A DNA stretch of 64,000 nucleotides from Agriterribacter sp. (GCA_047601125.1 JASGJY010000001.1:913344-977343), one strand, 5' to 3'. Shown: positions 1 to 64,000, numbered from the stretch's first letter. Program-made: numbers and translations. Notes: generated by a model not told the origin, from the sequence alone.

Positions 1-308
1 CTTTTAATGCTTCGTGCACTAAGCTCAAATTGGCAAACATTTTTTTAAGACGGGCATTCTCATCTTCTAATTCCTTAACCCTTTTGAGTTCGTTGGCATC
101 TAATCCCCCATAGCGCTGTCTCCATTTGTAAAATGCAGCGGTAGTTATACCTAAATCTCTACAAATGTCTTTAGCTTCCCGACCATTTTCATGCTCCTGG
201 ATAGCTTTAACGATTTGAGTTTCAGTAAATCTTGTCTTCTTCATAATTGTATTTTAAAAGTACTTCATTTTTGTACTTTTAAATGAACGAAGATTGGGGA
301 AGGGCACA
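1..308 (-). mobile_element. IS3-family insertion sequence, left end (continues beyond window start)
   Basis: OrfA-type HTH transposase on minus strand; putative terminal repeat begins 5'-TGTGCCCTTCCCC at 308 (IS3 ends begin with TG). Confidence 0.8.
2..244 (-). CDS. IS3-family transposase OrfA (3'-partial, not in ORF track)
   Basis: Manual translation [75 protein letters not shown]..., typical IS3/IS407-group OrfA. Confidence 0.9.
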
Positions 309-865
309 ACTGTGAGATTCTGTTTTATGAATTTGTCCGATCACTGACAACACCATTTGCAGATTCTTCCTGGTTAACTGTTTCCTCGGAAGAAGGAGCT
401 GAGGTTGAAAAAATTAAAAATCGGAATCTTTTTGTTGCAGATTCTTCCAATATTGCAAATATTTTACATGAATATATTGTCATTGGCAAAATAGATAGTA
501 TTTCACAGATTGACTCTCTCATATCTAAATGCAGGGAACAGATATATTCTTTTAGGAACCTTATTTATGAAAAATTTAAAAACAACATTAATAACATAGG
601 TATTAAACCTTTACGGTTTTCAAAAGATAAGTTTATTTATGAACATTTAGCCGATTATCAGCGGGATAACACTTTTGTGCTTTTTAACAAATCGAAGCCA
701 GATGATGTTATATCTTATATTTTGTTTATTCCCCGGGGTATGCAATATCCCGGCTCTCCAATTAGGATTTTATCATGGCGGTTGATCATTGACGGTGCTT
801 TCTATTATCAATTCGTTTCCGGTGTGGATAGATTGGAGTATCTGATTTTTGTTGGGCATCATTAA
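309..865 (+). pseudogene. 5'-disrupted gene remnant, paralog of the 880..1434 secreted protein
   Basis: Frame open from 419 to stop at 865 (148 codons) with no start codon until GTG 677; by-eye similarity to the downstream ORF; abuts the IS end. Confidence 0.6.
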
Positions 866-879
866 TAAAATATTATAAA

Positions 880-1434
880 ATGAAAAAATATATCCCTGCC
901 TCAATAAAAGTAATCCTTGTTTTTCTATTGGTCAATGCACATATTGGAACGCTCAGTGCTCAATCCAACAATTGGACAAAAGATGAGGCGGAATACTATA
1001 AAAAAATGAAATCTCTTTGTGAGTATATTCAGAATGAAAGGTATGATACAGCCAGAAGAGGGTTGATTTTTAAAGAATTTATATACTTTGATAACGTTTT
1101 AAGTGATACCTCCATAGTTCATATCAGGGAGAGAACACAATGGTTCGACGGTTTATTTATTATGTTGATCCGTTTTGTTGATTCTGTAGGGCTAAGCAAT
1201 TTAGATGCCGTACCTACCAGGTTTTTTAAAGCAGATACAACCTTTTTTGAACCTTACGGGTCTGGCGGAGATCTTGAAGATTGTACACCATACACGCTTA
1301 CGTACTTTGATAAACGGCACCCTGAACACCCAATTGGCACCTTGTTGTTTGAAGTCGGAACACATAAACTTTTATCATGGATCGTTTTAAACCAGGGAGG
1401 CTACCGTTATTTCCTGACTTTCAATCTTATGTAA
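880..1434 (+). CDS. hypothetical secreted protein, 184 aa
   Basis: N-terminal MKKY plus hydrophobic stretch ending LSAQ (Sec signal peptide); no recognisable family. Confidence 0.8.
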   Translation: MKKYIPASIKVILVFLLVNAHIGTLSAQSNNWTKDEAEYYKKMKSLCEYIQNERYDTARRGLIFKEFIYFDNVLSDTSIVHIRERTQWFDGLFIMLIRFVDSVGLSNLDAVPTRFFKADTTFFEPYGSGGDLEDCTPYTLTYFDKRHPEHPIGTLLFEVGTHKLLSWIVLNQGGYRYFLTFNLM

Positions 1435-1488
1435 GCTTCGGTTCGCGTTGATTTAAATAATATATGAGCAACAGTCGGAATAAATTAT

Positions 1489-3294
1489 ATGCAAATCATT
1501 GCACATATTAAAAATTTGTTTGCAGCCGCTGCACTAACCTTTGGATTATACATCTTCTTATTTCATAGTATTTTTAGTTATAACTTTTCTATCGAAATAA
1601 CACCACATTATTCAATTCTTCCGGTCGCTTTAGGAATTTCTTTTCTCTTTATTCTATTACTTATAGTATCAGGAGATAGGGTTAAATTAACAATAACAGA
1701 TTGTGTTATTCTATGTTTGCTGAGCATAGCTTTGCTATATGTATACATTGATGAGTCTTCAGAAAGTTTGAATAATGAATACTTCGCCGCATTAATCATT
1801 ACGGCATTAGCTTTTGTAATTGCCAGGTTTTCTAATGGATGGGTATTGAATTATTATATTCCCATAATTTTTTCCGTTTCCTTCTTGTGGGAGCTATATA
1901 TGGGCTTAAGACAACTGCTGCAAGCTGGGCATGACTTTGAGCAGAGCTCTTTATTAATAACCGGAAGCCTGGAAAATTCTGGCATATATTCTATTTATTT
2001 GTGTGTCTGTTTTCCGTTGTTCTTATATTCTTTCTATTTGTGTTTATTTGTTTCTTCTTCATTACGTACAATATTGATCTGCTTAATATCAGTATTTGTA
2101 TTTGGGCTTCTTTTGGTAGCCAAATCCCGAACAGCTTTATTGATTTTTTCATTCTCGTTAACAGTACTAATATGGCATAAGAAAAAAAATGAAACAAAAA
2201 AAATTATATCTCTTCTAAAAGCTAATTTTTTTTCCACTATCATGTTTGTTATTAGCGTGATATTAACAGGATACGTTCTGTATTTCTGGAAAGAAGGTTC
2301 GTCTTTAGGTAGATTGTTTATTTGGAAAGTTAGCATAGTAAGAAGTTTTGATAACGTGTTTGCTGGTATTGGTGTAGGCAATTTTTCCTATCAATATCCT
2401 CTTTGGCAGATTGAATATGTAGCTTCTAAAGATATTTTACCAAAGCAATTATTGCATATAGATGAAACCAAGATAGCTTATAATGAATTTTTGCAAATCT
2501 TTATTGAAACAGGCTTACTGGGGTTTGGTATTTTTATATTTATTCTTTTTTGTGCGCTTAGAACAAGAGTAGAGCGTACTTGTAAGCTATCCTTTTTGCT
2601 AAAACTATCATTAGCTTCAATTGTATTAGGGAGTCTTACTTCGTATCCTTTACATTGCAATTCGATTTTATTTCTTTTTGCCATAATTATCGCCATTTTA
2701 TCTTCAATAGGTAATACCCTAAATAGAAGTTCTTTTGTTAGAATGAGGAAGGGGTCATCTGTCTTTTTCTTATTGCTTTTGAATGTCCTGGTCTTATCGG
2801 CTTTTTTTAAAACATTTAATTATTACAAGCATGAGCGGATATGGGAAATGCTTAGAGAAGATTATACATTGCTGCCGCACCAAATTGAACGGAAATATGA
2901 TAGTCTCCTTGATTATCAAAATACAAACGGAAAATTTTTGCTTGATTTCGGTGAAAAACTTTATGGCATAGGAAAATATAAAAAGAGCATAGACTTAATA
3001 GAAAGGAGTAAAGCGTTCTATATTTCCGAAAGGACTTTCAATATTGCTATGCAAGCTAAATTAAGATGTGCCGATACTCTTGCTGCAATTGACGAAGCTA
3101 AAAACTTATGCTATATCGCTCCTTACAAATTCACTCCAAAATATGAATTGGTAAAATTATACCTCAGTACAGGAGATAGCGGCAGCGCAAAAAAGTTAGC
3201 GGAGAATATTTTGTACATGCCTGTAAAAGTCTCATCCGATAGGATTAGTTTAATTAAGAATGAAATGAATATTTTATTAAATGAAGTAAAATGA
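1489..3294 (+). CDS. O-antigen ligase (Wzy_C)-like polytopic membrane protein with C-terminal TPR-like region
   Basis: Many TM segments; motifs KSRTA, GRLFIW, GIGVGNF, AYNEFLQIFIETGLLG; helical TPR-like tail. Confidence 0.8.
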   Translation: MQIIAHIKNLFAAAALTFGLYIFLFHSIFSYNFSIEITPHYSILPVALGISFLFILLLIVSGDRVKLTITDCVILCLLSIALLYVYIDESSESLNNEYFAALIITALAFVIARFSNGWVLNYYIPIIFSVSFLWELYMGLRQLLQAGHDFEQSSLLITGSLENSGIYSIYLCVCFPLFLYSFYLCLFVSSSLRTILICLISVFVFGLLLVAKSRTALLIFSFSLTVLIWHKKKNETKKIISLLKANFFSTIMFVISVILTGYVLYFWKEGSSLGRLFIWKVSIVRSFDNVFAGIGVGNFSYQYPLWQIEYVASKDILPKQLLHIDETKIAYNEFLQIFIETGLLGFGIFIFILFCALRTRVERTCKLSFLLKLSLASIVLGSLTSYPLHCNSILFLFAIIIAILSSIGNTLNRSSFVRMRKGSSVFFLLLLNVLVLSAFFKTFNYYKHERIWEMLREDYTLLPHQIERKYDSLLDYQNTNGKFLLDFGEKLYGIGKYKKSIDLIERSKAFYISERTFNIAMQAKLRCADTLAAIDEAKNLCYIAPYKFTPKYELVKLYLSTGDSGSAKKLAENILYMPVKVSSDRISLIKNEMNILLNEVK

Positions 3295-4814
3295 ATACAA
3301 CTTCTGGAATTAATAGAATGCGAAAAAAAATTATACTATGGGGAATCATTTTATCCATGTTGTATTGTTGCAATTACTATAGAAAAGGCGGTGCTTTTGA
3401 TGCCATAATTAATGAGTATTCGAAAAATATCAAAGATTCTATTGAGCGTGAATCTGCAATATTTCTGAAGGAAAATATGAAGGATATTATGAGCGATAAA
3501 GTGAATTTCTATGACGACCATTTCAAAGAAATTGAATTATCTCTGGACGAGTTTAAATCCGAAGCGAGTCTGTTATCCTTTATGGGTAAAAAAAAGTTAG
3601 ATTATGAAATGTGTGTTGTTCCAGATACACAAATAGTTACTGCGATATATTTGAAAAATAATATAAAATATGCCATAAACAGTTGGAATAAATACCCCTG
3701 GTGTAAAAATATTCCAAAAAATATTTTTTTGAATTATTTGTTGCCGTACAAAGTATTTCAGGAATATCCGCAAGAGTGGAGACAATATTTTTTTTCTAAG
3801 TATAAGGATTCTATAGATGTTGCTTTAAAGAGGTATCAATACGATTCTGCGGATATATATGCAATTGATCCTAATGAGCTATATTATCGTATCGTTGTAG
3901 ATGATGCGGGAAAATGGTATAAGTATTCAGACTTTTTTGTTAAATTAACTCAATATCCATCATTGAGTGAATTGTTATGTATTGGCAAGGGAAGTTGTAG
4001 TGAGACTTCAATATTGAATGTTTATATTCTTCGCTCTCTTGGTATTCCTGCAGCCGTTGATATTGTGCCGGTATGGGGATCAAAGAACGGTTCCCATACC
4101 AGCGAAGTTTTTTGGGACGGGAAAAACAAAATGCGTACGGCAAGTGGAAGAGAATTTGAAAGACCAACAAAAGTATTTAGATTAAGCTTTAAAAAACAAA
4201 ATTATTGGAATGACTCAGTATCTCTTTTTGTAGACAGAGAGAATTTTATGTTGCCATATTTAATGAATAATCATTGGATTGATGTTACCGAGGAACATAC
4301 TAAAACCGTTGATATAAATGTTTTAATAGATACGCTAATTTTACCTGATTTTGCTTATATATGTGTATATAATTATGGGCAGTGGCAGCCTGCATTCTGG
4401 GGCAAAATTGAAAACAAAAAGGCTGAATTTAAAAAAATGGGATACCCAATGATTTATCGTATAGCTGTGCCAGACAGAACCGGATTTGCTCTTTTAAACA
4501 AAATATTATTAGTAGATGAAGATGGGAAGTTAAACTATATAGGACCAACCAAAGAAAATATTAAACATATTGTTTTAGAAAAAACTAATGCCGGAGAAAA
4601 ATCTTACGTGCAACAACAGAATGTTTATGAACTTTTTCTATTAGACGAGAGAAGCCAATGGATTTCATTAGGCAAAAAAAAATGCCTTAGAGATTCTTTA
4701 ATTACTTTTTCAAATGTTCCTCAAAACGCATTATTGCGCCTGGTTAATATAGCAGGCAAAAAAAACCTTGAAAGAATTTTTACATATCAGAATAATAAAC
4801 AAGTTTGGTGGTGA
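3291..4814 (+). CDS. transglutaminase-like domain protein, probable lipoprotein (start may be 3318)
   Basis: GSCSETSILNVYILRSLGIPA (Cys) and GSHTSEVFWD (His/Asp); N-terminal hydrophobic segment ending LYCC; overlaps previous stop (ATGA). Confidence 0.8.
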   Translation: MNTTSGINRMRKKIILWGIILSMLYCCNYYRKGGAFDAIINEYSKNIKDSIERESAIFLKENMKDIMSDKVNFYDDHFKEIELSLDEFKSEASLLSFMGKKKLDYEMCVVPDTQIVTAIYLKNNIKYAINSWNKYPWCKNIPKNIFLNYLLPYKVFQEYPQEWRQYFFSKYKDSIDVALKRYQYDSADIYAIDPNELYYRIVVDDAGKWYKYSDFFVKLTQYPSLSELLCIGKGSCSETSILNVYILRSLGIPAAVDIVPVWGSKNGSHTSEVFWDGKNKMRTASGREFERPTKVFRLSFKKQNYWNDSVSLFVDRENFMLPYLMNNHWIDVTEEHTKTVDINVLIDTLILPDFAYICVYNYGQWQPAFWGKIENKKAEFKKMGYPMIYRIAVPDRTGFALLNKILLVDEDGKLNYIGPTKENIKHIVLEKTNAGEKSYVQQQNVYELFLLDERSQWISLGKKKCLRDSLITFSNVPQNALLRLVNIAGKKNLERIFTYQNNKQVWW

Positions 4815-4823
4815 CGGTAAATA

Positions 4824-5399
4824 CTATTTATTTTTTTTTATTCTGCTTAATGTTTCAATAGTGATCCCAAGATATGAGGCTATATAGCCAGATGGAACCC
4901 GCCGAATGATTTCAGGAAAATGCGTTCGCAAATATTCAAATCTTTCCACTGCTTTTTGCGAACGCATCGAATATAATCTTTGTTCACTAAGCGTATAATA
5001 ATTTTCTGTTAACACCCTGCCCATAATATTAAACTCCGGGAAGTTTTTATACAAATAGTCTAATTCACTATGACTGATATAATGCACTATAGAATCTTCA
5101 ATAGACTGTATGTCCTCATTACTTGCCGTTCTTCTGAAAAAACTTTCAACAGATATTATAATATCATTTTCTTTCATAAACCAGGAGCAGATTTCTTTTC
5201 CATTTGCATTATAATAACATCGAAACAGACCTTTTTCAATAAAGAAAATATCATTACAAACATGTCCTTTTCTTAATAAAAAAGATTTTTTAGGAACGTC
5301 CTTAGTTTTTAATAACTTAATCAGGGCATCTTGAAGCCCTTCCGATAATGGGTAGATGGACGAGAAGAGATTGAAAAGATAATTCATAAGTTTAAGCAA
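4824..5399 (-). CDS. Crp/Fnr family transcriptional regulator
   Basis: cNMP-binding-like FIEKGLFRCYY...ESF and C-terminal HTH IASYLGITIETLSRI. Confidence 0.9.
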   Translation of the reverse strand: MLKLMNYLFNLFSSIYPLSEGLQDALIKLLKTKDVPKKSFLLRKGHVCNDIFFIEKGLFRCYYNANGKEICSWFMKENDIIISVESFFRRTASNEDIQSIEDSIVHYISHSELDYLYKNFPEFNIMGRVLTENYYTLSEQRLYSMRSQKAVERFEYLRTHFPEIIRRVPSGYIASYLGITIETLSRIKKNK

Positions 5400-5574
5400 A
5401 AAGGTAATTTGTCAAAGACGAAAAAAATAATGACTGCTTTAAAATTACAAATATCCCGTTACGGAAAAGTTTTTTGGAAAAATTTAGATCGCGGAGCTAT
5501 CAAATTTTAATGCCCCACTGCTTTTTTCCCATTTTTTTCTTACATTTCCATGACAAACGCTAAATATTGCTATT

Positions 5575-5982
5575 ATGATCAAAATTTCTGAAGTTAAAAA
5601 CGGAGATATTGTAAATGCACGTTTTGAAGATGTAATCAATACCGGGGAGGTAATACAGGTAGACCGGGAAGAAAGAAAAGCGCTGGTTTCTCATGGCGAC
5701 CAGGAATTTTGGTATGATACGGAGGATCTCAGTCCGGTACTTTTTACGGTAGACAGCCTCCCAACGTTAGGATTTATAGAATCCAGCGATCCTGTAATAA
5801 TGGGAACAGGCAGGGCTTTTGTAAAGGGGCCCTTTATCCTGCAGTTTCCCGATGCTGCCAATACTGATCATATTCACCTGATTTACAGGGATGAACACCG
5901 GGATATCAAAGGTCCGATATTTTTACACCAGTTGCAGAATCATTATCACTCCATGACCAATTTTCACCTGGAATTGTCTTAA
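5575..5982 (+). CDS. hypothetical protein
   Basis: 135-aa ORF with ATG start; no family recognised. Confidence 0.7.
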   Translation: MIKISEVKNGDIVNARFEDVINTGEVIQVDREERKALVSHGDQEFWYDTEDLSPVLFTVDSLPTLGFIESSDPVIMGTGRAFVKGPFILQFPDAANTDHIHLIYRDEHRDIKGPIFLHQLQNHYHSMTNFHLELS

Positions 5983-6048
5983 CTTTGCAGCCGCAAATTC
6001 AGGTTATACATAGGTTTTCCCCAACAAATGGGGAAAATTTACGCTTTT

Positions 6049-6081
6049 TTTGTAATAATCAACAATATAATCGTATCTTTG
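6049..6081 (+). promoter_or_regulatory. Bacteroidota housekeeping promoter for infA operon
   Basis: TTTG at 6049-6052 and TATCTTTG at 6074-6081, 21-nt spacer (-33/-7 consensus TTTG..TAnnTTTG). Confidence 0.7.
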
Positions 6082-6097
6082 CGCACCCAAAAACGGT

Positions 6098-6316
6098 ATG
6101 GCAAAACAGACACTCATTAAACAGGATGGAATAATTTTAGAAGCCTTGTCCAATGCAATGTTCAAGGTGAAATTAGAAAACGGTCACGAAATACTGGCTA
6201 CCATCTCCGGAAAAATGAGAATGAATTACATCCGTATTTTGCCAGGCGATAAAGTGGGCGTTGAAATGAGCCCTTATGATCTGAGCAGGGGACGAATCAT
6301 TTTCAGATACAAATAA
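6098..6316 (+). CDS. infA: translation initiation factor IF-1
   Basis: [39 protein letters not shown]...GRIIFRYK. Confidence 0.98.
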
Positions 6317-6342
6317 TATTATAACGTTAAAACGCAAATAAG

Positions 6343-6459
6343 ATGAGAGTAAGAGCATCCATTAAAAAACGCAGCGCAGATTGCAAGATCGTGAGGAGAA
6401 AAGGCGTGTTGTTTGTTATCAACAAAAAGAATCCCCGTTTTAAACAGCGCCAGGGATAA
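6343..6459 (+). CDS. rpmJ: 50S ribosomal protein L36 (not in ORF track)
   Basis: Manual translation [38 protein letters not shown], between infA and rpsM. Confidence 0.97.
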
Positions 6460-6462
6460 TCG

Positions 6463-6490
6463 TTTCAAATTTTAAATTTCAAATTTCAAA
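6463..6490. repeat. 4 x heptamer TTT(C/T)AAA
   Basis: tttcaaa ttttaaa tttcaaa tttcaaa, ending 8 nt before rpsM ATG. Confidence 0.8.
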
Positions 6491-6498
6491 TACAAAAT

Positions 6499-6879
6499 AT
6501 GGCTCGTATTGCCGGTGTTGATTTACCAAAAAATAAAAGAGGAGAAATAGGGTTAACCTATATTTTCGGTATTGGCCGTTCTACTGCTCAGTACATATTA
6601 GACAAGGCTGGTATCAGCCACGATAAAAAAGTTAATCAGTGGAATGATGATGAGTTGAATGCTATTCGTAATATCATCACCAATGAATTTAAGGTAGAAG
6701 GTCAGTTGCGTTCTGAAGTTCAGATGAGCATCAAACGTTTGCTTGATATTGCATGCTACCGCGGTTTACGCCACCGTAAGGGATTACCGCTTCGCGGACA
6801 GCGTACCCGTACAAATTCACGTACACGTAAAGGTAAACGTAAAACAGTTGCCGGTAAGAAAAAGGCAACCAAGAAGTAA
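6499..6879 (+). CDS. rpsM: 30S ribosomal protein S13
   Basis: [14 protein letters not shown]...[23 protein letters not shown]. Confidence 0.99.
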
Positions 6880-6973
6880 TAATATACTTATTGCCACCGG
6901 ATCCGGTTTACTTCCCGGGGAGGGGCAATTTGTTTTTTGTATAATAAACATTTAAAAGACTACCTCAGGTATT

Positions 6974-7378
6974 ATGGCTAAAGCACAGCAAAACAGCGCA
7001 AAAGCCGCTGCTAAAAAAAGAATTGTAAAAGTTGACTCTTACGGTGATGCTCACGTAACAGCAAGCTTCAATAACATTATTGTAAGCTTAACAAACAAAA
7101 ACGGGCAGGTGATCAGTTGGAGCAGCGCCGGTAAAATGGGTTTCAAAGGTTCTAAAAAGAATACACCATACGCTGCACAAATGGCTGCTTCAGATGCTGC
7201 AAGAGTTGCACTTGAAGCCGGTTTAAAAAGAGTTGATGTATTTGTAAAAGGACCAGGCGCCGGGCGTGAAGGCGCTATCCGCGCAATCGCTAACAGTGGT
7301 ATTGAAGTGAACATGATCAAGGATGTAACTCCGCTGCCACACAATGGCTGCCGCCCTCCCAAGAAAAGAAGAGTATAA
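6974..7378 (+). CDS. rpsK: 30S ribosomal protein S11
   Basis: [11 protein letters not shown]...[14 protein letters not shown]...[18 protein letters not shown]. Confidence 0.99.
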
Positions 7379-7381
7379 TAA

Positions 7382-7409
7382 TTTGAAATTTTAAATTTCA
7401 AATTTGAAA
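7382..7409. repeat. 4 x heptamer TTTNAAA
   Basis: tttgaaa ttttaaa tttcaaa tttgaaa directly after rpsK stop. Confidence 0.8.
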
Positions 7410-7482
7410 TAAACCAGGTGTTCGATTGATTTTAGATTTTTAATGATCGGGCATCTTTAATTAAAAAATCAAATTAATAATT

Positions 7483-8088
7483 ATGGCACGTTACACAGGC
7501 CCAAAAACAAGAATTTCCCGCATTTTCGGTGAACCTATTCTCGGTAACGGTAAATACCTTACCAAAAACAGTAACCCTCCGGGTCAGCACGGACCTTCTA
7601 AAAAACGTAAAGCTCCGGGAGAATACGCACTTCAGTTAAAGGAAAAGCAAAAGGCTAAATATACCTACGGTTTATTAGAGCGCCAGTTCCGCAAAACATT
7701 TGAAGAAGCTTCACGCCTTGGTGGTGTTACCGGCGAAAACCTTATTAAATTGCTTGAAGCAAGATTGGATAATACCGTTTTCCGTCTTGGTATAGCTCCT
7801 TCACGCCCTGCAGCAAGACAATTGGTTGCGCACAAACACGTAACTGTAAATGGCGAAGTGGTGAATATTCCTTCTTTCAGATTGAAAGCAGGTGATATCA
7901 TCAGCCTGAAAGAAAAGAGCGCAGGCAACACTGCTGTTACAAGCCAGGTGCGTGGTAAAAATCCTAAGTTCAACTGGTTGGATTGGAACGAAACTGAACT
8001 TACAGGTACATTTATTACTTATCCTGAAAGAGAAAGTGTTCCTGAAAATATTAAGGAACAGCTTATCGTAGAGTTGTATTCTAAATAA
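7483..8088 (+). CDS. rpsD: 30S ribosomal protein S4
   Basis: MARYTGPK...LEARLDNTVFRLG...ARQLVAHKH...IVELYSK. Confidence 0.99.
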   Translation: MARYTGPKTRISRIFGEPILGNGKYLTKNSNPPGQHGPSKKRKAPGEYALQLKEKQKAKYTYGLLERQFRKTFEEASRLGGVTGENLIKLLEARLDNTVFRLGIAPSRPAARQLVAHKHVTVNGEVVNIPSFRLKAGDIISLKEKSAGNTAVTSQVRGKNPKFNWLDWNETELTGTFITYPERESVPENIKEQLIVELYSK

Positions 8089-8188
8089 TGATTCTCATCT
8101 TCACGCAAATGTGAGGTAACAATAGTTGATTCTATTATTAACGCGTACCGCCTTAGGCGGTATAAAAACTTAAAACTGAAATTTAAAT

Positions 8189-9190
8189 ATGGCCATTTTA
8201 AATTTCCAAAAGCCGGACAAGATCATTCTTCAAAAAGCTACTGAATTTGAAGCATCTTTTGAATTCCGTCCGTTAGAGCCGGGTTATGGTGTTACTATTG
8301 GTAACGCGCTCCGCAGGGTTTTATTGAACTCTCTCGAAGGATACGCTATCATTGGAATTTTTATTGAGGGCGCTGAACATGAATTCGCTACTCTGAAAGG
8401 AGTAACCGAAGATGTTACAGAAATTATATTAAACCTGAAGCAGGTTCGTTTCAAAAAAATATTGGATACAGATATTAACCAGGAAAAGCTCACGATCTCT
8501 ATAAAAGGAAAAAGTGAATTTACTGCCGCTAATATCGGTGAAGCAACAGGTTCATTCCAGGTAATGAATCCTGAATTACTGATCTGCACCTTAGATCCTT
8601 CTGCCAAGCTGAATATAGAGATCACTATCGGAAAAGGACGTGGTTATGTTCCTTCTGAAGATAATAAAGTGAAAGACGCGCCATTCGGATACATTCCTAC
8701 TGATGCCATTTTCACTCCTATTAAAAATGTAAAATACGGCATTGAAAATTTCCGTGTTGAACAAAGAACAGACTACGAAAAACTGTTGATGGATGTAACT
8801 ACAGACGGTACCATTCATCCTGAAGAAGCGGTTAAACAGGCTTCACGTATACTTATTCAGCACTTAATGATCATTACTGACGAGAACATTACATTTGACA
8901 GCAAAGAAGAAAAGAAAGATGATGTGGTTGATGAGCAGGTGCTTCAGTTACGTAAAGTATTGAAAACACCGTTGGAAGATCTCGACCTGAGCGTTCGTGC
9001 ATTCAACTGCTTAAAAGCTGCTAAAATCAATAGCTTGAGCGAGCTTGTGCAATACGAACAGGAAGACCTGATGAAGTTCCGCAACTTCGGTCAAAAATCA
9101 CTGGCTGAAATTGAGCAGGTACTGGGTGAAAGAAGCCTGCACTTCGGAATGGATCTGCAAAAGCTGGGATTGGATAAGGATGAGTTTTAG
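8189..9190 (+). CDS. rpoA: RNA polymerase alpha subunit
   Basis: PLEPGYGVTIGNALRRVLL, DAIFTPI, alpha-CTD LSVRAFNCLK...NFGQKSL. Confidence 0.99.
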   Translation: MAILNFQKPDKIILQKATEFEASFEFRPLEPGYGVTIGNALRRVLLNSLEGYAIIGIFIEGAEHEFATLKGVTEDVTEIILNLKQVRFKKILDTDINQEKLTISIKGKSEFTAANIGEATGSFQVMNPELLICTLDPSAKLNIEITIGKGRGYVPSEDNKVKDAPFGYIPTDAIFTPIKNVKYGIENFRVEQRTDYEKLLMDVTTDGTIHPEEAVKQASRILIQHLMIITDENITFDSKEEKKDDVVDEQVLQLRKVLKTPLEDLDLSVRAFNCLKAAKINSLSELVQYEQEDLMKFRNFGQKSLAEIEQVLGERSLHFGMDLQKLGLDKDEF

Positions 9191-9196
9191 TGGTAA

Positions 9197-9277
9197 GTTA
9201 CAGGTTTCAAGTTACAGGTTACAAGTTTTCAAACTACAGACCTGTTGCTTAAAATTAACCTGAAACCTGCAACACCA
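9197..9277. repeat. inverted pair of heptamer arrays (GTTACAG-type x5, then AACCTGA-type x3)
   Basis: gttacag gtttcaa gttacag gttacaa gttttca ... aacctga aacctgc aacacca; caggtttcaagtt pairs with aacctgaaacctg with one mismatch. Confidence 0.75.
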
Positions 9278-9376
9278 AACGAAGATTTAAATTTTTCACA
9301 TAATCTGTTGCGGAAGCACAGAGCCGGCTGTAAATCCCTGACAACGGTACAGCAGGTATTATTAACTGATCCGATA

Positions 9377-9404
9377 TTTCAAATTTGAAATTTCAGATCT
9401 CAAA
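9377..9404. repeat. 4 x heptamer TTTNAAA-like
   Basis: tttcaaa tttgaaa tttcaga tctcaaa, ending 10 nt before rplQ ATG. Confidence 0.75.
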
Positions 9405-9414
9405 TTAAACAGTC

Positions 9415-9951
9415 ATGCGTCACGGAGACAAAATCAACAATCTTGGCAGAACAGCATCGCACAGAAAAGCGCTGTTAAGCAATTTAGCCAATGCATTACT
9501 GGTAAACAAACGTATCGTAACTACACTTGCAAAAGCTAAAGCTTTAAGAGTGTTTGTAGAGCCGCTTATTACCAAAACAAAGAAGAACGAGAACAAAGAG
9601 CAGATCAGCCACAACCATCGTTTGGTGTTCAGCGCTTTGAATAACAAGGAAGCAGTAAAAGAATTATTCACTGTAATTGCTCCTAAAGTTGCAGGTCGAC
9701 CCGGTGGTTATACCCGCATCATTAAATTAGGAAAACGTATTGGTGATAATGCTGAAACGGCTTTAATTGAACTGGTTGACTTTAATGAAGTATACGGTAA
9801 AGGCACAGAAAAAGCTGCAACCGGCACAACCAAGCGTACACGCCGTGCAGGTGGTGGTAAAAAGAAAGCAGAAGCAAAAGAAGAAACCGCTGCTGAAGTA
9901 AAACCTGAAGCCTCTTCAACAGAGGCTGCTGAAGAAGCAAAACCCGAGTAG
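9415..9951 (+). CDS. rplQ: 50S ribosomal protein L17 with acidic/Ala-rich C-terminal extension
   Basis: [20 protein letters not shown]...[12 protein letters not shown]. Confidence 0.99.
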
Positions 9952-9970
9952 CAGAATATCTTATATTGTA

Positions 9971-10003
9971 AAAGGTAGCATCGATCTGGTGTTGCCTTTT
10001 TTT
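9971..10003 (+). terminator. intrinsic terminator after rplQ
   Basis: aaaggtagca...tgttgccttt stem (G-U pairs) followed by a T run. Confidence 0.65.
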
Positions 10004-10078
10004 GTTTTAATAACCTGTGTACAAATTACCTCTTGCAAAACCGCTCAAATTGCTTTTCTTTGCAAAATTTTTGTTTAC

Positions 10079-11179
10079 ATGCCTGATACTCAAAAACGCG
10101 AAGCTATACTCCTGCTTGAAGATGGAAATGTATTTCGTGGGGAAGCATTTGGAAAAATTGGTACAACTACCGGTGAAATTTGTTTTAATACTGGTATGAC
10201 GGGTTACCAGGAAGTATTTACCGACCCCAGCTATTACGGGCAGGTAATTATAATGAATGCGGTACATATTGGCAACTATGGCGTTAAAGCCGCTGATGTA
10301 GAGAGCAATTCAGTGAAGATCAGAGGACTGATTGCCCGCAATCTTGAAGAAAGGTACAGCCGTCTCCAGGCAGATAATTCTTTGCAGCAATACCTTGAAT
10401 CACAAAATATTGTTGCTATTCACCAGGTTGATACCCGGGCACTGGTAGCGCATATACGCACTGCCGGCGCAATGAACTGCATTATCTCATCAGAAATTAC
10501 TGATGTAAATGAGTTGAAAAAGCAATTGGATAAAGTGCCTTCAATGGATGGACTTGAACTGGCTTCAACCGTTTCTACAAAAGAAGTATATGAAGTAGGA
10601 AACCCACATTCTTCCGTAAGGATTGCTGTATATGATTTCGGCGTAAAGAAAAATATATTGACAAGCCTTGCTGAAAGAGGGGCGCATATAAGAGTATATC
10701 CCGCAAAAACACCACTGAAAGAAACAGAGGATTTTAACCCGCATGGTTATTTTATTTCCAATGGTCCCGGCGACCCCGCGCCAATGGACTATGCTGTAAA
10801 AACAGTAAAGGAAATTCTTAAAAAAGATAAACCGCTTTTTGGTATCTGTCTTGGTCACCAGTTGCTGGCACTGGCTAATGATATTCCTACTTTTAAAATG
10901 CACCACGGTCACCGCGGATTGAACCACCCGGTAAAAAACCTGGTTACAGGCAGAAGCGAGATCACTACACAGAATCATGGTTTTGGTGTTGATCCGGAAG
11001 CTGTAAAAAAATCTGACAGGGTTGAAATTACACATGTGAACCTGAATGATGATTCCATAGAAGGTATCCGCATAAAAGGTAAACCTGCATTTTCCGTGCA
11101 ATATCATCCTGAGTCAACACCGGGCCCACACGACAGCAGATACCTGTTTGATGAGTTTATAGCAATGATGAAGAATTAA
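10079..11179 (+). CDS. carA: carbamoyl-phosphate synthase small subunit (start reassigned to ATG 10079)
   Basis: GEICFNTGMTGYQEVFTDPSY, SNGPGDP, GICLGHQ, SVQYHPE. Confidence 0.97.
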   Translation: MPDTQKREAILLLEDGNVFRGEAFGKIGTTTGEICFNTGMTGYQEVFTDPSYYGQVIIMNAVHIGNYGVKAADVESNSVKIRGLIARNLEERYSRLQADNSLQQYLESQNIVAIHQVDTRALVAHIRTAGAMNCIISSEITDVNELKKQLDKVPSMDGLELASTVSTKEVYEVGNPHSSVRIAVYDFGVKKNILTSLAERGAHIRVYPAKTPLKETEDFNPHGYFISNGPGDPAPMDYAVKTVKEILKKDKPLFGICLGHQLLALANDIPTFKMHHGHRGLNHPVKNLVTGRSEITTQNHGFGVDPEAVKKSDRVEITHVNLNDDSIEGIRIKGKPAFSVQYHPESTPGPHDSRYLFDEFIAMMKN

Positions 11180-11185
11180 GGGGAA

Positions 11186-11339
11186 GGTTTAGGGAGTAAG
11201 GTGTAGGGTGTAAGGTATAGGGCGTAAAGTGTAACGTTGGGATGAATAAACTATAAAGAAACTATATGTGAAATCCCAGTTGTCGGCTAAAACCTGACAG
11301 CTGATACCTGAAACCTGATACCTGACCGCCGATAGCTTA
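11186..11339. repeat. heptamer arrays: GGTGTAR-type x7 and (A/T)ACCTGA-type x7
   Basis: ggtttag ggagtaa ggtgtag ggtgtaa ggtatag ggcgtaa agtgtaa; aacctga cagctga tacctga aacctga tacctga ccgccga tagctta. Confidence 0.8.
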
Positions 11340-11367
11340 ACACTTTTGATTTATCAACTACTGAAAA

Positions 11368-11784
11368 ATGAAAATAGCCATCATTAACGGGCCTAATTTA
11401 AACTTACTCGGCACAAGAGAACCGGGCATATACGGTAGTCAGACTTTTGAGCAATTCTACTCAGAGTTAAAAAAGAAATATCCCGGCATCAGTTTCAGCT
11501 ATTTTCAAAGTAATGTAGAAGGAGAATTGATCAATGAGCTGCAGCGCGTTGGCTTTGATTTTGATGGTATTATTATAAATCCCGGTGGATATACGCATAC
11601 ATCAGTAGCGATAGGTGATGCGATAGCATCTATTAAAACGCCGGTGATAGAAGTGCATATTTCCAATGTGCATGCAAGAGAAGATTTCAGGAAGATATCT
11701 CACATATCTGCCAAAAGCAGGGGCACCATAGCAGGATTAGGTTTGAAGGGATATGAACTGGCTGTGGAATTTTTTAAGGCTTAG
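11368..11784 (+). CDS. aroQ: type II 3-dehydroquinate dehydratase
   Basis: INGPNLNLLGTREPGIYG, INPGGYTHTSVAI, EVHISN...REDFR. Confidence 0.97.
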   Translation: MKIAIINGPNLNLLGTREPGIYGSQTFEQFYSELKKKYPGISFSYFQSNVEGELINELQRVGFDFDGIIINPGGYTHTSVAIGDAIASIKTPVIEVHISNVHAREDFRKISHISAKSRGTIAGLGLKGYELAVEFFKA

Positions 11785-11791
11785 AGCAGAA

Positions 11792-11898
11792 GGTGGAAGG
11801 TGTAGGGTAGAAGGTAAAAGGTGAAAGGTGAAAGGTGTAGGGTGGAAGGGCGACATAACCACAAACTACAAACCAAAAACTTTAAACCACAAACCACA
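11792..11898. repeat. heptamer arrays: GGTGRAA-type x8 then AACCACA-type x6
   Basis: ggtggaa ggtgtag ggtagaa ggtaaaa ggtgaaa ggtgaaa ggtgtag ggtggaa; aaccaca aactaca aaccaaa aacttta aaccaca aaccaca, between convergent aroQ and plsC-like gene. Confidence 0.85.
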
Positions 11899-11905
11899 AA
11901 CAGCC

Positions 11906-12667
11906 TCACCTTCTTATCCAACTTGCTTTATAATCTATCAGTTTCTTTTCCATTATCAAAAACACTTTATGCTTTAGCCCAGGAAGATCGCTGATGGTCA
12001 ATCCGTCAACAGGAATTTCTTCTAAAAATACTGACCTGCTTTTTCCGGGATTAAGTGTCAGAAATCCCTTGTATGGCATCCTGTCATAGGCATCCAGGAA
12101 TAAAACGGGTTTAATGGGAGTTTGTGTTTCAATAGCAATGCGGCAAGCGCCATCATAAAATGATTTAAGCGGTTCACCGGTTTCATTAAATGTTCCTTCC
12201 GGAAAAATTAAAATAGATATACTTTTTTGCAAAACACTGATCAATTTTTTTACACTGTTCGATCTGTCTGAGGCATTATCCCTGTCAACAGTTACGATAG
12301 CATTTTTATAGATGTAACCGAATACAGGCACTTTTGTCATTTCCACTTTGCCTAACGGTCTTAAAGGTTGCCTGAATGTTTTCACTATGATAGCCGCATC
12401 AAGATAGGAAATATGATTGGTTACAAATATGTATGCTTTCTTTTTGTTGTGCGGTGTTTCATAATAATTTTTGTGAAATATGCCAACAAGCGGGAACCAT
12501 ATATCTGCCCACAACATACATAACCGGTAAATAATATTTCCGCTAAATACAGGGTTTAAAAAAGATGCAATAATTACAAAAGGAAAGATAACAAGCATTA
12601 ATCCAATGAACAGGAGCAACGCATATATATTATACAGGAATAATAAAATTTTCAGAGCCGCTTTCAT
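11906..12667 (-). CDS. plsC: 1-acyl-sn-glycerol-3-phosphate acyltransferase family
   Basis: NHISYLD (NHxxxxD) and IFPEGT motifs. Confidence 0.85.
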   Translation of the reverse strand: MKAALKILLFLYNIYALLLFIGLMLVIFPFVIIASFLNPVFSGNIIYRLCMLWADIWFPLVGIFHKNYYETPHNKKKAYIFVTNHISYLDAAIIVKTFRQPLRPLGKVEMTKVPVFGYIYKNAIVTVDRDNASDRSNSVKKLISVLQKSISILIFPEGTFNETGEPLKSFYDGACRIAIETQTPIKPVLFLDAYDRMPYKGFLTLNPGKSRSVFLEEIPVDGLTISDLPGLKHKVFLIMEKKLIDYKASWIRR

Positions 12668-12760
12668 GTGTTTGTTTGAAACTATTTTTTGTTTTGATCG
12701 GCAGAGCAGTCAATAACATACTATTGTTACATTAAGCATGAAATGTGAGGTGCTAAAGCG

Positions 12761-12840
12761 TACCATAACTACAAACGCAAACCTCGTACCTTAGGCCCTC
12801 CACCCTATACCTTCTTCCTTCCACCCTCCGCCTTTCACCC
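12761..12840. repeat. degenerate heptamer array, C-rich complement of the 11792 block
   Basis: ccctccaccctataccttcttccttccaccctccgcctttcaccc. Confidence 0.6.
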
Positions 12841-12847
12841 CATTTCC

Positions 12848-13243
12848 CTACTTACAATCACACTGCCATTCTTCACTTACATCAATAACGGTAATTACCA
12901 CCATGCCACGCTGCGAGGGTGCGAATATAATGCGCACATGCTGATTATCGCCGGTATAACCTTCTAAAGCGTATTTGGGATCAGGTTTCGAGTTTAGCTG
13001 GCTTTTTTTATAATTGATCGTTCCGCTACGTAGTATTTGTTTTACCTCGTCTTCATCAATATGCCTGCAGCCCATTCGGCATCTCGCGTGTTTGGTGTAA
13101 ATAACGGGAGTGAGATCCCTGTTGAAGCCTTCATCATGAGTAACATCGTTATGCTGCCTTGTAACGGGGTAATATTGCCATACAAGAAGAACGATCACTA
13201 ATAGCGCAATGCCTGCAAGTAATCGTGAAGCCTTCCTGTTCAT
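12848..13243 (-). CDS. DUF4258-like membrane-anchored protein
   Basis: N-terminal TM; YTKHARCRMGCRHI, VITVID. Confidence 0.7.
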   Translation of the reverse strand: MNRKASRLLAGIALLVIVLLVWQYYPVTRQHNDVTHDEGFNRDLTPVIYTKHARCRMGCRHIDEDEVKQILRSGTINYKKSQLNSKPDPKYALEGYTGDNQHVRIIFAPSQRGMVVITVIDVSEEWQCDCK

Positions 13244-13249
13244 ATTATA

Positions 13250-14125
13250 TTATACAGATGCAAGAATGCCTGCGAGCGTGAGTAATTCTGTTTGTTTATA
13301 TTGCACAGACTCTTCTTCAAAGCATTTGGCGAACTCTTCGCACAAAAATTGTATGATGGCTTTGTTAGACATAGGCTTAAAAAATAAAGGATTTTCCGGA
13401 ACCGATATTTTTTTGAAATAATTATCTACATCTTTCTGAGTGTATATATGTCCGTTCATCGGATCTATATAAAAATGAATACCGGTGGTTGTTTCTTTCT
13501 GCGGATTAAAATATTCATACGAAGTATCAAAATATGCAAGCAGGTACTGACGTGGGATTTTAATTACCTTAACCGGTATATCAAGCATTTGGCAAAGCAC
13601 CTGGTATATAACACCGTTTATGATGGAATTGCCTCTTTTAGTTTCAATAACTTTATTCAGTAAGAATTCTTCATGATGCTGGTAGGATATTTCTACACCT
13701 TTATACTTGTGATAGGTAAAAAAAATGCGATTTAAAATATTGATCTGTTCCAGCGCAGTAAGGTAACTGTTTAGCTCAAGCCATATATTGCGCCTGATCT
13801 TTTCTATTTCCTGGTAAACAGCTGTATTTATAAGGTCGGGGTATTGGTATCTCGACACGAGCAGTGCGCCGGCAATCAGGTCCTGTGCGCCTGCTTTTGT
13901 AAATTCGGAAAATTCCTGTTGCAGATCCTGGTAATGCAACCTGTGAATGAGGAGCTCAATTTTCTCCTGCACATTCTCATCAGGAGTATTCTCCCATAAA
14001 TGTTCAAGATTAGGGATAATAAGTTTACCATAGCTGATGATCCTGTCGCTAACTGTTTCAAACACATCTTTGTCTGGGTCATCTATCAGTGTCATTAAAG
14101 CCGATATTTCGCGGGTTTCTTCCAT
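13250..14125 (-). CDS. SirB1/transglutaminase-like (Transglut_core2) family protein
   Basis: LLNKVIETKRGNSI...FYIDPMNG pattern. Confidence 0.75.
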   Translation of the reverse strand: MEETREISALMTLIDDPDKDVFETVSDRIISYGKLIIPNLEHLWENTPDENVQEKIELLIHRLHYQDLQQEFSEFTKAGAQDLIAGALLVSRYQYPDLINTAVYQEIEKIRRNIWLELNSYLTALEQINILNRIFFTYHKYKGVEISYQHHEEFLLNKVIETKRGNSIINGVIYQVLCQMLDIPVKVIKIPRQYLLAYFDTSYEYFNPQKETTTGIHFYIDPMNGHIYTQKDVDNYFKKISVPENPLFFKPMSNKAIIQFLCEEFAKCFEEESVQYKQTELLTLAGILASV

Positions 14126-14301
14126 AAGATGTAAAGCTGTTAGTTATAAGACGAATGAAATCCGCTTTTATTGTAGCGGCATTGCGCAAATAAATATCGC
14201 TTTCAGGAAGACATTGCTGCTTTATTTTTTTCCACATAGGGTGGACAACTGCGGCTTTAAAGGCTAACAGTACAACGACAATTTAAATTTGGTGGCAGCT
14301 A

Positions 14302-14556
14302 TTATTTCTTTTTTGCCGTTTTTTTTGCTGCTTTTTTAGGCGCTGCTTTCTTAGCAACTTTCTTTTTTGCCGTTTTTTTTGCAGGTGCTTTCGGCACTTT
14401 TGCACCTTCTTTTCTTGCTTCAGAAAGCCCGATGGCTATAGCTTGCTTGGGGTTGGTTACTTTTTTGCCGCTTTTACCGCTGCGCAATGTACCTTCTTTC
14501 ATTTCTTCCATTGCTCTTTTTACTTTGCTTTGAGATTTTTTTGAATACTTTGCCAT
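14302..14556 (-). CDS. DUF6496-type small basic protein with histone-H1-like tail
   Basis: VTNPKQAIAIGLSEARKEG core; KKTAKKKVAKKAAPKKAAKKTAKKK tail. Confidence 0.8.
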   Translation of the reverse strand: MAKYSKKSQSKVKRAMEEMKEGTLRSGKSGKKVTNPKQAIAIGLSEARKEGAKVPKAPAKKTAKKKVAKKAAPKKAAKKTAKKK

Positions 14557-14677
14557 AATACATGTTTTAACAGTTATGCATAAAAATTTGTGCCATTAAA
14601 ATGCTGGCTGCTCTTTGCAAATAACATTCTTGTATTTACAATATTGTAGAATGTAATCCTCACATTGACGCAATACT

Positions 14678-15412
14678 TCACTTAGTTTCCTTTTTAAGCC
14701 AGGTGTTAAGCCAGTTGATATTTTCAATGGCCGCTGCTGTGGCAGTATTGTTGAAGTAGATAAACACCTCTTTCAGCGTTTTGTGGCTGGTTAATTTGTT
14801 TGCAATTGCTTTAATAAATTGTTCATCATATTTTGAATAGTACAGCTTTGGCACGCCGTGAAATCTGTAGTACGCAATTTTGTTATTGATGATCACATCA
14901 TCCGGCAGGGAAGGATGGCTTATGCCGGAAAATATAATATCATGCCTGCCCAACACCTCGTATACATCGCTGCGCCACCAGCCTGCATCCCTGAATTCAA
15001 CCACCGTTTTTTTAACCCTTTGCGATAATGCTTTAATAATGAGCTGCAGCCGCTCATCTGAGTAAGAAAATGAAGGCGGGAACTGAAAAAGTATCAGTGC
15101 TAATTTTTCCTGCAACCCGTTTTGTATAATGTTATAGAATTCATCCAGTATAGTTTCACAATCTTTCAATTGTTTATAGTGGGTAACCAGGCGGGGTGCC
15201 TTTACACAAAAGCTGAAATTTTCCGGGCTGGCGTCATACCACTTTTGCAGATTTTCTGCCACAGGCATTTTATAAAAAGTTCCATTCAATTCAATGGAAT
15301 TATACCTGGCAGCATAGTAAGCAAACCAGTTTTTTTGAGCCAGTCCTTTAGGATAAAAAATATCCTTCCACTCCCTGTAATAAAATCCTGAACAGCCTGT
15401 ATGCCATTTCAT
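14678..15412 (-). CDS. DUF72 (YecE) family protein (start reassigned to 15412)
   Basis: TGCSGFYYREW...FYP, IELNGTFY, LFQFPPSF, YYRFHG, YFNN. Confidence 0.9.
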   Translation of the reverse strand: MKWHTGCSGFYYREWKDIFYPKGLAQKNWFAYYAARYNSIELNGTFYKMPVAENLQKWYDASPENFSFCVKAPRLVTHYKQLKDCETILDEFYNIIQNGLQEKLALILFQFPPSFSYSDERLQLIIKALSQRVKKTVVEFRDAGWWRSDVYEVLGRHDIIFSGISHPSLPDDVIINNKIAYYRFHGVPKLYYSKYDEQFIKAIANKLTSHKTLKEVFIYFNNTATAAAIENINWLNTWLKKETK

Positions 15413-15529
15413 AACGGTAATATGTATCCTATAAATAACAAAAATGCTGCCATGCAAATACAGGGATTAAATGCAACAAAAAAGGAAACAGCTTCCTGTT
15501 TCCTTTCAGACATAGTGTTATTACCCGGT

Positions 15530-17020
15530 TTAGTCTACTTTAGTAATTTTAAGCAGGTTGGTAGGTAAATGCAGGTGTACGGGTATGCTGCCTGTATTTA
15601 CTACAGTATCGCCTGTTTTAAGAAATCCTCTTCCTTTTAAAATCTGTATCATATCATATATGATCTGGTCAATGTTTTCTTCTTCATCATAAAAGAAGGC
15701 GCGCACACCCCAGCTAAGGCTTAGCTGGTTTACCAGTGACCTTTCTTTAGTAAAAATATACAAAGATGATTTTGGCCGGTAGCTGCTCACCACCCATGCG
15801 GTGTAACCACTTTGCGTCATGGCAATTAGCGCTTCTGCATTAACATCCCGGGCTATTTTACATGCATTGTAGCAGATAGCATCACTATGGAAAGAAGGAG
15901 AGTGAGGTTGCGGCTTCAAATCATCTTCCCGGTTATAGTTGTATTCTTTTCTTTCCACTTCAAGAATGATTTTACGCATGGTTTCAACCACCAGCACAGG
16001 ATGCTGCCCTGTCGCTGTTTCACCACTCAGCATCACCGCATCTGCGCCATCCAGTACGGCATTGGCAACATCGGTAATTTCGCTGCGGTTAGGTTTAATA
16101 CGATCAATCATGCTTTCCATCATTTGCGTAGCCACAATTACCGGCTTACCACGATGGATGCATTTACGTACTATATCTTTTTGTATCAACGGCACCTGCT
16201 CAACAGGAAGCTCAACACCCAGGTCACCACGTGCTACCATCACGCCGTCAGATTCCAAAATTATTTCGCGAAGATTAACAATGGCTTCAGGCATTTCTAT
16301 TTTTGCCATTACCTTGCTCTTGCTCTTATTTTCCTGTAGTATTCCTTTTAAAATTTTAAGGTCATCAACCCTTCTTACAAAAGAAAGGGCTATCCAATCC
16401 ACTTTATGTTCTATCATAAAGTCGAGATCTGCCAGATCTTTAGGTGTTAATGCAGGAAGCGATATTTTAGTATCAGGCAGGTTTACTCCTTTTTTGGGAA
16501 GTAAAATACCAGGCATGGTAACTTCTACTTTTACATCATTTGTCTTGGTAACTTCTACTACCTTTACTTCAATCTTACCATCATCAATCAAAATTTTGTT
16601 ACCGATTTCCACATCTTTGGCAAGGTCAGGGTAGGAAACATATATCTTCTCTTTTGTGCCAATACATTTTTCATTGGTAAAAGTGAGAATATCGCCGGGT
16701 TTCAATGGCATTGATCCACCCTCAATTTCTCCTACTCTTAATTTAGGTCCCTGCAGATCTCCAAGTATGGAAATATTATAGGGTTCGGTAGAGTTGATCT
16801 GGCGGATATGGTTTATTATCTTTAATTTATCTGCATGATCGCCGTGCGAAAAATTCAAACGGAACACATTTACACCGGCTTTGGTAAGTTCCAGCAGCTT
16901 TTCATATGTATCACAAGAAGGGCCAACCGTTGCAACAATCTTTGTGCGATGAAAAGCATGTTCAAGACCAGCTTGCTTATCCATGTCTTCATGCAGATAT
17001 TTGGAAATGTTTTTCGACAT
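15530..17020 (-). CDS. pyk: pyruvate kinase
   Basis: RTKIVATVGP, RLNFSHG, MVARGDLGVE, ATQMMESM, DAVMLSGET. Confidence 0.98.
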   Translation of the reverse strand: MSKNISKYLHEDMDKQAGLEHAFHRTKIVATVGPSCDTYEKLLELTKAGVNVFRLNFSHGDHADKLKIINHIRQINSTEPYNISILGDLQGPKLRVGEIEGGSMPLKPGDILTFTNEKCIGTKEKIYVSYPDLAKDVEIGNKILIDDGKIEVKVVEVTKTNDVKVEVTMPGILLPKKGVNLPDTKISLPALTPKDLADLDFMIEHKVDWIALSFVRRVDDLKILKGILQENKSKSKVMAKIEMPEAIVNLREIILESDGVMVARGDLGVELPVEQVPLIQKDIVRKCIHRGKPVIVATQMMESMIDRIKPNRSEITDVANAVLDGADAVMLSGETATGQHPVLVVETMRKIILEVERKEYNYNREDDLKPQPHSPSFHSDAICYNACKIARDVNAEALIAMTQSGYTAWVVSSYRPKSSLYIFTKERSLVNQLSLSWGVRAFFYDEEENIDQIIYDMIQILKGRGFLKTGDTVVNTGSIPVHLHLPTNLLKITKVD

Positions 17021-17074
17021 ATTATTCTTTTATATTAAAATCTGAAATCTTTAAAAAAGGTTCGGAATATAGTA

Positions 17075-18061
17075 TTATGATGCCAGTATTTTCACGATTT
17101 TCAGCCATTCGGGATCGATGGTTTGTGTTTCTTTTACTGCCTGATCCAATGGTGTATAATGTAACTGGTTATTTACAATACCAATCATGGTATTTACTTT
17201 GTCGCCTTGTATAAGTGTTTCAACAGCTGCATATCCAAGCCTGCTTGCAATCAGCCTGTCGAGGCATGATGGCGCGCCGCCACGTTGAATGTGGCCGAGT
17301 ATGCATACTTTAATATCAGCATTAGGTAATTTTTGTTTTACCAGTTTGGCTACTTCATTGCCGCCGCCAAAGTCGTCGCCCTCTGCAACTACTAAAAGGT
17401 TCACCAGCTTTTTTCTTCTTTCTTTTTCCTGTAATGAGCTGATGAGTTCTTCTATATCCGTTTTATGTTCGGGAATAAGTATATTTTCCGCACCGGTGGC
17501 AACACCACTATGAAGAGCGATATAGCCTGAATCACGTCCCATTACTTCAATTATAAAAAGCCTGTCGTGCGCATCAGCGGTATCGCGTATTTTATCAATA
17601 GCTTCTACAGCGGTATTTACAGCAGTATCAAAACCAATGGTAAAATCGGTTCCCGCCATATCTTTATCTATAGTACCGGGTAAACCAATGCAAGGGATGT
17701 CAAATTCCGATGAAAATTTTTGCGCGCCGCGAAAAGAGCCGTCACCTCCGATTACCACCAGCCCGTCAACACCTAATTTCTTTAAATTCTCGTATGCTTT
17801 TTTTCTGCCTTCAGGTTCAAAAAATTCTTTGCAGCGGGCCGTTTTTAAAATGGTGCCTCCGCGCTGAATAATATTGGCAACGCTGCGGTTTTCCATTTTA
17901 TACATATCATTGTCAATCATACCCTGGTAACCACGTACAATGCCAAATACCTCAAGTCCGTAATAATTACCTGTGCGTACTACTGCTCTTATTGCTGCAT
18001 TCATGCCCGGTGCATCTCCGCCCGAAGTTAATACCCCGATTTTAGTAACTTTCTTTTTCAT
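17075..18061 (-). CDS. pfkA: ATP-dependent 6-phosphofructokinase
   Basis: TSGGDAPGMNA, GGDGSF, PGTIDKD, EVMGR, GHIQRGG. Confidence 0.98.
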   Translation of the reverse strand: MKKKVTKIGVLTSGGDAPGMNAAIRAVVRTGNYYGLEVFGIVRGYQGMIDNDMYKMENRSVANIIQRGGTILKTARCKEFFEPEGRKKAYENLKKLGVDGLVVIGGDGSFRGAQKFSSEFDIPCIGLPGTIDKDMAGTDFTIGFDTAVNTAVEAIDKIRDTADAHDRLFIIEVMGRDSGYIALHSGVATGAENILIPEHKTDIEELISSLQEKERRKKLVNLLVVAEGDDFGGGNEVAKLVKQKLPNADIKVCILGHIQRGGAPSCLDRLIASRLGYAAVETLIQGDKVNTMIGIVNNQLHYTPLDQAVKETQTIDPEWLKIVKILAS

Positions 18062-18144
18062 TCGTTTAAAGCTTGTCTCAAATGATTAAAAATCATTCAA
18101 AGGGCAATTGCAATTTTTGAAAATAACCTCTTTTTAAGAAGCGC

Positions 18145-18152
18145 CAAAAATA
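18145..18152 (-). promoter_or_regulatory. -7 promoter element for pfkA-pyk
   Basis: TATTTTTG on minus strand about 85 nt upstream of pfkA ATG. Confidence 0.5.
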
Positions 18153-18227
18153 CACAATTACAATCATTTCCCAATTTTAGATTATAGGTTTAATGATTTT
18201 GTAATTTGTGCCTTTTAGCACGTATAC

Positions 18228-19127
18228 ATGAGTAAATTAAAAGTTGTTATTACCGGGGCAAACGGATTATTAGGACAGTATTTAATAAGAGATATGGCAA
18301 AAGCAGGTTTCGGGGTTTTTGCTACAAACCGTGGCACTAGCAGGCTGCCTGAGTATGAAGGAGTGGATTACGGCTATACATCTGTTGATATCCGTGATAA
18401 GGAGGCCGTGCAGCAATATCTTTTTACTATAAAGCCGGCAATTATTATTCATGCCGCGGCTATGGCCCAACCCGATGCATGTGAGTTGAATAAAGATGAA
18501 TGCAGGGATATTAATATTACCGCGACGGCTGATATTGCGGCGGCGGCTGAAAAGTTGGGCGCCCATTTAATATTTGTATCCACCGATTTTATATTTAGCG
18601 GAGATAGCGGACCATATATTGAGGATGATATACCTTCGCCGGTTAATTATTATGGTGAAAGTAAACTGGCTGCAGAAGACATTATACAAAACAGTAAAAT
18701 AAACTGGGCTATAGTGCGTACGGTATTGGTATATGGAAATATTCTTTCCGGAACACGCAGTAATGTGGTAACATGGGTTAAGGATAATCTTGAGAAAGGA
18801 AATCATATAAAAGTGGTGAACGACCAGGTAAGAACGCCCACTTATGTAGAAGACCTTTCCAAAGGCATATTATTAATAGCGCAACAAAATGCTAAAGGTA
18901 TTTTTAATATTTCAGGCAAAGAAGTATTTACACCTTACGAAATGGCTATACAGGTGGCAGATTATTTTGGGCTTGATAAATCATTAATGGAAAAAGTTAC
19001 TGCCGATACGTTTACACAACCTGCCCGGCGGCCATTGAAAACAGGCTTTATTATTGATAAGGCAGAAAAGGAATTGGGATATAAACCTGTATCTTTTAAA
19101 GAAGGGATACAAAAAATGTTTGGTTGA
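18228..19127 (+). CDS. NAD(P)-dependent SDR, RmlD/dTDP-4-dehydrorhamnose reductase-like
   Basis: TGANGLLG, STDFIF, YGESK (YxxxK), VNDQVRTPTY. Confidence 0.85.
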   Translation: MSKLKVVITGANGLLGQYLIRDMAKAGFGVFATNRGTSRLPEYEGVDYGYTSVDIRDKEAVQQYLFTIKPAIIIHAAAMAQPDACELNKDECRDINITATADIAAAAEKLGAHLIFVSTDFIFSGDSGPYIEDDIPSPVNYYGESKLAAEDIIQNSKINWAIVRTVLVYGNILSGTRSNVVTWVKDNLEKGNHIKVVNDQVRTPTYVEDLSKGILLIAQQNAKGIFNISGKEVFTPYEMAIQVADYFGLDKSLMEKVTADTFTQPARRPLKTGFIIDKAEKELGYKPVSFKEGIQKMFG

Positions 19128-19130
19128 ATT

Positions 19131-19568
19131 TTACCCTTTGAATGATTGTTTTATATGCGAGCCGTCGCAATAGAGTTTATTGAGCGAATGCCCGCAACGG
19201 CACAGCGCGGTAACTTTTGATTTGCGGGCTTCTTCACCGGATTTATCCTTGATGATAATATTACCATACACCAGCAGCGGACCATCGGGCATTACTTCAA
19301 TTTTTGTATCGGTAGTTATATTGCTGTCTTGTTGTTCCTGATTATTATAGTAAGAACTTAAAGCGCCGCTCGGGCATTTTTTCACCTGTTCTTCAATTTG
19401 CATGCTGCTTCCTCCTTCCATATTTATCCATGGGCGGATCTTTGGATTAAAAACACCGGGTAATCCTGTAGCCTGTTTCCAGCATATGGTAGAATGTATG
19501 CAAACCGACGGCTGCCATACTATTGTTATTTCGCCGTTTGTATATTTTTTAACGATGTCTTTTTCCAT
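19131..19568 (-). CDS. divergent 4Fe-4S (Fer4_19) plus CDGSH iron-sulfur domain protein
   Basis: CIHSTIC...CPSGAL and LCRCGHSLNKLYCDGSH. Confidence 0.85.
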   Translation of the reverse strand: MEKDIVKKYTNGEITIVWQPSVCIHSTICWKQATGLPGVFNPKIRPWINMEGGSSMQIEEQVKKCPSGALSSYYNNQEQQDSNITTDTKIEVMPDGPLLVYGNIIIKDKSGEEARKSKVTALCRCGHSLNKLYCDGSHIKQSFKG

Positions 19569-19665
19569 ACCTATAAAGTTAGAGAATTACGGTTAATGAA
19601 ATTATTAGAACCTGCTGATTTTAATAAGTTGAGATTAACCGTGAATATCAGTAACTAATATGAAC

Positions 19666-21135
19666 TTACTTTTTCAGCAGCTTCTCAAAACTACTCTGCA
19701 CGGCCTCCGCAAATCCGGGGAGCGTTGATAAATCAGCATCCCATAATGTTATATCACTCAGCACATCTCTTACTATATGCGCTTCACCATGCTTTTGCCA
19801 TAACTCATAAAAATAGTCTGCTTTATCGTCATTTATCGGGTAGGCATTGCCGTTAAGTTCGCCTTCATATATATTGCCGTTCTTTTTTACGACTTTCATA
19901 AACAGTATATATGCTGCAAAACCTTTGGCTATATACTGCGGAACTGTATTGTAAACAGCAAAATAACGCAGCAGCACCGGTATTACCCGCATCTTCATTT
20001 TTGAAGTGTACTGCATGGTAATACTGATCCATTGATGATTTAAAAAAGGATTTGCAAACCTGTCAAGCACCTGGTTACCGAAACTTTCGGCTTCATCATC
20101 AGCTACATTGGCAGGTATTGCGGGGGCTATATCCTTCAGCATAAGCTCGCGTACAAATGCACTGAATGTTTTATCCGCCATGCTTTCCCTTACAAATGTA
20201 AAACCAGACAGGTATGCCAAACCGCAGCTTAGTGTATGCGTTCCGTTTAGTAATCTCAGCTTAAGCTCCCTGTATTTTTCAATATCAGGCGCTATAATAA
20301 TACCATTATCTACTTCATTAAACGATAAAATTTTTCTTACCCTGTCATCGCCTTCAATTGCCCAAAGGCGGTAAGGTTCACAAATAATCAACAGGTCATC
20401 TGTATAGCCCATTGTTTTTTCAAACTTTTCTTTAACACCTGCTGCGGGCTTACCGGGCACAATACGGTCTACCAATGAATTGCAGAATGTATTGGCAAAC
20501 TGAAGCCATTCCACAAAGCCTTGCTCCAGTTTATTATAAGTGGAGAGTTGCAATAAAATTGATTTGAGCTTATCGCCGTTCCCAACAATCAGTTCGGTTG
20601 GTATGATCACACAACCGCCTTCCGCTTCTCCGCCGCATACTTCATATCTTTTGTGCAAAAAAGCAAGCAGCTTTGCAGGAAAAGAGGCCGGCGGTGCCTG
20701 GTGTATATCTTCTTCAACCAAAGTTATCCCTACTTCGGTGGTATTTGAAATGATGATATTTATTTCAGCATTGTGCGCACAGTCCAGAATTTCTTTCCAT
20801 TGAGATTTGGCAGACAATACCCGGCTTATGGCAGCATTAATTAAAGTTTCTTCTGTTTGCTTACCGTTTTCCAGACCCTGAACGCAGATCGTATATAATC
20901 CGTCCTGTGTGTCAAATGCGTCAACTCCGCCGGTATCGGTAGATTTAACCACAACAACTCTTCCGTTAAAAACATTTTTCTTATTGGCTTTATCAATAAA
21001 ATAATCAGGTAATCCGCGCAGCAACACACCTGTACCAAATTGTAAAACCTTTTCCGGTAAATCAAATATCTCATTTACTGGTTTTTGTATACCCGGGTTA
21101 CTGATTTGTGCGAGTGTTGATTTGTTGAGTTGCAT
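19666..21135 (-). CDS. uxaB: tagaturonate reductase (altronate oxidoreductase)
   Basis: VLQFGTGVLLRG, ISNTTEVGI, NSLVDRIVPG, ELKLRLLNGTHT, DRFANPF. Confidence 0.9.
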   Translation of the reverse strand: MQLNKSTLAQISNPGIQKPVNEIFDLPEKVLQFGTGVLLRGLPDYFIDKANKKNVFNGRVVVVKSTDTGGVDAFDTQDGLYTICVQGLENGKQTEETLINAAISRVLSAKSQWKEILDCAHNAEINIIISNTTEVGITLVEEDIHQAPPASFPAKLLAFLHKRYEVCGGEAEGGCVIIPTELIVGNGDKLKSILLQLSTYNKLEQGFVEWLQFANTFCNSLVDRIVPGKPAAGVKEKFEKTMGYTDDLLIICEPYRLWAIEGDDRVRKILSFNEVDNGIIIAPDIEKYRELKLRLLNGTHTLSCGLAYLSGFTFVRESMADKTFSAFVRELMLKDIAPAIPANVADDEAESFGNQVLDRFANPFLNHQWISITMQYTSKMKMRVIPVLLRYFAVYNTVPQYIAKGFAAYILFMKVVKKNGNIYEGELNGNAYPINDDKADYFYELWQKHGEAHIVRDVLSDITLWDADLSTLPGFAEAVQSSFEKLLKK

Positions 21136-21159
21136 TATTAAGCTTTTGTTTTAATAAAA

Positions 21160-21319
21160 GGTACAGGTATAAGGCATAGGGTGTAAGGGTTAAGGTTATT
21201 ACAGGTTTCAGGTATTAGCCTTCAGCTATCAGCTATTGCAATTGCTGTCAGCATCTCCAAAACCTGATACCTGAAGGCTGATAGCTTACTCCTGCTTCCT
21301 TACGTCTTATCACTTACAA
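21160..21319. repeat. heptamer arrays with inverted halves
   Basis: ggtataa ggcatag ggtgtaa gggttaa; caggtattagccttcagctatcagct versus acctgatacctgaaggctgatagct. Confidence 0.7.
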
Positions 21320-22561
21320 CTATCTCACCTGCCCATTTCCCCTTAATATCCATTTTTCCGTAACTAATTTTTCCAGCGCGAAAGGACCCCTCGCATGCAG
21401 CTTTTGTGTAGAGATGCCTATTTCCGCCCCGAGTCCAAACTCTTCACCATCCGTAAAGCGGGTAGACGCATTATGATATACCGCCGCAGCATCTACTTCC
21501 TTCAAAAATAATTCCGCGTTCTTTTTATCTTCGGTAACAATAGATTCAGAATGTTTGGTAGAATGCTCACGGATATGCGTAAGCGCTTCATCAATACCTT
21601 TCACCACTTTTACCGCGCATTTCAAATCTAAAAATTCCCTGCTGAAATCTTCAGCAGTTGCTTTTTGCAGATGGTTGTATCCCTTTAATATTTTAAAAGA
21701 AGGTTCGTCAGCAAAGATTTCCACTTCATATTTTCCAAGTTCTTCTTTTAATAGCAGTAAAAAGTCAGCAGCTATAACTTTATCCACTATCACGGTATCC
21801 ATTGCATTGCAAACAGATGGCCTGGATACTTTGGCATTTGTTACGATCTTTACTGCTTTAGCAATATCCGCCTTTTGCTCTACATATACATGACAAACGC
21901 CTGCGCCCGTTTCAATCACGGGTACCTGGCTGTTCTTGCGAACATAGTTGATAAGGCTTTCAGATCCGCGTGGAATCAATACATCAATATATTTGCCGGC
22001 AGTAAATAACTCATCTACCGATGCACGTGCTGCAGGCAACAGCATTACTATTTCCGCAGGAAGCTTATTTTTTTTGAGCACACTATGTATTAACCGGATG
22101 GCAGCCAGATTGGTTTGTTCCGCTTCAACACTACCTTTCAATATACTGGCGTTTCCACTTCGAAGACAAAGTGCGGCAATATCAAACGTTACATTTGGCC
22201 TTGATTCAAAAATGGCGCCTACCACGCCTAATGGTACCGTTCTTTTTTCAAGCAACAAACCGTTCGGTAATTTTTTTCTTTCAATAATTTTATCTGAAGG
22301 GTTAGGCAGCCTGCTCACTTTACGTATACTGTTGGCAATACTCCTGATCCTTTTTTCATCAAGCCTCAGGCGATCTGTTTTAGGATCACCAGGCTTTTGC
22401 TTTGCTACATCTTTTTCGTTAGCCTTCAATAAAAATTTTTGCTGTGCTTCAAGTTCATCCGCAAGCATGAGCAATAGCTTTTTCAACTGCCTGTCTTCCA
22501 ACGCACGTAATTCCGGAGCGGCATTATATGTTTTCTTTATTAAGTTTAATACATCACTCAT
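21320..22561 (-). CDS. proA: gamma-glutamyl phosphate reductase
   Basis: VPLGVVGAIFESRPNVT, RPSVCNA, NASTRFTDG..FGLGAEIGISTQKLHARGP. Confidence 0.97.
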   Translation of the reverse strand: MSDVLNLIKKTYNAAPELRALEDRQLKKLLLMLADELEAQQKFLLKANEKDVAKQKPGDPKTDRLRLDEKRIRSIANSIRKVSRLPNPSDKIIERKKLPNGLLLEKRTVPLGVVGAIFESRPNVTFDIAALCLRSGNASILKGSVEAEQTNLAAIRLIHSVLKKNKLPAEIVMLLPAARASVDELFTAGKYIDVLIPRGSESLINYVRKNSQVPVIETGAGVCHVYVEQKADIAKAVKIVTNAKVSRPSVCNAMDTVIVDKVIAADFLLLLKEELGKYEVEIFADEPSFKILKGYNHLQKATAEDFSREFLDLKCAVKVVKGIDEALTHIREHSTKHSESIVTEDKKNAELFLKEVDAAAVYHNASTRFTDGEEFGLGAEIGISTQKLHARGPFALEKLVTEKWILRGNGQVR

Positions 22562-22570
22562 TACATCATT

Positions 22571-23605
22571 TTAAAAAGTCACTATATCATCAGCATGAGC
22601 TGCAATAATATTTTTTTGTGCTATTTGTTTCACAATTTCCGTACTGCTCAACTTTACTTTGGCAACGCCTATAATAGCATCATCTTCATCCATCAACTGA
22701 ATTACTTCGCCGGAAACGAAATTACCGTTTACTTTTTTTATACCAACAGTAAGTAAGCTTTTCCTGCCCAGCAATGCCTTTGAAGCACCCTTATCTATAT
22801 AAATGCTGCCGATGGTGATTGAACCGCTTGCCAGCCATTTTTGTCTTGCTTTTAAGTTAGACGGTCGTGGTAAAAATGTTGTGCCTGTTTTTTGTTTAAC
22901 TGCATCCTTAAGAGGTGATGTACCTGCCAGGCCGCAGATGATCACTTTTATACCTAGCGATACTGCAAGCTTTGTTGATGTAAGCTTGGATAACATGCCG
23001 CCTAAACCCAGGCTGCTTCTTTCTTTACTTACATAATTGAAAATAGATTTATCAAATTTTTCAACCAGCGGAATTACTTTTTTATCGTGATCAAGCAAGC
23101 CGCCTACAGAAGTGCAAATGATAAGTGTATCAGCATTAAAGCTGATGGCGATAAGGGTAGCCAGCTCATCATTATCAGAAAACTTCAATTCAATATTACT
23201 TACCAGGTCATTTTCATTTACTACCGGCAGAATGTTATTTTGCCAGAATTCATGAAAAGTTTCTTTTAGCTGCAGGAACTGTTTGCGGTTGGAGAAGTGA
23301 TGGCGCTCACATAAAGCCTGTGCCACAGGAATATTGTATTTTGAAAAATGCTTGTGGTATAATTGAATAAGCATGGGGTTGCCTACGGCAGCTGCGGCTT
23401 TTCTTTCGGTAATAAATCCCTTATAGCCGGGGAAGAAAGATTTACCGGCACCAACCGCGCCGCTTGAAACCAATACAATATTATATGTATCGCTCAAGGC
23501 AACTATCTGTGCTGCTATCTTTTTGATAATTGCCTTGTCTGTTTTCCCTTCTTTATCGGTTATAACCGCAGTTCCAAGCTTTACAACCAAAACTTTTTTT
23601 TGCAT
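22571..23605 (-). CDS. proB: glutamate 5-kinase with PUA domain
   Basis: VVKLGT, VSSGAV, VVNEND, DNDELA, GGMLSKL. Confidence 0.95.
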   Translation of the reverse strand: MQKKVLVVKLGTAVITDKEGKTDKAIIKKIAAQIVALSDTYNIVLVSSGAVGAGKSFFPGYKGFITERKAAAAVGNPMLIQLYHKHFSKYNIPVAQALCERHHFSNRKQFLQLKETFHEFWQNNILPVVNENDLVSNIELKFSDNDELATLIAISFNADTLIICTSVGGLLDHDKKVIPLVEKFDKSIFNYVSKERSSLGLGGMLSKLTSTKLAVSLGIKVIICGLAGTSPLKDAVKQKTGTTFLPRPSNLKARQKWLASGSITIGSIYIDKGASKALLGRKSLLTVGIKKVNGNFVSGEVIQLMDEDDAIIGVAKVKLSSTEIVKQIAQKNIIAAHADDIVTF

Positions 23606-23624
23606 GCCCCGTTAAAATTGAGCG

Positions 23625-23632
23625 CAAAAATA
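23625..23632 (-). promoter_or_regulatory. -7 promoter element for proBA
   Basis: TATTTTTG on minus strand 20 nt upstream of proB ATG. Confidence 0.55.
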
Positions 23633-23734
23633 CGGAGGAGAAACAAGATTTGGTTAAAGGAGATCCCCGTTTATGCTGATTACTATTTATTTCGTCAGCT
23701 AAACAAGGGATCTTGTTTCCAGGCATAGTTAATA

Positions 23735-24169
23735 TTAACTTACGGTAAGCGTATTGCCGTTTACAGATACTGCGTATTTAGTAAGTGCTACTGTAGCGGG
23801 GCCTTGAGTAACTGCTCCTGAAATGCTATACTCACTTCCATGACAGGGGCATTTAAAATCATTATCTGCGGCATCATAGGCAACAGTACATTGCTGGTGT
23901 GTGCAAATAAGACTAAGAGCTGAGAATGATGATGATGTATTGCCGGTAGCCGTTCTGACCACTATTACATTACCGCTTACTTTTGAACTGCCTACAGATG
24001 TAAGTTCAGTAGCAAGATTTGCAGTAAGCTTTGTGCTTCCACTGCCTCCTCCGCCACCGGGATCAGGATTTGAGTTGTCATCTGATTTGGAACAGGATGC
24101 TAAAAAGCCTGTTGAGCAAACAGCCGCTGTAACCTGTCCCATTTCAGTTAAAAATTTCCTGCGTTCCAT
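23735..24169 (-). CDS. Rieske [2Fe-2S] protein, predicted Tat-exported lipoprotein
   Basis: CTHQQC and CPCHGS motifs; ERRKFL twin-arginine signal and LASC lipobox. Confidence 0.9.
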   Translation of the reverse strand: MERRKFLTEMGQVTAAVCSTGFLASCSKSDDNSNPDPGGGGGSGSTKLTANLATELTSVGSSKVSGNVIVVRTATGNTSSSFSALSLICTHQQCTVAYDAADNDFKCPCHGSEYSISGAVTQGPATVALTKYAVSVNGNTLTVS

Positions 24170-24198
24170 GTTATAGTTTTATTATTGATGAATAGTTC

Positions 24199-25092
24199 TT
24201 ACTTCTTTCCAAATTTGAATGACCGGGAAATATTGAAACCGAAATAAATATCCCCTTTACCCCAACTGCCGGTTGTGCGTCCGATATAGAGTGGCTCAAC
24301 CATACCCTGCGAATTTGTTACATGCACCTGGAAAACGTGCCCGCCTGTTTCAATATCAAAACCTGCGCTTAATGAATTGTATACTTTCAAAGATTTTACC
24401 TGGTCGGCAGGCAGGTAATTGTATTCGATATTGATGCTTGCTCTTTTGGTTATTTTCATTCTTGCGCCCATTCCTAAAGCAAACAGGTCGTTTTTATCGG
24501 CAGCCGCAGCAACAAGATTATAATGTAACCATGTGGGTGAAAGTTGCACAGATAAATTCCTGTTTATTTTTCTTGCTAATAAAAGTTGTGCTGTATACTG
24601 CGTTCGGTACTTTGCATTCATATAAGGCTTGTCAGCATATTTCAATGTTGTATATGCAATGCCAAGCAATGCGGTAGCAGAAATAGGTATTTTGTCTGAA
24701 CCATCCGTTTGCCTGAATAGCTTTGCTTTTATATATCCGTCATAAGTTTTTTCGAATGTGCTCCTGCCGATACCTATGGCAAACCTGTTTGTGAGCCCGT
24801 AATCAAAACCCATGCGCATGGTAGCATTGTCTAATCCGAAAAATTGATACGCTCCGTCATTTATTTTTCCAAAACGGTGCATGATCATAAAAACCAATTC
24901 TTTTTTTGCAGGTGCTTCAACCGAATGCAGGTTAATGATATGTATGCCTTTGAAAGTGCCTGTTACATATATGTTTTTCTGACCCGTTTGTAAAGAATCT
25001 TCTATCATCTTCAGCAGGCTTGAATCCTGTGAAAAAATTGCGTTGCAGGAAAAAAGTACTAATAATAATGTAGTTGGTTTTTGATTTGACAT
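24199..25092 (-). CDS. DUF5777-family outer-membrane beta-barrel protein
   Basis: FMIMHRFG, FFGLDNA, IETGGHVFQ...NSQG, GFNISRSF. Confidence 0.75.
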   Translation of the reverse strand: MSNQKPTTLLLVLFSCNAIFSQDSSLLKMIEDSLQTGQKNIYVTGTFKGIHIINLHSVEAPAKKELVFMIMHRFGKINDGAYQFFGLDNATMRMGFDYGLTNRFAIGIGRSTFEKTYDGYIKAKLFRQTDGSDKIPISATALLGIAYTTLKYADKPYMNAKYRTQYTAQLLLARKINRNLSVQLSPTWLHYNLVAAAADKNDLFALGMGARMKITKRASINIEYNYLPADQVKSLKVYNSLSAGFDIETGGHVFQVHVTNSQGMVEPLYIGRTTGSWGKGDIYFGFNISRSFKFGKK

Positions 25093-25097
25093 ACAAT

Positions 25098-25640
25098 TTA
25101 TTTTTTAGGATTGCATTCAACTTTAATTTCCACATCAATAAGTTTTGCTATTTTATCACTTACTAAAGAAGGAATTTTGATATTGAAATCCTGTGGGGCA
25201 AGTTGAAATTTGGCCACACCTGATAAGACTCCGTTGCTCATTTCAATTGTAGCAGGTACTGAGATTTTCTTATCTACTCCGTGCAATGTTATAGTGCCTT
25301 CTACCTGTATATTGTATACTTGTTGCTTTTGCAGATCTACAGTGCCTGTAAAACTTCCTTTAAAAACAGCTCTTGGATATTTATCACTTTCTACATAATT
25401 CTCATTAAAATGTTCCTGCATCAGCTCTTTCCTGAAAGTGAAGCTTTTGAGAAGCATTGAAAAAGCAATCTGTTTTTTTTCAGTATCAATCATTGCCACA
25501 ACCTGGTTGTTTTCTGCCTTAATATCTTCAAGCGGTGTTTTTGAATAAAAACCTGCAAAACCGGTTTTGGTGATGTATAGTTGTGCATTTGTGGCTAATC
25601 CTGTGCACATGAACAACAGGATGAATAGTTGCTTCTTCAT
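25098..25640 (-). CDS. YceI family protein
   Basis: Signal peptide; FYSKTPLEDIKA, LMQEHFNENYVESDKYP, ITLHGV. Confidence 0.85.
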   Translation of the reverse strand: MKKQLFILLFMCTGLATNAQLYITKTGFAGFYSKTPLEDIKAENNQVVAMIDTEKKQIAFSMLLKSFTFRKELMQEHFNENYVESDKYPRAVFKGSFTGTVDLQKQQVYNIQVEGTITLHGVDKKISVPATIEMSNGVLSGVAKFQLAPQDFNIKIPSLVSDKIAKLIDVEIKVECNPKK

Positions 25641-25879
25641 GATAAATTATTTTAAGGTATCAACATATTTAAATGTTCATCGCCAGTCATCTCACTATTT
25701 TTAAAAAGTATAGAAACACTTTGTTTTACCACTTACAGTAAGACCAACATACCCCGCCGTATTGCAAACCCGCCAGAGTGAAACATGAGATGAATGATGA
25801 ATGTAGCCACGGATAAAGCAATCTCTCATGAACTAAGACTTCTGCACGCAACATCACACGATCACATCTTCCAGAATGC

Positions 25880-26248
25880 TCAATTATTTGGTGCACCATT
25901 TTGCACCCAAGATTTTATTTTGTTTATATCACAATCAGAAAGTTTTGGCGCATTGTACGGCATCGGTGTATATCCTGCTGCATGAGATATGGCCCCGGTA
26001 AGGTTTCCGTTGTCTGCCTGAATTTTAAGTTTTGTATATCCGTCCAGGTCAATCCCGTTTGTAACAGTACCATTACCGTGACAACCATAACAGTTTATTT
26101 GAATGATCGGCAGTATATCCGTGCTGTATTTCATATTATCGGTATTGCATTGGCCGGTTGCAAACTCGTCTTCCGAATCTTTTGAACATGCGCTTATCCA
26201 AAGAATAGCTATCGCGATAATTCCTGTGTATAATACCTTTTTTCCCAT
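25880..26248 (-). CDS. c-type cytochrome-like lipoprotein
   Basis: ISAC lipobox; CYGCH heme-binding motif; MP (possible Met ligand). Confidence 0.75.
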   Translation of the reverse strand: MGKKVLYTGIIAIAILWISACSKDSEDEFATGQCNTDNMKYSTDILPIIQINCYGCHGNGTVTNGIDLDGYTKLKIQADNGNLTGAISHAAGYTPMPYNAPKLSDCDINKIKSWVQNGAPNN

Positions 26249-26255
26249 ACTATAT

Positions 26256-26666
26256 TTATTTTACAATTACACAATCAGTAAGATTAACATCCATATTAAA
26301 TCCTGTACACCTGCCCTTAACTGTTATCTCCTGTCCTGTTGTAATATTTTTTTCAGTTACCTCTTTTCCGGGGGAGAACCTGCAACTTATACCGCCACCT
26401 GATGTCTGTGGACCCAGTGTAAGTATTATATCTTCTCCGGAATCAGTAAGATCATCCACTACTCCTTTTACTTCAACAACTTTATTTAAGTAAGTTTTAT
26501 TTGCTTCGCTTTCATTGTTACTAAACGCTTCATATAATCGCAATGCAGTTACCCTTGTATCTGCTGACTTTGATGAGACTCCTTCCCTGGGTTTGTTATA
26601 CCAGTACCAGGCAAAACCAAGGCATAATATGGCCCCTGCCAAAAAAATGATTAGTTTTTTTCGCAT
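26256..26666 (-). CDS. OB-fold (tRNA_anti-like) membrane-anchored protein
   Basis: N-terminal TM; NESEANKTYLNKVVEVKG, ITVKGRCTG. Confidence 0.75.
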   Translation of the reverse strand: MRKKLIIFLAGAILCLGFAWYWYNKPREGVSSKSADTRVTALRLYEAFSNNESEANKTYLNKVVEVKGVVDDLTDSGEDIILTLGPQTSGGGISCRFSPGKEVTEKNITTGQEITVKGRCTGFNMDVNLTDCVIVK

Positions 26667-26687
26667 CAGTTTTTAAATAAATGTTGA

Positions 26688-28253
26688 TCAGAATTTTTTT
26701 CCTATACCAATGTATATGCCACCACTCGTCAGGGAAAGATTTCCTGTACCAACTCCGGAAACAGGAAGTCTGAAATATGGCTCTATCCTAAAATTGAAAG
26801 TTTTCAAAAAAGTTCGTTCATATCCCAGGTTCAGATTGATAACAGTCATCCAGTTTTTTTCTGCTGTCTTATACTCATATCCCTTTGTCATTGGCTGCCC
26901 TCCTGGATGGCGATATGTAAAATCATAATATTCTTTGTTCATCAGATATGACGACATCCCGGTTGCTATAAACCAATTACTATTTTTACCTGTTAATATG
27001 TTATACCTTACATTCAATGGTATGGTGATCATATAACAATTACCGTCAGCATTCATTATTTCCACGTCTCTTAAATAGGGAGACAGCTTACTTTTATCAA
27101 AATATTTTCCTTCCGTGCAATATATCTTTTTCTCCCATAAAGCTCCTGTTTCAATATGCCAGTGATTATTCAGGCGATAACCCAATAACAGGCCTGTGCT
27201 ACTACCGGTTCCGGCTATGCGCTGAAATTTAACTGAGCTTAAATCCGGGGCAACCACAGCGGCTGCATAAAAATAATGCTGATATTTTTTGTCTGTCTTA
27301 TTTTTATTTTGCTTTGCAGAACTATCAGCATTACCTGCATTTAAACCTTTAATACCCGGAGCCATTCCGGAAATTTTTCCCTCAAAAGATATTACCGGAA
27401 GCATCTTGCCATCATGATCTGTAAATACATATTGAAAGCTTCCGGTAATAGTTTTACTGGAGTCTCCATCTGGTCTGCTTATGCCAATATTATTCGTCTG
27501 CTTGTTCTGCTTATTATTATTATTTAAATACTGTACGATTGCTTTATTGTTTGTATTGTTCTCTCTGTCTACTACGTCCGGCTTACGTGGGTTGTTATTA
27601 TCAAAAGTTTTTTTGTTTTTTTTAAGCCGGTTATGGTGTGTGTTTGCCGAAGTAATAGCTCCTCCGTTTTTGGTTGTACTGTTTTTTTCAGTAACACTTC
27701 TTTCTCCGTTATTTAATACCGCCTCATGATCCTGACTGTTTTCCTTATGTTCGATAAAGTTTGATGCAGGGTTGTTTTCCGTTCTATTTTTTTTGTTGGA
27801 AATAATATTATTTTCAGCCAGGGCATTTTTATTTTCATCTTTTTCAATAATAGTACTTCTGTTACCCGGGGATTCGTTTAAAGAATATTCTTCCGTATCT
27901 GCTGATAATTTATTGATAATAGTATTTTCAGAAGATTTTGTAACAGGTCTCTCATTCGTATCTTTTGTTGCTTTTGCAGATTCCGTTTTTGCTATAATAT
28001 CTTCTTTGTTAGTTGCGCCGGTTTTTTTCCAGGTATAATATCCTGCAAACAAAGCTGGTAAGAGCAAAAACCACCAGAAGAAAAATCTGCGTTTCTTTTT
28101 TTCTTTACCCTGTTTTTCTATATTAAACCCATCAGCATTACGCAATGCTTTATTCACAGCATCCCACCCGGAAGCCTTGCTGGTATCCACCTCATAATTT
28201 TCCGCTGCTTTGCGGAAAAGTTCATCCATATCGTCATTCTTCATGTCAAACAT
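26688..28253 (-). CDS. probable ECF anti-sigma-like protein: N-terminal helix, TM, long low-complexity linker, C-terminal PorT-like beta-barrel
   Basis: DDMDELFRKAAENY..GWD; TM FFFWWFLLLPALFAGYY; N/K/T-rich linker; alternating beta strands ending GIYIGIGKKF; overlaps sigma gene by 13 nt. Confidence 0.7.
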   Translation of the reverse strand: MFDMKNDDMDELFRKAAENYEVDTSKASGWDAVNKALRNADGFNIEKQGKEKKKRRFFFWWFLLLPALFAGYYTWKKTGATNKEDIIAKTESAKATKDTNERPVTKSSENTIINKLSADTEEYSLNESPGNRSTIIEKDENKNALAENNIISNKKNRTENNPASNFIEHKENSQDHEAVLNNGERSVTEKNSTTKNGGAITSANTHHNRLKKNKKTFDNNNPRKPDVVDRENNTNNKAIVQYLNNNNKQNKQTNNIGISRPDGDSSKTITGSFQYVFTDHDGKMLPVISFEGKISGMAPGIKGLNAGNADSSAKQNKNKTDKKYQHYFYAAAVVAPDLSSVKFQRIAGTGSSTGLLLGYRLNNHWHIETGALWEKKIYCTEGKYFDKSKLSPYLRDVEIMNADGNCYMITIPLNVRYNILTGKNSNWFIATGMSSYLMNKEYYDFTYRHPGGQPMTKGYEYKTAEKNWMTVINLNLGYERTFLKTFNFRIEPYFRLPVSGVGTGNLSLTSGGIYIGIGKKF

Positions 28254-28816
28254 AGCACGTTATCCTTATTATCTTTTACAAGGTATTTTTGTAAAATTGC
28301 TCTTGCTCTCGCAAGATTCGATTTTGACGTTCCTACGGAAATGCCTAATGCTTTTGATATTTCCTGGTGGGTGTATCCATCAATCACATACATATTAAAT
28401 ACTGCCCTGTAAGACGGGCTAAGCTTTTTAATTAGTTCAATCAACTCCTTATACACTACTTTTTCGTCGGAACTGACTATTACTTTTTCTGTATGATTTT
28501 CGTTAAGCTCTGTAAGTGGCTGATATCGTTTCTGCGCCTGGCTTACCCGTAAATAATCTATCGCGGTATTAACAACAATTCTGCGCATCCAGGCCATCAG
28601 CAACATTTCAGGGTTTGTGGCATTTTTATAATCAAACTTTACAAACGACTTAAAAATTTTTATAAAGGCGTCATTGCTCACTTCATTTGCCGATTCGTAA
28701 GTACTCACATACCTGTAAACAGTTTTTAATACAAACCCGAGGTATTTTTCATAAAATACCTTTTGGCACTTTTCGTCATTGCCAACACAACCCTCTATAA
28801 GATTTGTTAGTTCCAA
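28241..28816 (-). CDS. ECF RNA polymerase sigma-70 factor
   Basis: NDAFIKIF, AWMRRIVVNTAIDYLR, LSPSYRAVFNMYVIDGYTHQEISKALGISVGTSKSNL. Confidence 0.95.
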   Translation of the reverse strand: MELTNLIEGCVGNDEKCQKVFYEKYLGFVLKTVYRYVSTYESANEVSNDAFIKIFKSFVKFDYKNATNPEMLLMAWMRRIVVNTAIDYLRVSQAQKRYQPLTELNENHTEKVIVSSDEKVVYKELIELIKKLSPSYRAVFNMYVIDGYTHQEISKALGISVGTSKSNLARARAILQKYLVKDNKDNVLCLT

Positions 28817-28843
28817 ATTTGCCTGAAAACTTTACGCATAATA

Positions 28844-28870
28844 TTACGGTTCAATAGCATAAATGGTTGC
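28844..28870 (-). promoter_or_regulatory. candidate ECF-type promoter upstream of the sigma gene
   Basis: GCAACC-N16-CGTAA on minus strand; second GCAACC at 28874-28879. Confidence 0.45.
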
Positions 28871-28996
28871 GCAGGTTGCGGATTTCAGATGAATTTATTC
28901 GTTGGATGCATTTTGTTTAATATCTGTATGTAAGAAGAGAGGCAAATAACCTGAGATACCACGTTTGTTATTTCACGTTTGCCGTTCAACTTAGTA

Positions 28997-30154
28997 TTAC
29001 CTGGCATCCAATAGGCTGATCACTGCTTCATCACCCAAAACGGCATTGGAGGGGCGCGGACTGGATGCATTAAATACTTCCAGGTCTTTCTGCTCCAGCA
29101 CTTTTACAGGATTTTCATCAATATTTCCAGAGGCGTTTTGAACTGCTTTTAAATTAAGCCCGAGCTTTTCAGCCATAAAAACGTACATAGCCTTGCGCTT
29201 TGAAGGCCCGTAATCATGCTTTTCATCTGCAAGATGTACCAGCGAAACATTCTCCCTGCTATTGTATAATTGATATATTTTTTGCATGAATGGATATTCT
29301 ACTTCAGGAGTATGCTTTGTCCAGTCGCCGCCATCAGATATAAGCAGCATTGGCCTTGGCGCGGTAAGCGCCGCTATTTCTACATTATTGGTTTGAAAAT
29401 CTCCTTTTTTATGAATAGGCATGCCACTTTCGCAGGTGCAGCCGCCAAAAAAATAGGAGGACACCATTACTGTTGGCACAGCAACCTTTACTCTCGGATC
29501 AAGCGCAGCTAAAATAAATGTTTGCGTACCGCCACCTGATTCTCCGGTTATACCTACCAGTGAGGAATCAACTTCCGGCAGCGATAATAAAAAATCTAAA
29601 GAACGGATACTGTTGATGGTTTGAAGCTTTACGCCCTTAGGCATTTTATGTTCGCATTGTTTTGAATCACCCTGCCCGATCATATCCCATACAAATACAA
29701 TGGCGCCCATGCGGGCAAGCGTGCCGCAGCGTTTTTGAGTTTGCTCACGAAATCTTCCTTCAGGATTATTGCCATGGCCATGCGGGCATAAAATACCTGC
29801 ATATTTTTTCTGCTTTTTCAGCGGACGATACAAATTGCCTGTTACATAAAACCCCGGCAGGCTTTCAAATGCTACATTTTCTATAGAGTAGCCGTCCATT
29901 ATTCTTTTACCATTAATAATTGGTTTTGAAGTTGGCTTAGCGGGCATTTTTTCTAACTCCATCCCTTCTCTCATATTATTGCGTATATACGCTGCTCTTT
30001 GCTGCCACTTGTTTAATGATGCAGGAACATGGTTATCCAAAAAAGCCTTGCCCTGCTCTTCTGTAAAATAAGCGCCCTGGCATAGCTCAACCTGTGCATT
30101 GCCGTAATAAAATGTAAGTACATAAAAAGAAAGGATGAAACTGGTTTTCTTCAT
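28997..30154 (-). CDS. secreted alpha/beta-hydrolase, acetylxylan-esterase-like
   Basis: ESLPGFYVTGNLY, CPHGH, GITGESGGGTQT nucleophile motif, HDY. Confidence 0.8.
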   Translation of the reverse strand: MKKTSFILSFYVLTFYYGNAQVELCQGAYFTEEQGKAFLDNHVPASLNKWQQRAAYIRNNMREGMELEKMPAKPTSKPIINGKRIMDGYSIENVAFESLPGFYVTGNLYRPLKKQKKYAGILCPHGHGNNPEGRFREQTQKRCGTLARMGAIVFVWDMIGQGDSKQCEHKMPKGVKLQTINSIRSLDFLLSLPEVDSSLVGITGESGGGTQTFILAALDPRVKVAVPTVMVSSYFFGGCTCESGMPIHKKGDFQTNNVEIAALTAPRPMLLISDGGDWTKHTPEVEYPFMQKIYQLYNSRENVSLVHLADEKHDYGPSKRKAMYVFMAEKLGLNLKAVQNASGNIDENPVKVLEQKDLEVFNASSPRPSNAVLGDEAVISLLDAR

Positions 30155-30487
30155 GCTGCTGATTATTTAATCTACAATTTAGATTATTCTTTTGGTGATG
30201 TTATACAATAAAAGGTATTTAAAAATTTGCCGGATAAAATTGGGACTGATTTACCTAAACAGTACTTTTGCATAAGTGCGCTTATTATATAATTTCTTCC
30301 TGCATATTTTTGCTATTTCCTGTGTTTAATGTGCAGTTATCCAAATCTTAATGAGTTTTACGATGCTTCCTTAATTTTTCCGTATACCTTCTTTATGCCC
30401 CTGAGTGTTAACCTGTTTATATTGTTCAAATAATTTATTAACAACAGCTGTTAATGCAGCAGCATTAATAATTGAAAACCAAACTTT

Positions 30488-31072
30488 ATGAAGTATATCT
30501 TATCGGCTTTGGCAGCTTTATTTTTTCCCTTTACTGCTATTAATGCACAAATAGCAATTAAGCCTTCGGTTGGGTTAAATTTTACTGATTTTTCAAAAGA
30601 CCCTAATACAGGAAAATACAAATCAAAAGCTGGTTACCAGCTTGGAGGGTCTGTAGCTTTCGGTAAAAAAGTATATATAGAACCAGGGATTTTCTGGGTA
30701 AAGAAAACTACCGAGTATGTTACAGAAAATACCAATTCTGATGATGTGAAGTTTGATGTAAGTGGTTTTAGAATCCCTGTTTCCGTTGGATTCAATCTTT
30801 TAGGAAATGAAAAATCACTGGTTGGGTTAAGAGCATTTGGAGGAGCATCTGCTTTTATACTTACGGATGCGAAAGCAAAAAATTGGAACAAGGATGATTT
30901 CAAAAATGCAGCCTTTGGCGTATTCGCCGGGGCAGGGTTGGATATTACTATTGTTTTTGTGGAAGCGAAATATGAATGGTCGCTTACCAATGTTCAAAAA
31001 GATATATCACAGGTGGATGTAGGTAAATCAAGATCAGTTTTTATCAATGCCGGAGTAAGAATTCCATTGTAA
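30488..31072 (+). CDS. outer-membrane beta-barrel (PorT/OMP_b-brl-like)
   Basis: Signal peptide (INAQ); amphipathic strands; VGLN..., GAGLD motifs. Confidence 0.75.
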   Translation: MKYILSALAALFFPFTAINAQIAIKPSVGLNFTDFSKDPNTGKYKSKAGYQLGGSVAFGKKVYIEPGIFWVKKTTEYVTENTNSDDVKFDVSGFRIPVSVGFNLLGNEKSLVGLRAFGGASAFILTDAKAKNWNKDDFKNAAFGVFAGAGLDITIVFVEAKYEWSLTNVQKDISQVDVGKSRSVFINAGVRIPL

Positions 31073-31255
31073 GGTTATCTCAAACGTTTTTTTAAACCTC
31101 GCAGCTTACAAAGACTGTGAGGTTTATTTTTAATGTATTCAGGATATACTATTCCTAACCCTTTCCTGAAAAAATTTGCGTAAAGTATTATTGGCATATC
31201 TCCGGTGTAAACAATCCAGGTATTATCTTTAACAAACAACTGAAAACGATACGCT

Positions 31256-32617
31256 ATGGCAGGAACATTTTCAAAAATCAAAAGCACATTTAATCTTTTA
31301 AAGAGTATAGATTTTGATCAGTTAGCAAAGCTTTCACAAAAGGTAGACCTGCAAAAAGTAATGGAAGGTTTTTCGAAGCTGGATGATAAGCAACTGAAAA
31401 TGCTGATGAAGATGCTGGATGGTGAGGACAGAAAGAAAAAGGAATTACCTGAAATAAACGGCGATTTTTATGAGCTGCACCTGCGGCTGAATGATGAAGA
31501 TAAAGCCTTGCAGCTGCGGGTACGTGAATTTATGGAAAGAGAGATTAAACCTATTGTAAATAATTACTGGCTGCATGATGATTTTCCTTTTGAAGTGATA
31601 CCAAAATTCGCTGAGCTGGGTTTGTGCGGAGTAACCTACCAGGGGTATGGTTGCCCCGGTAAATCTTTTTTAATGGAGGGAATTATTGCAATGGAAATGG
31701 GGAGGATAGATGCGTCTATCGCCACCTTTTTTGGTGTGCAGAGCGGGTTGGCAATGGGCTCTGTTTATATGTGCGGCTCTGAGGAGCAAAAGCAGGAATG
31801 GCTGCCTGCCATGCATGAACTGAAAAAGATCGGAGCATTTGGATTAACAGAGCCGGAAGTTGGCTCTGGCGCTGCCGGCGGACTAACTACCACGGTTAAA
31901 CGAACAAAAAGCGGCTGGATACTGAACGGCCAAAAAAAATGGATTGGCAATGCCACCTTTGCCGACCTGATTATTATATGGGCGAGAGATATAGATGATG
32001 GAGAAGTAAAAGGATTTATTGTAAGGAAAGATACACCCGGCATGATGGTTGAAAAGATAAAAGGCAAGATGGCATTGCGCATTGTGCAGAACGGTTTGAT
32101 AACACTTACTGATTGCGTTGTGCAGGAAAATGACAGGCTGCCCGGCGCTAATTCATTTAAGGATACGGCTAAGATATTGCAAATGACCCGTGCCGGTGTA
32201 GCCTGGATGGCGGTTGGCTGTGCCAGGGGCGCTTATGAAAACGCATTGGATTATACACGCAAACGTAAACAGTTTGGTAAACCTATCGCTTCATTCCAGC
32301 TTATACAGAATCATTTGGTGGAAATGTTGTCAAATCTTACAGCTATGCAGGCAATGGTATACCGCTTGTCTGAACTGCAGGATGATGGCTTGCTGAAAGA
32401 CGAGCATGCTTCGCTTGCGAAAGTATTTTGCTCATTGCGTACGCGTGATATTGTAAGCAGGGCAAGAGAAGTGATGGGCGGCAATGGTATACTGCTTGAT
32501 CATAATGTTGCGCGTTTTGTAGCTGATGCTGAAGCGATATATTCCTATGAAGGAACAAAAGAAATAAATTCGCTGATTGTAGGCAGGGCCATTACGGGTT
32601 TCAGCGCGTTTGTATAA
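31256..32617 (+). CDS. acyl-CoA dehydrogenase, glutaryl-CoA DH-like
   Basis: GAFGLTEPEVGS, LNGQKKWIGNA, RKQFGKPIASFQL, IYSYEGT. Confidence 0.9.
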   Translation: MAGTFSKIKSTFNLLKSIDFDQLAKLSQKVDLQKVMEGFSKLDDKQLKMLMKMLDGEDRKKKELPEINGDFYELHLRLNDEDKALQLRVREFMEREIKPIVNNYWLHDDFPFEVIPKFAELGLCGVTYQGYGCPGKSFLMEGIIAMEMGRIDASIATFFGVQSGLAMGSVYMCGSEEQKQEWLPAMHELKKIGAFGLTEPEVGSGAAGGLTTTVKRTKSGWILNGQKKWIGNATFADLIIIWARDIDDGEVKGFIVRKDTPGMMVEKIKGKMALRIVQNGLITLTDCVVQENDRLPGANSFKDTAKILQMTRAGVAWMAVGCARGAYENALDYTRKRKQFGKPIASFQLIQNHLVEMLSNLTAMQAMVYRLSELQDDGLLKDEHASLAKVFCSLRTRDIVSRAREVMGGNGILLDHNVARFVADAEAIYSYEGTKEINSLIVGRAITGFSAFV

Positions 32618-32815
32618 AACTGTCATCACTTTGAGCATCAATTATTACATCTACCCGGCAATATGATATATGTGGAACATACTGTTTGCTGCTTAGATGC
32701 GGATAAATAATACCTGAATTAATTCATGCATATAACTTAAAATATGCATCTTTCAGACCTTCTATTCTTTCACATTAGCTATAGTTAGTTTAAACAAATA
32801 TCACGGCAGGATTCA

Positions 32816-32881
32816 ATAGGTTTGTTCTATATACTTATAGAATTAATCAATTTTATTTATATCCTAAATGTCATAAGTTTG
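32816..32881 (+). promoter_or_regulatory. OxyR-like operator plus -7 element upstream of katG
   Basis: ATAG-N7-CTAT-N6-ATAG-N7-CAAT (32816-32851) then TAAGTTTG (32874-32881). Confidence 0.55.
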
Positions 32882-32961
32882 TCAGGAAATGCTCAGGCGG
32901 GTAAACAAGCCGCATGATTTTTTTAACGCTTTTGTAGCGTGTCTTTATAAATAATACTTAA

Positions 32962-35256
<2,295 letters not shown>

Positions 35257-35279
35257 CGCTTATTCATGAGGAAAGACCC

Positions 35280-35306
35280 GGGCGGCTGAAAACAGCCGCC
35301 CTTCTT
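35280..35306 (+). terminator. intrinsic terminator after katG
   Basis: Perfect 9-bp stem gggcggctg-aaaa-cagccgccc followed by ttcttt. Confidence 0.75.
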
Positions 35307-35339
35307 TATGCACTATACTTAATAATCGCAATTGCTTCG

Positions 35340-35347
35340 TATCTTTG
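35340..35347 (+). promoter_or_regulatory. -7 promoter element for osmC-like operon
   Basis: TATCTTTG 17 nt upstream of ATG 35365. Confidence 0.6.
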
Positions 35348-35364
35348 CGCTCAAATTTTAAGCA

Positions 35365-35802
35365 ATGCCATTAATGCAATTACACCGCACTCATAATGAT
35401 TATGGGTTTTTTGCTGCAGATGCAGGAGGTAATACACTTTCTATTGATATTCCGGTTGAACAGGGCGGAGACGGTAAAGGATTTCGTCCTATGCAATTAT
35501 TGCTTGCCGGTTTGGGCGGTTGCAGCGCGGTGGATGTAGTGAGTATTTTAAAAAAGCAAAAACAGGATATTAAGGGGTTTTCTATAAATGTTGACGGAGA
35601 AAGAGAGCAGGGCAAAGAACCCTCTTTGTGGACTGATGTGGAAATTACTTTTGATCTTACAGGTGAAATAGATCCTGCCAAAGCCTTGCGTGCAGTAGAA
35701 TTATCAATGAATAAATATTGCTCTGTAGCAGAAACCTTACGCAGAGCCGGCGCAAAACTGATATGGAAAGTTGTGGTTAACGGAACACCTGTTGATCTGT
35801 AA
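35365..35802 (+). CDS. OsmC/YhfA family protein
   Basis: PMQLLLAGLGGCSAVDVV...SMNKYCSV (two conserved Cys). Confidence 0.9.
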   Translation: MPLMQLHRTHNDYGFFAADAGGNTLSIDIPVEQGGDGKGFRPMQLLLAGLGGCSAVDVVSILKKQKQDIKGFSINVDGEREQGKEPSLWTDVEITFDLTGEIDPAKALRAVELSMNKYCSVAETLRRAGAKLIWKVVVNGTPVDL

Positions 35803-35843
35803 TTTGCCAGGTAATAATAACAAGAGCAGCAAACAAATTTATT

Positions 35844-37019
35844 TTGAGCATGAGTTTACATCCTAATACGCAGGCTGTGCGTATACAAAGTCCGCGTACG
35901 GATGAAATGGAGCACAGCACACCGTTATTTTTAACATCGAGTTTTTGTTTTGAGAATGCTGAAGAAATGCGGGCGGCTTTTGCTGAAGAGAATGATAATA
36001 ATATTTACAGCCGTTTCAGCAATCCTACGGTGCAGGAGTTTATTGATAAAATGTGTATGTTAGAAGGAGCGGAAGCAGGCTTTGCCACCGCTTCCGGTAT
36101 GAGCGCTATATTCGGAACCTTTATGGCTTTTTTAAGCGCTGGTGATCACCTGCTGAGCTGCAGCTCTGTATTCGGCTCCACGCATACTATTGTTACCAAA
36201 TATTTGCATCGCTGGAAAATTGAATACAGCTATGCTGATATTAAAATGCCGGAAACCTGGGAAGCTTTGATTAAGCCTAATACTAAAATGATTTATGTAG
36301 AAACACCCACTAACCCGGGGCTGGATATAGTGGATATGGAGTGGCTTGGCGCTTTGGCCAAAAAGCATAATGTAATGCTGGTGGTTGATAATTGTTTTGC
36401 CACACCTGTTTTGCAAAAACCAATTGATTATGGTGCAGACCTTGTGCTGCATTCTGCTACCAAGTGGCTTGACGGGCAGGGCAGGGTATTAGGCGGTATA
36501 GTAGTTGGTAAAAAAGAATTAATTCGCGATTTATATTTATTCTGCAGAAATACAGGCCCTTCTTTATCACCATTTAACGCGTGGGTATTAACCAAAAGCC
36601 TTGAAACGTTGGACGTACGTATACAGCGCCATTGTGATAATGCTGAAGCCTTGGTTAAGGCACTGGATGGTCATCCAAAACTGAACTGGATCAAATACCC
36701 GACACATCCATCACACCCCATGTACAATATTGCCAAAAAGCAGATGACGAGAGGTGGCGGACTGGTTACTTTTGATTTGAAAGGTGGTGTAGAAAGTGGT
36801 AAGAAATTTATGGACGCTTTGAAAATGCTTTCACTTACTTCTAATTTGGGCGACAGCCGTAGTATCGCTTCTCATCCTGCATCAACAACACATTCAAAAT
36901 TAAGTAAGGAAGAGCAGGCATCTGTTAGTATTACGCCAGGGCTTATACGAATTTCAGTTGGACTTGAATATTGCGGAGATATAATAGCAGATATTGTTCA
37001 GGCATTGGAAAAGTGTTGA
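35844..37019 (+). CDS. PLP-dependent trans-sulfuration enzyme (O-succinylhomoserine sulfhydrylase/cystathionine gamma-synthase family)
   Basis: YSRFSNPTV, ASGMSAI, ETPTNP, VDNCFATP, HSATKWLDGQG, NLGD, RISVGLE. Confidence 0.9.
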   Translation: MSMSLHPNTQAVRIQSPRTDEMEHSTPLFLTSSFCFENAEEMRAAFAEENDNNIYSRFSNPTVQEFIDKMCMLEGAEAGFATASGMSAIFGTFMAFLSAGDHLLSCSSVFGSTHTIVTKYLHRWKIEYSYADIKMPETWEALIKPNTKMIYVETPTNPGLDIVDMEWLGALAKKHNVMLVVDNCFATPVLQKPIDYGADLVLHSATKWLDGQGRVLGGIVVGKKELIRDLYLFCRNTGPSLSPFNAWVLTKSLETLDVRIQRHCDNAEALVKALDGHPKLNWIKYPTHPSHPMYNIAKKQMTRGGGLVTFDLKGGVESGKKFMDALKMLSLTSNLGDSRSIASHPASTTHSKLSKEEQASVSITPGLIRISVGLEYCGDIIADIVQALEKC

Positions 37020-37561
37020 TAAACTTCCCGTGCTTCTTTATTGCTTTGTATTAAGCAAATAAACTACATTGTATTATTGTAAACAAAAAGCTGACTTTCT
37101 CTAAGCCATGGATAGTTTTTTTATCCGGCGCCTTATAGTTTTACAAAATACAATTCCCGGACTAATTTATGTTCCTCCATATCTTATAAAGGAAAACATT
37201 GCTTTATTGCAATACCGGATTGTAGTTATCCAGATACAGGTAATTATCAATAATACCAGGGCAGACATTCCAACTACTTCGTTTTTTTCAAAATCAGGAT
37301 AAGTGAAGGATTTTTTTAGATCAATGCTTTTGGCAAAATACGGATAGCAATGTCCGTTTACCCATACCGCTGCGCTAATCAAATATATGATCAGCAATAG
37401 CTGTTGATTTATAAATTAAACTCCATTATGATATTTGTAGACATTGTAGTACTAACCTTGCAAATGCATAAATACTTATGAATTGTTTTATATTTTGATC
37501 ATATGTGTATACCTGTTAAATACCTGAGCAGGAACAATAAATTTTTATCTCCAGGTGTAAG

Positions 37562-37575
37562 GTGACAATTATCAC
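37562..37575. promoter_or_regulatory. Crp/Fnr-like box
   Basis: GTGA-caatta-TCAC. Confidence 0.45.
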
Positions 37576-37951
37576 TTAAATGTATATCTGCACAGGTTAT
37601 TTTGCCTGTTTCAGCATTAACCAACCGTAATGTCAAAGCAATTTTATGATCGTCGGTATACTGACAATGAAATTATTAAAACTTTCATTTTTTTGATGTT
37701 GGAAGTACTGGGAAAGAGCAGTTAATTTTATCGTCTGGCGGACCAAAAGGGAAAAGGATATTGATGATGTCTTATCGTTGCGAAATGATTTTTTAGTTTT
37801 GCCACATTGAATTATGAACGGAAAAATGTTTTTCAAGATGAATGGAAATTTCATTATGCTGAGATTGTTGTTGAGATCTGGCGGTTAAACATTGTAATTT
37901 TAATAAAGTAATATTTGTTTTATGCCCCAAAATAAAACCGGATATCGCACT

Positions 37952-38584
37952 ATGAATGATCAAAAAGAAATTCACGAGCTTTTTCCAAATCTTGAGGAAG
38001 GTTTGTACGAAGAACTGATGCAATATGGAGACATAAAGGAAATACCTGCAGGAACAACTTTGCTAAAGGCTGGACAAACCATTCGGTCAACTATGCTTGT
38101 ATTGGACGGTATTGTAAAGCTATACCAGGAAGATGCTGAAGGCAATGAGTTCTTTATGTATAACCTGCAGCAGGGCCAGGCATGCGCAGTATCTATGATT
38201 TGTACTTACCAGCAGGAAAAAAGCCAGGTAACAGCTAAAGCAATGACAGATGTAACACTACTTACCATTCCCCTGGAATATATGGATAAATGGTTGAGCA
38301 AATACAAGAGCTGGCATTATTTTGTAATTAAAACCTATCGCTCCCGTTATGAAGAGCTGCTGAAAACCATCAATGAAATTGCTTTTAAAAATATGGATGA
38401 ACGTCTTGAGTTCTATCTCAAAAAGCAGGTAAAGCAATTTGGCAAAACGGTAAAGCTCACACACCAGGAAATAGCAACGGACCTTAATTCATCAAGAGAA
38501 GTGATCAGCAGACTGATGAAAAAAATGGAAAGAAACGGCTGGATCATTATCAACAGGAATTCTTTTGAGTGGATAAAAGATTAA
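37952..38584 (+). CDS. Crp/Fnr family regulator (start reassigned to ATG 37952)
   Basis: cNMP-like domain; LTHQEIATDLNSSREVISRLMK HTH. Confidence 0.92.
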   Translation: MNDQKEIHELFPNLEEGLYEELMQYGDIKEIPAGTTLLKAGQTIRSTMLVLDGIVKLYQEDAEGNEFFMYNLQQGQACAVSMICTYQQEKSQVTAKAMTDVTLLTIPLEYMDKWLSKYKSWHYFVIKTYRSRYEELLKTINEIAFKNMDERLEFYLKKQVKQFGKTVKLTHQEIATDLNSSREVISRLMKKMERNGWIIINRNSFEWIKD

Positions 38585-38631
38585 TTTTCATTTATTTTTT
38601 TTAAAAAATTTATTCAATTAAATATTGGTAA

Positions 38632-38645
38632 GTAACCATAGTCAC
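38632..38645. promoter_or_regulatory. Crp/Fnr-like box upstream of tauE-like gene
   Basis: GTAA-ccatag-TCAC; degenerate -7 CATTTTTG starts at 38668. Confidence 0.55.
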
Positions 38646-38696
38646 CGATAACGCGATTTACACCTGCCATTTTTGCTGTATAAATTATAGGACAGT

Positions 38697-39506
38697 ATGG
38701 AAATAGCGGGTTATGTAGCATCGTTGCTTATAGGCATATCGTTAGGCTTAATAGGAGGGGGAGGGTCTATTCTTACTGTGCCGGTACTGGTTTATTTATT
38801 CCGGGTTCAGCCTGTTATTGCAACGGCATATTCGCTTTTTATTGTTGGTTCAACAAGTCTTGTAGGTAGTTATCCCAAATACAAGCTTGGTCAAGTTGAT
38901 CTGAAAACAGCGCTTATTTTTGGCATTCCTTCTATTGCAGCGGTATATGCTACCAGGGCTTTCATTATTCCGGCAATACCTGAAAATATATTTACGGCAG
39001 GGGGGATGATTGTAACAAAATCATTATTAATGATGATACTTTTTGCTGTGCTTATGGTATTTGCATCAGTATCTATGATAAGAGGTAAAAAAGAACCTGA
39101 AGAAAGAGGTGAACAGAAATTTAATTATCCCTTAATATTGATTGAAGGTGTGGTTATAGGCACGTTAACAGGATTGGTTGGCGCCGGTGGCGGCTTCTTA
39201 ATTATTCCGGCGTTGGTATTACTTAGTAAATTACCCATGCAGCAGGCTGTAGGTACATCGTTGCTTATTATAGCGGTAAATTCATTAATTGGCTTTACTG
39301 GCAATCCTGGTAAAGAAGCTATGAATTGGTCGCTGCTTTTAACAGTAACGGGGCTTGCCATTGTTGGTATATTTATAGGAAATAAATTAAGCGGCAAAGT
39401 ATTAGCAGGTAGCCTTAAAAAAGGATTTGGCTGGTTTGTACTGATAATGGGCATTTATATTATAGTGAAAGAATTATTTCTTCCCGGTGCAAGCGGAGGT
39501 CATTAG
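38697..39506 (+). CDS. TauE/SafE family sulfite exporter
   Basis: Duplicated GLIGGGGSILTVP / GLVGAGGGFLIIP motifs; polytopic. Confidence 0.92.
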   Translation: MEIAGYVASLLIGISLGLIGGGGSILTVPVLVYLFRVQPVIATAYSLFIVGSTSLVGSYPKYKLGQVDLKTALIFGIPSIAAVYATRAFIIPAIPENIFTAGGMIVTKSLLMMILFAVLMVFASVSMIRGKKEPEERGEQKFNYPLILIEGVVIGTLTGLVGAGGGFLIIPALVLLSKLPMQQAVGTSLLIIAVNSLIGFTGNPGKEAMNWSLLLTVTGLAIVGIFIGNKLSGKVLAGSLKKGFGWFVLIMGIYIIVKELFLPGASGGH

Positions 39507-39542
39507 CAATAAAAATTCATATTAACTTCAAAATTATTGAGT

Positions 39543-39556
39543 GTAACTAATGTCAT
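39543..39556. promoter_or_regulatory. Crp/Fnr-like box upstream of MBL-rhodanese gene
   Basis: GTAA-ctaatg-TCAT; degenerate -7 GATATTTG starts at 39579. Confidence 0.5.
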
Positions 39557-39609
39557 ACATGTTTGAATAAAACTGTCGGATATTTGTATTATCATAAAAA
39601 ATTATAGCA

Positions 39610-41031
39610 ATGAAAATAGAACAGATATATACAGGATGTTTGGCACAGGGTGCTTATTATATTGAAAGTAACGGAGAGGCTGTGATCATTGATCCCTTAC
39701 GCGAAGTGCAGCCCTATATTGACAGGGCTGAGCGCAGCAAAGCCAAAATAAAATATGTTTTAGAAACACATTTTCATGCAGATTTTGTATCTGGTCATCT
39801 GGATCTTTCTAAAAAAACAGGTGCGCCTGTTGTATACGGGCCTAATGCAAAGCCTGCATTTGATTTTTACGCGGCAAAGGACGGTGAGGAATTAAAGGTT
39901 GGTAAAGCCTCTATTAAAGTTTTACATACTCCGGGTCATACAATGGAAAGCACCTGCTATTTATTGAAAGACGAAAATGGTAAAGAGGCAGGTTTGTTTA
40001 GTGGAGATACTTTATTTATTGGTGATGTAGGCCGCCCTGATCTTGCACAAAAAGTAAAAGCTGATTTAACGCAGGAAAAACTTGCCGGCTATTTATTTGA
40101 TTCATTAAGAAATAAAATTATGCCGCTGGCAGATGATATTATTGTGTATCCGGCACACGGTGCAGGCAGCGCTTGTGGTAAAAATATGAGTAAAGAAACT
40201 ACGGATACACTTGGGCACCAGAAGAAAACCAATTATGCATTACGTGCCGGTATGACGAAAGAAGAGTTTATTAAGGAAGTAACGACAGGGCTTGTTGAGC
40301 CACCTGCATATTTTCCGCTCAATGTTATGATGAATATACAGGGATATGAAAGCATTGATAAAGTATTGGAAAGAGGTTTGCACGCAATGTTGCCAGATGC
40401 TTTTGAAGCCGCTGCTAATGATACCGGTGCTTTAATGCTTGATGTAAGAGATGCGCAGGAATTTGCGAAAGGATTTATTCCTAATTCAATTAATATAGGC
40501 CTTGAAGGGTCATTTGCTCCCTGGGTAGGCGCAATGATACCTGATATCAAACAGGAAATATTACTCATTTGCGAGCCGGGCACAGAAGAAGAAGTAGTGA
40601 CGCGCTTAAGCAGGGTTGGATATGATTATGTGATCGGTTACCTGCAGGGAGGATTTGAATCATGGAAAAAAGCCGGTAAGGAAGTTGATGAAATTAAAAG
40701 CATTAGCGCAGATGAACTGGCTGAGCTTCAGGCAAAAGATGTTTCATTGCCCATACTTGACGTACGTAAAAACAGTGAATACCTTAGTGAACATATAGCA
40801 GATGCAGAAAATGCACCGCTTGATTTTATTAATGATTCTATGAGCATGATAGACAAAAATAAAATCTACTATGTGCATTGCGCCGGGGGATATCGCTCTA
40901 TGATATTTAACTCAATAATGCGGGCAAGAGGATTTGATAACCTGGTTGACGTAAGAGGCGGATTTAAGGCAATTAAAGAAAGCAATCGCTTTAAAATTAC
41001 GGATTATGTTTGTCCATCAACCTTATTGTAA
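39610..41031 (+). CDS. MBL-fold persulfide dioxygenase-rhodanese fusion (CstB-like)
   Basis: THFHADFVSGH, TPGHT, YPAHGAGSACGK; two rhodanese domains, last with HCAGGYRS. Confidence 0.88.
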   Translation: MKIEQIYTGCLAQGAYYIESNGEAVIIDPLREVQPYIDRAERSKAKIKYVLETHFHADFVSGHLDLSKKTGAPVVYGPNAKPAFDFYAAKDGEELKVGKASIKVLHTPGHTMESTCYLLKDENGKEAGLFSGDTLFIGDVGRPDLAQKVKADLTQEKLAGYLFDSLRNKIMPLADDIIVYPAHGAGSACGKNMSKETTDTLGHQKKTNYALRAGMTKEEFIKEVTTGLVEPPAYFPLNVMMNIQGYESIDKVLERGLHAMLPDAFEAAANDTGALMLDVRDAQEFAKGFIPNSINIGLEGSFAPWVGAMIPDIKQEILLICEPGTEEEVVTRLSRVGYDYVIGYLQGGFESWKKAGKEVDEIKSISADELAELQAKDVSLPILDVRKNSEYLSEHIADAENAPLDFINDSMSMIDKNKIYYVHCAGGYRSMIFNSIMRARGFDNLVDVRGGFKAIKESNRFKITDYVCPSTLL

Positions 41032-41052
41032 ATGATTTAATAACTGGTAAAT

Positions 41053-41367
41053 ATGTTAGGAGTAATTAAAAAATTATTTGGCGGCGGTAGCGCTGTTGAT
41101 TATAAGGCGTTGCTGAGCCGGGGCGCTGTAATTGTAGATGTAAGAACAGCAGCGGAATTCAGGAGCGGGCATATTAAGGGTGCTATAAATATTCCGCTTG
41201 ATGAAGTAAAAAGCAGGGCGGCGGAGTTAAAGAAAAAGGATAAGCCTGTTATTACCTGCTGTCGCAGCGGCAACAGGAGCGGCATTGCAAAGAGTATGCT
41301 TGCATTAGCAGGAGTGGAATGTTATAACGGCGGTGCATGGCAAACCCTGAATTATAAAACAGCATAA
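41053..41367 (+). CDS. single-domain rhodanese
   Basis: IVDVRT..EF..GHIKGAINIP, CCRSGNRS. Confidence 0.92.
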   Translation: MLGVIKKLFGGGSAVDYKALLSRGAVIVDVRTAAEFRSGHIKGAINIPLDEVKSRAAELKKKDKPVITCCRSGNRSGIAKSMLALAGVECYNGGAWQTLNYKTA

Positions 41368-41623
41368 TTGATGAAAGCATTGTTAACTACAGGATGGAGT
41401 TTTATGCGTGTTCTCAGGGCTGGAATGGGAATAGCGGCATTGGTATTTACATTTAAAGATCATAATTTTATTTTTGGTATAGCTGGAGGGCTTTTATTGA
41501 TAATGGGAGTAATGAATATCGGTTGTTGCGGCATTAACGGATGTAGCGTAAATACTCGCCCTGCTAAAAAAGGCACCGCAAAAAAATGCTGAAGAAGAAA
41601 CAACATTTGAGGAAGTGGTATAA
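41368..41623 (+). pseudogene. small 2-TM Cys-rich protein (DUF2892-like), apparently frameshifted at an A7 run
   Basis: ORF stops at 41592 after KKC; removing one A from 41580-41586 gives [14 protein letters not shown] ending 41623. Confidence 0.55.
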
Positions 41624-41689
41624 TAAAGGAGGAGATCGCTACGATACGTATGCATACGTAAAATTGTTAACGCAAAACATAGAAATAAA

Positions 41690-42253
41690 ATGATGGAGTT
41701 TTTAAAACAGCCCTGGCCCTGGTATGTAGCTGGTCCAATAATTGGGCTGATCGTTCCCACACTCCTGATACTTGGCAATAAACATTTTGGCATTTCAGCA
41801 AATTTACGACATGCCTGCGCTGCATGTTTCCCTGCTGATATTAAGTTTTTTAAGTACGATTGGAAAAAAGAAACCTGGAATTTCTTTTTTGCAGGAGGAA
41901 TATTTGTGGGAGCAATTATCGCTTCACAATTATTAGCCAATCCCGAACCTGTAAAAGTTAACCCAAACCTTGTAGCTGAAATAAGCGGCTATGGCATTAC
42001 CGATTACAGCAATATGATACCTGAACAGATATTCAGTTTTGAAAACTTATTTACGGTACGTGGTTTAATTTTATTGGCGGGCGGAGGTTTTCTGGTAGGG
42101 TTTGGCTCAAGATATGCAGGTGGCTGCACTTCCGGCCACTCCATTATGGGATTGAGTGATCTTCAATGGCCATCTCTTGTTGCAACAATAATGTTTATGG
42201 CAGGAGGGTTTTTAATGGCAAATCTTATCCTGCCGGTTATTATGAAATTGTAA
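41690..42253 (+). CDS. YeeE/YedE family sulfur transporter
   Basis: [28 protein letters not shown]. Confidence 0.92.
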
Positions 42254-42277
42254 TTATTGTAACTGTAAAAAATATAA

Positions 42278-42826
42278 ATGCAAGCAATGCCTCAACATAT
42301 TCCACCCGTACTGCAACCCGTTGCAGAAGCTGACGTTATAGCAGATAATACAGATTTTGAAGTAAGATCACTTGATACCATATGTGTAAATGAATCTCGC
42401 AAAGTTCATCCCTGGTGGTATAATTTTAAATACATGATTGTGGGTGTGGTATTTGGAATTGTATTTGTAAAAGCAGAAATTATTTCATGGTTCAGGATGC
42501 AGGAAATGTTCCGGTTGCAAAGTTTTCACATGTACGGAATAATAGGTAGCGCGATAGTAGTAGGAATGATTTCAATTTGGCTTATAAAAAAGTTCAATAT
42601 TAAAACCATATACGGAGAAGAGATCGCTTTTCATTCAAAAAAATTTAATAAGGGGCAGGTATACGGAGGTTTATTATTTGGTTTAGGATGGGCAATGACA
42701 GGCGCCTGCCCGGGACCTTTATTTGCGCAAATAGGAACAGGGGCATTTGTAGTTATCGTTGTACTCCTTAGTGCCATTGCCGGAACATGGACTTATGGCT
42801 ACTTCAGGGAAAAGCTTCCGCACTGA
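42278..42826 (+). CDS. YeeE/YedE (DUF6691-type) partner subunit
   Basis: RMQEMFRLQSFHMYG, FGLGWAMTGACPGP. Confidence 0.9.
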   Translation: MQAMPQHIPPVLQPVAEADVIADNTDFEVRSLDTICVNESRKVHPWWYNFKYMIVGVVFGIVFVKAEIISWFRMQEMFRLQSFHMYGIIGSAIVVGMISIWLIKKFNIKTIYGEEIAFHSKKFNKGQVYGGLLFGLGWAMTGACPGPLFAQIGTGAFVVIVVLLSAIAGTWTYGYFREKLPH

Positions 42827-43153
42827 AGCCGGATAACAATAAAATTGAATTATAAAGAGATTTGCTATTTTATTGAATGATGCTATTGCACTGTATATGC
42901 CGGGCTTATTTATTTTCCGGCGCTGAAAGCACAACCGATGCTTCTGTTGTCAATACCCGGAATGTAAAACTTTCCTGCAGGTAAAGCTGAACAGCAGTTT
43001 CAGAATGACTGGTATATGCTGTGGCTCAGAACTCATCATAGGTTTAATATATTGTTACTGATGTAAAAATCGTATTCAACTTTCGTAGCCTTTTTATTTA
43101 ATTTGCGTAACATTAAAAAATAATAAAAAGCTATACCACAAGGTGCATCCCTA

Positions 43154-43915
43154 ATGAAATTTTATGATTTAAACAGGCAGGAGCGGGCAGGATTAGTCAA
43201 TAAGATCAAAGCTGATATTTGTAAAGATTTGACTGATTCCAAAATACAAAAACTAGTCAGGTATTTTTCAGATGAAGATACCTACATCAGAAAATCTGCA
43301 TACCTGTCAATCGGAAAATTGTATTCCGGAAACGAAGGATTGCAATCTGAAATCATTGCTTGTTTACAAAAATTACTTAAAAACAAAGATTTCAGAGTTC
43401 GGCAAACTGTTATTAATTCAGCAGGAGAAATAGGTAAGAAGCATTTTGAAATTGTTGAATATTTTTTTGACACAGGATTATCTGATAAACATCACTCAAT
43501 AAGAAATGCTGTAATTGGTTCTATAAAAAAGATGGGGGAAATAAATCCCAAACCTGTTTTGGAATGGGCTAAAAAATATTTGCATCACGAAGACAAAGAG
43601 ATCAGGCGGGAAATTTGTCATGGGATAGAACTTCGTGGAAGAAAATATCCTCTGGACATTTTGCCTCTTTTGCAAACGTTGCAACACGATAAAACAGCGA
43701 GAGTGCGGAATACCCTGGTTCACGTTATTGGTCAAATAGCATATAAAAAAGGTTGTATTGAGATTGTAACAGCGCATCTGAAAACCTGGGAGAATAAAGA
43801 CCTGGTTGCTGCCGCATTAGCAGAAATCATAGACGTTCATCATCGTTACCGCAACTTTTCGGCAATGACACAAGCCCAGGCAAGAAAATATATTGAACAG
43901 AATTTTACGTACTGA
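43154..43915 (+). CDS. HEAT-repeat protein (possibly DNA alkylation repair-like)
   Basis: Repeating D..RVR..V...G.I helical units. Confidence 0.75.
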   Translation: MKFYDLNRQERAGLVNKIKADICKDLTDSKIQKLVRYFSDEDTYIRKSAYLSIGKLYSGNEGLQSEIIACLQKLLKNKDFRVRQTVINSAGEIGKKHFEIVEYFFDTGLSDKHHSIRNAVIGSIKKMGEINPKPVLEWAKKYLHHEDKEIRREICHGIELRGRKYPLDILPLLQTLQHDKTARVRNTLVHVIGQIAYKKGCIEIVTAHLKTWENKDLVAAALAEIIDVHHRYRNFSAMTQAQARKYIEQNFTY

Positions 43916-44173
43916 AAAGCATATAGCTATAACATAGCATCAGGTTGTTACAGGTAACTGACAACAGTTTGCCGAAAGGGAGAAAATAATATTGAACTGT
44001 ATCATATACCTATATAAAAAAATTGAGGCCCATGGAAATGAGCCCCCTTTAGTTTCAACCCTAAACCCTTGAGAAAGATATTTATAATATAACTAAGATT
44101 ATGCCAAATTTTAAAAACCGGTCTTAAACCGGAATTTTTTTCGCCGGTTTATTTATTTTTTAAATAGAAACTC

Positions 44174-44590
44174 TTAAATCTTTTCCAGCCCGGAAAAGAA
44201 AAAGTTGCCTTCTATAAAGGCATTATCATCACTATCACTGCCATGAATAGCATTTCTGCCCAGGTTTTCAGCAAAAACCTTACGTATGGTGCCTTCATCT
44301 GCTTTTGCAGGATCTGTTGCGCCGATCAGTTTCCTGAAATCCTCTACCGCATTGTTTTTTTCTAAAATAGCTGCAATAATAGGTCCGCTGCTCATAAATT
44401 CTACGAGTTCTCCATAAAAAGGGCGCTGCTTGTGTACCGCGTAAAATTCTCCGGCTTTTTCAGCAGATAGCGATGTAAGTTTTAATGCCACAATTTTAAA
44501 GCCTGCTTTTATAATTCTGTCTATAATAGCTCCTGAATGACCATTAGCAAATGCGTCAGGCTTAATCATGGTAAATGTTCTATTGCTCAT
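44174..44590 (-). CDS. ndk: nucleoside diphosphate kinase (start reassigned to 44590)
   Basis: [24 protein letters not shown]; TACCTTTG -7 element at 44609-44616. Confidence 0.98.
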
Positions 44591-44722
44591 ATTTTTTCTT
44601 TTGGGCAGCAAAGGTACTGTTTCGGTTAATAATTAGCATATTGATATTTGCGTAATTAACGTCCTTATAAGCCCTGCATCTGTTTATACCGGAAAAAATA
44701 TTTGACTGAATGGGTATTATAA

Positions 44723-45748
44723 ATGATTTTTGCGCCTTTTATGAAGCCCATCCAGGAGATCTATCCATTATTATCTACCCCCCGCAGAATTGTAATTACC
44801 ATGCATCAAAAGCCTGATCCGGATGCTATGGGCTCATCTCTGGCATTGGCGGGTTTTTTATCCCGGTTTGGGCATAATATTACTGTAATATCTCCCACCA
44901 ATTGGCCCGATTTTTTAAAGTGGATGCCGGGCTGCAGAAGCGTAATTGATTTTGAAGCAGCTAAAGAGAAAGCTTTATCAATACTGGATACTGCTGATTG
45001 GCTGTTTTGCCTTGATTTTAATGCAATGCACAGAACCAAGCACATGGCTCAAAAGCTTAAAGAGCTGCAATGTATTAAAATTTTAATTGACCATCATGAA
45101 CAGCCTGAAACAGCGTCTTTTGATTATGGTATAAGCCTTACTTCTAAAAGCTCTACCTGCGAAATGGTTTACGACTTTATAGTTGGCTCAGGTAATACAA
45201 ATCTTATTAACCAGGATATAGCTTCCTGCCTGTATGCGGGTATTATTGGTGATACAGGTTCATTCCGGTTTCCGGCCACCTCATCAGACGTTCACCATAT
45301 GGTGGCCGAACTGAAAAAGAATGGCTTGCAACATTCCATTGTTCACGAAAATCTTTATGATAATTTTCTTGAAGACAGGCTTCGTTTTCTCGGGCACGTT
45401 TTATTATACAGGATGGAGGTGTTTTATGAATATAACGCGGCATTAATAGCTATACCAAAATCTGATTTGTTGAAATTTAATGTGCGAACCGGTGATACAG
45501 AAGGTTTGGTAAATTATCCTTTATCCATACAGGGAATAAAGCTGGCGGGGTTGGTTATTGACAGGGATGAAGAAAGAAAATGGTCGTTCCGGAGCAAAGG
45601 TAATTTTGATGTAAATACCTTTGCGCGTACATATTTTAATGGGGGAGGACATTTTAACGCTTCCGGTGGAAAAAGCGCTGATTCACTGCAAAAAACCGTA
45701 CAGGTATTTAAAAACGCTATAAAAGAAAACGCAACACAATTACTATAA
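44723..45748 (+). CDS. DHH/DHHA1 phosphoesterase (NrnA-like)
   Basis: HQKPDPDAMGS, IDHH, GDTGSF, GGGHFNASG. Confidence 0.92.
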   Translation: MIFAPFMKPIQEIYPLLSTPRRIVITMHQKPDPDAMGSSLALAGFLSRFGHNITVISPTNWPDFLKWMPGCRSVIDFEAAKEKALSILDTADWLFCLDFNAMHRTKHMAQKLKELQCIKILIDHHEQPETASFDYGISLTSKSSTCEMVYDFIVGSGNTNLINQDIASCLYAGIIGDTGSFRFPATSSDVHHMVAELKKNGLQHSIVHENLYDNFLEDRLRFLGHVLLYRMEVFYEYNAALIAIPKSDLLKFNVRTGDTEGLVNYPLSIQGIKLAGLVIDRDEERKWSFRSKGNFDVNTFARTYFNGGGHFNASGGKSADSLQKTVQVFKNAIKENATQLL

Positions 45749-45760
45749 TCAATTTTAATT

Positions 45761-46756
45761 ATGAAAAAAGCAATATGGGTTTTAGGAGCGATTGCACTGG
45801 GGAACCTTATGATGTCCTGCAATAAAGGAAACAGTTCTTTTAAAAAACTAAAGAACGGGATGGAGTACAAAATCATCAGCTCAGGAAATGGTAAAACAAT
45901 TGCCTACGGTGAAGTGATGAAATTTAATTTCGCCCAGAAATATAAAGATTCTTTAATGAAAGATACCTATGGGCAGCTCCCTCAATATCAGCCTATAGAC
46001 AGCATGCAGCTTCCTAAAGAATATTTTGAAATATTTAAACAGGTTAAAGTTGGGGACAGTATTATTACCCGTATACTTACAGACAGCATTTTTAAAGGCG
46101 GTATGGGCATGATGCCGGCAGGATTTAAAAAGGGAGAATATCTTTCTACCACCTTCAAGGTGCTGGGCATACTTAAAACGGAGAATGCCCAGGAAGATTT
46201 CATGAAAGAGAGAACAGCATTTATGAGAGAAGATTCTATCCGCGCTATTGGCCAAAAAATAAAAGATGAAAAAACCCTGGAAGAATATTTTGCCAAGAAT
46301 AACCTGAAGCCTGCCAAAACAACGGAAGGAACTTATGTTGATATTAAACAAGCCGGTGGTGAACTGCCTAAAGACGGGCAAACGCTTGTGGTAAAATATA
46401 CAGGTAAGTTGCTTGATGGCACTCCGTTTGACAGCAATATCGATTCAACTTTCCGCCATACAGAACCTTATAATGTTACCTTAGGACAAGGTGGTTCAAT
46501 AAAGGGTTTTGAAGATGGCTTAAAGCAAATGGGTAAAGGCGCAAAAGGCACTATATATATACCATCTGTTTTAGGATATGGTTCGCAGGGTTCAGGTAAA
46601 ATTAAGCCCAACAGCAACCTGATATTTGATGTAGAGATATTAGATGTATTAGATGCTCCCAAACCTGTTCAGCCTGCTCCCCAGGTTCAGTTGGATACTA
46701 CTAAAAAAAGAGTGATCAGACCATTAACTCCTCCGGCAAAAAAGAAAAACCAGTAG
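45761..46756 (+). CDS. FKBP-type peptidyl-prolyl isomerase lipoprotein
   Basis: MMSC lipobox; YTGKLLDGTPFDS, IPSVLGYG, LIFDVEI. Confidence 0.9.
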   Translation: MKKAIWVLGAIALGNLMMSCNKGNSSFKKLKNGMEYKIISSGNGKTIAYGEVMKFNFAQKYKDSLMKDTYGQLPQYQPIDSMQLPKEYFEIFKQVKVGDSIITRILTDSIFKGGMGMMPAGFKKGEYLSTTFKVLGILKTENAQEDFMKERTAFMREDSIRAIGQKIKDEKTLEEYFAKNNLKPAKTTEGTYVDIKQAGGELPKDGQTLVVKYTGKLLDGTPFDSNIDSTFRHTEPYNVTLGQGGSIKGFEDGLKQMGKGAKGTIYIPSVLGYGSQGSGKIKPNSNLIFDVEILDVLDAPKPVQPAPQVQLDTTKKRVIRPLTPPAKKKNQ

Positions 46757-46784
46757 GAATTTTGGTAGCTGCATATGAAATTAC

Positions 46785-46814
46785 AAAAGCCCCGCTAAGG
46801 TGTGCGGGGCTTTT
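46785..46814. terminator. bidirectional terminator between FKBP and folP
   Basis: Perfect 11-bp IR aaaagccccgc / gcggggctttt. Confidence 0.85.
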
Positions 46815-46840
46815 ATTTTGCATTGCTTGTGCAGATCAAT

Positions 46841-47671
46841 TCACCTTAAGCTGTATTTTTTGAAAAGCGTGATGACTTCCATTGCCGCTTTTACATCGTG
46901 CACGCGTAAAATATCCGCTCCGTTCATCAGGGCTATTGTATTAAGTACTGTTGTTCCGTTTAATGCATTTTCAGCAGTTATACCTAAAGTTTTATATACA
47001 GTTGATTTTCTTGACAAACCTGCCAGCACCGGGCAGTTCAATATTTTAAATGCACTTAGCTGCCGGAGGAGGATAAAATTATGTTCAATGGTTTTTCCAA
47101 AACCGAATCCCGGGTCAATAATAATATCGTTTATGCCTGCCCGTTTGCACGCATCAGCTTTCCGCACCAGATAGTCTGATACCTGTGCTGTTACATCAGT
47201 ATACTGCGGGTTTTTTTGCATACTCGCAGGCGTGCCCTGCATATGCATACAGATATAGGGCACTTTAAGATTTGCAACAGTATGCAGCATCGCCTCATCC
47301 ATATCTCCGCTGCTGATGTCATTAATAATTGCAGCACCGGACTGCACAGCTTTTTCAGCAACTGCCGCGCTGTAAGTATCAACAGAAATGACTGCCTCAG
47401 GATATGCGGCAATAATCGCTTCTATTGCAGGAATCACACGCTGCTTTTCCTGCTCAGCATTTAGCCGTTCGCTTCCCGGCCTGGTGCTTTGCCCGCCAAT
47501 ATCAAGAATGGAAGCGCCTTCAGCAAGCATTTGGGCTGCAACCTGCACAATATCCTCCAAGTTTTGTTTGCGGCTGCCTTCATAAAATGAATCGGGTGTA
47601 ATATTGATAACACCCATTACAACAGGCTTATCAATAACAAGAAGTTTGCCTTTGCAGTTTAATGTATACAT
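46841..47671 (-). CDS. folP: dihydropteroate synthase (start reassigned to 47671)
   Basis: MGVINITPDSF, DIGGQSTRPG, DPGFGFGK, GLSRKS, LRVHDV. Confidence 0.97.
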   Translation of the reverse strand: MYTLNCKGKLLVIDKPVVMGVINITPDSFYEGSRKQNLEDIVQVAAQMLAEGASILDIGGQSTRPGSERLNAEQEKQRVIPAIEAIIAAYPEAVISVDTYSAAVAEKAVQSGAAIINDISSGDMDEAMLHTVANLKVPYICMHMQGTPASMQKNPQYTDVTAQVSDYLVRKADACKRAGINDIIIDPGFGFGKTIEHNFILLRQLSAFKILNCPVLAGLSRKSTVYKTLGITAENALNGTTVLNTIALMNGADILRVHDVKAAMEVITLFKKYSLR

Positions 47672-47748
47672 TATTGCTTTTCGGCTTATTTTTGAAAAGT
47701 ATATAATCAGCAAAAATAAGTTCATCCGGTATAAAACCAAGTGAAGCA

Positions 47749-48297
47749 ATGAATACATTACAGCAATATGATAAGGCAGTAAAAGAAAGCAGGGATATAT
47801 TTTTAAAGAAAACAGCAGATTACGGAACTTCATGGCGGGTATTGCGCACTATTTCAATTGCTGACCAGATATATATTAAAGCAAAGCGCATCCGCACACT
47901 GCAGGAAAATAAAATTGCTAAAATAGGCGACAGCATCACCTCTGAATTTAAAGGCATACTTAACTATGCTGTTATTGGTTTGATTCAACTGGATATGAAA
48001 GAGGATGAAATACAGGAACTGGATGTGCCGGTTGTTGAGCGGTTATATGATGAAACAATAGAAAAGGCGCGTTCGCTGATGCTGAATAAAAATCATGATT
48101 ACGGTGAAGCATGGCGGGAGATGAGCCAGCAAAGCTATACGGATCTTATTTTGTCAAAATTGCTGCGCATAAAACAAATACTGGCAAACCAGGGGCAAAC
48201 CATTATAAGCGAAGGAATAGATGCCAATTATTACGATATTATTAATTACGCCGTATTTGCCTTAATAATGATTGGAGAAGGAAAGCACGCGGAATGA
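47749..48297 (+). CDS. DUF1599 family protein
   Basis: Duplicated KTADYG / KNHDYGEAW motifs, DIINYAVF. Confidence 0.85.
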   Translation: MNTLQQYDKAVKESRDIFLKKTADYGTSWRVLRTISIADQIYIKAKRIRTLQENKIAKIGDSITSEFKGILNYAVIGLIQLDMKEDEIQELDVPVVERLYDETIEKARSLMLNKNHDYGEAWREMSQQSYTDLILSKLLRIKQILANQGQTIISEGIDANYYDIINYAVFALIMIGEGKHAE

Positions 48298-48326
48298 TAA
48301 TATAACTGATCTACGCTGAGATTTGC

Positions 48327-48998
48327 TTATTTTCCTATAAGCCTGCTGTATTGCATTGCGCCAGATGTAAGTAAAAACTGTGCGGAACAATAGGTGAGCA
48401 TTACGAGCGGCGGTAAAATCTCAAAAGGATAAATAAATTTATGAACAGCCAGTAAAGAATCAGACATTACAAATTGTGAAGAGCCGAAACATAACAGCGC
48501 CGCAATTCTTTTATCCGTTTTCCAGAACAGATTTATGGAGTATAGCCAAACAGCGCAGATAACAGTGCCATACACATATACCGGTATCTTCAATTGCTCA
48601 AGGTAATCGTTCAACACAAATAGTAATATTACCAGGTATACCAGCACCGGTAATCCGAATAATGGTTGAAACTGTAGTAATCCTTTTAGACCTTTTATTC
48701 GCAGCATAAACGCCAGGTAGCATATATGTGCTGTTAAAAATGCTATGAGCCCCTGAATAAACCATGTTTCCCATCGCAATGCAATATCTCCCAGCCATGA
48801 AAAAAACAATGCAGCCGCGAATAGTTTGATATAATTTGTTTTTAAACCTGTTTCTGCTGCTAAGGCAAACAGCAACAAAGGCATTAATAAAACTTTGGTG
48901 AAAAACCTCAAGGGTTCATTGCCGGTAAAAAATAAAATAATATTCAACCCAGCAGCAATTCCATAACAACCGAGTAAGATGAACGTAATACGTTTCAT
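48327..48998 (-). CDS. YhhN/lysoplasmalogenase family membrane protein
   Basis: TKVLLMP, SWLGDI, AFLTAH, FVMSDSLLA, TYCSAQ. Confidence 0.88.
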   Translation of the reverse strand: MKRITFILLGCYGIAAGLNIILFFTGNEPLRFFTKVLLMPLLLFALAAETGLKTNYIKLFAAALFFSWLGDIALRWETWFIQGLIAFLTAHICYLAFMLRIKGLKGLLQFQPLFGLPVLVYLVILLFVLNDYLEQLKIPVYVYGTVICAVWLYSINLFWKTDKRIAALLCFGSSQFVMSDSLLAVHKFIYPFEILPPLVMLTYCSAQFLLTSGAMQYSRLIGK

Positions 48999-49002
48999 GC
49001 TT

Positions 49003-49935
49003 TTATTTTGAAGCTATCCTGGCTTTTCTGCCAAAAAATCTTGAAATGGAATCAAGCACTTTACTGCTGTCTGATATGGATCCCTTAATAGTAGTATATA
49101 TGTTAAAAGTAACTGAATCTGCAGTGTTGAGTTCAACTGCATATCCAATCTTTCTAAGTTCACCGCTCCTGTATAATGCTCTTGCTTTATTGGCAGTTTC
49201 AATAATTACATTATAAGAATTGGCTGTGTCAGCAGTTGCCACTGCATTCAATGAGTCAGTAGCCGGTTTAGCCGCAGTAAGTGAATCTGTTTGCGGAGTG
49301 GCGGCGGGTAATACCGGTTGTATATTTTCAAGATTGGTTTGAGTTGCTTTTTTATCATTTTGCCATTGCTTAAAAAAATACCATCCAATCCAGCCGATAA
49401 TAAATAGTCCGGCGGCAAAAGCTATTGCTACCACGGCTTTTTTTAATGTATTTCCCGAAGACCTGTTGCCGGGGTAATTTTTTTCAAAATCAAGATCTTC
49501 ATGTTGTTCTTCTTTTTTGGGCTTTGCTTTTGTGTGAATATTTTCGTCAACTGCCGGAGAAACAAAAATTTCATTGCCCTGTAAAAATTCAAGGCTACCC
49601 CTGTCATTTAATATCAGGGTGCCCAATCCCTCAATATAAAATTGCTTACTTACATTCAGGAGCTGTTTGCCAATATTTAGAAAATCTTCCAGGTCGGAGG
49701 CGGCTAACGGCTTTATTTTTTTTGTATTGGCAGAAATAAATTCAACCAGCCCGCTATCTTCCCGGCATTTCTTATCGGCGGTAAAACGAATGGCGTTTTC
49801 GGGAACCTTACTTTTTCCTTTTTCGTTTTCAAAAGGATTCTCATAAAAGTTATCTAGAGAAAATTCTCCGATGCCCTGCAATTGCATCTTCTTGTTCTGG
49901 TACAGGTATTGCGCTAATAAGTGAGCAATTTTCAA
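49003..49935 (-). CDS. HU-CCDC81-like N-domain, TM, periplasmic tail protein
   Basis: LLAQYLY...LQGIGEF and IEGLGTL repeats; TM near residues 168-188. Confidence 0.6.
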   Translation of the reverse strand: MKIAHLLAQYLYQNKKMQLQGIGEFSLDNFYENPFENEKGKSKVPENAIRFTADKKCREDSGLVEFISANTKKIKPLAASDLEDFLNIGKQLLNVSKQFYIEGLGTLILNDRGSLEFLQGNEIFVSPAVDENIHTKAKPKKEEQHEDLDFEKNYPGNRSSGNTLKKAVVAIAFAAGLFIIGWIGWYFFKQWQNDKKATQTNLENIQPVLPAATPQTDSLTAAKPATDSLNAVATADTANSYNVIIETANKARALYRSGELRKIGYAVELNTADSVTFNIYTTIKGSISDSSKVLDSISRFFGRKARIASK

Positions 49936-50253
49936 TGTAAAAACTTTATGGTTTAACGATAATTGGCTTTAAAGGCGGCAAGTTACGAAAACTAATTCTT
50001 ATCAATAGCAATAGGCATTGGGCAACCAGGAATGTCGCTTTTATAAAAAATTTAAGGCAATCTCAATTTTTTAACAGACTTCTTTTATTAATAACATAAT
50101 AAATATTTGTCTTTTAAGATTAAATATCTCTTTAAAAGCGAAATCCCTGATTGGACAATAGGATGGTGAATAGTGATTATTGTATGTACATCCTGCAAGC
50201 AGAAACCTGCAACTTCCTGCCAACACAGTATATTTGCTGGCAATTAATGCAAA

Positions 50254-50559
50254 ATGACTGACGAAGAAAAGGATTTTATGATCTTTTGGGAGGCAAACAG
50301 GGAAAAAGAGAAGAAAACCTGGCGGCAGTTACTCATTGGGCTTCCCCTGGGAATGATCTTTACCTTACCTATTCTGCTGAACCTTTTTTCGGGATGGGAT
50401 AAAAGGGCAACTATGGTTGCCAATGCGCAGCTTAATCCGGTTATATTAATTATTGCTGTATTGCTCATAGCTTCATTTTTTGCAATATTCAACAAAAAGC
50501 ACCGCTGGGATATGAACGAGCAGCGGTATAAAGAGTTAAAAGGCAGTAAAGAAAAATAG
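50254..50559 (+). CDS. hypothetical 2-TM protein
   Basis: 101-aa ORF with two hydrophobic segments. Confidence 0.7.
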   Translation: MTDEEKDFMIFWEANREKEKKTWRQLLIGLPLGMIFTLPILLNLFSGWDKRATMVANAQLNPVILIIAVLLIASFFAIFNKKHRWDMNEQRYKELKGSKEK

Positions 50560-50631
50560 TGCTAAAAACGGGGGATGATGCAACGTTTTATTTTTGTGGT
50601 GTATCATTGCGTATAAAGTTATTTAAAGGTT

Positions 50632-51156
50632 ATGAAAAAATTATTGATGTTTTGTGTTTTAAGTGCGGTTACAATTTCTTTTTATTCTTGTTTGAAGGCA
50701 GACGGTAATGGCTGCCCTTATAAGGAAACTACCATTAAGGCGCCCGATGCTGAGGCACTGAAAGTAAAGGAATATCTTGAAGGTAAAGGAATTACCAATG
50801 CGCTTAAAGATAGTTCCGGGGTGTATTATATTATTGAGCAGGCAGGAACGGGAACTGTTGTGCCCGATGTTTGTTCTACAATAAGTATTAACTATGCCGG
50901 TAAATTAACCACAGACAGTGTATTTGATAAAACCGATGGCACTCCTATTGCATTGAGACTGGGTGGTTTAATACCAGGATGGATAGCAGGATTAAAGCAT
51001 ATAACTACAGGGGGGAAAATCAGGTTGTATATCCCTCCAAGCCTTGCGTATGGAAGTGTTGGCGCTACCAGAACAGATCAGAATGGCAATACGGTTGTAG
51101 TAATTCCGCCTAATGCTATTTTGATTTTTGATGTGGAATTAGTAGCAATGCAATAA
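50632..51156 (+). CDS. FKBP-type PPIase lipoprotein
   Basis: FYSC lipobox; YAGKLT...FD, LIPGW, IPPSLAYG, ILIFDVEL. Confidence 0.9.
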   Translation: MKKLLMFCVLSAVTISFYSCLKADGNGCPYKETTIKAPDAEALKVKEYLEGKGITNALKDSSGVYYIIEQAGTGTVVPDVCSTISINYAGKLTTDSVFDKTDGTPIALRLGGLIPGWIAGLKHITTGGKIRLYIPPSLAYGSVGATRTDQNGNTVVVIPPNAILIFDVELVAMQ

Positions 51157-51237
51157 GATTTTTTATTTTGATTTTTTTGAGAAGCTTTGGCGCATTACCA
51201 TATGTACCAAAGCTTTTATCTTTATATAAAATTTTTT

Positions 51238-52665
51238 GTGCCTCACGAAGCTATATCTGTATTTGATATGTTTAAGATTGGCATAGGGCCTTCCAGCTCG
51301 CATACTTTAGGGCCCTGGCGTGCCGCACAATCGTTTATAAATAAATTAAAAAACAATAACCAGTTAGCTGCTGTTGTAAGACTGACTGTTTTACTATACG
51401 GATCACTTGCAAAAACAGGTAAAGGACATGGTACTGATATAGCCATACAATTAGGGTTATGCGGAGAAGATCCTGAAATCTTTGCAGTGGAAGATATTAA
51501 TGAGCGCATTAATAATATTGCTTTAAGCAAAAAGATAAAGCTTGGCGGCATTAAAAATATCAGCTTTGATCCTTATACCGATATAGTATTTCTAATGCAG
51601 GAATCATTGCCTTACCATCCTAACGCAGTTAGTTTTTTGGTTGAGTTGGGCAACAGCGAAAAAATATCTGAAACCTATTATTCAATTGGCGGCGGCTTTG
51701 TAAAGCAGGAGGGAGAGGAGAAGATGAACAGAAGTGCTGTTACATTACCTTTTCCTGTTAATACAGCATCTGATCTTTTGCATTGGTGTATGAAAACCGG
51801 GCTAAGCATACACGAAGTGGTGCTGGAAAACGAAAACGCCTGGCGACCTGAAAAAGAAACCAGGAATGGAGTGATGCGGATATTTCATACAATGCGGGAT
51901 TGTATTTATAGAGGTTGTCATGAGGGGGGTATTTTACCCGGAGGGTTGTTTGTAAAACGCCGTGCTTCTGCACTCAATAAAAAATTATTGGGCAATAAAA
52001 TATATAATGGTTTTGATAGCTGGAAAAACGGTATACGGGAAGGTGGTAACGGGTTTAAATATACGCTTGACTGGGTAAGCTGTTTTGCGCTTGCGGTAAA
52101 TGAACAGAATGCTTCATTCGGAAGAGTAGTTACCGCTCCAACCAATGGTGCCGCAGGTGTAATACCTGCAGTGCTGATGTATTATATTATTTTTGGCGAT
52201 GGTGATAACGAAGATGCTATCGTAAACTTTTTACTTACCGCTTCCGAAATAGGAAGTATTTTTAAGAAAGGCGCTACTATTTCTGCTGCTATGGGAGGTT
52301 GCCAGGCTGAGATTGGGGTATCATCTGCAATGGCGGCTGGCGCATTAACAGAAGCTATGGCCGGTACGCAAAAACAGTCGCTTATGGCTGCTGAAATAGC
52401 CATGGAGCATCACCTCGGTTTAACATGCGATCCTATTGCCGGTTTGGTTCAGGTGCCCTGTATAGAAAGAAATACAATGGGAGCGATAAAAGCCATTACA
52501 GCTTCCCAGCTTGCTTTACAAAGCACACCGGATTTTGCTAAAGTATCTCTTGATGCTGTAATAAAAACAATGTGGGATACCGCGGTTGATATGAATCATA
52601 AATACAAGGAAACAGCCGAAGGCGGGCTTGCTATTAATATTCCTTTGGGATTAAGTGAGTGTTAG
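51238..52665 (+). CDS. sdaA: L-serine ammonia-lyase, Fe-S type (start reassigned to GTG 51238)
   Basis: [50 protein letters not shown]. Confidence 0.95.
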
Positions 52666-52826
52666 GGGAGCGGTCAGGTGTCAGCCTATCAGGTGTAAGG
52701 TATATGGTGTAAGGTATATGGTGTAAGATATTGCTGATAGCTGAAATCGTAAAAATGTGTGCCTGCAATCTGCAACCTGTAACCTGTAACCTGAAACCTG
52801 CAACCACAAACCACAAACCCTTCTCC
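52666..52826. repeat. heptamer arrays between convergent genes
   Basis: ggtgtaa ggtatat ggtgtaa ggtatat ggtgtaa; aacctgt aacctgt aacctga aacctgc aaccaca aaccaca. Confidence 0.85.
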
Positions 52827-53927
52827 CTACTTCCCCTCAATTCTCCCGTATTTTTTATGATAAGCGATAATATCTCCGATTACTTCGCTGTAAGAAAGCA
52901 TGCCGGATGGTTGTCTGTTTGACTGTAGATACTTACCGTATGCCCAGGTTATATAAGGCTCAACAGGATTCTGAAAACTGCGGTAGAAATCCTTCATGGT
53001 TTTAATATCTTTTTTTACCTCCGGGCTAAGCTGTTCCGAAAATTGCTTAGCGGAAGTAGAATCTGTTCTCCACAAATTTCTGTTGGCATAAAGGAAAATA
53101 TCCAAATATGCAGAATACATAAATAGTGAATCGTCTGACGAGGTTGCCACTATATATCCCACAAAATTGGCTTCGTTTTCTTTAGCGTACCCCAACTGGT
53201 GCGCCACTTCGTGACAACAAACATACGGTTGCAGAAAAGCTGGAATGGTAGTGTTTACCTGTGCTTCGCCGGTAAATGGATTGTAGTAACCGGAAAAACC
53301 AAGATAGTTGCCAATAGTTCCAAAAAAAGATGATTTGACTGATTTGTATTTATATTGCAGAAAAGGATATTGTACAGATGCCTGCTGATATATGCCGTAT
53401 GTTTTTTTGAAAACATCAGCGGGTGTTGAGTACGAGATGTTTTGATTTACTGATCCTGTTTTGCAGGCGTTAACCTTATCAATCAACATCATGTTAATTT
53501 CTTCAAGCGCTTCCTTTGAATATTTCTGTTCTTCAAGTTTTAACTGTGATCTTATGCCACTGCGGTCGTAATTCAACCCCCATAGTATATTGAAAATAAT
53601 ATAGAGCATCAATATTTTTCCAAGCATTCCAAACAGGTATGCTCTTTTAAAAATTGCCCCTACACTTTTGTTCCTGATATATTTTGTGAGTGTTATACAT
53701 TTCCGGATGCAATATAAAATAGCAGAAATATATAGTACATCGCCTGCGCTAAATGGTATCCAGCCAAAAATAAATCTGAAAAAGATGCTGATATTACTAT
53801 ATAAAGCTATTGAATAATATTTTTCTATGAGCTGATCATTTGCCGCGAACAGCCTTATGCATAACGCAATACAAAATAATATTATAACGGATCTTCTATT
53901 ATTATTTCCAGGAAATTGTTGTTTCAT
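52827..53927 (-). CDS. DUF3810 family protein (zincin-like HExxH)
   Basis: GYYNPFTGEAQVN, CHEVAHQLGYAKENEANF. Confidence 0.88.
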   Translation of the reverse strand: MKQQFPGNNNRRSVIILFCIALCIRLFAANDQLIEKYYSIALYSNISIFFRFIFGWIPFSAGDVLYISAILYCIRKCITLTKYIRNKSVGAIFKRAYLFGMLGKILMLYIIFNILWGLNYDRSGIRSQLKLEEQKYSKEALEEINMMLIDKVNACKTGSVNQNISYSTPADVFKKTYGIYQQASVQYPFLQYKYKSVKSSFFGTIGNYLGFSGYYNPFTGEAQVNTTIPAFLQPYVCCHEVAHQLGYAKENEANFVGYIVATSSDDSLFMYSAYLDIFLYANRNLWRTDSTSAKQFSEQLSPEVKKDIKTMKDFYRSFQNPVEPYITWAYGKYLQSNRQPSGMLSYSEVIGDIIAYHKKYGRIEGK

Positions 53928-54250
53928 CCGGCGGTGATTTAATTGAGCTTCTTACCGCAATAAAAGTAGCCCATAATTACATTCGTCCTGTCATCTGCAA
54001 AATATCCGGTAATTTATTCCGTATGGGGTAACAAAATCATTTGATGTTTGTTAATATGCCGGTTACCATTTTTTTAATTGATTAAATGTGAGCTGAATAA
54101 GTGTACAGAGATGTGGAAACTATCATATAGAAGTTTTCTGATTAAGTAATTTCTGCAATTAGCATCAGGAGTATTATTCCTATGTATGCAAGATTACAGC
54201 AATAAGAAGGAGGATTTTCCGCTTTAGTTTAAAATCTAATATTTGTAAAT

Positions 54251-54952
54251 ATGTCTTTTGCCTTATACCAGTTTGCATCTCTTTTTGCGGCTGTTTCTTT
54301 TTTTATACCAATATTACTTCTTTGGTTAAGAGGGCTTATGCGGCATAAAATATTGGTTTGGTTTGGGCTGTACTGGTGTTGGGCCGGGCTGGTTAATATT
54401 GTTTGTTCTGCAGAAGTAATCAAACAGTCAATAGCTTTAAACATTATTGAGCGTTTATATAATCTTGCGGATATTCCTTTTATGCTTTTCATCTTATATT
54501 CCACAACTCAAATAGATGGGATAAAGAAAAGCTTGAGAAAAATTTTAATTCCATTATTATGTGTTGAAATAGGCGCTTCAATTGTTTCGGGATTTATGAA
54601 CGGGGTTGAAACTGTAATTGTGTTTGGAGGTGTGCTGCTTGTGTTGTATTATGTTGTATGGACAATAATCAGTTACTCCAGGAAAAATTCATTAAGTGAA
54701 TCGCATACCTCTTACCAGTATGTTTATTACGCTTTGCTATTTGAATATGCTACCTCCATTATTACAGTTATTTACAGCTATATGATGCCTGAAAGGGCTA
54801 GCGCAGATGACAGCTTTATGATTTTTCATATTTCCACAATTGTTGCAATTGCAACAGCTTCTGCCGGTATACTAACGTACCAGGAACAAAAGCCTCAGCA
54901 AAAAGTAAAGAAACGCAGCATTCAGCCGGAAGCGGAAATAAGATATTTATAA
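54251..54952 (+). CDS. hypothetical polytopic membrane protein
   Basis: About 7 hydrophobic segments; no family recognised. Confidence 0.75.
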   Translation: MSFALYQFASLFAAVSFFIPILLLWLRGLMRHKILVWFGLYWCWAGLVNIVCSAEVIKQSIALNIIERLYNLADIPFMLFILYSTTQIDGIKKSLRKILIPLLCVEIGASIVSGFMNGVETVIVFGGVLLVLYYVVWTIISYSRKNSLSESHTSYQYVYYALLFEYATSIITVIYSYMMPERASADDSFMIFHISTIVAIATASAGILTYQEQKPQQKVKKRSIQPEAEIRYL

Positions 54953-55017
54953 AATGCTGTGCTTAATAAACAGGGAAATTACAATTTGCAACCACGGTCA
55001 ATATATTCTTCAGAAAG

Positions 55018-55317
55018 TTATGAACTATAATGACGAATTATTTTTTCTATTTCATCAACAGGCATAACTCCTGATTGACGCCATAATATTTTACCCTGTT
55101 TAAATAGAATGAGTGTAGGTACTCCCTGGACCTGGTAAGTATTTGCTGCTGCTGGATTTTTATCAACATCTATTTTTATGATCGTGGCAGTGTCACCAAT
55201 GGCGGCTTTTACTTTTTCAAGCATCGGCGCCATTACCTTACAAGGCCCGCACCATGTAGCAAAAAAATCTACCAATACGGGTTTGTCTCCATTTATTAAT
55301 TCACTAAAACTTGCCAT
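55018..55317 (-). CDS. trxA: thioredoxin (start reassigned to 55317)
   Basis: [18 protein letters not shown]. Confidence 0.95.
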
Positions 55318-55417
55318 AATATTGCTGTTAAGCGTCAGCACAAATTTAAAGCTTAAAAAATTAAAAATGTGTGCGGTTGGTTACAAATGATCCTGTTTAT
55401 CTTTGCCCAAAATACAA

Positions 55418-55738
55418 ATGAACGTAGAACAAATCCGCGCATATTGTCTTTCAAGAAAAGATGCCGAAGAGTATCAGCCATTCGGTCCGGATACCGTTGT
55501 TTTTAAAATCCGTGGGAAAATGTTTCTGTTACTTTCACTTGATGCTGATCCAACTCAATTCAATGTAAAATGTAATCCCCAAAAAGCAGAAGAATTAAGA
55601 GAAGAATATAACTGCGTATTACCGGGCTATCATATGAATAAAAAGCACTGGAATACCATTGTAATAGATGGTTCTGTTTCAACAAAATTGCTAAAAGAAT
55701 GGATAGACCATTCGTATGAGTTGGTGAGCGGAAAGTAG
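55418..55738 (+). CDS. MmcQ/YjbR family protein (start reassigned to ATG 55418)
   Basis: PFGPDTVVFKIRGKMF, KCNP, PGYHMNKKHWNT; TATCTTTG -7 element at 55398-55405. Confidence 0.93.
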   Translation: MNVEQIRAYCLSRKDAEEYQPFGPDTVVFKIRGKMFLLLSLDADPTQFNVKCNPQKAEELREEYNCVLPGYHMNKKHWNTIVIDGSVSTKLLKEWIDHSYELVSGK

Positions 55739-55785
55739 TATTATTATCAAATTCCGCTAAACGGTGTATTTCAAATTTTTGCGCC

Positions 55786-55870
55786 GGAAGTGGGTTATAT
55801 CGTACACGTCGCACGCCTTGTTTAGAGGATACACCAACCAGCGAAAATCTTGGAACGTACCCCCGCTAAG
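55786..55870 (+). ncRNA. candidate structured RNA (rod with internal bubble), family not established
   Basis: agtggg/cccgct, gtac/gtac and ccaa/ttgg nested pairings; AATTTTTG -7-like element just upstream; GC-richer than flanks. Confidence 0.3.
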
Positions 55871-55927
55871 TTTAAATATTCATGCAATTTTTAAAAATGC
55901 TTAGTTTTAAAAGAAAATTTTCATTTT

Positions 55928-56704
55928 ATGTTTCAAAGAGTAGTGCTATTAGCTGCCTTATTTTGCTTAACGATCGGCTTTCTTAATGCTCAGCAAAAAC
56001 AGGAGTTTTATGAAATAAAAGTATATCATTTTAATACTAAAGACCAGGAAAATATACTTGACACGTATTATGAAAAAGCATTTATACCTGCAGCTCATAA
56101 AGCGGGTATTAAAAGCGTAGGTGTATTTAAACCTTTAAGTAACGATACGGCAGCGGATAAACGCTTGTATGTAATTCTTCCATTTAAGTCAACAGACCAG
56201 ATGATTAACCTTACCCAGCAAATGGAAAAGGGGCCGGAATATGTTAAAGCCGGCAGCGATTATATTAATGCGCCTTATACAGCACCACCATATACAAGGT
56301 ATGAATCAATCTTACTGAAGGCTTTTACAAAAGCACCTGTAATGCAGTTGCCTAAGCTTAATTCTCCCAAAGCCGAACATGTATATGAGTTAAGGAGCTA
56401 CGAAGGACATACTGAAAAAATATACCGCAACAAGGTACACATGTTTAACGAAGGTGCTGAAGTGCCCCTGTTTAAAAGACTGAACTTTAATGGGGTGTTT
56501 TATGCAGAAGTGATTGCAGGAAGCCGTATGCCAAACCTGATGTATATGACAAGCTTTGAAAGCATGAAAGACAGGGATACGCATTGGGATACTTTCCGCA
56601 ATGACGCCGAATGGAAAGCATTATCCGCAAGACCGGAATACCAGAAAAATGTTTCCAAATCGGATATCATATTGATGACAGCAACACCTTATTCGGACTA
56701 TTAG
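55928..56704 (+). CDS. NIPSNAP family secreted protein
   Basis: Signal peptide; YELRSYE, NLMYMTSF, DAEWK. Confidence 0.85.
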   Translation: MFQRVVLLAALFCLTIGFLNAQQKQEFYEIKVYHFNTKDQENILDTYYEKAFIPAAHKAGIKSVGVFKPLSNDTAADKRLYVILPFKSTDQMINLTQQMEKGPEYVKAGSDYINAPYTAPPYTRYESILLKAFTKAPVMQLPKLNSPKAEHVYELRSYEGHTEKIYRNKVHMFNEGAEVPLFKRLNFNGVFYAEVIAGSRMPNLMYMTSFESMKDRDTHWDTFRNDAEWKALSARPEYQKNVSKSDIILMTATPYSDY

Positions 56705-56795
56705 ATAAAGATGGAAGGCAGAAGTAGGGCATAAGTCCGTTCATCGTCCGCCTTCCTCCATATGCTTTTCACCTCTCACCATATATATGTTAACT

Positions 56796-57017
56796 ATGAG
56801 CCAGGCATTTGTAAAAGAAGGAGAAGAAGAATGGCTGCACGATATCCAGCCTACATTAACCGCTCTTATAAGTTATTTAACAAGAGAGAATAATGGTATT
56901 CGTGTGTATGAAAAAAGCAGCTATTTCAGCAGTAAGTATAACCGCGAGTTGCATGTAATGAGTAATGGTTTCAGTTATGCAAAAGACGATAATGGTAAAT
57001 GGTATATTGCTGCATAG
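56796..57017 (+). CDS. small hypothetical protein
   Basis: MSQAFVKEGEEEWLHDIQPTL..., 73 aa from ATG 56796. Confidence 0.7.
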   Translation: MSQAFVKEGEEEWLHDIQPTLTALISYLTRENNGIRVYEKSSYFSSKYNRELHVMSNGFSYAKDDNGKWYIAA

Positions 57018-57027
57018 TTTAACCTTG

Positions 57028-58347
57028 CTATTTTACTTCTTTTCCATTTTTCCATACCATTTCAATATCCCGCGTATTAAGAATATTTTTTTCAGGATTG
57101 CCGGATAATACAATAAAGTCAGCTTTCCTGCCGGTTTCAATGGTGCCATAGTCCTTATCACAACTCAAAAATTTAGCGGCATTTTTAGTTGAAATAGTGA
57201 TTGTCTGCAATGGCGTAAGCCCGGCGCTTACCATAAGTTCCAGTTCAAGATGTTCTGCAAAGCCCTCGGCTCTGGCAGGAGTTGCTCCGGAGTCTGTGCC
57301 CATTACCACCATTATACCGGCATCATATATTTTTTTAAGATTTTTAATGGCTATTTCAAGTCCCCGTTTATTTCTCAGATATCCTGCTGATTGCTTTATA
57401 TTGTTGGTATATTGCGGCGAAGTAAGCATTTCATATACGGCAGGCTCAAGCGCGTTTTTAAAGAAGTCATCATGTAACCATACAGGATTTTCCGCGTAAA
57501 TAAATTCAAATACTTCCCTCGTAAGTGTTGGAATGTAAATAATATTTTTCTCCTTCATTTTTTTCAGCAAAGCATCATCCACCTCTTTATCTCTTATGCT
57601 ATGCGCTAAAACGTCCACGCCTGCATCAATCAGCTTATGCGCGTCTTCAAGATAATATACATGAGAAGCCACACGCAGTTTATGTTTGTGCGCTTCTTCT
57701 ATGATTGCCCTGTAAATATCTTCAGGCATTTTTTTGTTTGATCCGCCAAAATCATCTACCCAGATTTTTACAAACGAAGGCTTAAGCCTGGCGAGTGTAG
57801 TAATTTGTTTTGCAATTTCAGGATCGGAGCCGGAAGTAAATATGTGATTTATGCCAAATGCAGCGGCAGGCGGATTGCCAGGCATGCCAAATCCAAAACC
57901 AGCTGAATACATTCTTGCGCCAGGTAGTAAGCCTGCAACAGAGGAATCTCTGAACCCGTTAAAAATAAGTGGCCGGTCGGTGCCCATGCATAATAAAGCG
58001 CCAACACCATATTGCTCATAGCGTTTTAAATGATGCAGTAAATTATCTCTTGTGTAATTAGCAGCATTGCTTTGTGTGCCGGTAATATTACCCGTGTGAC
58101 TGTGCCCGCTGATTAAAACCGGCATAATTGTTTTTCCCGTCATATCTTTTACAACAGTACCCTCAGCTTCTAACCTGCTTCCTATTCCGGCAAAGCTGTC
58201 TCCTTTTATCAATATATCTACATCTGCAACCGGTTTGCCACCATTACCGTCAATAACAGTTACATGCTTAAGCAAAATGGGCTTTTGTTGCACATAATCA
58301 ACAAAAAAGAGGAAATAAAACAAAGTGGTTGCAAAAAAAACTTTCAT
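57028..58347 (-). CDS. secreted amidohydrolase family protein
   Basis: ISGHSH (HxH), ASHV, AHS, MGTDSG, GRKADFIVL. Confidence 0.88.
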   Translation of the reverse strand: MKVFFATTLFYFLFFVDYVQQKPILLKHVTVIDGNGGKPVADVDILIKGDSFAGIGSRLEAEGTVVKDMTGKTIMPVLISGHSHTGNITGTQSNAANYTRDNLLHHLKRYEQYGVGALLCMGTDRPLIFNGFRDSSVAGLLPGARMYSAGFGFGMPGNPPAAAFGINHIFTSGSDPEIAKQITTLARLKPSFVKIWVDDFGGSNKKMPEDIYRAIIEEAHKHKLRVASHVYYLEDAHKLIDAGVDVLAHSIRDKEVDDALLKKMKEKNIIYIPTLTREVFEFIYAENPVWLHDDFFKNALEPAVYEMLTSPQYTNNIKQSAGYLRNKRGLEIAIKNLKKIYDAGIMVVMGTDSGATPARAEGFAEHLELELMVSAGLTPLQTITISTKNAAKFLSCDKDYGTIETGRKADFIVLSGNPEKNILNTRDIEMVWKNGKEVK

Positions 58348-59207
58348 TTTTATTGATTTTTCTTAAATAAAAAATTTCAAACAGCAACGGGAGAAACAAT
58401 ATATCTACCTTAAAAGTAAGTACATTCATCGAAAAAAATTGTCAACCTACGAGTATGTATATATTTTCGATATAAGTTTTTATGTACGCTATAACCTATG
58501 AGCTATATCTTATACAGAAATAATATTGACCCGGCAGCGCACTCTTTTCAATACGTAAAAAACATACATAATGGAAAGATTTATTTTACCTCTCACGCGC
58601 CAGACGCCAAAAATTTTGCATTTGTGAAGGCTGTTTTTCTTTCGCTCAAATTTAATCTGTCATGGATTTCGCGCAGGTACATACGGTGATCAATCGTGAA
58701 AAATTAAACCTGCCCGGCGACGGCTATTTTGACACATGAGTTTATAATTACTATTGTGTGCAAGTGTGACCCAATATTTGAAGTTCAGTTAAGGTCTTCA
58801 CCATCTTATCCTTTTCCTTGCAAAGTTATCCGCAGAGCGGCTAATATTAATCTGGTATATTTATATTTTAATATTACGGTGTGCTGCACCTGGAAACACC
58901 TCATTCACTACAGTGCTACAAATATTACCGCTGCGCTTCAGCTATTTAAACATCTCGTATGCAGCACAGCTTCAATAATATAAAGATATGTTACAGGGAG
59001 CCTTGCAAAGGCGAGGGATAGTGCTGCAGAATAATTCCAAACTGTATCTGCTGCCACATCAGCTACAAAAAAAATCAAACAAAGCGTTTAATATTCATCA
59101 AAACTTTTAGATTTTTATCCTTCCCCGCACTATATTTATCAACCTGATTTGGATTGGGCTTCCCTGGGCACTATGTAGAGAGAATCCGGGGGTGAGGGAC
59201 AAACAAA

Positions 59208-60203
59208 TCAATGCACCTTATCTCTTCTCTCTTTTAATTCCCTCCACGTAGTTAATACAATGCCTTCTTTTTGCAGGGCTTTTTTAAATTCGGGGTCCGC
59301 CATAGCGAGTAAATCTCCTTTACGCGTGGGGCCTGAGTCGGAGATGTGAGAAAAAACTTCAGTAATATGAGTACAATGCATGATGATCATTGTAACGCCC
59401 GGCTTGAGAGACTTTATTATGTCAATATATTTTTTTGTTTTCATTTTCCGGAGATTATCATCAGATGCTTCAACCCCTTCAGGTAATTTCCAGCTATAGC
59501 TATCAGCATATAGATCATCAAGCACAGGCAAACCTGCATTCCATAATATTGTGCCTGCTTCCCTTGCTTTAGCCAATAGCTGAGGTGTGCTTTTCATTTC
59601 TTCTGTAATCAGCGTGTTATGTCCGCCGGGAAACATCACCGGTATTTTATAATCAATGCCTACTTTAATATACCGTTCTGCAAATGCCGGCGTTGCAAAC
59701 AAAGTGCCCATGTGAGAATCAAGATGGGTAGGTTCAAAGCCCATTGTTTTTGCACGTTCTACCTGTGCTCTTATTTCAGCTTCAACTTCATCCGGTGTTG
59801 CATGTTGTACCACATCACCTACACTGCGCCACATTGCGCCTTCGGCATCTGCCAACCCGGGAGAAGCGGGTTTACCTGTAAGCGGTCCCCAGCGGTAATC
59901 TTTCCATTCAGAAGTAAGTGTAAGGTGTAGTCCTGCATCTATGCCGGGATGCTCTTTCATATAATGCACAAAACCCGGTACCCAGGGGCAGGGCATCATT
60001 ACACTGCATGAATTGGCTACGCCTTTTGTCATAGCTTCTATGCCGCCTGCATTTGATTCGTAAGACATGCCCATATCATCCACATGCAGAATGACAACCT
60101 TTGCACCCTTGGGATAACCTAATTTTTCTGCATACGTTGTTTGCGCATTAAGCTGCTGAAAACAACATGCAAATAATAACAGAAAAAAAATATTGTACTT
60201 CAT
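59208..60203 (-). CDS. ChbG/YdjC-like carbohydrate deacetylase, secreted
   Basis: ILHVDDMG, GLHLTLTSEW, THLDSHMG. Confidence 0.85.
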   Translation of the reverse strand: MKYNIFFLLLFACCFQQLNAQTTYAEKLGYPKGAKVVILHVDDMGMSYESNAGGIEAMTKGVANSCSVMMPCPWVPGFVHYMKEHPGIDAGLHLTLTSEWKDYRWGPLTGKPASPGLADAEGAMWRSVGDVVQHATPDEVEAEIRAQVERAKTMGFEPTHLDSHMGTLFATPAFAERYIKVGIDYKIPVMFPGGHNTLITEEMKSTPQLLAKAREAGTILWNAGLPVLDDLYADSYSWKLPEGVEASDDNLRKMKTKKYIDIIKSLKPGVTMIIMHCTHITEVFSHISDSGPTRKGDLLAMADPEFKKALQKEGIVLTTWRELKERRDKVH

Positions 60204-60280
60204 GGTATATAAGGTTTAGGGTGAATGGTGTAAGGTATAGGGCAACTTTAGGTCCTACACCTTTAACCTTTCATCTTCTT
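60204..60280. repeat. inverted heptamer pair
   Basis: ggtttag ggtgaat ggtgtaa ggtatag ... cctacacctttaaccttt. Confidence 0.7.
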
Positions 60281-61639
60281 CTAATATTTGAACGCTTTTC
60301 CTCCAGCCATTACTTCCTGCGTTTTTTCGTCAAAGGTTACTTTTTGCCCGGTCCTGAATGCAGCGTTCGACATAATTACTGCTTTAGCGTGATTGTATCC
60401 TGCTTCTATAGGTGCATTGGGCTTCTTACGACTGCGCACACATTCCATCCAATTGCGTACATGCGCCACCGTTAGATCATCTCCACCGGTATTGGCGTCT
60501 GTTGTTACTTTGGCTGCCATTTCATTCAGCGACATTTCAGGCAGCAGGTTTGCCTGCATATCCATTGCCTTCGCATATTTTTCTGTTAATCCGCCTTCGG
60601 GAGTTATTTTATTAGTATCGAGATTTAAGGTACCGCCATTTGAGTAATATATTTCTTTCACATCACCCGCAGCATTGTTCATGCGGGAACTGAATATAAC
60701 CTGGAAACCTGTTGATGAATCATTCAACGGCCCGTAATCAAAAACAGCAGTAAGTGTATCAGCGTTTTTCCGGCCGTCTTTCCAGGAGTATATGCCGCCG
60801 TTTACTGCAACGCTTCTCGGGTGGGGAAGATTAGCAAACCAGTGTACGGTATCAATCTGGTGGCACATCCATTGCCCTGGTATGCCTGATGAATACGGCC
60901 AGAACAAACGGAACTCAAGGTATTTTCTCGGGTCAAAATTTTCCACAGGTCTGTTCAGCAAAAATCTTTTCCAGTCAGTATCGCTTTCTTTCAATAAAGG
61001 CACCACATCCGGTCTGCGCCAGCGGCCGGGCTGGTTTACGTTCCATATCAGCTCAACCATTACTATTGGTCCAAATTTTCCCTGGTTTATAAAATCGTAT
61101 GCTGCTTTATATGTAGCGCCACTTCTCCTTTGCGAGCCTATCTGCACTATTTTTCCACTTTCATTTACAGCTTTCAGTACTGCACGTGCATCTTCCATTG
61201 TTTCTGCCAGTGGTTTTTCTGTGTAAGTATCCTTACCGGCTTTAACAGCAGCAACCGTATGCAGGGCATGCTGAAAATCTGCGGTGCTGATAAAAACAGC
61301 GTCAACATCTTTTGAAGCAAGCAATGCTTCATCATTAGGATAAACTGCAATATCATGATTAAGCTTTCCCTTTAAAAAAGCCTGTCCGTCTGTTCTTCGT
61401 TTATTCCATAAGTCGGCAAGGGCTGTCATATCAAAATTCAATTCTTTCTGCAGCTTTAAAAATGATGGCAGCAATGCTCCTCTGAAGCGGTCTGAATATC
61501 CTATAACACCAACGTTCACGCGATCATTGGCACCTATTATTCTGCGATAACTTTGGGCGCTCAGCCCCAGTGCACCCACATAAGTAGCTACGCCGGTCAT
61601 AGCGCTTTTTTTAATAAATGCTCTTCTTGAATTTTTCAT
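60281..61639 (-). CDS. Gfo/Idh/MocA oxidoreductase, Tat-exported
   Basis: SRRAFIKK Tat signal; VGVIG, ISTADFQH, EKP, QIGSQRRS, CHQID. Confidence 0.92.
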   Translation of the reverse strand: MKNSRRAFIKKSAMTGVATYVGALGLSAQSYRRIIGANDRVNVGVIGYSDRFRGALLPSFLKLQKELNFDMTALADLWNKRRTDGQAFLKGKLNHDIAVYPNDEALLASKDVDAVFISTADFQHALHTVAAVKAGKDTYTEKPLAETMEDARAVLKAVNESGKIVQIGSQRRSGATYKAAYDFINQGKFGPIVMVELIWNVNQPGRWRRPDVVPLLKESDTDWKRFLLNRPVENFDPRKYLEFRLFWPYSSGIPGQWMCHQIDTVHWFANLPHPRSVAVNGGIYSWKDGRKNADTLTAVFDYGPLNDSSTGFQVIFSSRMNNAAGDVKEIYYSNGGTLNLDTNKITPEGGLTEKYAKAMDMQANLLPEMSLNEMAAKVTTDANTGGDDLTVAHVRNWMECVRSRKKPNAPIEAGYNHAKAVIMSNAAFRTGQKVTFDEKTQEVMAGGKAFKY

Positions 61640-61759
61640 GACAAACTTCTTTTGTTGAGTATTAATGAAAGTATAGTAGCTTTATCTATCCCGTAACTTT
61701 AAAGATATTTAATTAGAGCGAAACTGAATATAAGGATACTAATTTATAAACGTTTAATT

Positions 61760-62827
61760 ATGAGAAGAAACCATTTCTTTTTTGGCTTGTCTTTTTTTAT
61801 GGCATTCATGTCAGCATCAAATGTATTATTTGCTCAGTCAAAAAAATCTCTTTTAAATATTGAGGTAACACCTGTGGAGGCAGATAAAAAAATTACGGTT
61901 ACTGTTAATGGCAAACCATTTACCGAATTAATATATACTGATACATTGGAAAAACATTTTCTCTATCCAATATATGCACCTGATGGTCAGCTGGTAACCC
62001 GTGGTTTCCCTTTTAAACCCCGCCCTAATGAACCTACAGATCATCCACATCATACAGGTTTATGGCTGAATTATGAAAGCGTGAATGGCCTTGATTTCTG
62101 GAATAATTCCTATGCTATTCCTGCAGATAAAAAAGATAAATATGGCTGGATAAGAACCAAGGAAATACTGAAAGCAAAAGGCGGTAAGGAAGGTCAGATA
62201 AAAATAGCTGCCACATGGGAGAATCAAAAAAAGCAGGTATTGCTTGATGAAACCACCACTTACTTATTTAAAGCAGACGACAACAAAAGGATCATTGACA
62301 GGATTACCACGCTTACCGCTAAAACAGCAGTAGCTATGCCGGATATTAAAGACGGTATGCTTGGTTTGCGTGTGGCCCATGAACTGGAACTTCCCTCAAA
62401 CGAGAAAAAAACTTTTAAAGATGATAAAGGCAATGTAACTGTGGTAGATGCCAGCGCGGATAAAGCGCCTTCAGGTAATTATATCACCAGCGAAGGTATT
62501 ACAGGCGACAGCGTGTGGGCTACCCGTGCACAATGGTGTATGTTATATGGGAAGATAGGAGAGGATACTGCGAGTGTCGTTATTATAGATCATCCGCGCA
62601 ATCCCGGCTACCCTACTTACTGGCATGCAAGGGGCTATGGGCTTTTTGCCGCTAACCCACTGGGGCAAAAAGTATTCAGTAAAGGAAAAGAAACGCTTAA
62701 TCTTTCTTTAAAACAGGGACAATCTGTTACATTCCGCTACAGGATAGTAGTAGCATCAGGCAAAGAAAAATTATCGAAAGAAGAAATAGGATTACTGGCG
62801 GGCGACTTTTTTCAGAATACAAAATAA
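61760..62827 (+). CDS. DUF6807/PmoA-like secreted protein
   Basis: Signal peptide; VTRGFP, DHPHHTG, DFW, WHARGYGLFAANP. Confidence 0.8.
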   Translation: MRRNHFFFGLSFFMAFMSASNVLFAQSKKSLLNIEVTPVEADKKITVTVNGKPFTELIYTDTLEKHFLYPIYAPDGQLVTRGFPFKPRPNEPTDHPHHTGLWLNYESVNGLDFWNNSYAIPADKKDKYGWIRTKEILKAKGGKEGQIKIAATWENQKKQVLLDETTTYLFKADDNKRIIDRITTLTAKTAVAMPDIKDGMLGLRVAHELELPSNEKKTFKDDKGNVTVVDASADKAPSGNYITSEGITGDSVWATRAQWCMLYGKIGEDTASVVIIDHPRNPGYPTYWHARGYGLFAANPLGQKVFSKGKETLNLSLKQGQSVTFRYRIVVASGKEKLSKEEIGLLAGDFFQNTK

Positions 62828-62881
62828 GTTTTGCTGATATGTGAGGTTACGTATTTTTACTAAAATTTAAAAGCTACACGT

Positions 62882-63472
62882 ATGAAATCAAAAAGTATTA
62901 TTTTGATTGTAATTATTGGTGCAATATTATTATTGGGTGGTTGCGGCTGCTCAGGCTATAATAAAATGGTTGGTCTCGACCAGGATGTAAAAGGCAAATG
63001 GGGTAATGTGCAGAGTGAATACCAGCGTCGCGCAGACCTGATACCAAACCTGGTAAATACGGTAAAAGGCGCTGCTAATTTTGAGCAGGAAACGCTTACT
63101 AAAGTAATAGAAGCAAGAGCTAAAGCCACTTCAGTAAATATTGATGCAGGAGATCTTACACCTGAAAAGCTTGCACAGTTTCAACAGGCACAGGGAGAAC
63201 TGAGCGGGGCTTTGAGCCGTTTGCTTGTTAGCGTGGAAAGATATCCTGAGTTAAAAGCCAATCAGAACTTCCTCAACCTTCAGGCACAACTGGAGGGGAC
63301 AGAGAACAGGATTAAAGTATCCCGTAATGATTTTAATACATCAGTACAGCAATACAATACTGTAGTTAAATCGTTCCCGAATGCGCTTTTTGCAGGCATG
63401 TTCGGTTTTAAAGAAAAAGGATACTTCGCTGCAGAACCCGGTTCTGATAAAGCTCCTGAAGTAAAATTTTAA
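62882..63472 (+). CDS. lemA: LemA family protein
   Basis: YQRRADLIPNLV, ERYPELKANQNF, GTENRI, FPNAL. Confidence 0.95.
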   Translation: MKSKSIILIVIIGAILLLGGCGCSGYNKMVGLDQDVKGKWGNVQSEYQRRADLIPNLVNTVKGAANFEQETLTKVIEARAKATSVNIDAGDLTPEKLAQFQQAQGELSGALSRLLVSVERYPELKANQNFLNLQAQLEGTENRIKVSRNDFNTSVQQYNTVVKSFPNALFAGMFGFKEKGYFAAEPGSDKAPEVKF

Positions 63473-63490
63473 ATTGATCATCTACACCAG

Positions 63491-63949
63491 ATGGGATTAT
63501 TTTCTTCAAGAATAAAACATTTTTTTTCTCCGGAAGAAAACCAGCGTATTGTTGCAGCAATACGGGAAGCCGAACGGCTTACCAGCGGTGAAATACGTAT
63601 TTATATAGAAAGTCATTGCCGTTTTGTTGACCCTGTTGACCGCGCAGTTGAATTGTTTTATGGATTGAAGATGGAAAAGACGGAATTGCGCAATGGAGTG
63701 CTTTTATATGTAGCGATCAGGGATCACCAGTTAGCCATTTTTGGAGATGAAGGTATTCATAAAAAAGTGGGAGATACATTTTGGAATGAGGAAGTAAAAC
63801 ACATTTTAAGTGAATTTAACGCGGCGCATTTTTGTGAGGGTATTATACAGATTGTAACTGAAGTAGGAGCTGCCCTGCATGAACATTTTCCCTTTGACGC
63901 GCATACCGATAAAAATGAGCTGCCTGATGAAATAGTGTTTGGAAAATAG
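63491..63949 (+). CDS. TPM domain protein
   Basis: AERLTSGEIR, RNGVLLYVA, GDEGIH, NELPDEI. Confidence 0.9.
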   Translation: MGLFSSRIKHFFSPEENQRIVAAIREAERLTSGEIRIYIESHCRFVDPVDRAVELFYGLKMEKTELRNGVLLYVAIRDHQLAIFGDEGIHKKVGDTFWNEEVKHILSEFNAAHFCEGIIQIVTEVGAALHEHFPFDAHTDKNELPDEIVFGK

Positions 63950-63973
63950 CTGGATGGGCATTATTAGATTGTA

Positions 63974-64000
63974 ATGAAGAAGTTTTTACTCGTCATATTA
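63974..64000 (+). CDS. start of next gene (probably a second TPM-domain protein), partial
   Basis: MKKFLLVIL signal-peptide start; lemA-TPM-TPM order is common. Confidence 0.45.

Follow-up and report, generated by a model that had tools for sequence, protein, structure and literature searches.

WaaL, PglL, PilO and PglS share a Wzy_C domain and a large periplasmic loop. Two arginines are conserved, R215 and R288 in E. coli WaaL and R224 and R298 in PglL; E. coli WaaL also requires a histidine, H338, which PglL retains as H349 (PMC3643930). The H324A change inactivates PglS (PMC12800693). PglL is encoded outside the LPS locus, and enzymes that borrow undecaprenyl-PP-linked glycans have no glycan genes of their own. 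The general O-oligosaccharyltransferase (O-OTase) of Bacteroidota is still to be found (PMC12871550). Wzy O-antigen and EPS polymerases are also polytopic Wzy_C-type proteins, and lack the ligase histidine. The myxobacterial SitA/SitI lipoprotein toxins count among the polymorphic toxin-immunity systems. Other effectors of such systems bear a lipobox and a conserved pro-domain, such as APD1/2 in Amoebophilus (Zhang et al. 2012, PMC3482391). The locus described here shares features with these groups and departs from each of them.

We analyzed positions 309-5399 of a 64,000-nucleotide stretch of Agriterribacter sp. DNA (GCA_047601125.1 JASGJY010000001.1:913344-977343, hereafter the window). As the first-pass annotation had proposed, the region carries a co-directional run of genes, here two small Sec-exported proteins, a Wzy_C protein with a TPR tail and a transglutaminase (TGase)-fold lipoprotein, and a convergent gene for a Crp/Fnr-family regulator. 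The features are as follows.

1..306, minus strand: right-hand part of an IS3-family element (orfA start at 244; HTH_Tnp_1, 1.4e-21)
307..865, plus strand: small exported paralog A, split by the IS3; its 3' portion, about 184 codons
880..1434, plus strand: small exported protein B, 184 aa, called as an ORF with a Sec signal peptide; 'small184' family
1489..3294, plus strand: polytopic Wzy_C-family membrane protein (Pfam Wzy_C), 601 aa, with a three-repeat TPR tail
2086..2538, plus strand: Wzy_C domain, aa 200-350, with a large predicted periplasmic loop bearing R275 and AYNEFLQ (Pfam, alignment)
2935..3228, plus strand: TPR repeats, aa ~483-580 (match to consensus TPR proteins)
3291..4814, plus strand: TGase-fold lipoprotein, 507 aa, lipobox Cys C27 (ORF, fold model)
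4824..5399, minus strand: Crp/Fnr-family regulator, 191 aa, convergent with the operon (Pfam cNMP_binding)
5400..5524, no strand: right edge of the island; homology with the closest relative starts again at 5525

This region is the larger, distal part of an island of ~8 kb, whose left end lies ~2.5 kb before the first letter of the window and whose right end is at position 5524, with an IS3 of 1.28 kb inside it. The island had been described as AT-rich, and its GC content is indeed 32.4% vs 39-40% in the flanks. In the closest relative (G001), whose flanking ABC gene is 97% identical at the nucleotide level, 627 bp occupy the site that holds the island in G000, and in G009 the site is filled by 3.6 kb of different DNA. 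Neither this closest relative nor most of the genus carries the island, the Wzy gene being found in just 6 of the 25 genus genomes. Other copies adjoin integrase, relaxase, RteC or TraG genes. Furthermore, all island genes are present in unchanged order in an Agriterribacter MAG, and the gene order is repeated in unrelated contigs at 40-77% protein identity. The island is thus horizontally acquired, and its gene architecture is well supported: an FNR-type box and -7 element, the lipoprotein gene LIPO452, small paralogs A and B, Wzy_C/TPR, TGase, and the convergent Crp/Fnr gene. The gaps between island genes are short, and the start of the TGase gene overlaps the end of the Wzy_C gene by the ATGA at 3291-3294, read directly, by which the two genes are predicted to be translationally coupled.

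The IS3, which was noted earlier as a neighbor, ends at window position 306 and in fact splits paralog A. About 970 bp of the element lie left of the window; its terminal sequences read as TGCCCTTCCC...GGGAAGGGCA, and the genome contains five identical copies. The paralog A frame is open from 311 to 865, with no possible start codon before 677, and its first ~33 codons, signal peptide included, are found on the left side of the IS3, outside the window. Rejoining the IS3 flanks yielded an ORF of ~215 aa with a signal peptide, MKYIYAFLLGSSFFFSNTLFAQ..., which indicates that both small copies, and not just the intact one, once had signal peptides. Paralogs A and B share merely 25% pairwise identity (E 0.011). 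Paralog A nevertheless scored 21.2 bits (E 1.2e-8) against a 23-member small184 profile, far above the best of 1000 shuffles (7.3 bits), so the relatedness of the two small proteins stands and they are genuine, old paralogs. With one small gene split by the IS3 and the effector gene LIPO452 frameshifted, the system is decaying in the present strain.

LIPO452, located upstream and outside the window, encodes a surface lipoprotein of a 452-aa family. In proteins of this type, a lipobox is followed by a conserved N-domain and, behind a Gly-rich linker, by a C-domain that can be exchanged. The 'fam7' N-domain is found fused to three different C-domains, papain-like (L038), HExxH/SprT-like (L044) and another one (L045), the papain-like (H..NC) C-domain is joined to two different N-domains, and truncated ORFs with the N-domain alone lie nearby. 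Small exported or membrane genes are always found directly downstream of the lipoprotein gene; small184 follows both effector C-domain subtypes, and sec138/tm139 follow one only, so that the kind of small protein matches the C-domain subtype imperfectly. H290 and C372 of LIPO452 are invariant. In a poor structure model (pLDDT 55.7, built from five sequences), the invariant H...NC motifs have their His where a strand begins and their Cys at the N-terminus of a helix, an arrangement that a permuted papain-like fold would allow. This model gave no significant Foldseek match, Pfam, NCBIfam and PADLOC revealed no toxin domain in LIPO452, and searches of PDB chains with its sequence and profile returned nothing useful. 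Judged by its domain organization, the LIPO452-type family looks polymorphic and toxin-like. The cassette has in common with polymorphic toxin-immunity systems its domain layout, N-domain-only ORFs, small downstream genes and mobile context. It differs from them by the absence of a recognized toxin or immunity family and by the addition of the Wzy_C/TPR + TGase pair and of Crp/Fnr, none of which our literature search found described for such systems. We know of no delivery route for lipoprotein effectors of this kind in Bacteroidota.

The small184 family comprises 33 homologues with 38-62% identity, and neither Pfam, NCBIfam nor PDB chains, the latter searched with single sequences and profiles, gave a sequence match. 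Relatives are encoded near Pfam Imm8 and Imm9 genes elsewhere (twice), as would also fit a toxin-immunity system, and small184 looks like immunity-like or accessory cargo. The family occurs without the enzyme pair in four other contexts. In addition, one locus (L048) contains the lipoprotein effector, small184 and Crp, and the pair is missing. The first-pass annotation had suggested the adjacent paralogs as possible substrates of the enzymes; given this distribution, they are unlikely to be dedicated substrates of the pair.

The regulator was identified by a match to cNMP_binding (36.2 bits, cut-off 27.5), in agreement with its earlier assignment. Its C-terminal Crp HTH scored 15.6 bits, under the cut-off of 21, and NCBIfam and PADLOC gave no family for the cassette proteins other than weak NCBIfam Fnr/CRP matches to this protein. 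The Crp gene accompanies the cassette in eight loci. In all eight, a TTGAY-N4-RTCAA box lies 41-50 nt upstream of the LIPO452 ATG, is the only FNR-type box of the cassette, and heads the co-directional run; a TAnnTTT[GA] motif (the Bacteroidota -7 element) is found 22-23 nt past the box in 7/8. The box matched 13 times in 525 kb of loci and not once in the window, with 0.5 matches expected per 64 kb. Sigma-70 promoter and terminator scans, run with a tool that lacks Bacteroidota promoters, stayed at chance level. The cassette thus resembles class II Crp/Fnr promoters with TTGAT-N4-ATCAA in its perfect or near-perfect predicted box and in the cNMP_binding and HTH domains of the regulator. Unlike FNR-type regulators, this one appears from its sequence to lack the N-terminal FNR Cys cluster, and its predicted promoter is of Bacteroidota type. 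The island is best explained as a putative single activator-dependent operon plus its own regulator. The upstream LIPO452 gene and its promoter, both outside the window, shift the reading of the locus to toxin/immunity-like cargo with an accessory enzyme pair.

The 601-aa protein scored 48.5 bits against Wzy_C (PF04932, cut-off 31.7), and its tail matched consensus TPR proteins, in line with the O-antigen-ligase-like protein with a TPR tail that had been reported. Counting helices from the catalytic loop and applying the positive-inside rule would place the tail in the periplasm. The protein also matched CmWaaL (7TPG) at 1.4e-5 to 2.4e-5, and in the profile alignment R191 and R265 of CmWaaL fall on R214 and R275, both invariant in 14 subfamily sequences. 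The AYNEFLQ loop, with Tyr for His, is present as described. Placed by its H(X10)G-type spacing to a conserved G, which we take to mark the ligase His column and which stands in for a direct alignment to a solved ligase there, the His position is Y331 in the window protein and Y, F, M or L in 14/14 subfamily members; it is flanked by Ala (13/14) and an invariant Asn (A-x-N-E). The arginines are kept, but with the catalytic His replaced in the whole subfamily, a plain O-OTase, of the kind considered at first, is unlikely. PglL/WaaL-type transfer by this protein appears doubtful, and the Wzy_C body may be no transferase at all. Besides lacking the His of WaaL, PglL and PglS, the window protein has an extra helix, the TPR tail and a TGase-lipoprotein partner. 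The genome also encodes a plain 411-aa Wzy_C protein in a classic Wza-Wzc-Wzy-Wzx-GT4 cluster, and this protein likewise has Phe at the His position, so the His-less protein resembles a polymerase. It differs from Wzy polymerases in that it has TPRs, is mobile and patchy, and is never encoded beside wzx, wzz/wzc or GT genes. Two candidate roles were rejected. A housekeeping O-antigen ligase is at odds with the absence of the gene from most of the genus and from the site in the closest relative, and with the cluster-encoded Wzy_C gene elsewhere in the genome. The general O-OTase sought in Bacteroidota is at odds with a TGase partner in just 10/401 sampled genomes and with the His-less subfamily.

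Animal TG2, TG3 and FXIII have a core followed by beta-sandwich domains, with invariant Cys and His, and the lipoprotein of the window is organized likewise, its C-terminal half being all-beta. It scored 20.3 bits against Pfam Transglut_core (PF01841), under the cut-off of 23; a homologue (L023) reached 25.5 bits, over the cut-off, and several database homologues carry precomputed PF01841. Sequence and profile searches of PDB chains returned nothing useful. The AlphaFold2 model (pLDDT 90.4) matched TG2, TG3 and FXIII at E ~1e-4 in Foldseek and the putative Cys protease 3ISR of Cytophaga hutchinsonii at a probability of 0.99-1.0; the model confirms a papain-like TGase core fold. C236, D257 and H269 are invariant to ~25% identity. 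D257 lies on the strand preceding H269, a non-canonical order, and position 276, after the His, is D/N in the close family and variable in distant members. Hence the fold and the three residues of the Cys-His-Asp core announced earlier stand. The Asp before the His and the lipoprotein nature distinguish the protein from animal TGases and 3ISR. Many homologues contain F5/8 type C (discoidin-type, sugar-binding) domains, and the large, unannotated family forms 1378 clusters (50% identity, E <= 1e-30).

The Wzy_C/TPR and TGase genes are adjacent in almost all loci examined, in several Bacteroidota families, and the partner was found from both Wzy-seeded and TGase-seeded loci. A Wzy partner was present in 13/13 TGase loci with enough flank in genome contigs, and within 6 kb at 10 of the 12 TGase places in a 401-genome sample of the phylum; the present genome contains a second pair. 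One cassette (L019) lacks the TGase, and the Wzy genes of L030 and G062 are broken. These results show that Wzy_C/TPR and TGase are a fixed pair across Bacteroidota, and bear out the suspicion that the genes are co-conserved. No wzx, glycosyltransferase (GT) or sugar genes occur within ~9 kb upstream or downstream of the locus in the window, none of the Wzy_C+TPR homologues from >20 independent loci sits in a glycan cluster, and in no locus examined (>20) does the pair go with a flippase, initiating transferase, GT or chain-length regulator, which agrees with the earlier view that the locus is not for LPS synthesis. The genes beside the pair vary. They encode either modular lipoproteins together with small proteins that are exported or lie in the membrane, or Cys-rich DUF6520-like peptides along with an outer-membrane barrel; almost all of the products are exported. 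Modular lipoproteins accompany the pair in at least 10 of ~22 non-redundant loci. Some pairs adjoin SusC/D-like or TonB-type genes, neighbors that would also suit a nutrient or glycan role. Our literature search found no paper on the pair. Anti-phage defense was considered as well, and PADLOC, which found no defense family in the cassette, gave it no support.

What the pair does biochemically we can only infer. The reading that we prefer, to which we give an even chance, is an acquired island in which swappable toxin/immunity-like cargo travels with an accessory envelope enzyme pair and a private regulator in an activator-dependent operon. LIPO452 would be an effector with antibacterial action, and the small exported proteins would provide immunity to it in the periplasm or play an accessory part. 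The two enzymes, facing the periplasm, would be an accessory module for maturing, anchoring or releasing such exported cargo. Docking of the cargo, or of the lipoprotein partner, may fall to the TPR tail; the Wzy_C body, which keeps the two pyrophosphate-binding arginines, could handle an undecaprenyl-PP-linked glycan supplied by the rest of the cell; and the TGase would perform thiol-dependent amide-bond chemistry, perhaps cleavage at the Gly-rich linker or transamidation of cargo onto the glycan. Counting against this reading are the lack of a recognized toxin domain in LIPO452, the imperfect match between small protein and C-domain subtype, the loci without TGase (L019) or without the pair (L048), the loss of the catalytic His, and the SusC/D-like or TonB-type neighbors of some pairs.

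A more specific version, which we offer tentatively and consider somewhat improbable, is that the His-less Wzy_C/TPR protein and the TGase lipoprotein constitute an undescribed sortase-like periplasmic pathway of maturation or attachment in Bacteroidota. The TGase would form an acyl-enzyme on exported cargo chosen by the TPR tail, be it a toxin of the modular lipoprotein kind or a peptide rich in Cys, and the active part would then be released, or handed to a lipid-linked glycan that the Wzy_C body presents.

Alternatively, the pair could remodel the envelope, a Wzy-type polymerase or ligase acting on a lipid-linked glycan made elsewhere and the TGase lipoprotein trimming or transferring that glycan, with an ecological rather than mechanistic link to toxins; an altered cell surface might protect the producer itself, mask receptors or confer resistance to phages. 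The Phe of the cluster-encoded 411-aa Wzy_C protein, the F5/8 type C domains, the retained Wzy_C arginines, the outer-membrane barrels or SusC/D genes next to some pairs, and the accessory, patchy, mobile-element-borne nature of the pair are all consistent with this. We nevertheless consider it unlikely, as flippase, initiating transferase and GT genes travel with the pair in no locus, PADLOC yields no defense family, and the predicted periplasmic TPR tail and the invariant Cys/His/Asp site suggest that the partner is a protein or peptide.

The dedicated extracytoplasmic machine envisaged at first, in which a PglL-like O-OTase and a cross-linking or cleaving TGase act on the adjacent small paralogs, fares worse. 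The Bacteroidota O-glycosylation motif is D-(S/T)-(A/I/L/V/M/T), and the small184 alignment has a near-invariant D-S-V at aa 101-103 that fits it; paralog A, however, lacks D-S-V. The TPR tail and TGase are predicted to face the periplasm, the destination of the small proteins, PglL-type enzymes are often encoded beside acceptor genes and outside LPS loci (PMC3643930), and the general O-OTase of the phylum is still sought (PMC12871550). Yet all 14 subfamily members lack the WaaL/PglL His (PMC3643930, PMC12800693), small184 homologues occur with neither enzyme in four contexts and once with the lipoprotein and no pair, and most pairs have quite other neighbors, which makes this scenario distinctly unlikely. 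Finally, that toxin/immunity genes, pair and regulator are unlinked passengers of a recombination hot spot would account for the variable site, the differing combinations of cassette parts, and the decay seen here (IS3, frameshift) and elsewhere (broken Wzy genes), but is very unlikely in view of a gene order repeated at 40-77% identity in unrelated contigs, the single box heading the run in 8/8 loci, the short gaps and ATGA overlap, and the recurrent association of the pair with modular lipoproteins.

Whatever the pair does, the island reveals a modular polymorphic lipoprotein family, an immunity-like exported family and a sharply defined FNR-box promoter of Bacteroidota type. It also brings to light a large family of TGase lipoproteins encoded near-always beside a TPR-tailed, His-less Wzy_C gene, on mobile DNA with weapon-like cargo. 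If the pair is what processes or anchors this cargo, as the preferred reading of accessory enzymes with toxin-like cargo would have it, soil and gut Bacteroidota would possess a new accessory pathway for toxins used between bacteria, and the O-antigen-ligase fold a new activity. Should the sortase-like version prove true, it would provide a new delivery route for polymorphic toxins.

The left end of the window carries the following features:

1-306: right part of an IS3-family element, recognized by an HTH_Tnp_1 orfA, with ends TGCCCTTCCC...GGGAAGGGCA
311-865: open frame lacking a start codon, the remainder of paralog A
880-1434: small184 protein of 184 aa, with a Sec signal peptide
1489-3294: polytopic protein of 601 aa, Wzy_C by Pfam (48.5 bits vs a cut-off of 31.7)
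3291-4814: lipoprotein of 507 aa, its gene sharing an ATGA overlap with the preceding one; Transglut_core reached only 20.3 bits, under the cut-off of 23
4824-5399, minus strand: Crp/Fnr-family gene, 191 aa, convergent (Pfam cNMP_binding, 36.2 bits vs a cut-off of 27.5)

The GC content of this region is 32.4% vs 39-40% in its flanks. One flank encodes a peptidase S41, a 3-keto-disaccharide hydrolase, a GSDH/cupredoxin protein, ThuA, a metallo-beta-lactamase-fold protein and an ABC exporter, and the other consists of infA-rpsM-rpsK; flippase, glycosyltransferase and sugar-nucleotide genes were absent among the flanking genes. Upstream of the IS3 element and outside the window, we found a gene for LIPO452, a family of ~450-aa lipoproteins that are candidate polymorphic toxins, split by a frameshift into two ORFs (9589-10647 and 10517-10912 of L017, the locus covering the DNA left of the window). 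In the closest relative, whose ABC gene is 97% identical at the nucleotide level, 627 bp separate this gene from window position 5525, and another species carries 3.6 kb of unrelated DNA at the same ABC exporter-infA intergenic site. Therefore, the island extends from L017:9475 to window position 5524, a length of about 8 kb with the IS counted in. It is acquired DNA and is larger than the stretch originally noted.

With its 627 bp, 3.6 kb or 8 kb, this intergenic site next to the ribosomal-protein operon is also a local hot spot for accessory DNA. A 135-aa ORF just upstream of infA and outside the island (window 5575-5982) is found at the same place in two relatives and returned no Pfam or NCBIfam match. 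The IS3 element is present in five 100% identical copies in the genome (the window and four other sites), plus one relative at 67%, and is probably still active in this genome. Decay in this strain includes both the LIPO452 frameshift and the IS3 insertion in paralog A.

Linkage between the genes of the Wzy_C/TPR membrane protein and the transglutaminase (TGase)-fold lipoprotein was searched from two independent seeds, one for each protein, and both searches reached the partner gene. A Wzy_C/TPR gene was located within ~8 kb, most often within ~3.5 kb, at 13/13 species-genome TGase loci with enough flank, from Agriterribacter, Chitinophaga, Pedobacter, Pelobium, Dysgonamonadaceae, Saprospiraceae and an unclassified Bacteroidota MAG; a Sphingobacterium locus (L033), too short to show a neighbour, is outside this count. 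Across 401 evenly sampled Bacteroidota genomes, TGase was found in 10 genomes and 7 of 179 genera, with a Wzy_C/TPR gene within 6 kb at 10 of 12 TGase places; the two places without a partner were the weakest matches, one of them at a contig end. An exhaustive profile search (E <= 1e-30) yielded 1378 TGase clusters at 50% identity, whose named members are all 'hypothetical' or 'transglutaminase domain' proteins. As a control, the plain 411-aa Wzy_C gene of the same genome lies in a typical polysaccharide cluster with Poly_export, a Wzz/GNVR kinase, a Polysacc_synt_3 flippase and three GT4 genes. Our results confirmed that Wzy_C/TPR and TGase form a fixed pair that is untied to glycan synthesis genes, in agreement with the first-pass annotation, which had set the locus apart from LPS synthesis.

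The pair can also decay asymmetrically. The Wzy_C/TPR gene is split over three frames in Chitinophaga sedimenti (L030:8126-9964) and contains nine stops in another of the genomes compared (G062, contig 14: 51153-52925), the adjacent TGase gene being intact in both.

Residues R214 and R275 of the Wzy_C/TPR protein are invariant and align to R191 and R265 in the CmWaaL structure (7TPG). They correspond to R215/R288 of E. coli WaaL and R224/R298 of PglL, arginines listed as important to the function of WaaL in E. coli and as conserved in PglLs (PMC3643930). In contrast, the third residue listed for these ligases, a His (E. coli H338, PglL H349; PMC3643930) whose substitution in PglS, H324A, is inactive (PMC12800693), is replaced by Y, F, M or L in 14/14 Wzy_C/TPR members, the surrounding residues being conserved as A-x-N-E-(F)-L-Q. 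A Phe occupies this position in the cluster-encoded 411-aa Wzy_C protein as well. About three TPR repeats form the tail, which is predicted to be periplasmic from the helix count starting at the catalytic loop, with K/R-rich loops inside.

A confident AlphaFold2 model was obtained for the TGase lipoprotein (pLDDT 90.4, pTM 0.87), and Foldseek matched it to animal transglutaminases at E ~1e-4 and, with a probability of 0.99-1.0, to 3ISR, a putative Cys protease of Cytophaga. The lipobox residue C27 is invariant among close relatives, as are C236, D257 and H269 in 12 members spanning ~25% identity. Whereas the Asp follows the His in canonical transglutaminases, here the invariant Asp precedes it and the post-His position is variable. 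Many homologues have an added F5/8 type C domain.

The Wzy_C+TPR gene was detected in 6 of 25 genomes of the genus, besides G013, where a weak match covered the C-terminal half of the protein only. An Agriterribacter MAG keeps the order LIPO452, small membrane protein, small184, Wzy_C/TPR, TGase and Crp, with identities to the window proteins of 55% for small184, 42% for Wzy_C/TPR, 51% for TGase and 77% for Crp. Two more genomes of the genus have variants built from these parts, as do metagenome contigs L018, L019 and L020, so that this cassette is conserved beyond the present genome. Neither of the outcomes by which the first-pass annotation would have been refuted was seen. Integrase, relaxase, RteC or DUF4134 genes adjoin some copies, and a more distant pair (L027) lies near TraG-like conjugation genes. 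Furthermore, the cassette of a genus relative, G002 (locus L014), is bracketed by a host-gene duplication of more than 1 kb (L014:2207-4069 and 10906-12509) comprising the 5' end of a flavoprotein gene and an acyltransferase gene, suggesting either an insertion that generated a long target duplication or a scar left by recombination.

Neighbours of the pair are exported proteins that differ between loci. In the commonest pattern, which accounts for at least 10 of the ~22 non-redundant loci, one to five small exported or membrane proteins come after a modular lipoprotein. LIPO452 consists of an N-domain and a C-domain connected by a Gly-rich linker, and the C-domain has invariant GH(T)F and NC motifs. 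A second N-domain, 'fam7', carries a LIPO452-type C-domain in L038, a HExxH/SprT-like domain in L044 (Pfam E 2e-4, under cut-off) and a third C-domain in L045; N-domain-only ORFs adjoin the modular lipoproteins. The same layout of an N-domain, a swappable C-domain and small genes after them is found in polymorphic toxins, which include lipobox-bearing ones (PMC3482391).

The other recurrent pattern is a peptide/barrel layout, exemplified by a second pair of this genome, 26-32% identical to the first and located outside the window (locus L007; contig 2: 1565300-1579550). This locus encodes an ECF sigma factor, a TGase lipoprotein (742 aa), an OMP_b-brl_3 barrel (948 aa), a Wzy_C/TPR protein (617 aa) and a tandem row of five Cys-rich peptides of ~65 aa with a signal peptide and the motif SSFTGSGES...C..C.P.G.CP, three of which match DUF6520 weakly, under its cut-off. 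DUF5128 propeller lipoproteins and a DUF1573 protein are encoded farther on.

The small184 protein and paralog A share 25% pairwise identity (E 0.011). Against a profile of 23 small184 homologues, the paralog A frame scored 21.2 bits (E 1.2e-8), with a collinear match of ~117 residues; 1000 shuffles gave 7.3 bits at best. The two are old paralogs. Joining the IS3 flanks, with a short AACTGTG repeat at the junction, restored a frame of ~215 aa starting with MKYIYAFLLGSSFFFSNTLFAQENK..., showing that paralog A was intact before IS3 arrived. Both small copies are therefore exported, which bears out the earlier description of tandem secreted paralogs.

The 33 small184 homologues (38-62% identity) have no Pfam domain. 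Four contigs (L047, L049, L053 and L054) bear small184 alone, and in L048 it lies directly 3' of a LIPO452-type gene, with a Crp gene and no enzyme pair. A Pfam Imm9 gene is 260 bp away in L054, and an Imm8 gene is nearby in L048. Such a distribution is more in keeping with immunity genes, orphans included, than with a client of the pair. The match is imperfect: small184 follows both LIPO452 C-domain subtypes; at other loci, an unrelated 138-aa exported protein and a ~139-aa membrane protein are found instead. A near-invariant Asp-Ser-Val (window 1180-1188, residues 101-103 of small184) lies in a conserved block, IDSVG, and is missing from paralog A. It matches the Bacteroidota O-glycosylation motif, D-(S/T)-(A/I/L/V/M/T), and may be structural rather than a sequon.

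A TTGAY-N4-RTCAA palindrome precedes the LIPO452 start codon by 41-50 nt in 8/8 Crp/Fnr-bearing cassettes (TTGACAATTGTCAA at L017:9532 in this genome), and a Bacteroidota -7-like TAnnTTT[GA] begins 22-23 nt past the box in 7/8. Eight of the 13 occurrences of the box pattern in 525 kb of fetched loci are cassette promoter sites, and none was found in the 64-kb window vs 0.5 expected by chance. This arrangement argues for an activator-dependent promoter of the co-directional run, to which the neighbouring Crp/Fnr protein would bind. A distant Wzy_C/TPR-TGase operon in L023 also has an FNR-type box (TTGACTTTCGTCAA at L023:7761), placed 240 nt upstream of it, from which a DUF6520 gene diverges; no Crp gene was present within the fetched flank.

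Taken as a whole, we read the locus as toxin/immunity cargo with an accessory enzyme pair, a reading whose chances we judge to be about even. The modular lipoprotein would serve as the effector, with the small proteins acting as immunity or accessory factors. In the periplasm, exported cargo would be acted on by the pair, both via a lipid-linked glycan (the arginines are retained and the His is lost) and by thiol-dependent amide chemistry. A specific sortase-like maturation or attachment mechanism is a tentative and rather doubtful refinement. Envelope remodelling by this membrane protein and lipoprotein seems unlikely. Dedicated modification of the adjacent paralogs by the pair, as initially proposed, is improbable: small184 occurs without the pair in five contigs, and the small paralogs are probably not its dedicated substrates. 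An unlinked mosaic of cassette parts without a functional link is very improbable. Returning to cargo with an accessory pair, the domains are already known and their combination appears to be undescribed in the literature searched: a fixed pair of a His-less Wzy_C/TPR protein and a TGase lipoprotein, with swappable exported cargo and an FNR-box promoter.
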